IMG/VR virus record: IMGVR_UViG_3300017643_000016
Length of the DNA: 36,099 bases
Reading direction: 5' to 3' (one strand)
DNA from: a virus
In this document: positions 1 through 36,099 of the stretch, piece by piece
How positions within the stretch are numbered: position 1 is the first letter of the stretch
Layout of the letters: every line of letters begins with the position of its first letter
Notes under the pieces: generated by a model
Told to the model about the DNA's origin: nothing
Seen by the model: the letters and a program-made list of their open reading frames with translations, nothing else
Databases searched by the model: none
Program-made: the position numbers and the translations under genes

Positions 1-128
<128 letters not shown>

Positions 129-145
129 TCGTTATCCTAAATCCT

Positions 146-385
146 ATGGCGACGCGATTTATTATAATCGGAAATAACGAAAATGCGGAAGCGATTTCTC
201 TCACAGAAAAAGAAATCGCAACCATGAAATATCTTATTGAGGGGGATAGCCATGGGGAAATTGCCATGAAGCTTGGAATAAGCGAGAGGATGGTATCTTT
301 GCGGATTATGAATATAAAAAAGAAAACAGGAGCTCGAAGCGCCATTGAGGCGGCCGCTAAATTGATAAAGCTCGGATTGGTGTGA
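146..385 (+). CDS. LuxR/GerE-family HTH transcriptional regulator (79 aa, HTH domain only)
   Basis: LTEKEIATMKYLIEGDSHGEIAMKLGISERMVSLRIMNIKKKTGARS fits the LuxR C-terminal HTH pattern. The ATG at 146 is preferred over 125, which overlaps the tRNA fragment. A terminator follows. Confidence 0.75.
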   Translation: MATRFIIIGNNENAEAISLTEKEIATMKYLIEGDSHGEIAMKLGISERMVSLRIMNIKKKTGARSAIEAAAKLIKLGLV

Positions 386-420
386 CTTCCTGTTTTGGTA
401 GATTGATTGAAATGAAAAAA

Positions 421-463
421 AGATTTACTTTTGTAGTAGAGACAAAGTAAATCTTTTATTATT
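421..463 (+). terminator. Rho-independent terminator after the LuxR-type gene
   Basis: AGATTTACTTTTGT (421..434) pairs with ACAAAGTAAATCT (442..454) with one bulge. It is followed by TTTATTATT. Confidence 0.7.
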
Positions 464-475
464 GGTGAGGTGAAT

Positions 476-892
476 ATGGTTTCCTTATTGGTGATCTTGC
501 TGGTGACGTTGTTCGTCTCGTTTCTGATCGAGACTCTGGTGGAGTATCTGTTCGCTCCATTCTTTGATCATTTCGAGAAGATGACGAAATATAAATGGAT
601 GCAGATGTATATCGCGTTTGCGGTCGGTATTGCTGCTGCATTCATTTACCGTCTCGATTTGATCTATATTCTCAGTGCGTTCTGGGCGCAGGCTTCTCCG
701 GCTGCCAATGTCGCTTTATGGCCGGTAACTACTTTTGGTATGATCATCACTGGCGCGGCGATTGGTAGGGGATCAAACTATTTGCATGATATTTTCCAGA
801 CCTTCTTTCTAAAATCGAATCCAACAGAAGCTTTATCTGGCTCAGGAGATATTACTCAACCATCTGCTTCTTCTGAAGATAAGGTCGGGTAA
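476..892 (+). CDS. Membrane protein with three hydrophobic segments, holin-like
   Basis: Hydrophobic stretches are VSLLVILLVTLFVSFLI, MYIAFAVGIAAAFIY and TTFGMIITGAAIG. A GAGG RBS lies 5 nt before the ATG at 476 (the ORF track starts at GTG 470). Confidence 0.4.
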   Translation: MVSLLVILLVTLFVSFLIETLVEYLFAPFFDHFEKMTKYKWMQMYIAFAVGIAAAFIYRLDLIYILSAFWAQASPAANVALWPVTTFGMIITGAAIGRGSNYLHDIFQTFFLKSNPTEALSGSGDITQPSASSEDKVG

Positions 893-894
893 TC

Positions 895-1143
895 GTGACT
901 TCTGCCACACAACACACTCCTCCCTGCATTCCTCTTCAAGAAATGCAGGCGTTTGTAAACGGCAATGGAAAGCCAGGCGCTAAAACGCGTCTGGCTCTTT
1001 TGGAAGATAGCCTAGGTGACATGAAGAAATCTATCGACCGAATGGTTGGGTGGGTGATTGGTGCCATGATCACATTGATCACTGGTGCTGTTCTGTGGAT
1101 TTTCACCTATCTAATTCCCAATGCGCTCAAGGTGATCCGCTGA
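895..1143 (+). CDS. Small protein with a C-terminal transmembrane helix (possible holin partner)
   Basis: GTG start. The C-terminal segment WVIGAMITLITGAVLWIFTYLI is hydrophobic. Its stop overlaps the start of the next gene. Confidence 0.4.
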   Translation: MTSATQHTPPCIPLQEMQAFVNGNGKPGAKTRLALLEDSLGDMKKSIDRMVGWVIGAMITLITGAVLWIFTYLIPNALKVIR

Positions 1144-1499
1144 TGCCAAAGCGTCCATTGCGCCCATGCTCATATCCTGGCTGCCATGCTTTAGTTAGTA
1201 CTGGCAGCCGATGTGAGATTCATGCCAACTCAGACGATGCTCTGCGAGGATCATCCACTAAAAGAGGATATGGATACAAATGGCGCAAAGTTCGCGAAAG
1301 ATTTCTTCATGATAATCCTTGGTGTTGTGATCCATTTGGTGATCATCATGGTCAACAAATTATAGCAACTCAAGTTGATCATATTATTCCAAGAGCAATA
1401 GGCGGACTTGATGGTGTAGATAACCTTGAAAGTTTATGCGCCCATTGTCATTCAAAGAAAACCGCAAAAGAAGATGGCGGCTTTGGAAATGAGAGATAG
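1143..1499 (+). CDS. HNH endonuclease (packaging-associated type)
   Basis: It has a DHIIPRAIGG...N...CAHCHSKKT HNH motif and an N-terminal CxxxxC..C zinc knuckle. It sits directly upstream of the terminase genes. Confidence 0.85.
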   Translation: MPKRPLRPCSYPGCHALVSTGSRCEIHANSDDALRGSSTKRGYGYKWRKVRERFLHDNPWCCDPFGDHHGQQIIATQVDHIIPRAIGGLDGVDNLESLCAHCHSKKTAKEDGGFGNER

Positions 1500-1592
1500 G
1501 GAGGGGCTATGAAAAAGTTTTCACCCTTCAAAAGTAAACCGTGCGTAGGTTTTCCGCGCGAAAATTTCCCCGATCAAAACTGATAAAAATGG

Positions 1593-2033
1593 ATGCCAAC
1601 AAAATCTGTAAGCACTGCGGTAATGAAATCGGGCGGCGGAAAGCACTGGACGAGCACAGAAATAGAAGCGCGTCAGAAAGCGCAAGCAAAGGTTACCCGA
1701 GAAAAGAAGAAAACAATCAATGCTCCCGCATCGCTGTCGAAAGAAGCAAAAGCCGTATGGTTCAGGATACTCAAATCCGTGGAAGGGCTGGAACTCTTCG
1801 ACAACATGGATACGGAACTTTTGGAAAGTTATTGCAACGTTGTTGTAAAGAAAAAAGAACTGGAAAATAGATCGATGCTATCGGTAGAGGACACGAAAGC
1901 ATATCAGGCTTACATAAGGCTGCAAAAGTCCCTGGCCGACTCACTTGGGCTATCCCCAGCAGCACGAGCGCGTTTGATTAAAAAAGCTGCTGATAAAGAA
2001 TTAGAAGATCAGTTTGGTAAGGAATTTGATTGA
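1593..2033 (+). CDS. terS: Terminase small subunit (P27-family-like)
   Basis: AKAVWFRILKSVEGLELFDNMDTELLESYC ... LGLSPAARARL is the typical P27-family TerS pattern. The stop overlaps the TerL start. Confidence 0.75.
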   Translation: MPTKSVSTAVMKSGGGKHWTSTEIEARQKAQAKVTREKKKTINAPASLSKEAKAVWFRILKSVEGLELFDNMDTELLESYCNVVVKKKELENRSMLSVEDTKAYQAYIRLQKSLADSLGLSPAARARLIKKAADKELEDQFGKEFD

Positions 2034-3781
2034 TGGGCGCAAGAAAATATCATCCAACCACACAATATGCTAGAGAGGTCATCAGAGGCCAAAGAATCGT
2101 TGGTCATTCTGAATGGCTGGCTTGCAAGCGTCATCTGGATGATCTGAAGCGCCAGGGAACAGAAGAATTTCCGTGGATATTTGACGAAAAGAAAGCAAAC
2201 CGTGTTTTTGATTTCTTCAAATATCTTCGTCATATTGAGGGGCCCCTGGCGAATACCCCGATCGAACTGGAAGATTTTCAGAAATTCGATCTTGGCTGCA
2301 TTTATGGCTGGGTGCATAAAGATACCGGGCTGCGCCGATTCGTCAAAGCTTCCATTTTCGAGGCCCGTAAAAATGGTAAATCGACAGAAGTGTCTGGCAT
2401 GGCATTGTATGCAATGGCCGGAGATGGGGAAGAAAGCCCACAGGTCTATACTGCGGCTGTGGATAAGGGCCAGGCGAAAATTGTCTACAACTACGCAAAA
2501 CGCATGGCCCAAAAAAGCCAGGCTTTATGCAAACGCCTGAAAATCAACATCGGCATGATCACGCACAAAGAGCGCGGTGGTGTGCTCATGCCGTTTTCAA
2601 AAGATACGCAAAATAAAGATGGTTTCAACCCGTCTTTTGCAAGCCTTGATGAATACCATGCACATAAGACTTCAGATATCTATGATGTAATCTGGTCTGC
2701 ATTTGGTCAGCGTGCTCAAGCCCTTTTTGTGATTATTACAACGGCCGGGTTCAACGCTGGAAAAAGCCCATGCTGGAATGAATACGATTACTGTAAATCG
2801 GTGATCGAAGGGAAATTCAAGAACGAACGCTACTTTATCATGATCCGTGAGCTGGATAAGGGAGACGACGTTCATGATCCTAAAAACTGGATCAAAGCGA
2901 ACCCCTTGAAATGTCTCTCTGAAGAGGGGAAGCGGTTCTTACAGGAACAGCATGATGAAGCCTATTCTTCTAAAAATCCGACGAAAATCCGTAATTTCCT
3001 GACAAAAAACCTTAACCAATGGGTTTATGGAAAGAAAGAGAATTTCATGGGTGAAATCATGGAAAAGTGGGACTCGTTGTGCATTCTCCCGGATGGAAGC
3101 GCATCCGAAAAAAGAGAAAAATTCAGCGATCTTACCCGAAACATGACCTGCACGTTTGGCCTTGATCTTTCAAAATCTATCGACCTTACCGCTGATTGCT
3201 TCGTGTTTTCTCTTCCGGATGGAAGAATTGCCGTCAGTGCTACCGGGTTCATGCCAGAAGCAGCGATTGCCACCCATGAAAAAGAAGACAAGATCGATTA
3301 CCAAGGGTTTGCCGCAGATGGATGGCTCAGGATTACCGATGGAGAAGTAACCGATTATCACGAAATCGAAGATCATTTGCATGAATGTGAAAATAATTTT
3401 GGTTGGAGTGTGCTTGAAGTCGATTATGACCCCTATAATGCCACACATTTTGCCACAGAACTGGCACGAGAAGATTACACCATCGTGCAGATCAGGCAGG
3501 GAGTACAAACTCTAAGTGAACCAACGAAGAAATTTCGGGATCTGGTTGCGAGCGAGAAACTCGTTCATGACGGAAGCCCGTTATTGAAAATGTGCGTTGG
3601 GAATGCCACTACGAGGACCGATACCAATGGGAATATCAAACTTGCCAAGCCGGAAGATAACAGTACTGAACGTATCGATCTTCTTGCTGCCATCATCAAC
3701 GCAATGTCAGCCATCCCACGGCTTGAAGAAGCCAATGTCAACCTCATAGGTCATTTTACAGAAGACGGTTGGGGTATGTAA
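2030..3781 (+). CDS. terL: Terminase large subunit
   Basis: 583 aa with a Walker A-like ARKNGKST and conserved LDEYH and nuclease-half motifs. Its position is between TerS and the portal. Confidence 0.9.
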   Translation: MMGARKYHPTTQYAREVIRGQRIVGHSEWLACKRHLDDLKRQGTEEFPWIFDEKKANRVFDFFKYLRHIEGPLANTPIELEDFQKFDLGCIYGWVHKDTGLRRFVKASIFEARKNGKSTEVSGMALYAMAGDGEESPQVYTAAVDKGQAKIVYNYAKRMAQKSQALCKRLKINIGMITHKERGGVLMPFSKDTQNKDGFNPSFASLDEYHAHKTSDIYDVIWSAFGQRAQALFVIITTAGFNAGKSPCWNEYDYCKSVIEGKFKNERYFIMIRELDKGDDVHDPKNWIKANPLKCLSEEGKRFLQEQHDEAYSSKNPTKIRNFLTKNLNQWVYGKKENFMGEIMEKWDSLCILPDGSASEKREKFSDLTRNMTCTFGLDLSKSIDLTADCFVFSLPDGRIAVSATGFMPEAAIATHEKEDKIDYQGFAADGWLRITDGEVTDYHEIEDHLHECENNFGWSVLEVDYDPYNATHFATELAREDYTIVQIRQGVQTLSEPTKKFRDLVASEKLVHDGSPLLKMCVGNATTRTDTNGNIKLAKPEDNSTERIDLLAAIINAMSAIPRLEEANVNLIGHFTEDGWGM

Positions 3782-3951
3782 TGAAAAACTTGACCAAGAA
3801 AAACTTTTATTTGATCCTGCAAATTGCCGGAGTTTCCGGAATGATCATTACCACCGCCTTCTTGAATTTCTATATTGCATGTTACCTGGCAAGTTTTCTT
3901 TCTCTTGTGGCCGGTATTTACATTGAGGTCCTGAACGGGAAGAAAGGATAG
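3781..3951 (+). CDS. Small two-helix membrane protein (56 aa)
   Basis: FYLILQIAGVSGMIITTAFLNFYIACYLASFLSLVAGIYI is hydrophobic. The start forms a TAATG overlap with the TerL stop. Confidence 0.45.
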   Translation: MKNLTKKNFYLILQIAGVSGMIITTAFLNFYIACYLASFLSLVAGIYIEVLNGKKG

Positions 3952-3956
3952 AACTC

Positions 3957-5225
3957 ATGGGATTAGGAAAAGTGATTCAAAACTTACAGAGCATGATCAC
4001 TGCCCCCGTTGTACCCGAGCAAAACGGGAGTATCTATGATTATGGATTTTTACAAACTCGTTCCGGGAGGCGGATCACCCCAGAGTTGACGAAATCCATT
4101 GCAACAGCCTACCGATGCAGCAATATCATCTCTGATGACGTTGCGAGTATTCCGTTTCAAATGTTCGAGCGGATCAATGATCAAATTTCGCGGATTTATC
4201 CAGATCCCGTTACCAAAAACATTCCTTATTTGATCGAAGTGCAGCCCAACCGGTGGATGGTGCCATTTATCTTCAGAAAGACACTAAAACAATGGCTTAT
4301 GTTCTACGGAGACGCCTATACGTGGTATCCACCCATGATGAACGAAATCTTTATCCTCGAATCTGATCGGGTAAAGAGCCATTTCGATGAAAAGGGAAAC
4401 CTGTGGTGGATTTATACCCCACTCAATGGCAATACGCGAGTGATCCCGGATTTCGAAATCAAACACGAAATGATCAACAGCGTGAATGGCATCAACGGAA
4501 GGTCAATCATCAGCTATGCCAGGGAGACGATCCTTCGGCAACTAGCCATGCACGAAACGCAAACCAGCATTGCCACAAAAGGGCTGAACCCGGCCGGGAT
4601 AATCAAACTGATTGGTGAACTGAAACAAACCGAGAAGGAAACCGCCGCTGACGCAAGAAAGAGAATAAAAACAGAATTTCTTGATGCAATCTCAACTACA
4701 AGGGATGCCGGCGGCGTTGCCATTTTCGACAAGACCATTGAGTCTTTTACCCCAATCACAATGAAACCTGTGGATGCACAGTTTTTAGAGACAATGCAAT
4801 TCACGGATGTTGAAATTGCCAACTTCTTCTCAATGCCATTATGGAAAGTCAATCAAGGAAAAGAAAGTTACGAAAGCAACATTGCCCAACAACTTGATTA
4901 TCTGCAAACCACATTGAACCCCTATCTCATTCAGGAAGAGCAGGAATCTCGAAGAAAATGGATCCCTGAAAAAGATCAAAGCTCAGTTTATTTCCGCGCC
5001 GTTCGAGAATCCATTTTGAGAATGGACCCAAAATCACGGGCAGAATATATAAAAGTAAAGATCGCCAGCGGAACTTTGACGCCAAACGAAGGACGCCAAA
5101 TCGATGATATGAGCAGCTATCCAGAAGGAAATGGCTATTATTTCCCGTCGAATATGGCGAAAATCGGCGAAAACGGGAATCTTGTTTCCATCGCTGGAAA
5201 TAAAAAACAAGGAGCGAAAAAATGA
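3957..5225 (+). CDS. Portal protein (HK97-family-like)
   Basis: 422 aa, positioned after TerL. The central and C-terminal portal-like region includes FFSMPLWKV and LDYLQTTLNPYL. Confidence 0.85.
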   Translation: MGLGKVIQNLQSMITAPVVPEQNGSIYDYGFLQTRSGRRITPELTKSIATAYRCSNIISDDVASIPFQMFERINDQISRIYPDPVTKNIPYLIEVQPNRWMVPFIFRKTLKQWLMFYGDAYTWYPPMMNEIFILESDRVKSHFDEKGNLWWIYTPLNGNTRVIPDFEIKHEMINSVNGINGRSIISYARETILRQLAMHETQTSIATKGLNPAGIIKLIGELKQTEKETAADARKRIKTEFLDAISTTRDAGGVAIFDKTIESFTPITMKPVDAQFLETMQFTDVEIANFFSMPLWKVNQGKESYESNIAQQLDYLQTTLNPYLIQEEQESRRKWIPEKDQSSVYFRAVRESILRMDPKSRAEYIKVKIASGTLTPNEGRQIDDMSSYPEGNGYYFPSNMAKIGENGNLVSIAGNKKQGAKK

Positions 5226-6073
5226 ATAAAGTGCCTTTACGGGTAATCAAGGGAAACGCGAGGCCATTCGAGCCATTCTGGAACTTCGTCGATGCCGCAA
5301 GTTCAGAAAGCGGAGAAGTCGAACTCGAGTTTTTTGGGCCGATCTCGGAATATTCCTGGTCAGAAGATGGGATCTCTCCACAGCGGCTCAGCGATGACCT
5401 GAAAGAAAAAGGCGCAGGACGCCCCATTCGTCTCAAGATCAATTCTCCTGGGGGAGAAGCTTTTGCCGCTCAAGCAATTCGCTCAATTTTGCGTGATTAT
5501 ACGGGCAAGGTCACGGCTGACATCATCGGTTTGGCTGCCAGTGCCGCAACCATTGTGGTAACTGGGGCGGATTTCATCGAAATGAGGCAAGGCGCCATGT
5601 TCATGGTGCATGACCCATGGACCTGTATTTGCGGAAGCGCGGAAGAAATGCGGAAGAACGCTGACGTTCTCGATTCGATCAAGGAATCCATTCTGGCAAT
5701 CTATCAAAAACGGACTCAAAAAAGCCATGATGAATTATCCAAAATGATGACTGACGAGACCTGGCTTACCGCAGATCAGGCAAAAGAAGCCGGATTTGTC
5801 GACGTTGTGACCGATGGGTATAAAAGTCAGGCGAGAAATTCAATCCCAAAGAATTCGCGGGTTGGTTTTTTGAACTGTTTGAGAGGATACCAGCATTTGC
5901 CGGATGAAATCAAAAATGAATATCTGGCTAATGATCAAGACCCTATTACAGAGAATGAAGCAGGGAAAAAAGATTCGAATGTGCCGGTGGAAAAGCCTTC
6001 CAGTGGGCCAGAACCGGTTGCAAACGCGCTTGAGGTAAAACGCCTCGGCGATTTTCTGGAAGTTTTTGGATAG
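5222..6073 (+). CDS. ClpP-like (S14) prohead maturation protease
   Basis: INSPGGEAFAAQAIRSIL ... GLAASAATIVV ... MVHDPW is a serine-protease ClpP-type pattern. It lies between the portal and the capsid gene. Confidence 0.85.
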   Translation: MNKVPLRVIKGNARPFEPFWNFVDAASSESGEVELEFFGPISEYSWSEDGISPQRLSDDLKEKGAGRPIRLKINSPGGEAFAAQAIRSILRDYTGKVTADIIGLAASAATIVVTGADFIEMRQGAMFMVHDPWTCICGSAEEMRKNADVLDSIKESILAIYQKRTQKSHDELSKMMTDETWLTADQAKEAGFVDVVTDGYKSQARNSIPKNSRVGFLNCLRGYQHLPDEIKNEYLANDQDPITENEAGKKDSNVPVEKPSSGPEPVANALEVKRLGDFLEVFG

Positions 6074-6084
6074 GAGGATAACGA

Positions 6085-6453
6085 ATGTATGATCTGCTGA
6101 AGAAAGTCTATGATGACCTTAAAAAGGCCATGGAAGAAAAGCAGGCGGTCCTTGAAGAAATGACCGCTGCCTACAACGATGGCACGGATGAAGGGAAGAA
6201 TAAGGCCCTGGCTTTGCGCGAAAAACTGGATGAAAAGCAAAAAGCCGTTGATGAGCTGAACTCGACCTATTTGTCTTTGCTGAAAGCCGAGAAACCGGGC
6301 GGCGATGAGATTCAAGACCTTATCCCTGCCCCGGGCGCCGAAGCATCCGGCGAAGGCAAGAACGAGAAATCGATGACCCGCGAGGCTTACGATTCTCTTG
6401 ATGCCGGCGAAAAAATGAAGTTCGTCAAATCAGGTGGAAAGATCACCGAGTAG
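6085..6453 (+). CDS. Coiled-coil, charged protein; scaffold-like by position
   Basis: 122 aa, rich in K, E and L, sitting between the protease and the major capsid gene. Confidence 0.45.
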   Translation: MYDLLKKVYDDLKKAMEEKQAVLEEMTAAYNDGTDEGKNKALALREKLDEKQKAVDELNSTYLSLLKAEKPGGDEIQDLIPAPGAEASGEGKNEKSMTREAYDSLDAGEKMKFVKSGGKITE

Positions 6454-6485
6454 CGAACGTCAAATTTATTGGTATGGAGGAATAA

Positions 6486-7637
6486 ATGTCGAATACTCTT
6501 ACTGGTTTGATCCCAACCATCATGCTTGCCCTGGATACCGTTTCTCGCGAGCAAGTTGGATTTATTGGGGCTGTGCTGCGTGATGCTTCGGCAGAAAGAG
6601 CCGCCCTTGGTCAAGTAATCACCTGGCCAGTTGTCGATGCCGGCGGAGATCCAGCCGATATCGCACCGGCTGCCACAGGGCCAAACCCAGCTGATATGAG
6701 CGTGGATGCCCCACAGGCAACGATCAGCAAAGCCAAAAGCAAAACTTTCTACCTCACCGGTGAAGAAGGCAAAGGTCTCTCGCAGACTTCTGCGTTTGAC
6801 ACAGTTGTGAAGAATTCATTTGCGCAGGCGTTCCGTGCGCTTGTTAATCAGATCGAAGCCGATCTGGCCACTACCGCTATCCAAAACGCTTCGCGCGCAT
6901 ATGGAACCGCAGGTACCACGCCATTTGCAACTGCAGGTGATCTGACCGATCTGACAGAAACAAAACGTATTCTGAAGGATAACGGTGCACCAATTACTGA
7001 CCTTCAGCTCGTGCTGAACTCTGCGTCAGCCTCGAAATTAGGAGGCAAGCAGAGCAACCTTTTCAAGGTGAACGAAGCCGGGAACGATCTTTTGCTGCGT
7101 GAAGGCGTGATCGGTCAGCTCGAAGGGTTTATGACCCACGAGTCCAGCCAGCTTGGACTGCACACCAAAGGTACTGGTGCCAATTATGTGACCAGCGGCG
7201 CCACAGCCGTCGGCGTGGAAGACATTGCACTGGTTACCGGTACAGGAACCGTTCTGCCCGGCGATGTGGTGACCTTTGCGGCAGACGCAAACAACAAATA
7301 CGTAATCAACACCGGCGTAACTGAGCCCGGAACCATTTCACTCGGTAAACCAGGCGCGCGCGCGGCAATCGCCACCGGGAATGCCATGACCATCGGCAAC
7401 AGTTATACCCCGAACGTCGCGTTCGACAGAAGCGCTCTCATGCTGCTTACCCGGGTCCCAGCAGCGCCAAAACAAGGCGATTCGGCAATCGACGCCATGA
7501 TCGTACAAGACCCAGTAACCGGTCTGTCTTTCGAAATCCGCGTTTATGCCCAGTATCATCGCGTTGCTTTCGAAGTTGGAATCGCCTGGGGTTATAAAGC
7601 AGTCAAATCAGAGCACATTGCTCTGCTGCTTGGTTAG
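6486..7637 (+). CDS. Major capsid protein
   Basis: 383 aa with a strong GGAGG RBS, positioned after the protease and scaffold-like genes. Composition is rich in A, G and T, as in HK97-fold coat proteins. Confidence 0.75.
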
Positions 7638-7647
7638 GAGGTGATCT

Positions 7648-7845
7648 ATGAGCAATAACGTAGAATTTCTCACCGTCAAAAAGAACAACGAAGTTTTGCA
7701 AATCCATCCAACCACCCTGGAAGCGCACAAGCGCGCCGGGTGGGTGCAGACCGATGAAGAAGTAAAGTCTGAAAAGCCAAAGGCCGAAAAAACATCGAAG
7801 AAAGCACCCGAAGAACCGGTCAATCCGGCGGATGGGAAAAGCTAA
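7648..7845 (+). CDS. Small lysine-rich hypothetical protein (65 aa)
   Basis: GGAGG RBS. It lies just after the capsid gene. Confidence 0.5.
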   Translation: MSNNVEFLTVKKNNEVLQIHPTTLEAHKRAGWVQTDEEVKSEKPKAEKTSKKAPEEPVNPADGKS

Positions 7846-7865
7846 GCCAATCTGGTAATCGAATG

Positions 7866-7899
7866 CTTCTCCCGCCGGCAGGAATGTCGACGGGAGAAG
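7866..7899 (+). other. Stem-loop between the capsid block and the next gene
   Basis: CTTCTCCCG (7866..7874) pairs perfectly with CGGGAGAAG (7891..7899). No T-tract follows, and the RBS and ATG of the next gene come immediately after. Confidence 0.4.
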
Positions 7900-7911
7900 A
7901 GGAGAAATAAA

Positions 7912-8931
7912 ATGACCTTCAAAAGCGCTCAACTTTTTGCAACGATGGATCAGGTATTACATGATCTAACGAACGACGAAAACAACAGCCCAACCGGATT
8001 GTCTGACCGGCTGAGAGAAGCAAGCGCGTCTTTGCAGGGGAAAATCGGTTCTTTTATCCCGGTTGTTGAGATAAGGTCATTTCGAATCGATCAGCACGTT
8101 CATTTCGGAGACTGGGTATCCATCAACCCGTTGCTGACTGTATCTTCTGTAAAAATCAATGACGTGGAAAGTTCAGAATATTCTCTCGAACCGAGAAACC
8201 GAAAATGGATCAACGGGCCATATACAGGTATTTCTTTTGAAAATACATGTCTATGGCCGGGTGATATCATCAAAATCTCTGGGGAATGGGGACTATATGA
8301 TGCTGAAATCGAAACTGAATTCAGCATCACTCTCGATAACACTCTGAAAACGTTTTCTCTATCCAATGGAGGATATTTCAGCCCGGGAATGGTTTTGCAT
8401 ATCGATGATGAACAAATGCTGATCGTCAGCGGGAACGGTTCAAATGGGAGCCCGGCCCCGATAGATTCAGAAGCTAATTTGAGCGTCGACATCGAGAGCA
8501 ACATGATCGAACAGATCATTGACGTCAGCGATGGGACTAAATTCAGCGAAAATGAGGTAATCAGAATCGGGAGCGAAAACATGCTCGTCGAAAAGATCAG
8601 CGGGAATGAGCTGACCGTAAGACGAGGATGGAATTTGAGCATCATTTCTGAACACAGCGCCGACGATGATATTTATGTCTATCGAAGCTACCAGGTCGAG
8701 CGCGGTGTAAACGGCACCGAGGCAGGTTCTCATGATGACGCTGCGATCACAGTTTATGTTGTGCCGGAAGATGTGAACTGGTTATGCCGGCAGATCACTG
8801 CCTTGATGATCAAAAAGGCCAGCTCTGGATTTACCGGAATCGTCGGAAATTCTGAAATTGGTCAAAATACTTACCTTTCTGAATTCCCTCCCAGCCAGAT
8901 CGAGTTCGTACGCAGTAATTACAGGTGGTAA
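7912..8931 (+). CDS. Hypothetical virion-module protein (339 aa)
   Basis: Long ORF with an RBS, syntenic between the head and neck genes. Confidence 0.55.
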   Translation: MTFKSAQLFATMDQVLHDLTNDENNSPTGLSDRLREASASLQGKIGSFIPVVEIRSFRIDQHVHFGDWVSINPLLTVSSVKINDVESSEYSLEPRNRKWINGPYTGISFENTCLWPGDIIKISGEWGLYDAEIETEFSITLDNTLKTFSLSNGGYFSPGMVLHIDDEQMLIVSGNGSNGSPAPIDSEANLSVDIESNMIEQIIDVSDGTKFSENEVIRIGSENMLVEKISGNELTVRRGWNLSIISEHSADDDIYVYRSYQVERGVNGTEAGSHDDAAITVYVVPEDVNWLCRQITALMIKKASSGFTGIVGNSEIGQNTYLSEFPPSQIEFVRSNYRW

Positions 8932-9567
8932 ATGTCTGATCAGGAACCAATCATCAAAATCGAAGGACTGCAGGAGGTAATCAACCAGCTTGATTTCCTC
9001 GATTCTCTGCGGATCAACGATCTTTACCTCAAACCTGCGATGAAAAGCCTTTCGGGTGACATAAAAAAGGCTGAGCAAGGACACATCCCGGTATTTTCTG
9101 GAAAAACGGCAAAATCTTTGAGCGGAAAGGTAAGCGAGAACGGTGTAGGAGCGGTTACCCTGACGCTGGGGCCAAAAACGAGCGGAAAGAATGCGCGGGC
9201 TTACATCTTCCGATTCATTGGGGGAGGCGCGCTTTGGTCAGGGCGGTCCAGTTCGGTAACAACATGGCGCGGGAAAGAAAAAAATCGCAATATGCGAGCG
9301 AAAAAAGCAATCAGCGAAGGAAGAAAAGCGAATTCGTCTTTTCTGCCGGCGATCTATCTGGTGGAATGGGTGAAGAAAAAGCTGCATGCAAGTGACGATG
9401 ACGCGCTGCAAACGGCGTTTCGAGTAGCAAAAACCATTGGGTCGCGGGGACTGCCAGCAAAACCAATCGTCCCGCCGACGGTGCAGGAAGTCAGGAGCAT
9501 GGTGATCAGCCGGATCAACCAGGCGGTCGAGAAAATGGTTCAGGAGCTGCCCACACATGGCAAATAA
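8932..9567 (+). CDS. Hypothetical head-tail joining/neck protein (211 aa)
   Basis: Start is coupled to the previous stop (TAAATG). The call rests on position only. Confidence 0.45.
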   Translation: MSDQEPIIKIEGLQEVINQLDFLDSLRINDLYLKPAMKSLSGDIKKAEQGHIPVFSGKTAKSLSGKVSENGVGAVTLTLGPKTSGKNARAYIFRFIGGGALWSGRSSSVTTWRGKEKNRNMRAKKAISEGRKANSSFLPAIYLVEWVKKKLHASDDDALQTAFRVAKTIGSRGLPAKPIVPPTVQEVRSMVISRINQAVEKMVQELPTHGK

Positions 9568-10033
9568 TCTTCTGTTCGGACCAGAAGTTTGGGGTAAGGA
9601 GATCGTCAAACTATGGGCGGGAATCAAGGACGCCAAGAAAACAAGTGTGGCATCGTATGGATTCGAGACGATCCCGGATGCAATCTTGCGGACCCCGACG
9701 GCAATCTCTTTCATTGCAGACGCAATGGATGCCAATTACAACCAGGCCGGCCAAAATCAGGCTACCTGGCGGGGGTGGACGGAGTTCTACCTTTCGAGCG
9801 GGCTAAACCGGTCGGGGCTGGCCTATGTCAACCAGTTCTACCGCTTGATCGTGGTACAGGCATCACAAAAGTTCTATCTCACTCCGACTGCTGTTTTCTA
9901 TTTGCAGTCGACGAAGACCATCGAACTGGATATTCTCAGCTTCACCGGTAAAGATGAAGATCAATGCTATGGAGTAAGGGCTTACTGGCAGGTTGATGAA
10001 TCACTGGCTGACAAGATCAGCTTCAAATTATAG
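9557..10033 (+). CDS. Hypothetical neck/tail-completion protein (158 aa)
   Basis: Overlaps the upstream gene by 11 nt. The call rests on position only. Confidence 0.45.
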   Translation: MANNLLFGPEVWGKEIVKLWAGIKDAKKTSVASYGFETIPDAILRTPTAISFIADAMDANYNQAGQNQATWRGWTEFYLSSGLNRSGLAYVNQFYRLIVVQASQKFYLTPTAVFYLQSTKTIELDILSFTGKDEDQCYGVRAYWQVDESLADKISFKL

Positions 10034-10053
10034 GTATCAATTGGAGGAAAAAA

Positions 10054-11067
10054 ATGAGTGCACCAATTTTAGGGAAAATGCAGATCGGGAAAGAAACCGC
10101 ACACGGAACGGCTGTGGCGGCAACGAAAATGCTCTTCGCCACTCAAGGGCCAATCCCATCCGACCGAAAGGTAACGGCGCTAAGCCCGGACATCGGGAAA
10201 AATGTAGAAACCACCGGGCGGATGCTGCAGGGGGTGCTGGCACAGGATTCACTCACATTCGATCAGCTTTATTTCGGAATTCTGCCGACGCTTTTGTCTG
10301 GGCTGCTCAAGGGCGGAGTAACGCCGGTGGAACAAACTGTGGGTGAGGGAGATTACCTCTGGGATCACACTCCCGGTTTGGGAGACACTGACGATAACAC
10401 TCCGAATTCGTTCACTCTGGAACGCGGGGATAACATCCAGGCGGTGCAAATCGCTCACGTGATGTTCAAATCTCTCAAATTGGACTGGCAGGTGAATCAG
10501 GACGGCGGCGAGAGCAGCGTAAAAGCCTCTGTCGATTATTTCGGAAAGGCAAACGTCAACCACGCATTCACAGCCGGTCTATCTGTCCCGACTTTCATCC
10601 CATTGAATGGGAAATTATGCCAGGTGTACTTCGATACCCTCATGGCTGACGTCGGGGATACGGAGATCAGCGATTTTCTGCGGTCGGGAAGTCTGGAAAT
10701 CAGCGGCGGGTTGGTGCCTGATTTCAACGGTGGGGCAAGCGAAGAGTTTACTTCTTTTCACCAAGGGCCCATTTCAGCGATGCTGACGCTGACCGTGAAA
10801 CGGGGTGCTGCCTCTGAGGCCATGCGAGCCGCGATCAATGAGACGCGTGCCTGCCGGCTGAAATTCAACGGCCCTCAGATCGGTGACGGGGTCAACAATA
10901 TGCTGCAGTTCGATCTTTTCGGATACGTTGATGATGTGGTACCCCTGGCCCAGACTGACCGCAACAAATCAGCCAATCTGGACACCATGGTGCTGCACAG
11001 CATCTATGACCCAATCAGCGGTAAGGTCATCGTTCCGCAGATCATCACTGACATTGCCACCCTGTAG
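10054..11067 (+). CDS. Major tail (tube) protein, by position
   Basis: 337 aa with a GGAGG RBS. It lies immediately upstream of the chaperone pair and the tape measure. Confidence 0.5.
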   Translation: MSAPILGKMQIGKETAHGTAVAATKMLFATQGPIPSDRKVTALSPDIGKNVETTGRMLQGVLAQDSLTFDQLYFGILPTLLSGLLKGGVTPVEQTVGEGDYLWDHTPGLGDTDDNTPNSFTLERGDNIQAVQIAHVMFKSLKLDWQVNQDGGESSVKASVDYFGKANVNHAFTAGLSVPTFIPLNGKLCQVYFDTLMADVGDTEISDFLRSGSLEISGGLVPDFNGGASEEFTSFHQGPISAMLTLTVKRGAASEAMRAAINETRACRLKFNGPQIGDGVNNMLQFDLFGYVDDVVPLAQTDRNKSANLDTMVLHSIYDPISGKVIVPQIITDIATL

Positions 11068-11075
11068 GAGGGTAG

Positions 11076-11495
11076 ATGACCTTCAAAATCGAAATTCCGA
11101 AAATCTTCAAAACGGTCAACTTCAGCGAGTTTGCTGAGGAATTCGGCGAGCAATCGCTCGATATATGGGTCAACATCCCCAAAAAACTGATCGACGAACG
11201 CAATGCGCTGATCATCCAGGGAAACGCGGTCAAAGAAACCCTCGGTAAGCTGGTGAAAGCCAAAGAACCCGATCTGGAAAAGATCGAGGCGGTAAAGCAG
11301 GAATATCTGAAAGTCGACGACCAGATGGTGAGCTGGTATACCAACGTCTGGTACATGAATGGGGAGCCGCTCAGCGAAGAAGAAGTCAAAGAGCTGCATA
11401 AAGCGGCAATCGAGAATGACCCGGCGTTCTTAGACTGGATCGTCGGGAAAACGTTCGAGTTGATGAAGGAGCACCGCGATTATCGAAAAAACTGA
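11076..11495 (+). CDS. Tail assembly chaperone (G-like)
   Basis: 139 aa, acidic, directly before the tape measure. It ends in the slippery A_AAA_AAC followed by TGA. Confidence 0.65.
   Translation: MTFKIEIPKIFKTVNFSEFAEEFGEQSLDIWVNIPKKLIDERNALIIQGNAVKETLGKLVKAKEPDLEKIEAVKQEYLKVDDQMVSWYTNVWYMNGEPLSEEEVKELHKAAIENDPAFLDWIVGKTFELMKEHRDYRKN
11486..11492 (+). promoter_or_regulatory. Candidate -1 programmed ribosomal frameshift heptamer A_AAA_AAC
   Basis: The zero-frame codons are cgA AAA AAC TGA. A -1 slip enters the frame of 11495..11752. Confidence 0.6.
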
Positions 11496-11752
11496 TGGAG
11501 TCTGCCCTGCTCGACCTGGCAACGAACGGGCAGACGAACCATCCCATGCTGGTAGCGGTACTCAAGGCGCGAAAGGTGAACCAGACTCTGGGCGGGGCTT
11601 TTTTCGACCCGGTATCGATCAACGAATGCCCGGAAGAGATCATCGAGGCGGTCGAGGGGCTGACCGATGATCTGCCTGATATGCGTGAGGGGGTGCGCAA
11701 GGTCGAGGAATATCGGGAAAAATGGCGCCGAAAGCAATTGAAAGGCAAGTAG
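11495..11752 (+). CDS. Tail assembly chaperone extension (T-like), possibly expressed as a G-T fusion
   Basis: 85-aa ORF in the -1 frame relative to 11076..11495. It also has its own ATG overlapping the stop (TGATG). Confidence 0.55.
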   Translation: MESALLDLATNGQTNHPMLVAVLKARKVNQTLGGAFFDPVSINECPEEIIEAVEGLTDDLPDMREGVRKVEEYREKWRRKQLKGK

Positions 11753-11786
11753 CTCATTTTATTGGTAGTTTTACTGGCAGGGTAAT

Positions 11787-13910
11787 ATGGATAGCCAAAT
11801 CAACATCATCATCAACACCCTAAAAAAAGGTTTCGGGGATAAAGACGCCAAGTCAGCGTTCAAGGAATTGAACGCCGGCTTTCAATCGGTTACCGGTCTG
11901 AGCCTGTCTTATGCCGGTGCGCTGACGGCTGCCATCGCCATCGGGAAAAAGTTCATCGATTTTCAGAAGGAAGCTGCGACCGCTGCGAGCAACGAAGCGG
12001 CTTCGAACGCAAAACTCGAATCCATTTTGAAATCAACCAACAATGCTGTTGGAATGTCTGCCCAAGAGCTGGAAGATCTGGCCACGGCCCACTCAAAAGA
12101 GACCGGGATCATGGAGGATAACGTCAAGGCGGCCGAAGCGGTCATGCTGACGTTCACACAAATCGGGCGGAACGTATTCCCTGAAGCAATGGAGGCGGCC
12201 GAGAATCTGAGCGCTGTGCTGGGGAGTGATCTTACTTCAACCACGACGATGGTGTCGAAGCTGCTTAACGTACAGGCTGGGGACGTGAGTGCCGTGAGCA
12301 CAGCCATGAGCGCGGCCAAGCGTGTAGGGGTAAGTTTTTCAAGCCAACAAATTCAGATGGCAAAAGACTTAATCTCTGCCGGCGATACAATGAAATACCA
12401 GCAATTGATCTTGAAAGAGCTAAATACCGAATATGGTAACAGTGCCAGAGCTATGTCATCCGTTGATGATGGACTCGAAGAACTTGCGGCGGCAAAAGAA
12501 AGATACATGGCTGCTGTAGGGAAAAAATCCCTAGCGTTTGAACAAGTATGGAATAAATTCTGGACAGATTATTACAACAATTCTGCTGATTCACTAAATG
12601 CGAATGAGCGGTTTTCTGAATCAATAAAAAATTTAGGGATCGCCGCAGTAGATACATACAACGAAGCTGGTTTAGCAGTTACCAAATATTACCAGAAAGG
12701 CCGTGAGTTGACCTACGATCAGGTCAAATATCTGGTCATTTTGCAAAACAGCATCGAGGACACCGCTGCTGTGCAAGAGGCTTACAACAAACTGCAGGAA
12801 AAATCACAGGATAGTACCAATTCTTATAGTTTGACGCTTTTGTCTGAGGCAGATGCTTTGCAGGTGGTCAAAGCGGCCGTGGCAGGTACCCTGAAAACGG
12901 CATTGAACACCTACAACGACACCATGGATGACCTGTATAAGACCAATGCCGATCTGAATAAGACGATCTTGTATCAGGAAGATATATATAAGCGGGCGCC
13001 GGCCATGATCGACTCGCTGACGCAGGCGCTCAAAGATAATGAAGCGGCGCAGGCGGAGAGCGGTCACACCGCCGGATCACTGGTGGATAAGCACAAGGAA
13101 CTCGAAGAAGAGCTGCAAAAATGGAAGGATGCACTCGAAGCCAGCCCGGGGGCGATTCAGGGACTAAACAACAGCCTGGATGAAAATATTGCCAAGCAGT
13201 CCGAAGCCGAAGAGGCTTATCGAAAAGCAACCGCCCAGTTGATCTACCAGCAGGTGTCTGCAAAGCTAGATGCGGATGCCTCTCTTGAACTGGCCAGAAC
13301 TTTGGGGTTAGTCAGTGATAAAGATTATCAGGTGAGCAAATCGATCCTAGAATTGACCGAAAAATATGATGCCAATGCCGACGGGGTGATCGATGCCGAT
13401 GAAGCCAATCAGGGATATATCGACAGCCTGAAAGAAATCTATGATCAAGCAACGGCTATTTACAGCCTTCCCGATCAAAAAACAATCGAGCTTTACATCG
13501 AGACACACAGCGGTCAATACGTTCCGGCAACAGCCTCGACCATGGGGATCATCAACAGCTATTCCAGTTCTGGGTCTGGAAAACAGGCTGCCAATGGGGG
13601 AACGTATACCGGGGTGGTAGATTCTGGAACGGGAAAATATCAGGTGCTTGACCCTGACGGTGGATATTCATATACCACCACCGCGCCGCATTCACTGGGC
13701 GGCGAGTTCGGCGCTTATGAAACGATCCGCGTTGGGGAAAAAGGGCCAGAAACGGTGACATTCGACCAATCAGGTTACGTTACCCCCAACGGGGGAGGAT
13801 TTGGGGGAAACATCGTTGTCAACGTCTATGGCAGTGGAGATCCAAAAGTGACCGCGCGCGAGGCTGTGCGGATACTCAAGCAGGAAATCAAACTGCAGGG
13901 AGGCTGGTAA
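11787..13910 (+). CDS. Tape measure protein
   Basis: 707 aa, rich in A, E, K and L with long helical repeats and a glycine-rich C-terminus. It follows the chaperone pair. Confidence 0.85.
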   Translation: MDSQINIIINTLKKGFGDKDAKSAFKELNAGFQSVTGLSLSYAGALTAAIAIGKKFIDFQKEAATAASNEAASNAKLESILKSTNNAVGMSAQELEDLATAHSKETGIMEDNVKAAEAVMLTFTQIGRNVFPEAMEAAENLSAVLGSDLTSTTTMVSKLLNVQAGDVSAVSTAMSAAKRVGVSFSSQQIQMAKDLISAGDTMKYQQLILKELNTEYGNSARAMSSVDDGLEELAAAKERYMAAVGKKSLAFEQVWNKFWTDYYNNSADSLNANERFSESIKNLGIAAVDTYNEAGLAVTKYYQKGRELTYDQVKYLVILQNSIEDTAAVQEAYNKLQEKSQDSTNSYSLTLLSEADALQVVKAAVAGTLKTALNTYNDTMDDLYKTNADLNKTILYQEDIYKRAPAMIDSLTQALKDNEAAQAESGHTAGSLVDKHKELEEELQKWKDALEASPGAIQGLNNSLDENIAKQSEAEEAYRKATAQLIYQQVSAKLDADASLELARTLGLVSDKDYQVSKSILELTEKYDANADGVIDADEANQGYIDSLKEIYDQATAIYSLPDQKTIELYIETHSGQYVPATASTMGIINSYSSSGSGKQAANGGTYTGVVDSGTGKYQVLDPDGGYSYTTTAPHSLGGEFGAYETIRVGEKGPETVTFDQSGYVTPNGGGFGGNIVVNVYGSGDPKVTAREAVRILKQEIKLQGGW

Positions 13911-15950
13911 ATGGGCGATTTGACAAATGTAAGCGGAGATGTGATCGATTTTTCAGTGAAACTGGACGGCATAGAGATCACAAATGCCATCAATCTCGAC
14001 CAGGGGCCAATCACAATCTCAGACGCACTCAATGATGAGGTGGATACGCTCGACCTGACCCTGCAGGAAGCCGACAGTATCGATCCGCATAGCTGGCAGG
14101 AGATCGAGGTCATTGATAATGACAACCCGACGAAGCCGTTGTTCGGAGGGTTCGTACTCATGCCAAAACAATCAGAATCCGCTGCGAACCGGGCTCTGAA
14201 CGACTATGACGTATCGGCGAGCGATTATGCCATTTATCTGGGCAAGGTCTACATCCAGCAACGATTCAGCGAGGTAACCGACAAAGAGATCATCGCTGTA
14301 CTGGGTGGCCTGGCAGGTCTTGAAGAATATGATTTCGAAAGCTGCGTTGTTGCCGTGCGGCAATATCCATCAGCAACGTTCAATTTGCGCTCGGTCAAGG
14401 ACGTGATCAGCTGGCTGGCTGAGCAGGGCGGGGCAAACTGGTACGTAGATGCCAGCAAATGCCTGCATTATTTCGCTCAAGCCGAAGCTGACGCCCCGTT
14501 CGGGATCACGCAGGACCCGCTTGACACAGATAACGCGCTGTGCGAAAACCTAGAAATCAACCTGGACGGAAGCGGGGTAATCAACGAGGTTGAACTGATT
14601 GGAGGAAACTCGCTTTCAGGAGACCGAACTGACCAATTCACCCCGACCATCATCTCCACCGATCTATGGCTCAATAAAAAGTATCAGGCGCAAAGCGGGG
14701 AAAGCAAGATCGGGGTAAGACGAAATGACGGCGGACCCACCACCAACCTGCTGGTCAACCCTTCATTCGAGGTCAATATCACGGATGGTTGGACACAATA
14801 TCAGGCCGGCAGCGGGGCTGCATGGGCGCAGGATAGTGCAAAATACAACCAAGGTGCGAAATCAGTAAAGATCACAGCGGGAACGGCGCTATCGATGCTT
14901 CGTTCGGCGACGATTACTCTTGCACCAGGGGAACCATTGAGCGCTCAGGTGATGGCCTATACCGATACGCTGGCTATGGCCAGTCTGGTAATCTATGATG
15001 CAACCAATCTGGTCGTTCTGGCTGAGACGCAAAACCGGAAAACCAATAGCTGGGAGAGGCTGACGGCCACCTATGTCAACAGCGGTGCCGGCAGCATGAG
15101 CGTGAGGGTTGAACTGAGGAACAATGGCATCGATTCGGCGCAGGTCGTGTATTTCGATGCTGCACAGGCCGAAAAACTGACCTGGCCAAGCGCTTACTGC
15201 GATGGAAGCCTAGGAACGGGATATTCGTGGAGCGGAACGGCAAATAACTCCACTTCGGCACGGGTGAACCTGGCTGTGTGGCGCACACTGACGGTCAAGA
15301 CCGGCAACAGCGACGAACTTGAGGGGCGTGATGAAGTGCTCTATTACGAAAGCGAGGGACGGCTCAGCCAGGAAACGAACTGGCCGCTGCTGGCCAATGC
15401 GGTCGAGGTCGACGGGCGGATCGAAACGCCCGTGCATGTGACCGCGAAAAATTTTGCCAGTTATGCCCATTATGGGCGCTGGTTCAAAGAGGTGATCAGC
15501 GATTCATCGATCATCGACCCGATTGTGGCAAGAATCCGCTGCGCTACCGAACTGGCCCAGTATGCCTTCGAGACAACCGCGATCAGCTTCGACGTACGGC
15601 GCCCAGGGCTGCGATCCGGGCAGACGCAACACCTCAAGCTGCCCACGCGGGGATTGGATGGCGATTATCTGATCAAGCGAGTGACCACCACAATCAACTC
15701 AGGCGGGCACCTGGCTGCACACATCGAACTGGGCGCCGTCGACAGCGGGCTGGTTGGGCTGCTGATCGCGCTCAAAAACCGCACCGAAATTACTGACAGT
15801 GAGATCCTCTCGGATGAAATTCTCAACCGTGTACTCGATTTCACTGACGATTTCACGATCAAAGATTCGGGGGCAACGGTAGGAGAATCTCAGGGGCCTT
15901 ACCTGTATGGAGAGGCGCTGTATGGTTATTCGACTTATGGAGGAGGATAA
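13911..15950 (+). CDS. Distal tail/tail-tip protein with an internal carbohydrate-binding-like domain
   Basis: 679 aa, directly after the tape measure. LVNPSFEVNITDGWTQY...GAKSVKITAG resembles CBM_4_9-type modules. Confidence 0.6.
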   Translation: MGDLTNVSGDVIDFSVKLDGIEITNAINLDQGPITISDALNDEVDTLDLTLQEADSIDPHSWQEIEVIDNDNPTKPLFGGFVLMPKQSESAANRALNDYDVSASDYAIYLGKVYIQQRFSEVTDKEIIAVLGGLAGLEEYDFESCVVAVRQYPSATFNLRSVKDVISWLAEQGGANWYVDASKCLHYFAQAEADAPFGITQDPLDTDNALCENLEINLDGSGVINEVELIGGNSLSGDRTDQFTPTIISTDLWLNKKYQAQSGESKIGVRRNDGGPTTNLLVNPSFEVNITDGWTQYQAGSGAAWAQDSAKYNQGAKSVKITAGTALSMLRSATITLAPGEPLSAQVMAYTDTLAMASLVIYDATNLVVLAETQNRKTNSWERLTATYVNSGAGSMSVRVELRNNGIDSAQVVYFDAAQAEKLTWPSAYCDGSLGTGYSWSGTANNSTSARVNLAVWRTLTVKTGNSDELEGRDEVLYYESEGRLSQETNWPLLANAVEVDGRIETPVHVTAKNFASYAHYGRWFKEVISDSSIIDPIVARIRCATELAQYAFETTAISFDVRRPGLRSGQTQHLKLPTRGLDGDYLIKRVTTTINSGGHLAAHIELGAVDSGLVGLLIALKNRTEITDSEILSDEILNRVLDFTDDFTIKDSGATVGESQGPYLYGEALYGYSTYGGG

Positions 15951-16481
15951 ATGAGGATCGACGAAAAAATTGTTACCCTGGAAGGGAACGTAGAAATCTG
16001 CGCCTGGCCAAAAGGTTTGATCGAGGAATATCTCAAAATTGAACCTTCTTTACAGACAGCCATTGCAATGGCGAAGAAGAATTCGCTTCCCTGCCATGTG
16101 CAAAAAATGCACAATCTGACCACCAATGTCGGCCGGCAATTCGTGGCGCGCCGGCTAAGCGGGCAGGAAACTGTTGGAATCACTTACATGGCATTCGGAA
16201 GCGGGGCTACCGCGCCGGCCATCGGAGACACCACACTTGAAACGGAAGTGGTGCGCAAACCAGTTACCGAGTGCTATCAGGGTGACCAGTATGTTTACAC
16301 CAGCGTGTTTTTGCTGGCCAATGAGTGCAGTTTTCACCTGAAGGAAGGGGCGATCTTTGGAGGAGCATCCGCCAGCGGTGTCAGCAACAGCGGCATCATG
16401 CTCTGCAGGTTCGCCATGGATGAAGACAACACCCTGACCAGTTATGATCTGACGGTGCAGCACACCGGGGAGATGAAATAA
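15951..16481 (+). CDS. Hypothetical tail/baseplate protein (176 aa)
   Basis: Start/stop coupled (TAAATG) within the tail operon. Confidence 0.5.
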   Translation: MRIDEKIVTLEGNVEICAWPKGLIEEYLKIEPSLQTAIAMAKKNSLPCHVQKMHNLTTNVGRQFVARRLSGQETVGITYMAFGSGATAPAIGDTTLETEVVRKPVTECYQGDQYVYTSVFLLANECSFHLKEGAIFGGASASGVSNSGIMLCRFAMDEDNTLTSYDLTVQHTGEMK

Positions 16482-17158
16482 TGACGACGCCTATTTCTGA
16501 AAGCCAACCCATCGAAAGCTACCATCTCAAGGCAATGGGGGGAGTGCCAAACGCCTGCTCCTACCTGTCGCTGAGCAATGCTTATGCCACTCTGGTGGCA
16601 GCGCCGGCCAGCGGGGTAACCTTGATCACGCAGCTTCTTCTGCGCAATAACGATTCTGTCAACGCTGATTTTTACTTCAAAGTTGTGCGCTCCGGCGTCG
16701 ATTACCTTGTGTTTCGCATTGAGCTGGCCCCATACGAGCGGCTGATCGTCGAGTTCCCATTCATTCTGGATACCAACACGTCGATCGAGGCAAAAACCAG
16801 CGCCAGTATCAGCGCGAAATGCGTCGCCACTACACTCAAATTCGAAGGCGGAATGAGCGTGGCCAACTTCAGCGGCACCGCATGGACTGACCTTTTGACC
16901 GTACCCGCCGGCAAAGCTTACTCCATCCTCGGATTGATGCTGAGTAATTCTTACAACTCCGCCCAAAACGTCAGCTTCCAGATCATCGATAACGCAAGCA
17001 ACGTCAAATGGACGGATAGCATACTGCTCAACCAGGAAGGCACCTGGCCCTGCGGTGAAAAATTCGTCATGGGCGCAGGATGGAAAATCCAGGTAAAGCA
17101 TGGGGCAGCCAGCTATACCGGCTCGGCGGTGGCTGCATTCATCGAAGTTCCGAGTTAG
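16481..17158 (+). CDS. Hypothetical tail protein with an internal two-fold repeat (225 aa)
   Basis: ATAATG coupling to the upstream gene. It has two roughly 100-aa halves with a similar pattern. Confidence 0.5.
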   Translation: MTTPISESQPIESYHLKAMGGVPNACSYLSLSNAYATLVAAPASGVTLITQLLLRNNDSVNADFYFKVVRSGVDYLVFRIELAPYERLIVEFPFILDTNTSIEAKTSASISAKCVATTLKFEGGMSVANFSGTAWTDLLTVPAGKAYSILGLMLSNSYNSAQNVSFQIIDNASNVKWTDSILLNQEGTWPCGEKFVMGAGWKIQVKHGAASYTGSAVAAFIEVPS

Positions 17159-17166
17159 GAGGAGAC

Positions 17167-17934
17167 ATGTGGCCAAATTCAATTTACTGGTATGCACCAG
17201 AGTGGCATTTTTTTCAACTCGTTCAGCGTTTGATCGATCTTCTGAAACGGATCGGCGTGGCAGTAGTGCGTAATGGGCTGGCACCTTCAGCAGTCAGAGA
17301 CGTTTTCATTTTCGTTACCGGACCAGTCAGTCCCAAGATCGGCCTGACCCCACTCAGCGCGACGGTGGGAGCGCTGGCCGCTTCAACCAGCCCAACACTG
17401 GCTCATGTAGTTGACCCGGGCACCGATCTGCTGGTGGTGGGGGTCAGTACCACCGCAAACCTGACCTCAATTTCTGGTATCACCTGGACGCCAACCGGGG
17501 GATCCGCTCAGGCAATGACCTCAGTGGTCCAATTCGGTAATGGCGTAGCGGGATCCTCTCATACAGCTATTTTTACGCTGCGTTTACCTGTTGCCGGCAG
17601 TGGGGTGCTGAGCATCAGCAGTTCCAATGCTGCGCTGGCCTCAGCCTATGGCATGGCCTGCAATTTCTGGGGATCAAAGGCCAGCGGAACCATTAGAAAT
17701 TATTTAGGAGATGCTTCTTTGCCTCACGCTCATTCTGTGGTGGCAGGGGACTATCTTTTCGAAGTTCTGAGAAATGGAGCTGCCTTGACCGCCGCTGATG
17801 GGCAAACCGTCTATAACGGCGGCGGGCAGCCTTTCGGTTTGAAGAAAATCGACACCACCGGAACCGATACGCTCAACTGGTCGGGAACAACGAGCTATCT
17901 GACACACAGCAGCATTGCGATTGCCGGGTCATAG
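17167..17934 (+). CDS. Hypothetical tail fibre/receptor-binding candidate (255 aa)
   Basis: An AGGAGGAG RBS precedes the ATG at 17167. The protein is rich in G, S, T and A and is the last tail gene before the endolysin. Confidence 0.45.
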   Translation: MWPNSIYWYAPEWHFFQLVQRLIDLLKRIGVAVVRNGLAPSAVRDVFIFVTGPVSPKIGLTPLSATVGALAASTSPTLAHVVDPGTDLLVVGVSTTANLTSISGITWTPTGGSAQAMTSVVQFGNGVAGSSHTAIFTLRLPVAGSGVLSISSSNAALASAYGMACNFWGSKASGTIRNYLGDASLPHAHSVVAGDYLFEVLRNGAALTAADGQTVYNGGGQPFGLKKIDTTGTDTLNWSGTTSYLTHSSIAIAGS

Positions 17935-17943
17935 GAGAGATCA

Positions 17944-18885
17944 ATGAGCAATGATACTTTATTCAAAAAACTGGTCTTTGTGAATCTTTTCGCGGAGCCG
18001 TTCGGAATCGATACGGCTGACTGCAACGGACCGGTCAACCTTTCGGCTCCTGGAGCAAAAAAAGTTCAATTCGCGGCGGCGCGGTGCGGAATTGGATACT
18101 GGTACCGCGATGCACAGTACGTTGCTACCCGTGATCAGGCCGAAAAAATGGGGATCCCGTTTCTGGCTTACCACGTGCTGATCCCGGGCAATGACGTCAA
18201 AGCACAGGCGAAGGCATTTCGAAGCTGGGCCGGGGAAGGGTGCTGGGGATACAGCGGAGATTTCGAGGTGGCCAACGGATGCTCTCCTTCAATTGTCTCG
18301 GCCAACACGCGCGATTACCTGGCTGAAACGGCCGGTTTTGGATGGCGAAACGTTCCTTACAGTTCACCTGGCTGGATCAATGAATATTTCAGGAGTCAGA
18401 TCACCTATCTGCTGCCTGACTGGATCAATTTCTATCAATGGTGGCTGAGCCAATACCTGACAAGCGGGGCCGAGAACCCAGGACCGCTTTCGGTGCCGCT
18501 GGGGATGAAGATGGAAAACGTGCTGATCTTTCAGACGGGTAGCCAGGAACAGAACAAATATGGTTCAATCTATGACAGCCGGTTCGTCGACACTGACCGA
18601 TGGGTGGGGAATGGATTTCCGAGCGTGCCAGTCAAACCAGAGACAACCCCGGTCGAAGTCACGCCGGCGCCGGCCGAGACCGAAACCGGCGTCATGCACG
18701 TGGCCTGCAATGGGCTTTACGTCCGCAGCAAGCCGGCAAAGAACAGCGAAGCGATCTCGCTGCTGCTGCGGGGAACACCGGTCAACGTGGTTGCTACAAA
18801 AAAGATCGGGGATTACATCTGGGTGGAGCGCGCCGGGGGGGGGTGGTGCGCTCAGAAATACCTGGATTTCGTTTATCTCATTTAG
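17944..18885 (+). CDS. Endolysin: GH25-like muramidase with a C-terminal SH3b-like wall-binding domain
   Basis: The N-terminus (FGIDTADCNG...FAAARCG...YRD...GIPFLAYHVL) resembles GH25. A PETTPVEVTPAPAETE linker follows. The C-terminus (LYVRSKPAKNSEAISLLLRGTPVNVV...WVERAGGGW) is SH3-like. Confidence 0.7.
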   Translation: MSNDTLFKKLVFVNLFAEPFGIDTADCNGPVNLSAPGAKKVQFAAARCGIGYWYRDAQYVATRDQAEKMGIPFLAYHVLIPGNDVKAQAKAFRSWAGEGCWGYSGDFEVANGCSPSIVSANTRDYLAETAGFGWRNVPYSSPGWINEYFRSQITYLLPDWINFYQWWLSQYLTSGAENPGPLSVPLGMKMENVLIFQTGSQEQNKYGSIYDSRFVDTDRWVGNGFPSVPVKPETTPVEVTPAPAETETGVMHVACNGLYVRSKPAKNSEAISLLLRGTPVNVVATKKIGDYIWVERAGGGWCAQKYLDFVYLI

Positions 18886-18937
18886 GGAGCACGCCTCCGC
18901 TCCTACCCAGAGCGATCTGGGTATGTGGGGGTAAGTC

Positions 18938-18973
18938 AATCCCCCGGACACAGCGCCGGGGGATTATTTTATT
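18938..18973 (+). terminator. Rho-independent terminator at the convergence point
   Basis: AATCCCCCGG (18938..18947) pairs perfectly with CCGGGGGATT (18956..18965). ATTTTATT follows. Confidence 0.8.
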
Positions 18974-19157
18974 GCTTATTCCTTTCCGCTTCGATCAGAT
19001 TTCTGATCGTCTCGTTCCTGCTTTTATCTTGGGCGTTGAGCCATTCGATGTCTTCAGGACGCAACAAAACGGAGATTAATTTCATGGGCTTTTCGAAATA
19101 AGGCGGACGACCCTTTGATTTTCCGGGTAATTTCTTTTTTTCTTTTTCTTCTGGCAT
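18969..19157 (-). CDS. Ribbon-helix-helix (CopG/Arc-like) DNA-binding protein
   Basis: GRPPYFEKPMKLISVLLRPEDIEWLN...SRNETIRNLIEAE is an RHH pattern. An AAGGAG RBS precedes the internal ATG at 19157 (the ORF track starts at 19184). Confidence 0.6.
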   Translation of the reverse strand: MPEEKEKKKLPGKSKGRPPYFEKPMKLISVLLRPEDIEWLNAQDKSRNETIRNLIEAERNKQ

Positions 19158-19167
19158 TTTATTCTCC

Positions 19168-19827
19168 TTACTTTTCTTGTGCATGAGGCGATTTTACCAA
19201 GACAGAGGTCTCTTTATCATATTTCTCAGGTTTATAAAAATAATAATGAGATTCATAGCCCATTTCGACATCGCGCAAGATAGGATGCTCTCCGGCCCAA
19301 CCAGGGAAGGGAATGTTACGGCACCCATCTTTACCGCGAACCGGGTCTTCGTCTGCCCATTCTGGCAATTTATCCAGTCTTAGCCAGGCGGAATTTACTT
19401 CCCATTCCCAGCAACCATGTTTTGTTGCCAGATCATTCAAATCCGTATCTGCATCTCCGACGGCAGTGGTGTCTCCTCCAATAAACTCATAAACCTCAAG
19501 CCCAAATAAGTGTGGCAATGAATGGGGAGCATGACGCCAGCGATACATATATCCAGCTCCGAAATACCAACCAGCTTCGCTAATCATTTGCTGCCATTCC
19601 TGCATGGAGTGATATTCTTTGATCAGCCTGTAAGTATCTGCGGGGCGTGATAATATGCTGAGTTTGGCTGTGTTTTCGAGAACATTCATCTGGGACGGAA
19701 CCATTCCGGCATAATGAATTCGAAGCATGGCAAAGGTATTGTCAGTATCTGGAACAGAAAGGCTGATCGTTTTGGGAATATAAAGGACTTGCTTTTTCAC
19801 CAGTGAAATAATGAGATTCTCTTCCAT
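19168..19827 (-). CDS. Hypothetical protein (219 aa), rich in W, Y and H
   Basis: Long ORF with an AGGATGGA RBS. I recognise no motif. Confidence 0.5.
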   Translation of the reverse strand: MEENLIISLVKKQVLYIPKTISLSVPDTDNTFAMLRIHYAGMVPSQMNVLENTAKLSILSRPADTYRLIKEYHSMQEWQQMISEAGWYFGAGYMYRWRHAPHSLPHLFGLEVYEFIGGDTTAVGDADTDLNDLATKHGCWEWEVNSAWLRLDKLPEWADEDPVRGKDGCRNIPFPGWAGEHPILRDVEMGYESHYYFYKPEKYDKETSVLVKSPHAQEK

Positions 19828-19847
19828 TTTTATTCCATCCTATTCGA

Positions 19848-20147
19848 CTAAAGCAACCAGGCGTCATCCGCAACCAAGCCGTTGGAGACGTCGGAGAAGA
19901 TTGCACTGTCAAGAGGCCAGGTCATCTGGTAAAGATGCCCTTGATCGTCCACGCCGATAGACGCCCAATGATCCCCATCTTCGCTCATTACAAGAGGAGT
20001 AATCATTGATACTATTGTGCCATCTTCGTCTATCGTTACTTTGGTAATCTCGTTGTATTTGAATGTCTCCACTTTTTGAAGCCCAGGGAGAAGCCCACCC
20101 ATTTCGTCAATATCTTCTTGCTCAGCAATTACCGGATATGTATTCAT
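19848..20147 (-). CDS. Small, strongly acidic hypothetical protein (99 aa)
   Basis: By my count, 19 D/E against 3 K/R. An RBS is present. Confidence 0.5.
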   Translation of the reverse strand: MNTYPVIAEQEDIDEMGGLLPGLQKVETFKYNEITKVTIDEDGTIVSMITPLVMSEDGDHWASIGVDDQGHLYQMTWPLDSAIFSDVSNGLVADDAWLL

Positions 20148-20194
20148 CGATCATCCTTTTTCCCGGTCATGCCCGACCGGGAGGGATAATGTGG

Positions 20195-20446
20195 TTAGAT
20201 TGATTCGACGCGATCAACTTTAGAGTAATCGTATTCGTCGAGTTCCTTGTCTGGATCATTCTCAAAAATCCAGTAGACAACACAATTATTACCGTCTTCA
20301 TCAACGGCACCAGCAGACATTTCAAAATCATACTTTCCGTCGTTCTGCTCACGATCATTGTAGCCATTGACCGGAAGTACTCTATTCGTGAAATCAGCAT
20401 CAGAAACCAACTGGTATTTCTTTCCTTCAAAAGTTACGGTTGTCAT
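20195..20446 (-). CDS. Small, strongly acidic hypothetical protein (83 aa)
   Basis: By my count, 20 D/E against 8 K/R. A GAGGAG RBS precedes the ATG. Preferred over the overlapping frame 20167..20430. Confidence 0.55.
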   Translation of the reverse strand: MTTVTFEGKKYQLVSDADFTNRVLPVNGYNDREQNDGKYDFEMSAGAVDEDGNNCVVYWIFENDPDKELDEYDYSKVDRVESI

Positions 20447-20566
20447 CTTTGATCTCCTCTTTTTTTGTTTGTCTCGTTTACATATATTATTATATATCTA
20501 TATATATAATAATCAATACATATACCGATAACTGTAAAAAACTCTAATCTTGTGTTCTATAAATAG

Positions 20567-20593
20567 AACATCCCAGCTTATGGCTGGGATGTT
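20567..20593 (-). terminator. Hairpin terminator downstream of the lipoprotein gene
   Basis: AACATCCCAGC (20567..20577) pairs with GCTGGGATGTT (20583..20593), an 11-bp stem. A moderately T-rich tract follows on the minus strand. Confidence 0.55.
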
Positions 20594-20625
20594 GGTTTCG
20601 ATAGCTCCGGTTATCGAAAGCTAAA

Positions 20626-21087
20626 TTACGGCAAATGACAAGCGGCCTCACCGCTGGCCGTTGTATCAAGATCAGCCATGATGAAATTTCCATCCAAATC
20701 ATAGAGGGCACAATACCATTGCCGAGTGTTGACATCTCGATTGAAGGTTACATGAATTTCGTGATAGGCATCCAAATCGACCTGTTCCCGCTCCGTTGAT
20801 CCACAACCTGGAACATTGGCCGGATCAGAATTACCAATACTTACCCCCATGATGCAAAAGCCGTATTCAATGACATATTTTTCTGTCGGGAATGGCGTTG
20901 CCGTGGGGATATGCACCGCTGGCCTTTGGGTTGGGGTGGGCATCTGCGTCGCAGTCGGGGCCAGGGTCGGTGCTGGCATAGCCGTCTGGGTCTGCTCGAT
21001 TGCTTTTTGGATCGCTTCTGGTGATGGTGAACAAGAAGATACGAAGCAAACCAGCAAGATAAAAACGAAGATCATTGATTTTTTCAT
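20626..21087 (-). CDS. Lipoprotein (signal peptide with lipobox)
   Basis: MKKSMIFVFILLVCFVSSC carries a lipobox cysteine. A P/T-rich linker follows, then a small Cys-containing domain. Confidence 0.7.
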   Translation of the reverse strand: MKKSMIFVFILLVCFVSSCSPSPEAIQKAIEQTQTAMPAPTLAPTATQMPTPTQRPAVHIPTATPFPTEKYVIEYGFCIMGVSIGNSDPANVPGCGSTEREQVDLDAYHEIHVTFNRDVNTRQWYCALYDLDGNFIMADLDTTASGEAACHLP

Positions 21088-21187
21088 TCTCCCGCCTTCC
21101 TATTGCATATTTAGAACATAATATCTATAATTGAATCCAGGAGGATATTCTTATGCTTTATATTATAGCCGATTCAAACTATCCAGA

Positions 21188-21589
21188 TTATTCTTTTTTG
21201 GTGATGGTAAACCCATATTTTGAAAAGGTTTCCCGGACCAGCCTGCTGGTATCCTCCGAATCAACCAGGCCGGCGCGTGATTTTATCGCTTCATCTATCT
21301 CACTCATTGCCGTGCGGAAGCGTTCCTGCAAATCTTCTGGCAGGGAAGAAATGTCTATTTTCTCTGAATCTGGATCGTCGTAACCTAAAATCGAAAAAAT
21401 TTCATCTCCGTAAACTTCAAACAATTTAGAAATGATTTTTTTCGAAGTGGGGATTCCTCTGGTGCCATTTATCCATGCGCTTACGGTGGATTGGCTTATT
21501 CCAAGGTATAAGGAGAATTGCTGGACAGAATTTCTTGTCTCTCCTCTCCATTCAATATATTTTTTCGTTATCCAATCTCTGAATTCCAT
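21188..21589 (-). CDS. XRE/CI-like HTH repressor
   Basis: VQQFSLYLGISQSTVSAWINGTRGIP is an XRE HTH. The gene is divergent from the early operon. Confidence 0.75.
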   Translation of the reverse strand: MEFRDWITKKYIEWRGETRNSVQQFSLYLGISQSTVSAWINGTRGIPTSKKIISKLFEVYGDEIFSILGYDDPDSEKIDISSLPEDLQERFRTAMSEIDEAIKSRAGLVDSEDTSRLVRETFSKYGFTITKKE

Positions 21590-21671
21590 AGCCTGATTAT
21601 ATCTACTTGAATAGTAAAGTTGACGCTTGACATTACTCTACTCTTGTAGTAGTATAGATACAGAGTAGATT
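21590..21671. promoter_or_regulatory. Divergent promoter/operator region (lysis-lysogeny switch)
   Basis: On the + strand, TTGACA (21627..21632) is followed by 17 nt and then TAGTAT (21650..21655). On the minus strand, TATAAT (21596..21601) lies 6 nt from the repressor ATG. The motif TCTACT occurs three times (21602, 21637, and inverted at 21664..21669). An inverted repeat, TCTACTCT/AGAGTAGA, is also present. Confidence 0.55.
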
Positions 21672-21926
21672 ATGAAATCACAAACCACAAATTCACCCAA
21701 ACCACGCAAACCACAGATCAACTTTTCTGCCTCGGCTGAGGATCTGCAAAAGTTTACTGAAATCTGTGCGCAGGAAGTAAGAGATCCTTCTGCTGAGTTC
21801 GTTTTTCTGGTGCGGAACGAACATGCGCGTCTGTTTGCGAAGCGCGTTGTTGCCGCCAAGGGAATGGATGGGGTCATGCGGGTAGAACCCGGATTTGCGA
21901 ACCCTGTTCCATCTTCTGCTGAATAG
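21672..21926 (+). CDS. First early-operon protein, Cro/RHH-like by position (84 aa)
   Basis: Divergent from the repressor gene. KPQINFSASAEDLQKFTEI resembles an RHH N-terminal strand plus helix. Confidence 0.4.
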   Translation: MKSQTTNSPKPRKPQINFSASAEDLQKFTEICAQEVRDPSAEFVFLVRNEHARLFAKRVVAAKGMDGVMRVEPGFANPVPSSAE

Positions 21927-21988
21927 GTTATCACGAAAACATTGAAGTCTCAAAAAAAGCAGCGAAAGGGAGCAAAAAGGGAAAGAAA

Positions 21989-22213
21989 ATGACCCCGAGA
22001 AAGAAATGGCATGTAGCGGATGACGACCGCGACCAAGCAGCCGAACTGATCAACCAGGCAGCCTGCCAACTGGAAGAAATCAACAGAATTCTACCGCCAG
22101 AGGCGAAGGCCAGGGTACTCACGGTAACCATCGATCTGCAAAAGAGCCTGCGGCTTCTGGAGCGAAACGGAGCGCGGACACGGGTACCTGAAATCCGGAT
22201 GACGGCGGCATAG
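21989..22213 (+). CDS. Hypothetical protein (74 aa)
   Basis: ORF with an AAGGGAAAG RBS-like sequence. Confidence 0.4.
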   Translation: MTPRKKWHVADDDRDQAAELINQAACQLEEINRILPPEAKARVLTVTIDLQKSLRLLERNGARTRVPEIRMTAA

Positions 22214-22358
22214 AGAGAGGCAGTTCCCGGGAAACCGGATAACAACTTATTGGTAGCCGGGCAATGCGGTTTACCGGTCAACTGTGATCAACCCCGGGAG
22301 GGCAGTTTCCCTTCTCCTTTCTCGGAACCTCCCGGGGAAGATCGCCAGGAGGAAGAAA

Positions 22359-22499
22359 TTGCAAAGAATCAACTGGAAGAAACTGACGCAACATGAACGG
22401 GTCGTGCTCCTGCGTTGTATGCGCATGGGAATGACAGTCAAAGTGTATGCCAACAAATTCGGATCGAGGAACCTTCCCCATCTTCTCGAGCAAGAGTAA
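22359..22499 (+). CDS. Small HTH-like protein (46 aa from TTG; alternative GTG start at 22284)
   Basis: AGGAGG (22347..22352) lies 6 nt before the TTG at 22359. LTQHERVVLLRCMRMGMTVKVYANKFG is HTH-like. Confidence 0.35.
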   Translation: MQRINWKKLTQHERVVLLRCMRMGMTVKVYANKFGSRNLPHLLEQE

Positions 22500-22916
22500 C
22501 ACCTGGCCGGTGGAGATCACGCTCAAAGCCGGCCAATTAAGTACGATCTTTGAAAATTGAATATGGCGGCGGCGTGGTAGGAACACGCACAGCATATCTG
22601 TTTTGGTAGACGATGACCGAGCGGTGAGAAATCCCCAGCCCTCAGGGCAGAAGCAATGATCTGCATAGAGGTTCCGCGAAATTTAGGGAAAACTTGGCAA
22701 CATCTAATCTAACAATCCAAAAATCAGGTGACAGATCGGGATAGAAATACATCCAAATCCTGACCGCCAAACTTAGCAATAACTGTGGTGTCCAGTAGAT
22801 ACTATCGGAACGATGGGCGAAAGGCATATCCGAGCCACCGATTGCGACACTCTCGCTCGATCACACTACTCAAGAAATGGAGACGGAGAGGGGCCGGTGA
22901 AACCCCGGCATAGTTA

Positions 22917-23005
22917 GGAGACGCTCGCATGGGTGAGCGAAGCCGCTTTGAAAACGGTCTACCTACTACATGGGTATGCAGGTTCGAATCCTGCCGTCTC
23001 CGCCA
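22917..23005 (+). tRNA. tRNA-Ser(UGA)-like class II tRNA with encoded CCA and a non-canonical anticodon arm
   Basis: Manual fold: acceptor GGAGACG/CGTCTCC with discriminator G and CCA. The D-arm is CGC-ATGGGTGA-GCG. The anticodon arm is GCCGC-TTTGAAA-ACGGT, with anticodon TGA at 22949..22951. The long variable arm is TACCTA-CTACA-TGGGTA. The T-arm is GCAGG-TTCGAAT-CCTGC. Confidence 0.6.
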
Positions 23006-23242
23006 TGCCATTAGGTTCCTTGTAATTCTCTACGGCGTGTCTCTGCCAGGGTGCGCGAAAAGGCAGAACTGATGACATACGGCGCACAGAGAAAGGAACC
23101 GCCATAAGACATAGCGTCGCTTCACGTAATAGGCTTGACAACCCGCGTCCCGGAATGGGCAACTACTACAACGAGAGTAGAGAGGTAAGAGACTTGACGA
23201 CCACCAGAGGTGGCACCCTTCAAACGAGAGAAAGAGGAAACC

Positions 23243-23617
23243 ATGACGGAAACCCAGCAAGAACGCAAACAGACGATCTGCAACTACATTCTGGCAATTG
23301 CAGACACGCAGCAGAAGAAAGCGAAATGCGACGGCGAATCACTGGCCGGTAACTTTACTTTGATGCAGCTCACTTTTCTGGAATTCAGCCTGGCAACCGG
23401 CCTGATACAGGCCTGCTGGAATTACATGTGCGACTATCCCTTTGCAGAAAGCCCACACCCGGCCATCCGGTTGGTGCGCAGAGCGGATATGAGCCTGCAA
23501 TCGATCGACGTAGACGGCGATCTGACCCCGTACCTGCCATCAGCGGGGGAGGAGAGCCGATACCTGGAAGCGCCGGAACGACGCCCTGGCGGTTTGGCAG
23601 GGGAACTGATCCACTAA
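23243..23617 (+). CDS. Hypothetical protein (124 aa)
   Basis: An AGAGGA RBS precedes the ATG at 23243 (the ORF track starts at 23210). Confidence 0.45.
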   Translation: MTETQQERKQTICNYILAIADTQQKKAKCDGESLAGNFTLMQLTFLEFSLATGLIQACWNYMCDYPFAESPHPAIRLVRRADMSLQSIDVDGDLTPYLPSAGEESRYLEAPERRPGGLAGELIH

Positions 23618-23706
23618 TCCCCAGCCCTGCCGTCGGCCCGTCACCGGCGTGATCTTTCTCTGGTCGTAGGGGGATGGACGCCAATCCATCCCCCGGAGGT
23701 GAATAA

Positions 23707-24126
23707 ATGGAGCGACAACTCAATCTCAATCTTGGCTTCGACATGGCGCGCGAACTCGAAAACGTGACGCCGGAACTGGTACAGGCCATCGTGATCACTA
23801 TTGCCTTCCACGTCGGGCACGAGAACATCATCAGCGGCCCGGAATTCGTCCGCGAACTACAAAGTCAGGGGCACAAGGTCAACTCGCGCAGCCTGCGTCT
23901 GGCGATCTCGAAGATCGTGCAGAAGACCGGCTACCCGATTGCCGGAACAGGCGGGATCATGGGCGGATACTGGCTGCTGAAGGACCGCAACGAGGCCGAG
24001 CAGTACATGAAGGTGCAACTCCATGAGCCAGGGATCACTCTGCTGCAGCGCGAGGCGGCAATCCGCAAGGGATTCGCACGCTGGTATCCCGGCGATCAAT
24101 TGACGCTGAGCGGAAAGGCAGGCTGA
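23707..24126 (+). CDS. Hypothetical protein (139 aa), possibly winged-helix
   Basis: A GGAGG RBS precedes the ATG. I see no clear motif. Confidence 0.45.
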   Translation: MERQLNLNLGFDMARELENVTPELVQAIVITIAFHVGHENIISGPEFVRELQSQGHKVNSRSLRLAISKIVQKTGYPIAGTGGIMGGYWLLKDRNEAEQYMKVQLHEPGITLLQREAAIRKGFARWYPGDQLTLSGKAG

Positions 24127-24127
24127 A

Positions 24128-24376
24128 ATGAAGAAGACGAGGATCCTGAAAACGCTACCGAACTTCATCCTGCCCAAGGCAGATGAGATCGAATACCCCT
24201 ATATCTACATTCCGAGAAAGAAGCCGATGCCGGACATAGGAGAAACTGTCTGGCTGGAAGTGAAGGGGAAGTATTACCTGGGTAAGGTTACCCGGGTTGA
24301 CCTGGATAAACACGAATATGCGGCGCTCTTCGATCTTCGTCATTATCAGACGAACAACCCGCAGGAGGGTGAATGA
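24128..24376 (+). CDS. Hypothetical protein (82 aa)
   Basis: Coupled to both flanking genes (TGAAATG upstream and an ATGA overlap downstream). Confidence 0.45.
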   Translation: MKKTRILKTLPNFILPKADEIEYPYIYIPRKKPMPDIGETVWLEVKGKYYLGKVTRVDLDKHEYAALFDLRHYQTNNPQEGE

Positions 24377-25293
24377 GCCGGCGCGGAAGAGTGATCAGCC
24401 CCGAGATTAGGCGGTCGAAACATTTTGCCGAACTGAGCTATCAATGCCGTGATCTATATCAGGGATTGATCGAGCGCAGCGTGGATGATCAGGGGCGCTG
24501 CATCGCCGACCCGGCGATCATCCGGGCTGAGGTGTGGCCGTGGGATGACGTCAGTTTCTCGGACGTGGATCAGGCCATCGCCGCCCTGGCTGATGGGGAC
24601 GCTCCGTTCATTGTGCTTTACGAGGTCAACGGAACGCGCTACCTGCAGATCGTCAACTGGTGGCGCTGGCAAAAACCATCCATGCAGTGGGCATCTCCCA
24701 GCAACTACCCGGCCCCCGAAGGATGGACGGACCGCGTGCGGGTGCAGACCTCCGGTAACAAAACGATGCTGCTCAACTGGGACTCTGAGGGTGGATTTTG
24801 CTCCACTGCCCAGAAAACGACGGGGTCATCAGGTACATGGGTGCCCGCAGAAGAGGATAGTGGGGTAGATACTGGGGTATCTACCCAAGCAGGTAGCGCG
24901 GTGGAAAGAGATAGTGACAGGATAGTGACAGGTCAGGATAGGACAGGTCAGGAAAGCATTTTAGCTGCTCCGCAGCTTGAGAGCTCGACCCCTGAAAAAT
25001 CTGCATGGGATTATGCCTTGGGGCAATTGCAGCAGGGATCGGTCAGCCGGGCAGTGTTCGAAACCTGGGTGCATCCATTGCGGGTGATCGGGCTGCGTGA
25101 ACACGAATTCGAAGTGGAGGCCGCGAATCTCTATGCTGCCAAGGTGCTGCGGGAAAAGCACATTTTGCCGCTGCTTGAAGGCCACCTGCGGGCTTACCTG
25201 CAGGATGAACTGGTGACAATCAGGATTGTGGTGATCGGGCCATCCGACGCTGTGCCGAAAGAATCCGTGCGCGATTTCGACTTGATCCGATAA
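24373..25293 (+). CDS. Replication organizer/initiator-like protein with a DnaA domain-I-like C-terminus
   Basis: The N-terminus (FIVLYEVNGTRYLQIVNWWRWQK) resembles phage replisome-organizer N domains. The C-terminus (WDYALGQLQQGSVSRAVFETWVHPLRVIGLREHEFEVEAANLYAAKVLREKHILPLLEGHL) resembles the DnaA N-terminal domain. Confidence 0.5.
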   Translation: MSRRGRVISPEIRRSKHFAELSYQCRDLYQGLIERSVDDQGRCIADPAIIRAEVWPWDDVSFSDVDQAIAALADGDAPFIVLYEVNGTRYLQIVNWWRWQKPSMQWASPSNYPAPEGWTDRVRVQTSGNKTMLLNWDSEGGFCSTAQKTTGSSGTWVPAEEDSGVDTGVSTQAGSAVERDSDRIVTGQDRTGQESILAAPQLESSTPEKSAWDYALGQLQQGSVSRAVFETWVHPLRVIGLREHEFEVEAANLYAAKVLREKHILPLLEGHLRAYLQDELVTIRIVVIGPSDAVPKESVRDFDLIR

Positions 25294-25307
25294 AAGTGAG
25301 GTAGTAA

Positions 25308-25823
25308 ATGTCCGTTTTCGAAGAAGTACCTGAAGCTGTAGTTAAAATCGCTGAGGAAATAATCAATGAATATCATCCAAATTTGAAAATTTTTCAAATT
25401 GGATTTGTATTCAAGCAGGATGAAAACTTTAAGAAAAAACCTTATCAGATTTGGGCCCGGGCATCTAAAGTCTCGGCAAAATATCAGGCTTTTTTGAATT
25501 TCGACTTTTTGATCTGGATTCAGTATGAAATTTGGGAAGAATTAAACGACCTAAGCAGACATGCCTTGATCGATCACGAACTTTGCCATTGCGGAATTAA
25601 TGACAAAATGCTGCCGGTGATGGTACCCCATGACGTCGAAGAATTTGCGGAGATCGTTGATCGTTATGGTCTCTGGCGTAGCAACCTGGTAGAGATGGGC
25701 AAAGCGATGAAGGGGTACGTGCAGGCGGAGATCCCGGTCGTTGATATCTCTGCTCCGAATGGAAAAGTTTTCACTCTTACCCCGGAGCAAATCAAGAACT
25801 TGAATGAGAGCAGGCTGAGATAG
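25308..25823 (+). CDS. Putative phage metallopeptidase (HExxH)
   Basis: Contains LIDHELCHCG (an HExxH motif). The overall pattern is typical of the small phage metallopeptidase family found near replication genes. Confidence 0.6.
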   Translation: MSVFEEVPEAVVKIAEEIINEYHPNLKIFQIGFVFKQDENFKKKPYQIWARASKVSAKYQAFLNFDFLIWIQYEIWEELNDLSRHALIDHELCHCGINDKMLPVMVPHDVEEFAEIVDRYGLWRSNLVEMGKAMKGYVQAEIPVVDISAPNGKVFTLTPEQIKNLNESRLR

Positions 25824-25830
25824 TGAGTGT

Positions 25831-26835
25831 ATGATGCTTACTTTTGGGAGTTTATTTAGCGGCATCGGCGGTTTTGATCTTGGCTTTGAGCGCGCCGGAA
25901 TGAAATGCGCCTGGCAATGCGAGATCGATCAGCCATGCCAGAATGTACTGCAAAACCATTGGCCTGAGGTGAAACGATATGACGACGTCAGAGAAATTTC
26001 AAGCGGAAACACACAGCCAGTTGATCTTATTTGCGGAGGATTCCCGTGTCAGGACGTCTCGATTGCCGGCCGACGCGCGGGCCTTGATGGAAAGCGGTCA
26101 GGATTATGGTTCGAGTTTGCAAGGATTATTGACGAACTTGATCCGCGCTGGGTGGTTATCGAAAACGTCCCCGGTTTACTTTCCAGCAACAACGGCAGGG
26201 ATTTCGAAACCATCATCCGATTTCTGGCAGAACGCGGGTATGGCGTGGTCTGGCGGGTGCTTGACGCTCAGTATTTCGGAGTGGCCCAGCGCCGCCGCCG
26301 TGTGTTTGTTGTCGCAAGTCTTGGAGACGGATGTTCCGCAGAAGTACTTTATGAGCGCGAAGGCCTGCGCTGGGATCCTCCGGCGCGCAGAAAAGCGGGG
26401 CAGGAGGTTGCCCATGCGCTTACAGCAAGCCCTTCTATTAGTGGTCGGCAAGACCCAAGCGGAGAAGATTATATAGTAGGAGCTTTGAATTCCGGAAAAC
26501 ACCCTGGAGGATTCAATGGTCAGGATGCCTATTCGAATAATCATCTTCAAATTTCCTATAAAATTCGCGGCGGAAAATCAGGCGGCGGTAAAGGTTATTT
26601 GGGATCGGAAGAGATTGCTTTCACACTCCACGGCGTAGAAGATCAGAGAATCGGAATCCGCCGGCTGACCCCGACGGAATGCTCCAGACTGCAGGGGTTC
26701 CCGGATAACTGGAACGCATGGCTATCCGACTCGGCCAGATACAAACAATTCGGCAATGCGGTATGCGTGCCAGTGGCCGAATGGATAGGAAAAAGAATCG
26801 TAGGACTCGAGGCAGAAAATGATTATCAACGCTGA
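25831..26835 (+). CDS. DNA (cytosine-5)-methyltransferase
   Basis: Motif I FSGIGGFDLG, motif IV GGFPCQDVS, motif VI ENVPGL, motif VIII QRRRRVFVV, and the C-terminal motifs RRLTPTECSRLQGFPDNW and GNAVCVPV. Confidence 0.92.
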   Translation: MMLTFGSLFSGIGGFDLGFERAGMKCAWQCEIDQPCQNVLQNHWPEVKRYDDVREISSGNTQPVDLICGGFPCQDVSIAGRRAGLDGKRSGLWFEFARIIDELDPRWVVIENVPGLLSSNNGRDFETIIRFLAERGYGVVWRVLDAQYFGVAQRRRRVFVVASLGDGCSAEVLYEREGLRWDPPARRKAGQEVAHALTASPSISGRQDPSGEDYIVGALNSGKHPGGFNGQDAYSNNHLQISYKIRGGKSGGGKGYLGSEEIAFTLHGVEDQRIGIRRLTPTECSRLQGFPDNWNAWLSDSARYKQFGNAVCVPVAEWIGKRIVGLEAENDYQR

Positions 26836-27856
26836 TTCACTTCACATTCCATTGGCATCGAAATCCGTCCAGTGCGTCATCACCAGCCCGCCGTATTTGT
26901 GGCTGCGTGACTATGGCGTCGATGGCCAGCTTGGACTCGAGGAGTCACCAGAGGCCTATATCGAGGATATGGTGCGTGTCTTCCGCGAGGTGTACCGTGT
27001 GCTCCGCGATGATGGTACGCTGTGGCTCAACGTCGGAGATTCGTACGCCGGCGGAGGAAGAGGCGGAAACGGAAAAACAATTACTGGGAAAGGTAAAAAC
27101 GAATCAATCATCGATAGATCAAAGCGCCATACTCCGCGATGGGGTGGTGGAAATATCCCTGCGTCTGGAACCATCAAAGAAAAAGACATGATCGGCATTC
27201 CGTGGATGCTGGCATTTGCACTGCGAAACGACGGTTGGTACCTGCGCTCTGAGATCATCTGGCACAAACTGAACCCGATGCCGGAGAGTGTGAAGGACCG
27301 TCCTACGAAAAGCCATGAGCAGATCTTCTTACTGACGAAATCTCCGAGCTATTACTATGATTCTTCTGCGATTGAAGAGCCGGCGAAATACTCGAACGAG
27401 GAGCGCTATGCCAGGGCAAAGAGCGGTCAGAAATCCAATCCAGGACAGCACAACAATGGCATCCGCGTGCGCAAGCCGGCCGGATGGGATACGCGACAAG
27501 GAGCGCATGGGGCTTTCCACCGCGATGGACGGGCGCAGGATGTAGAGTACACAACGACCCATTCGCTGGTCCGCAACAAGCGAGATGTTTGGTCGATTGC
27601 CACCCAGCCCTGTGAGCTGGCACACTTTGCGACGTTCCCAGAAAAACTGGTTGAGCCATGCGTTCTGGCAGGCTCAAGACCTGGTGACATTGTTTTCGAC
27701 CCGTTTTCTGGCTCAGGCACAGTGGAGCGAGTAGCGATCTCACTTGGACGTCGGTCGCTTGGCTGCGAACTGAAATTCGATTACATCAATCTAGTGGCGC
27801 GGGCACGAACGAGTGAGATTCAGCGAGTTTTGCCCTGTGCAGTGGAGGCGGCATGA
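26819..27856 (+). CDS. N4-cytosine/N6-adenine DNA methyltransferase (N6_N4_Mtase family)
   Basis: Has the catalytic ITSPPY motif near the N-terminus and the C-terminal AdoMet motif VFDPFSGSGT. Overlaps the C5-MTase gene by 17 nt. Confidence 0.88.
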   Translation: MIINADSLHIPLASKSVQCVITSPPYLWLRDYGVDGQLGLEESPEAYIEDMVRVFREVYRVLRDDGTLWLNVGDSYAGGGRGGNGKTITGKGKNESIIDRSKRHTPRWGGGNIPASGTIKEKDMIGIPWMLAFALRNDGWYLRSEIIWHKLNPMPESVKDRPTKSHEQIFLLTKSPSYYYDSSAIEEPAKYSNEERYARAKSGQKSNPGQHNNGIRVRKPAGWDTRQGAHGAFHRDGRAQDVEYTTTHSLVRNKRDVWSIATQPCELAHFATFPEKLVEPCVLAGSRPGDIVFDPFSGSGTVERVAISLGRRSLGCELKFDYINLVARARTSEIQRVLPCAVEAA

Positions 27857-28071
27857 AAACCAGTATCATCCCAGCTAATGTAAAAGCGGAGTTCGAGGCC
27901 AGTGTCAGGGCGTCCGCAGGGACGCCTGCAAAACTGGAAGGCGCGCGGCGAATGGTCAGTTCCCGGCTGATTATGCAAAACAACGTCAAATGGTGGAACG
28001 CGCACGCCGCTGAGATACTCGAAGAGATGGGCAGGATCGAGCGTTCGATCTTGCAGGAGGAAAAGAAATGA
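27853..28071 (+). CDS. Hypothetical protein (72 aa)
   Basis: ATGA overlaps on both sides. Confidence 0.45.
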   Translation: MKTSIIPANVKAEFEASVRASAGTPAKLEGARRMVSSRLIMQNNVKWWNAHAAEILEEMGRIERSILQEEKK

Positions 28072-28625
28072 GCAATTTTATCCCAGATCAACCCAAACAG
28101 GCAGCCGATGTGCCCTGGTTTGATGACGTGAGCAGTGATGCCGGCTGGCAGGGGCAAACCACCACGAAGTCAGTTGAAACCCTGAAAAGCGAAATCGTTC
28201 AGGCGGTCAGCCGTCTGGGCGGAATGGTAACCGGTTTTCAAAAGGGAACGTTCCAGATCGGAGAGAAAAAGCGTGAAGGTTTTCGCATGACCTACACAAT
28301 CGAAACCGGAGACGGAAAGCTGATCCCTGGGCGGATGGACATTGCGGCGTTGCCAGTGAAAAACACTTACAGCGCGCGGTCGAGCTACGAAAAACGTGCC
28401 GAAAAATCTCTAAAAATGGCTCTGTACATGCTGAGAAATTCGATTGATGGTCTCTGGTTTTTGCAGCAACTTTCCCCTGGATATGCTCCGCTCATGCCGT
28501 TCATGCTCTCTGGCAGCGGTGATCTGACCGTCAGCCAGTTGTGGAGCGAGTCAGCATTGATGACGAATCTTCTTCCTCCGGGCGAGAGCGATTTTATAGA
28601 TGGAGAGGCGAGGGAAGTTAAATGA
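28068..28625 (+). CDS. Hypothetical protein (185 aa)
   Basis: A coupled ORF in the early operon. Confidence 0.5.
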   Translation: MSNFIPDQPKQAADVPWFDDVSSDAGWQGQTTTKSVETLKSEIVQAVSRLGGMVTGFQKGTFQIGEKKREGFRMTYTIETGDGKLIPGRMDIAALPVKNTYSARSSYEKRAEKSLKMALYMLRNSIDGLWFLQQLSPGYAPLMPFMLSGSGDLTVSQLWSESALMTNLLPPGESDFIDGEAREVK

Positions 28626-29338
28626 GAGAGCGACCGATTTTATATTCAGGCGAGATGGTGCGCGCTACCCTCGATGGACGCAAAACGAAGACGCGGAGAA
28701 TCATCAAACCACAGCCTATATATAACTCAATGGGTACTTGGATATATGGCGGAGATATATTTTTCACAGAAGAAGATATGGGAATTCATCTTTTCCATAA
28801 TGTCTATGGCAACAAAGGGACGCCTTTTGGTTCTTTTTATTCAGACGGCGGAGATCATCTTTGGGTGAAAGAAACGTTTTGCGATATGGGCGCCGGAACG
28901 ATGCCCGGAAGAATCCAATACCGAGCAACATTTACCGATCTAGATCAAGCAATGTGGCATCAAAGCGGATATTCTCCGATCTGGAAGCCATCGATCTTCA
29001 TGCCTCGCTGGGCCAGCCGAATTGACCTGACGATTACGCAAGTAAAAGTCGAGCGGCTGCAGGATATTACAGAAGAAGAAGCGTGGGCCGAGGGAGTAGG
29101 CGGTCAAATGGGGCCACTTGATATTGATGGTCGTGTCCTTTTCAGGGGATTGTGGAATTCGCTCTATGCAAAACCTAAACCCGTTTATAGGGGCAAGGGA
29201 GTGATCGACTATTACGAGTCTTATCCCTGGGAAGACATCCATGAGATGCGTGAGTATCGCGGTAAGCCGTGGAATGTTATTGGCAATCCCTGGGTGTGGG
29301 CGATTTCCTTTAATGAAAAGAAACCGGAGGAGGAATAA
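28622..29338 (+). CDS. ASCH/PUA-like-fold phage protein (238 aa)
   Basis: The N-terminus RPILYSGEMVRATLDGRKTKTRRIIKPQP is the pattern commonly seen in ASCH-like phage proteins. Confidence 0.4.
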   Translation: MRERPILYSGEMVRATLDGRKTKTRRIIKPQPIYNSMGTWIYGGDIFFTEEDMGIHLFHNVYGNKGTPFGSFYSDGGDHLWVKETFCDMGAGTMPGRIQYRATFTDLDQAMWHQSGYSPIWKPSIFMPRWASRIDLTITQVKVERLQDITEEEAWAEGVGGQMGPLDIDGRVLFRGLWNSLYAKPKPVYRGKGVIDYYESYPWEDIHEMREYRGKPWNVIGNPWVWAISFNEKKPEEE

Positions 29339-29727
29339 TGTATCAGCAACTTATTTTGATCGGGCGGCTTGGGCGTGACCCAGAAATGCGTTATACCCCG
29401 ACAGGGCAGGCGGTGACGAGTTTTTCAGTGGCAACGGACCGCGTTTACCGCGATTCTGCCGATCAGCAGAAAAAGGAAACCACCTGGTTCCGCGTGGCAA
29501 CATGGGGAAAGATGGCCGAGGCCTGCAACCAGTATCTCGAAAAGGGAAAGCTGGTGATGGTAGTGGGGCGGGTATCCACTCAGGCATGGAAAGATAACAA
29601 TGGAGATGCCCGTGCCAGCCTCGAAGTGGTCGCCTCTGCGGTGAAGTTTTTGAGCCCGCATGAGGGGAACACGGTCTTGACCAGTGACCCATCCGCTGAG
29701 ATGCCGGCCGAGGATGTTCCGTTCTAA
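29338..29727 (+). CDS. ssb: Single-stranded DNA-binding protein
   Basis: The OB-fold pattern is LILIGRLGRDPEMRYTPTGQAVTSFSVA...WFRVATWGKMAE...KGKLVMVVGR. The acidic tip is EDVPF. Confidence 0.9.
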   Translation: MYQQLILIGRLGRDPEMRYTPTGQAVTSFSVATDRVYRDSADQQKKETTWFRVATWGKMAEACNQYLEKGKLVMVVGRVSTQAWKDNNGDARASLEVVASAVKFLSPHEGNTVLTSDPSAEMPAEDVPF

Positions 29728-30125
29728 TGGCTGAGCAGATGACCACTCACGAGAAATTCGCTTCCCGAGATAAGCTTTGGAGAATTTACTGGAAGCGGTT
29801 TGAAGAAATCGGAACGGCAGACGAGCGCTCCATTTATCAGGAAGCGAAGAAGGTCATCGATCCTGAAAACGCGATGGATGAAAGCAACGCTCTTATGGCT
29901 ATGCTCAGCGAGAATCTCTCTGACTCTGTGGGCGGTCAATTCTCAATGTGGCGCAATTTGCGCGAGATCGATGGAAAATTCTACGAATTTCAGGCAGTCG
30001 GGATATTCCGGTACAAAACCGCGAGCGTTCGCAGCGCGATCTGCAAAGCATTTTTGATCAATCGCGTCTATCACGAATTCAAGGCTGCCGAGGAAAAGCA
30101 ATTATGCGGCATTTCGTTCCAGTAG
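29727..30125 (+). CDS. Hypothetical protein (132 aa)
   Basis: TAATG coupling to ssb. Confidence 0.45.
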   Translation: MAEQMTTHEKFASRDKLWRIYWKRFEEIGTADERSIYQEAKKVIDPENAMDESNALMAMLSENLSDSVGGQFSMWRNLREIDGKFYEFQAVGIFRYKTASVRSAICKAFLINRVYHEFKAAEEKQLCGISFQ

Positions 30126-30532
30126 ACGGCCGGCCAACGTTTTCACGGGCATTGATCATCCGTCTGGGGAGGCTGTTGGACATGGAGTACAAGCCGGCAG
30201 AGATTGCAGATGAACTGGGCATCTCTGCGGATACGATCCGCCGCAACTATCTGCGCAATGGATGCCCACACCGGCGTGAGAGCAGCGGGGCGATCTGGAT
30301 TCACGGTAAAAGCTTCGCGGCCTGGGCAATGGAGATCAACGAGCTCAATAAGCGAAAGTCATTTGTGCTCAGCGACAGCCAGACGTGGTGCGTCCGCTGC
30401 AATCATGTGGTCGAAATGGTCGATATGCACGAACGCCGCATCAAGCAAAATCTGATCATGATCTATGGAAAATGCTCGGTCTGCGGCGGAAAAGTGAACC
30501 GGCTGAAAAGCGGGAAGGAAGATGAAAAATGA
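30104..30532 (+). CDS. HTH plus zinc-ribbon DNA-binding protein (Xis/RDF or regulator candidate)
   Basis: The HTH is PAEIADELGISADTIRRNYL. The zinc-ribbon cysteines are CVRC...CSVC. ATG at 30104 (the ORF track starts at 29948 inside the previous gene). Confidence 0.4.
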   Translation: MRHFVPVDGRPTFSRALIIRLGRLLDMEYKPAEIADELGISADTIRRNYLRNGCPHRRESSGAIWIHGKSFAAWAMEINELNKRKSFVLSDSQTWCVRCNHVVEMVDMHERRIKQNLIMIYGKCSVCGGKVNRLKSGKEDEK

Positions 30533-30864
30533 AAAATAAAATAATCACAATAACGACGACTACCGTTCCGGATGAAGAACTCGAAAAATTACATAGAGAA
30601 ATCGAACAGTTGCATTCAACAATCAAAGAACTTGAAGAAAAATATGATAACGCAAAGAAAGAAATTGCCAATAATCTCGAAATTCTAAAAGACCCCGTGG
30701 CTGTTCGTCTCAACATTCGGCGCGGCATGATCGTTCTTCCGGACGACTATGTTGATAAAACCGCTTTCGAAGAAGAGCTGGATCGCCTGAAAAATATTGA
30801 ATCCTCGGTACTCATTGGAGATTTTTGCCCCAATTGCGGAGAAAGAATAGCTAAACCTAAATGA
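30529..30864 (+). CDS. Coiled-coil protein with a C-terminal CPNCG knuckle (111 aa)
   Basis: ATGA overlap with the upstream gene. The heptad-rich segment is EELEKLHREIEQLHSTIKELEEKYDNAKKEI. Confidence 0.45.
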   Translation: MKNKIITITTTTVPDEELEKLHREIEQLHSTIKELEEKYDNAKKEIANNLEILKDPVAVRLNIRRGMIVLPDDYVDKTAFEEELDRLKNIESSVLIGDFCPNCGERIAKPK

Positions 30865-30968
30865 TGGTCAGATGCGGAGAGGAAACTGAAGGCGATAAGC
30901 ATACCTGCAGAACTTGTGACTGCTCAATGTGTCCGTGGAAAATTGCAAAAACCGGAACGAACGGGTGA
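30864..30968 (+). CDS. Possible 34-aa Cys-rich micro-ORF (MVRCGEETEGDKHTCRTCDCSMCPWKIAKTGTNG)
   Basis: The ATG overlaps the upstream stop (ATGATG). The stop TGA at 30966..30968 lies 2 nt before the ATG at 30971. It is below the ORF-track size cutoff. Confidence 0.25.
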   Translation: MVRCGEETEGDKHTCRTCDCSMCPWKIAKTGTNG

Positions 30969-30970
30969 AA

Positions 30971-32053
30971 ATGATCAACCGTGAAAACTGGCTCGACACA
31001 AAAGAATATCTTGGCTATCTGGGCCGGGTGCGTCAACTGGATGAAAAGACCATCCACCGCCGGCGCGAGCAGCTCACGCATTTGCTCGAATGGGCAGACG
31101 CGAAATCGCTTGGGCAATCACGGGAGATCGATCCGACCTTCCCGGTCTACCTGCAAACTTCACGGCGCGACGGGGTAGGGTCTGCTCTGGCTCCATCCAC
31201 GATGAAGGCTACCTGCAGCGTCGTGCGCGGGTTCTTCGAATGGGCCCGACAGGAGATGCCACGAAAATATGGACGGATCAGTCAATCGTGGATCGATTCG
31301 CTCAAGCCGGCCAGGGCATACGGGATGCAGACCGAAGTCAAACATCATGAATTTTTTACCTATGATGAAATGTTGCGTATAGCGAGCCTGAACATTACCA
31401 CTCTTTTCGAGGAACGCGCTCAGGCCATCGTCTGTCTGGGATACCTTTCGGGAATGCGGGCGGATGCTCTGGTGACGCTGCCGATCAGTTGCATCGACAT
31501 CCACAAGCGGGTAGTGTACCAGTATCCGAGTGCCGGGGTGCGTACGAAAAACCACAAGGCAGGGCAGACGCCGATCCTGCCGCTGCCGAAAATCTATGAT
31601 GTGGTCTGCGCGTGGGATGATAAAGTGCGCTCTCTTCTTCCGGTTGATTCGCTATGGTGCGCTGCCATTGACCGGATGGGTGAAAATCTTGTTGCCAAGA
31701 ACGTTGCTTCCGCCGGCCGCCGGCAAATCCTTGAGAAATCGATCCGCCTGGTGTGCGAAATGGCCGGGGTCAAATACCGCAACCCGCACCAGCTCAGGCA
31801 TGGGTTTACCGTTTACACAGTGAAGCGGGCAAAGAACCTTGAACAATTGAAAGCGATCAGCCAGACCTTGATGCACGAATCCGTGGGAACTACCGACCGA
31901 ATTTATGCCGCCCTGGCTGGGGATGACGTGCAGGCTGTCATCGATAGCCTGGCCTCCGAGCCGGCCAGCGGTGATCTTGATTTCGACGGGCTGCGTGCTC
32001 TGGCAACAGTGCTTAAAGAGCATCCGGGAGTTCTGGATGCTCTGGGAAAATAA
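30971..32053 (+). CDS. int: Tyrosine recombinase/phage integrase
   Basis: The catalytic-domain signatures are MRADAL (Arg), HQLRHGF (HxxR) and LMHESVGTTDRIY (His and the Tyr nucleophile). The alternative start at 30929 would overlap the micro-ORF. Confidence 0.9.
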   Translation: MINRENWLDTKEYLGYLGRVRQLDEKTIHRRREQLTHLLEWADAKSLGQSREIDPTFPVYLQTSRRDGVGSALAPSTMKATCSVVRGFFEWARQEMPRKYGRISQSWIDSLKPARAYGMQTEVKHHEFFTYDEMLRIASLNITTLFEERAQAIVCLGYLSGMRADALVTLPISCIDIHKRVVYQYPSAGVRTKNHKAGQTPILPLPKIYDVVCAWDDKVRSLLPVDSLWCAAIDRMGENLVAKNVASAGRRQILEKSIRLVCEMAGVKYRNPHQLRHGFTVYTVKRAKNLEQLKAISQTLMHESVGTTDRIYAALAGDDVQAVIDSLASEPASGDLDFDGLRALATVLKEHPGVLDALGK

Positions 32054-32054
32054 A

Positions 32055-32861
32055 ATGGATGGAATTTGCCGAATTTGCGGTCTTGAATCTTCTGGGGTCG
32101 ATTTCGATTCCTGGGTAAAGGACACCTTCACCAATTATGACCTTCTACACCCGGGGAACATCATCTGCAATGCGTGTGTGTTCTGGTTTGATCAGCGTTC
32201 TGCCCAGTTACAAAATCTAATGGGTAAAGACAAGCCGCAGAAGATGCAGAATTACAGCCATTTTGTTGTAGATGGCGAGTGGATCCCAGTGGGAAAAGGA
32301 AATAAAGCCAGAATGGCAGAATTACTGCTTGGAAAGCAATTCCCGGAACTGGCAGTAATCGCCGTAAGTGGTCAGAAGCATCTGGCTTTCAGGGCCCGCA
32401 GAAATGTATCTGGAAGAGATTGCGGATGGGTCCAGTTTGAAGAGAAATCCATCTGGGTGGAGCAGAGTTCTTTGAAAGAGATGATCTTCAATATCGAACA
32501 GCTTTACAGCGTCTTCTCAAAAGGAGAAATCGAGACTGGACACTACTACCCGTCGCGGATCATTGATTTTGGGATGGAGAGATGGAAGTTTTTCGAGGAT
32601 AAGATCAAGCCGGCAAGAAAGACGGCTTTGTTTCAATTGAGTCTATTTTTGGCACAAAGGAGTGACGATGGAACCGGAGAATTCGAAACAAGCGGAAGTG
32701 GCGACGATGCTCTCGATCTTGTGGAGGGGAATTCCCCTGGATTACAAGAGCAAATACCGGATGACGATCTGGGAGCAGTTCGAGAACGAGATCAGAGCGG
32801 CAGCATACACCAGCAAGCTGACGAAGTTCGTCAACTCAATTTCTTCGAGAATGCAGATTGA
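32055..32861 (+). CDS. csf1: Csf1-like (type IV Cas8-like large subunit) zinc-finger protein
   Basis: The N-terminus has CRICG...(30 aa)...CNAC, a CxxC/CxxC finger. It is the first gene of a Cas11, Cas7, Cas5 cluster. The ATG at 32055 is 1 nt after the int stop. The last ~65 codons overlap the next gene out of frame. Confidence 0.6.
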   Translation: MDGICRICGLESSGVDFDSWVKDTFTNYDLLHPGNIICNACVFWFDQRSAQLQNLMGKDKPQKMQNYSHFVVDGEWIPVGKGNKARMAELLLGKQFPELAVIAVSGQKHLAFRARRNVSGRDCGWVQFEEKSIWVEQSSLKEMIFNIEQLYSVFSKGEIETGHYYPSRIIDFGMERWKFFEDKIKPARKTALFQLSLFLAQRSDDGTGEFETSGSGDDALDLVEGNSPGLQEQIPDDDLGAVRERDQSGSIHQQADEVRQLNFFENAD

Positions 32862-33033
32862 AGTCGGCAGAAATGAAGAAGAACGGGCGGTATTCGAAAA
32901 GATACTGCAGACTGCAGATGATCGGACCGTTCTCAAGATGCTGAGAGAAGAAACAACCATCCTTGTATTGAAGGTCAGAGTGGATAACGAAGAAAAGCGG
33001 GCCGAGTGGAAAGCCAGAAATGAGGAAAAATAA
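32668..33033 (+). CDS. cas11: Cas11-like small subunit (121 aa, helical)
   Basis: AAGGAG (32657..32662) lies 5 nt before the ATG at 32668. The size, helical and charged composition, and position between csf1 and csf2 match the type IV-B layout. Confidence 0.55.
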   Translation: MEPENSKQAEVATMLSILWRGIPLDYKSKYRMTIWEQFENEIRAAAYTSKLTKFVNSISSRMQIEVGRNEEERAVFEKILQTADDRTVLKMLREETTILVLKVRVDNEEKRAEWKARNEEK

Positions 33034-34007
33034 TGCGCACCTATATTTTCGAAGGAATCATGACTGCCCAGACAAGCATTTCCCATATTGGGGAGACTTT
33101 CGGGATCAACGCAAAACTGCGCCGCGAAAAGATCATCCAGCCAGATGGAACGGTTGAAGAAGTGCCGATCATTTCAGGGAACGCGATTCGGGGCATCCTG
33201 CGTGATCGCGGAATGCTGCACATGCTCAAACTGTTGGGTTATGGCATCAACGAAGAGACAGGCGAGGTAAACGGTCTTAGCCTGGCAGCCTTTTACTTTT
33301 TATTCAGCGGTGGATCGCTGACGAAATCAGGGAATGCCGGCATCGACGTGGATGAAGCACGCCGATGGAGAAAACTGATCCCGCTCGTCTCAATCTTTGG
33401 GGGAGCGATGGGTAATCAGATCATGCCGGGGGCTGCGAAAATCGGCAAAGGGATCCCAATTTGCAAGGAAACAGCCCATCTGATTCCACAGAGATTCGTA
33501 ACAGGAAATGAACAATCCATTTGGGATATGTGCCAGGAAGAGGCATACACACGGAGAGACGACGAGAAAAACGAGCATTTGCGTATGCTGATCGCCCCTG
33601 AAGTACGCGGATTATTGGAAGCGGACGCTGCCTACAAGCGCGAAAAACGAGGAACGTCTGAAGAAGTCGCGGGAGAGACCGGTCAATCTCAGCAAATGCG
33701 CTATTTTGTAGAGACCCTGGCCGCCGGAACGCAGTTGTTTTTCGACGTCTCCCTGGATGATGTTAGTGACCTGGAATTCGAAGCTTTCTGCGTCACATTG
33801 GCTGAATTTGGCCGTCTGCCTTATTTGGGCGGAAAATCCAATGTCGGGCATGGCAAGGTATCTATCAAGTTCGATAACTGGATTGAGATCAACCCGCGCC
33901 TTGCCCCGGAAGGGAAAAAACTGGACTCTCCGCTCGGAACGAAATATCTGCAACATCTCAAAGAGAACGGAAACGCTATCCGGGAGATCATCAATGGACT
34001 CCAGTAA
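33033..34007 (+). CDS. csf2: Csf2 (type IV Cas7-family RAMP backbone subunit)
   Basis: ISGNAIRGILRD, FSGGSL, SIFGGAMGN and the C-terminal YLGGKSNVGHGKV glycine-rich loops are RAMP/Cas7 signatures. TAATG coupling to the upstream gene. Confidence 0.75.
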   Translation: MRTYIFEGIMTAQTSISHIGETFGINAKLRREKIIQPDGTVEEVPIISGNAIRGILRDRGMLHMLKLLGYGINEETGEVNGLSLAAFYFLFSGGSLTKSGNAGIDVDEARRWRKLIPLVSIFGGAMGNQIMPGAAKIGKGIPICKETAHLIPQRFVTGNEQSIWDMCQEEAYTRRDDEKNEHLRMLIAPEVRGLLEADAAYKREKRGTSEEVAGETGQSQQMRYFVETLAAGTQLFFDVSLDDVSDLEFEAFCVTLAEFGRLPYLGGKSNVGHGKVSIKFDNWIEINPRLAPEGKKLDSPLGTKYLQHLKENGNAIREIINGLQ

Positions 34008-34683
34008 TTTTGAAAATCTCCGGGTGCGCGCCTGGATGCAGTCACCAATTGTAAGTGATGATTGGTGCCCACTGGATGGCGCTTTGCTTTATCAATTCGT
34101 CCGCGAAGATCTGGGTTATCAGGAAGTCACGATATCAGGAGCATCCTTGTTGGAGCAGCCGAAGGGCGAGCCAATGCGCGGCGGAAGGATGCCGATTGCG
34201 GTAGTGCATGGTAAATACTGGTATTATCGATGCTCCTGGGCGGTGTTTGGTCCGTATATGGATGGTCAGGATTTTTGGAATAAACGATTCAGCGCAAGCC
34301 ATGCCGACCTGATCGATTTCAAAGGAAAACGTGGAAAAATCGATACCAGCTCTTCGATCTATAAGGCATATCGAATGCCTGTGTTTTATCGTTCTGCTTT
34401 ATGGATCGAATGGTATTTGCGCTGTGATGTTGATTGGCTGAAATCCATTCTTCCAATGGTCACTCATTTGGGAAAGAAGACCAGCCAGGGGTGGGGAAAG
34501 GTGCTCCGCTGGGAAATCAACAATGCTGAATCTGACATTAGCATCTGGAAAGGGAAAAAATTGATGCGCGGGATCCCTTTGCGGGATTGTCCAGAAGATC
34601 ATTTTGTGAATAAAGTGGGTCTTTATGGAATAAGACCCCCGTACTGGGATAAACGCAATCAAATGGAGCTGGTATTGCCGTGA
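33994..34683 (+). CDS. csf3: Csf3 (type IV Cas5-family RAMP)
   Basis: The N-terminus has PLDGALLY and the C-terminus has the glycine loop LGKKTSQGWGKV. 229 aa, overlapping csf2 by 14 nt. Confidence 0.65.
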   Translation: MDSSNFENLRVRAWMQSPIVSDDWCPLDGALLYQFVREDLGYQEVTISGASLLEQPKGEPMRGGRMPIAVVHGKYWYYRCSWAVFGPYMDGQDFWNKRFSASHADLIDFKGKRGKIDTSSSIYKAYRMPVFYRSALWIEWYLRCDVDWLKSILPMVTHLGKKTSQGWGKVLRWEINNAESDISIWKGKKLMRGIPLRDCPEDHFVNKVGLYGIRPPYWDKRNQMELVLP

Positions 34684-35297
34684 TCTCCGAAGAGGATCTG
34701 CTCGATATTGCTGACCATGCAACCAGATCGCTGATCAAACGCGTTTTGATCGGGGCGAGGATCAGTGATGCAGAGGCAGATGATATGCGTCAGGCGGCTG
34801 TTTTGAAACTGCTGTTGTATGGTCAAAAGCATGATCTGAATATCGGCATGAGGCCTTTGCTTTTCGTGATTGCCAAACATGCGGCATTTGAGTGGATTTA
34901 CTGGTGGCAGCATAATATCCGTAATTCGGCCTATTTTTGCGGAAACAGAATGGCAAACTCTGAGCAAAGGAAATCAATCCAGGTAATCAGTCTCGATGGT
35001 ATTGAGGATTCCGGTTATCAGCCGGCCGCAGAAATTCCAGATTTAGCAACAGAGCCTCTTCCGAAAGAGGTGAATGACCAACTTTATAAAATCCTGTGCG
35101 ATGAACGAAAAAAGAAAGGAATGCGCGGAACAATGGCGGCGGTAAGGGATATTCGAATCATCAATTATGTGGTCATGGGCTATAACAATACCGCCATTGC
35201 CAACGAACTGAATTCTTCTGGAAGGGATATCAGCCATTACAGGAGATCGATTCAGAAAAGGCTTTCTAATCATTTGAATAAGCGAGTTCGTTCATGA
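34680..35297 (+). CDS. Sigma-70 family (ECF-like) sigma factor-like protein
   Basis: Region-2-like segments are DAEADDMRQAAVLKLL and LLFVIAKHAAFEWIYWW. The region-4 HTH-like segment is GYNNTAIANELNSSGRDISHYRRSIQKRL. The GTG start overlaps the csf3 stop, and the stop overlaps the next ATG. Confidence 0.5.
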   Translation: MISEEDLLDIADHATRSLIKRVLIGARISDAEADDMRQAAVLKLLLYGQKHDLNIGMRPLLFVIAKHAAFEWIYWWQHNIRNSAYFCGNRMANSEQRKSIQVISLDGIEDSGYQPAAEIPDLATEPLPKEVNDQLYKILCDERKKKGMRGTMAAVRDIRIINYVVMGYNNTAIANELNSSGRDISHYRRSIQKRLSNHLNKRVRS

Positions 35298-35972
35298 TCG
35301 ACGAAAATATTTATTGGCAATACTCAAAACTGGATTCGTTCAAAAGAAAGGTCAACAACGCCGAAAGTTTGATCAATCTAGCCTTCTCTAAGGCGAGAAA
35401 TTGGTACGTTTCTACGTCTTGGGGGAAAGACAGTATTAGCCTGGTCGATATGGTAAGGAATATAAGACCGGAAATAGAAGTCGTGTTTATCGATGGTGGG
35501 ATCGAGCTATTAGAGATAGATCGTGAATCTATCGAGAGTTATGTGAAAAAAAATAAGATAAATCTTATCCATTTGAAGTGGAGTAAATTGGATTATCTTA
35601 GAGAAGAAAAGAAAAATGAAAAAGGAGATGCAAAGAAGATTCTTTATAATTCAATGTTTGCCCCGTTGAATAACTGGCTGAAAATCCGTCCAGATATCAA
35701 TGGTGTTTTTATGGGGCTGAGACGAGAAGAAAGCAAAATCCGGTATTTATCAATTGGGAAATTTGGCCCATTGCATGAATATCAGTCTGGAAGCAATAAG
35801 GGATTATGGAGATCGTTGCCTTTATTTGATTGGAAGACCATCGAGGTTGGTGCTTATGTGGTCTCTCGAGGACTGCCAATTTTAGATATCTATAAGAAGA
35901 TGGGGTTCGAAGCAAGGTCCGGTATGTTCGGATTTGGCTCTTCTCAATTCGGCAGATTCGCCTATCTGAAGC

Positions 35973-36099
<127 letters not shown>

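Follow-up and report, generated by a model that had tools for sequence, protein, structure and literature searches.

No CRISPR-Cas subtype is less well understood in its function than type IV-B. It lacks an array, a nuclease and any known target, and only a CysH-like protein is conserved as its partner (PMC7038947, PMC8175902). A figure legend of Shmakov et al. (2018) names an unspecified 'HTH' gene among the genes drawn in IV-B loci. In dCas12f-sigmaE, a nuclease-less effector and an ECF sigma factor together carry out RNA-guided transcription (Hoffmann, Wiegand et al. 2025, PMC12259090; structure in PMC12259091).

Canonical IV-B loci, known from the plasmid of Mycobacterium sp. JS623, from Rhodococcus and Mycobacterium plasmids and from Skermania phage SPI1, are composed of csf1-cas11-csf2-csf3 and a cysH-like gene. 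Phages also encode sigma-like proteins: gp36 of phiEco32 is a phage-encoded ECF-like sigma factor, and the RinA/ArpU/Ltr superfamily consists of sigma-like phage late activators. Here we describe a stretch of viral DNA of 36,099 nucleotides (the window) with the same set of IV-B genes as the canonical loci and, between csf3 and cysH, a gene for a sigma-like protein.

The IV-B operon and its phage genome

The first 127 nt of the window are identical to its last 127 nt, giving a circular unit of 35,972 bp and bearing out the circular map drawn in an earlier sequence-only reading. The genome is that of a circular temperate phage and contains a complete type IV-B operon of the order csf1-cas11-csf2-csf3-X-cysH, X being the sigma-like gene. 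PADLOC type IV models and a PAPS_reduct match recovered the neighbours that the same reading had assigned to this gene. The relevant features are as follows.

30929..32053, + strand: tyrosine integrase gene, directly 5' of csf1 (PF00589, 7.2e-10; XerC-like NCBIfam matches)
32055..32861, + strand: csf1, Cas8-like large subunit (PADLOC Csf1_0_IV, 1.5e-23; TIGR03114, 8.5e-06; gene call of contig L001)
32662..33033, + strand: cas11, type IV small subunit (PADLOC Cas11_1_IV, 3.2e-29)
33033..34007, + strand: csf2, Cas7-like (PADLOC Csf2_0_IV, 7.3e-81; TIGR03115, 9.6e-16)
33994..34683, + strand: csf3, Cas5-like (PADLOC Csf3_0_IV, 1.1e-43; TIGR03116, 2.4e-14)
34680..35297, + strand: sigma-70-family-like gene, 205 aa, GTG start (profile, family and structure-model evidence)
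35294..36037, + strand: cysH-like gene, PAPS-reductase/PP-loop family (PF01507, PAPS_reduct, 4e-13; phrog_2302, 1.7e-17)
125..385 (start 125 or 146), + strand: solo LuxR/GerE-type HTH gene (GerE, 40.7 bits)
96..131, - strand: stretch resembling a tRNA 3' end, T-arm and acceptor strand, read by eye (copy at 36068-36099 from the terminal overlap)

Other in-frame starts of csf1 lie at 32037 and 31905, and cas11 probably starts at the ATG at 32668, within the 3' part of the csf1 ORF and in a different frame. The LuxR-type gene, already recognised near position 146..385 and confirmed by its GerE match, comes next after cysH when the map is closed to a circle; a hairpin and a T-run lie 3' of it. The att fragment postulated beside it stood up only in part: by eye it looks like a tRNA 3' end and is a possible attP core, but neither ARAGORN nor Rfam called it. 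The 36 kb contained no direct-repeat families and no CRISPR array, and Rfam returned tRNA alone for the genome, with no guide or other ncRNA. Cas6 and DinG had no matches among the six operon proteins, the genes outside the operon having been scanned in part. The IV-B genes and the sigma-like gene together form a block at the boundary between early/replication genes and an HNH-terminase module, both in the window and in the related locus L050. The sigma-like ORF was ruled out as the small terminase subunit, given that a Terminase_4 gene is already present at 1593-2033.

The GTG of the sigma-like ORF is the first start codon 3' of an in-frame stop. As had been noted from the letters, the ORF overlaps both neighbours, through GTGA with csf3 (GTG at 34680-82, csf3 stop TGA at 34681-83) and through ATGA with the cysH-like gene (stop TGA at 35295-97, cysH-like ATG at 35294-96). 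The translational coupling proposed as a clue to function proved uninformative. Overlaps of 1-4 nt are the norm on the + strand of this tightly packed phage genome, as seen in the ORF table, and are therefore no special sign of a partnership with csf3 or cysH. Homologues with 53%, 47%, 35% and 32% identity occupy the equivalent slot on other contigs, so that the ORF is not a chance ORF; it is a real gene and looks expressed.

Sequence and predicted structure of the sigma-like protein

Searched as a single sequence, the protein passed no curated sigma model. The HMMER check that had been proposed gave no match to Sigma70_r2 (PF04542) or Sigma70_r4 (PF08281), and TIGR02937 (sigma70-ECF) aligned along the whole length at E=0.08 and 12.6 bits (cutoff 42.9). 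The best single-sequence match was GerE, with 23.3 bits against a cutoff of 23.5 (aa 156-196). The HTH clan of GerE also includes sigma-4, and this score cannot tell the LuxR/GerE family from the sigma family. The single sequence also gave 0 matches with phmmer against the PDB, none in PHROGs and just a weak CARF-HTH match in PADLOC. Two word-indexed homologue searches yielded almost nothing, and the relatives came from an exhaustive HMMER scan. Sigma70_r2 was matched by 11 of these 58 relatives, Sigma70_r4_2 by 13 and GerE by 40 (E<=0.01); the Sigma70_r2 matches of relatives were sub-threshold, with 22.2 bits for P0003. One relative, RLC88742.1, comes from a MAG assigned to Chloroflexota.

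A profile built from 17 full-length relatives aligned with solved ECF factors at significant E-values: sigma-H (3mzy) at E=4e-6 over profile positions 30-189, 7qh5 over both domains at E=3.7e-5, and the sigma-2 domain of SigL at E=5.8e-5. Consistent with this, hhalign against a hand-entered sequence of E. coli sigmaE placed both domains collinearly (E=1e-4). The sigma region-2 and region-4 segments initially read from the sequence are thus weak in the single protein but significant with the family profile and the structure model. The sigma-2-like part retains the D-x-x-Q signature of region 2.1/2.2, with D35 invariant, followed by an aromatic-rich helix. A basic motif specific to the family, R-x-K-K-G-x-R-G-x-x-A-A-x-R-D (aa 143-157), precedes the HTH, in whose recognition region R188, Y187, I191 and L195 are nearly invariant. 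The C-terminus has few residues beyond the last helix of the HTH domain (aa 181-204) and forms no extension.

From the single sequence alone, AlphaFold gave no usable model (pLDDT 40). The AlphaFold model with a pLDDT of 89.3 has two helical domains, a sigma-2-like three-helix bundle (aa 4-78) and a four-helix HTH of the sigma-4/GerE type (aa 129-204, pLDDT >95), which are joined by a linker of ~50 aa (aa 79-128) predicted with low confidence. In Foldseek searches against the PDB, nearly all of the best 20 matches were ECF or other sigma factors (prob 0.97), with modest E-values (0.03) and low TM-scores that we attribute to a flexible arrangement of the domains. The best structural matches in BFVD were phage sigma factors (E=7e-4, prob 1.0). 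LuxR-type regulators aligned to the final ~70 residues only, whereas sigma factors aligned to the full length. The structure prediction that had been suggested as a check therefore agrees with a sigma-type fold whose nearest structures are ECF and phage sigma factors. Together, the sequence and the model indicate that the protein belongs to the sigma-70 family, as a phage-specific and highly diverged member with a minimal group-4 (ECF-like) architecture. No anti-sigma gene adjoins it, its neighbours being csf3 and the PAPS-reductase-family gene.

Recurrence at the csf3-cysH junction

A survey of IV-B neighbourhoods, as the sequence-only reading had recommended, revealed that the insertion recurs. 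In eight diverged lineages (L001, L031, L054, L050, L055, L012, L002 and L003) the slot between csf3 and cysH holds a member of the same family, with ~25-53% identity to the window protein. Several deep branches of the sigma-like family are fixed at this position in one phage IV-B clade. Among the members associated with IV-B, the family tree robustly separates at least two groups; monophyly of these members as a whole was unsupported, but the tree is star-like. The use of the same site by at least two separate groups would be unexpected for a generic late regulator and favours a closer tie to IV-B. The assumption that the layout was undescribed also held: we found no account of a sigma-like gene in an IV-B operon in the searchable type IV literature.

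In six more related loci, the slot contains an unrelated HTH gene. The proteins in L004 and L022 match Sigma70_r4_2 and that in L005 matches HTH_23, in each case above the Pfam cutoff, while those of L006, L009 and L010 have sub-threshold HTH matches only. None of the six has a sigma-2-like part, and the proteins of L004, L006, L009 and L010 are ~110 aa long. The sigma-like gene is absent from 8 of the 24 loci of the window's phage clade. In eight related phages csf3 is followed directly by cysH and no family member lies within +-10 kb, indicating that phages of this group can do without the factor. Most IV-B loci, sampled plasmid loci included, have no sigma-like gene.

Family proteins are 170-220 aa long. 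Where the context is known, 8 of 14 members are in IV-B loci; the other six occur in phage contexts with no csf genes nearby, for example 3' of a SNF2 helicase gene or ~4 kb upstream of terminase genes. Contig searches with family alignments added no contigs beyond those already known, and a metagenome scan provided one locus. A search with a degenerate nucleotide pattern that encodes the basic motif retrieved two true members outside IV-B and one chance match. Matches in Lachnospiraceae MAGs from a genome scan were HTH-only, did not match the family HMM and were not counted as members. A test of whether the sigma-like gene and cysH have diversified together was negative, as the alleles assort independently. 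Between the window and L002, identity is ~25% for the sigma-like protein and 90% for csf2.

We also searched for promoters. No promoter motif attributable to the sigma-like factor was found, and sigma-70-like sites were no commoner in the genome than in shuffled sequences. The sole shared intergenic motif was a 13-mer of borderline significance, and the regions upstream of late genes in the window and L050 had no motif in common. In L050, the IV-B block is followed by an operon of small genes and then HNH. Upstream of this operon lie a leader hairpin and a good promoter of the sigma-70 type, for which antitermination is a better fit than a dedicated sigma factor.

Possible roles and comparison with known systems

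Our tentative preference is for a phage transcription factor that is co-expressed with IV-B and whose timing is tied to it, but which is not a subunit of the Csf RNP. The gene would lie in the distal part of a long early operon and share its transcription and translation with Csf1-Cas11-Csf2-Csf3 and CysH. Its sigma-2-like domain would bind the core of host RNA polymerase and its sigma-4 HTH would bind DNA, so that a dedicated set of phage promoters could be switched on, probably with no direct contact to Csf. A general phage transcription-factor role is supported by the six family members in phage contexts outside IV-B, by the location of the block at the early/HNH-terminase boundary, by the differing HTH proteins in the slot of related loci, and by the independent assortment of sigma-like and cysH alleles. 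The data are explained at least as well by an ordinary transcription factor of the phage that shares a transcript with IV-B as by the effector wired to transcription that had been proposed from the sequence.

That effector would have the sigma-like protein as a functional partner of the Csf RNP and/or CysH, with the RNP or the HTH locating a nucleic-acid target and the sigma-2-like domain recruiting or diverting RNA polymerase to that site. We regard this as unlikely, even though the fixation of the gene in one slot across eight lineages and at least two tree groups speaks for it, as does the share of family members found in IV-B loci considering that IV-B is rare in phages. Other HTH genes, of the sigma-4 type in at least two cases, take the same place in the six further loci of the clade, and the lack of an anti-sigma neighbour is reminiscent of the dCas12f-sigmaE loci, where a CRISPR effector devoid of nuclease activity is already known to work with an ECF sigma (PMC12259090, PMC12259091). 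An output directed at RNA polymerase would also fill a gap, since IV-B has neither a nuclease nor a known output (PMC8175902). Against such a partnership, the protein has nothing like the C-terminal extension that binds dCas12f, the genome has no CRISPR array, guide or Rfam guide RNA, most IV-B loci lack the gene, and some family members have no csf genes nearby; moreover, variation among the sigma-like alleles does not follow that of cysH, and these alleles have diverged much more quickly than csf2. The boldest version, in which a sigma-like protein is a dedicated subunit of the Csf RNP in one phage IV-B clade, target choice falls to the RNP or to the sigma-4 HTH, and host RNAP is recruited or hijacked through the sigma-2-like domain, appears similarly unlikely.

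A local DNA-binding regulator is conceivable but doubtful. Such a protein would use only its GerE/sigma-4-type HTH, to repress or activate the IV-B/cysH operon or a nearby phage promoter; it would not serve as an RNAP subunit, and the N-terminal bundle would be a sigma-2-derived domain for dimerisation or sensing. The GerE matches of the protein and of most relatives, the single-domain HTH proteins in the slot of the six sister loci, and the general observation that HTH regulators embedded in defence and mobile-element modules are common are all in line with this. However, the N-terminal domain aligns significantly to the sigma-2 domain of solved ECF factors and keeps D-x-x-Q, the full-length structural matches are sigma factors, and the gene is the fifth of six, while autoregulators are usually first in an operon or divergent from it. 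It is very improbable that the protein is a host-takeover decoy. Such a sigma mimic would have no specific promoters of its own and would shut down or reprogramme transcription in the host by tying up either the RNAP core or an anti-sigma factor of the host. The sigma-like fold with its highly diverged surface and the place in an early operon would suit a decoy, and so would fast evolution: the window and the near-identical contig L001 differ at 5 nt, three of which are in the sigma-like gene and all three non-synonymous. Yet the HTH recognition region is well conserved, and its near-invariant residues argue for DNA binding and against a decoy.

Returning to the preferred reading of a co-expressed phage transcription factor, the csf3-cysH junction of phage IV-B operons emerges as a hot spot for transcription-factor cassettes, and a recurrent third partner from the transcription machinery provides an experimental lead on IV-B function. 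If Csf and the sigma-like protein were coupled, IV-B would gain a transcriptional output and a first mechanistic handle on its function, and the CRISPR-sigma alliance seen in dCas12f-sigmaE would extend to phages and to systems of class 1. Should they not be coupled, a new and very diverged family of phage sigma-like proteins is still defined. This is relevant for annotation, as the inspected database records of family proteins are nameless or 'hypothetical protein'.

Compared with known systems, the window protein is similar to group 4 (ECF) sigma factors such as E. coli sigmaE, M. tuberculosis SigH and SigL, and Fusobacterium sigma-H (3mzy) in its ~200 aa, its sigma-2 and sigma-4 domains, the D-x-x-Q signature with an aromatic-rich helix after it, and the C-terminal HTH. 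It differs from them in failing every curated sigma model, in a sigma-4 domain that scores better as GerE/LuxR, in the RxKKGxRGxxAA basic motif before the HTH, in its ~50-aa linker, and in having no anti-sigma gene, although a cognate anti-sigma is typical of ECF groups and not universal. Phage ECF-like sigma factors (in BFVD, entries from Agrobacterium phage Atu_ph04 and Cronobacter phage GAP52 that are annotated as such) are likewise small, two-domain proteins and provide its best viral structural matches. Unlike the window protein, none has been reported within a CRISPR-Cas operon, and tblastn of the window protein against 50,697 deposited phage genomes gave no match.

With dCas12f-sigmaE, the window shares an operon that joins a nuclease-less, CRISPR-derived effector to an ECF-like sigma without an anti-sigma partner; the dCas12f-sigmaE loci, too, have associated HTH genes. 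dCas12f-sigmaE is a class 2 type V system with a single effector and a defined guide RNA, whereas the system of the window is type IV-B, belongs to class 1 and lacks both an array and a guide; the C-terminal extension of sigmaE that mediates dCas12f binding has no counterpart here, and the window-type association is limited to part of one phage clade. Canonical IV-B and the window are alike in having no array, cas6, adaptation genes or nuclease (in the window, genes outside the operon were scanned in part), but no sampled canonical locus contains a sigma-like gene. The position of cysH varies: on the Rhodococcus fascians and Mycobacterium adipatum plasmids, the two sampled actinobacterial plasmids where it is clear, cysH is upstream and divergent, while in Skermania phage SPI1 it is directly 3' of csf3.

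Finally, solo LuxR/GerE regulators and RinA/ArpU/Ltr late activators have the four-helix GerE/sigma-4 HTH in common with the window protein, which adds a sigma-2-like N-terminal domain and matches no RinA/ArpU model. The window gene is upstream of cysH, not directly before terS as in RinA/ArpU/Ltr-type activators, but like them it lies near the early-late boundary, at one conserved position that is occupied by differing regulator families.

A sigma-like gene within a phage type IV-B operon

The sequence-only reading had placed a sigma-70/ECF-like gene inside the type IV-B operon, translationally coupled to both neighbors. The ORF listing and the sequence bear this out: the csf3 stop and the ORF start overlap as GTGA (...TTG CCG TGA, GTG at 34680), and the ORF stop and the cysH start overlap as ATGA (...CGT TCA TGA, ATG at 35294). 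Since overlaps of the same type occur at most plus-strand gene junctions of the window, they indicate tight operon packing rather than a special partnership. The five genes flanking the ORF are the textbook IV-B set.

Genes of the operon and the adjoining regulator
csf1: PADLOC type IV match, 1.5e-23
cas11: PADLOC type IV match, 3.2e-29
csf2: PADLOC type IV match, 7.3e-81
csf3: PADLOC type IV match, 1.1e-43
34680..35297, plus strand: sigma-like ORF, 205 aa; GTG is the earliest possible start past the upstream stop in the ORF listing
35294-36037: cysH-like gene, PF01507, 4e-13
125-385: solo GerE-type gene, GerE 40.7 bits

The window ends (1-127 and 35973-36099) are identical over 127 nt, which makes the window a complete circular or terminally redundant phage genome of 35,972 bp and places the GerE-type gene next after the cysH-like gene; the LuxR-type HTH gene proposed across the circular junction is present. 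The circular order runs integrase, csf1, cas11, csf2, csf3, sigma-like ORF and cysH, followed by a stretch that, on inspection by eye, resembles the 3' end of a tRNA (neither ARAGORN nor Rfam calls one there), the GerE-type gene, a hairpin with T-run, two membrane-protein genes, HNH and the terminase genes. The phage is a temperate tailed phage that encodes HNH, small (Terminase_4) and large terminases, a tyrosine integrase, tRNA-Ser, SSB, two methyltransferases and, from the minus strand, a CI-like HTH_3 protein. No CRISPR repeat array was found in the window, and a tRNA was the sole RNA found by an Rfam scan of it.

At its 3' end, the csf1 ORF runs ~190 nt into cas11 in another frame (32662-32861). 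The Csf1 profile match stops near 32655, and the Cas11 match spans residues 13-121 of an ORF of 123 aa. This overlap of stop-to-stop ORFs recurs in most related loci (L002-L027); on L001, the gene caller gave a cas11 of 60 aa only.

Sigma-factor similarity of the gene product

Searched as a single sequence, the product scored 23.3 bits for GerE (cutoff 23.5; aa 156-196) and E=0.08 for the sigma70-ECF model TIGR02937 (aa 18-198), and PHROGs and PDB sequence searches with it gave zero matches. An exhaustive HMMER search of 1.84 billion cluster representatives recovered 65 relatives, mostly of 130-240 aa with two much longer; the four closest share 53, 47, 35 and 32% identity. Among the 58 aligned sequences (the window protein plus 57 relatives), 40 matched GerE, 13 Sigma70_r4_2 and 11 Sigma70_r2. 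The alignment retains a region 2.1/2.2 signature, D-D-M-x-Q-x-A, with D35 invariant, then an aromatic-rich helix (Y-x-F-V-x-A-x-x-A-A-x-x-W-x-x-W-W) and, ahead of the HTH, a family-specific basic motif (R-x-K-K-G-x-R-G-x-x-A-A-x-R-D).

A profile of 17 full-length members matched solved sigma factors in both halves, including Fusobacterium sigma-H (3mzy, E=4e-6, profile positions 30-189), the sigma-2 domain of M. tuberculosis SigL (E=5.8e-5) and Streptomyces SigG1 (both domains). With hhalign, both domains were collinear with those of E. coli sigmaE (E=1e-4, probability 56%).

The single-sequence structure model was poor. AlphaFold with the 58-sequence alignment reached a pLDDT of 89.3 and predicted three helices (aa 4-78), a low-confidence linker (aa 79-128) and four helices (aa 129-204). 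Of the top 20 Foldseek matches in the PDB, nearly all were ECF or other sigma factors, the best being 6jcy_F (E=0.033, probability 0.97); TM-scores were low, which in our view reflects a different arrangement of the two domains about their flexible linker. In BFVD, the matches were to phage proteins that carry a sigma-factor annotation (E=7e-4, probability 1.0). From the profiles and the predicted fold, we conclude that the product has a group-4 sigma architecture (sigma-2 plus sigma-4) that lies beyond every curated model. The earlier observation is confirmed; the proposed region 2 and region 4 similarity is supported at the level of family profile and predicted fold, but the single sequence passes no curated model.

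Recurrence and exchange at the csf3-cysH junction

A csf2-based scan of IMG/VR yielded 26 related phage loci, each searched in full with the window Csf and CysH proteins and the family HMM.

Arrangements in related phage loci
After csf3, sigma-like family member then cysH: L002, L003, L012
After csf3, homologous ~110-aa HTH proteins in a csf3-cysH gap of ~270-400 bp: L004, L006, L009, L010
After csf3, other HTH protein: L022 (Sigma70_r4_2, 32.8 bits), L005 (HTH_23)
After csf3, AAA_33 kinase-like gene alone: L016
After csf3, gene of no assigned kind: L008
After csf3, cysH directly: 8 loci
cysH between csf2 and csf3: the more distant L019, L020, L021, L024
No cysH within 3 kb: L014
Interrupted csf2: L025, L026

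Within the ~110-aa HTH family, only the L004 protein exceeds the Pfam cutoff for Sigma70_r4_2 (25.9 bits, cutoff 25.7). The junction also holds a sigma-like gene in L001 (nearly identical to the window), L031 (P0002, 53% identity), L054 (P0003-type, 47%; then AAA_33, then cysH), L050 (P0004, 35%; full operon) and L055 (P0005, 32%; an AAA_33 kinase-like gene probably next). The neighborhood survey thus finds the insertion again, with family members in eight lineages at 53% to ~25% identity to the window protein, and sigma-like, HTH and AAA_33 kinase-like genes make the junction a cassette hot spot. L021 apparently has two csf3-like ORFs. In L025 (6411-6902) and L026 (217-708), the csf2 match ends at residue 163 with unrelated sequence beyond; their operon is interrupted or rearranged.

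Six other family members do not adjoin csf genes (L032, L036, L053, L056, L028, L029); that of L032 follows an SNF2 helicase, and L053 has SNF2 plus a PAPS_reduct/DUF3440 gene 2.8 kb downstream. The neighbor-joining tree is star-like, with IV-B members in at least two robust groups and their joint monophyly in only 4/100 bootstraps. Loci lacking the gene at the junction had zero family members within +-10 kb by the family HMM, and among the canonical IV-B loci sampled the gene was absent from Skermania phage SPI1 and from IV-B plasmids of Rhodococcus, Mycobacterium, Frondihabitans and Gloeobacter. Within a single phage clade, moreover, only some members show the association, and it does not extend further. 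A search of 185,579 species genomes gave no relative apart from HTH-only matches. The database entry for the sigma-like protein of L012 (P0020) is RLC88742.1, named as a hypothetical protein, on a 47.8-kb contig of a Chloroflexota MAG; nothing else hints at the phylum that hosts these phages.

Between the window and L002, identity is 90% for csf2, 68% for csf3, ~25% for the sigma-like protein and 30% for cysH. The sigma-like protein of L031 shares 53% with that of the window, but its cysH shares 67% with that of L002 and only 30% with the window's, so that the sigma-like gene and cysH were exchanged independently. The window cysH is an outlier (at most 32% identity to any other clade cysH, where csf3 reaches 68%), and its GC content of 38% against 49.5% for the genome likewise suggests a recent replacement. 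Its best NCBIfam matches are PRK08557/PRK13795-type proteins, not bona fide CysH. Across the 5.3 kb from integrase to cysH, the window and L001 differ at 5 nt, 3 of them in the sigma-like gene (34680-35297 versus 10001-10618) and all 3 non-synonymous (nominal binomial p ~0.013, a small sample). These differences fit fast evolution and could reflect diversifying selection or sequencing noise.

Possible roles and comparison with described systems

That the effector is wired to transcription, as the sequence-only reading proposed, we treat as a hypothesis. The reading we favor, tentatively, is a phage sigma or transcription factor that is co-expressed with the IV-B genes and would be predicted to bind RNA polymerase. 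Consistent with this are the sigma-like predicted fold, the family members in phage contexts without IV-B, and the position of the IV-B and sigma-like block at the early/late boundary in both the window and L050. Sister phages carry unrelated HTH proteins at the same junction, which resembles phage late activators (RinA/ArpU/Ltr superfamily), where different regulator families at one position are typical. A smaller chance falls to a plain HTH regulator whose sigma-2 domain is degenerate. Slightly less probable to us is a true Csf/CysH partner that would couple the RNP to RNA polymerase: the csf3-cysH position is strikingly constant over deep branches, no anti-sigma gene lies beside the ORF, and dCas12f-sigmaE set a precedent in 2025 (PMC12259090, PMC12259091), but there is no guide, the protein has no C-terminal extension, the gene is patchily distributed, and it assorts independently of cysH.

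A promoter search for the sigma-like factor in the window and L050 gave no usable motif. The 13-mer CTGTTTTGGTAGA occurs in two key intergenic regions of the window, at 390-402, just past the GerE-type gene and ahead of the membrane-protein/HNH/terminase block, and at 22598-22610, at the divergent junction of minus-strand lysogeny and plus-strand early genes; with a chance expectation of ~0.1 such matches, the 13-mer may serve as an operator or as part of a promoter. L050 has a near-consensus sigma-70-type promoter (TTACTG-17-TATAAT with TG; 6600-6870) upstream of the small-gene block before HNH, then a strong GC-rich hairpin and T-run, and the window (386-469) has a hairpin and T-run at 420-465. 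The downstream, presumably late, genes may be under antitermination control. The HNH-terS intergenic regions (window 1500-1592, L050 8200-8295) share AAAAAGTTT followed by an inverted repeat and, after it, ACCG, which may be the cos/packaging site of this HNH-dependent terminase group.

A full-text search of openly accessible papers for IV-B and a sigma factor returned nothing relevant, and the principal surveys and reviews of type IV name neither a sigma nor an HTH partner of IV-B (PMC7038947, PMC8175902, PMC11656645). The association is real, recurrent and undescribed in the literature open to search. The CRISPRicity preprint draws an unspecified 'HTH', alongside SSB and an N6-methylase, among the genes of IV-B loci in prophages, and these loci resemble the layout of the window phage.
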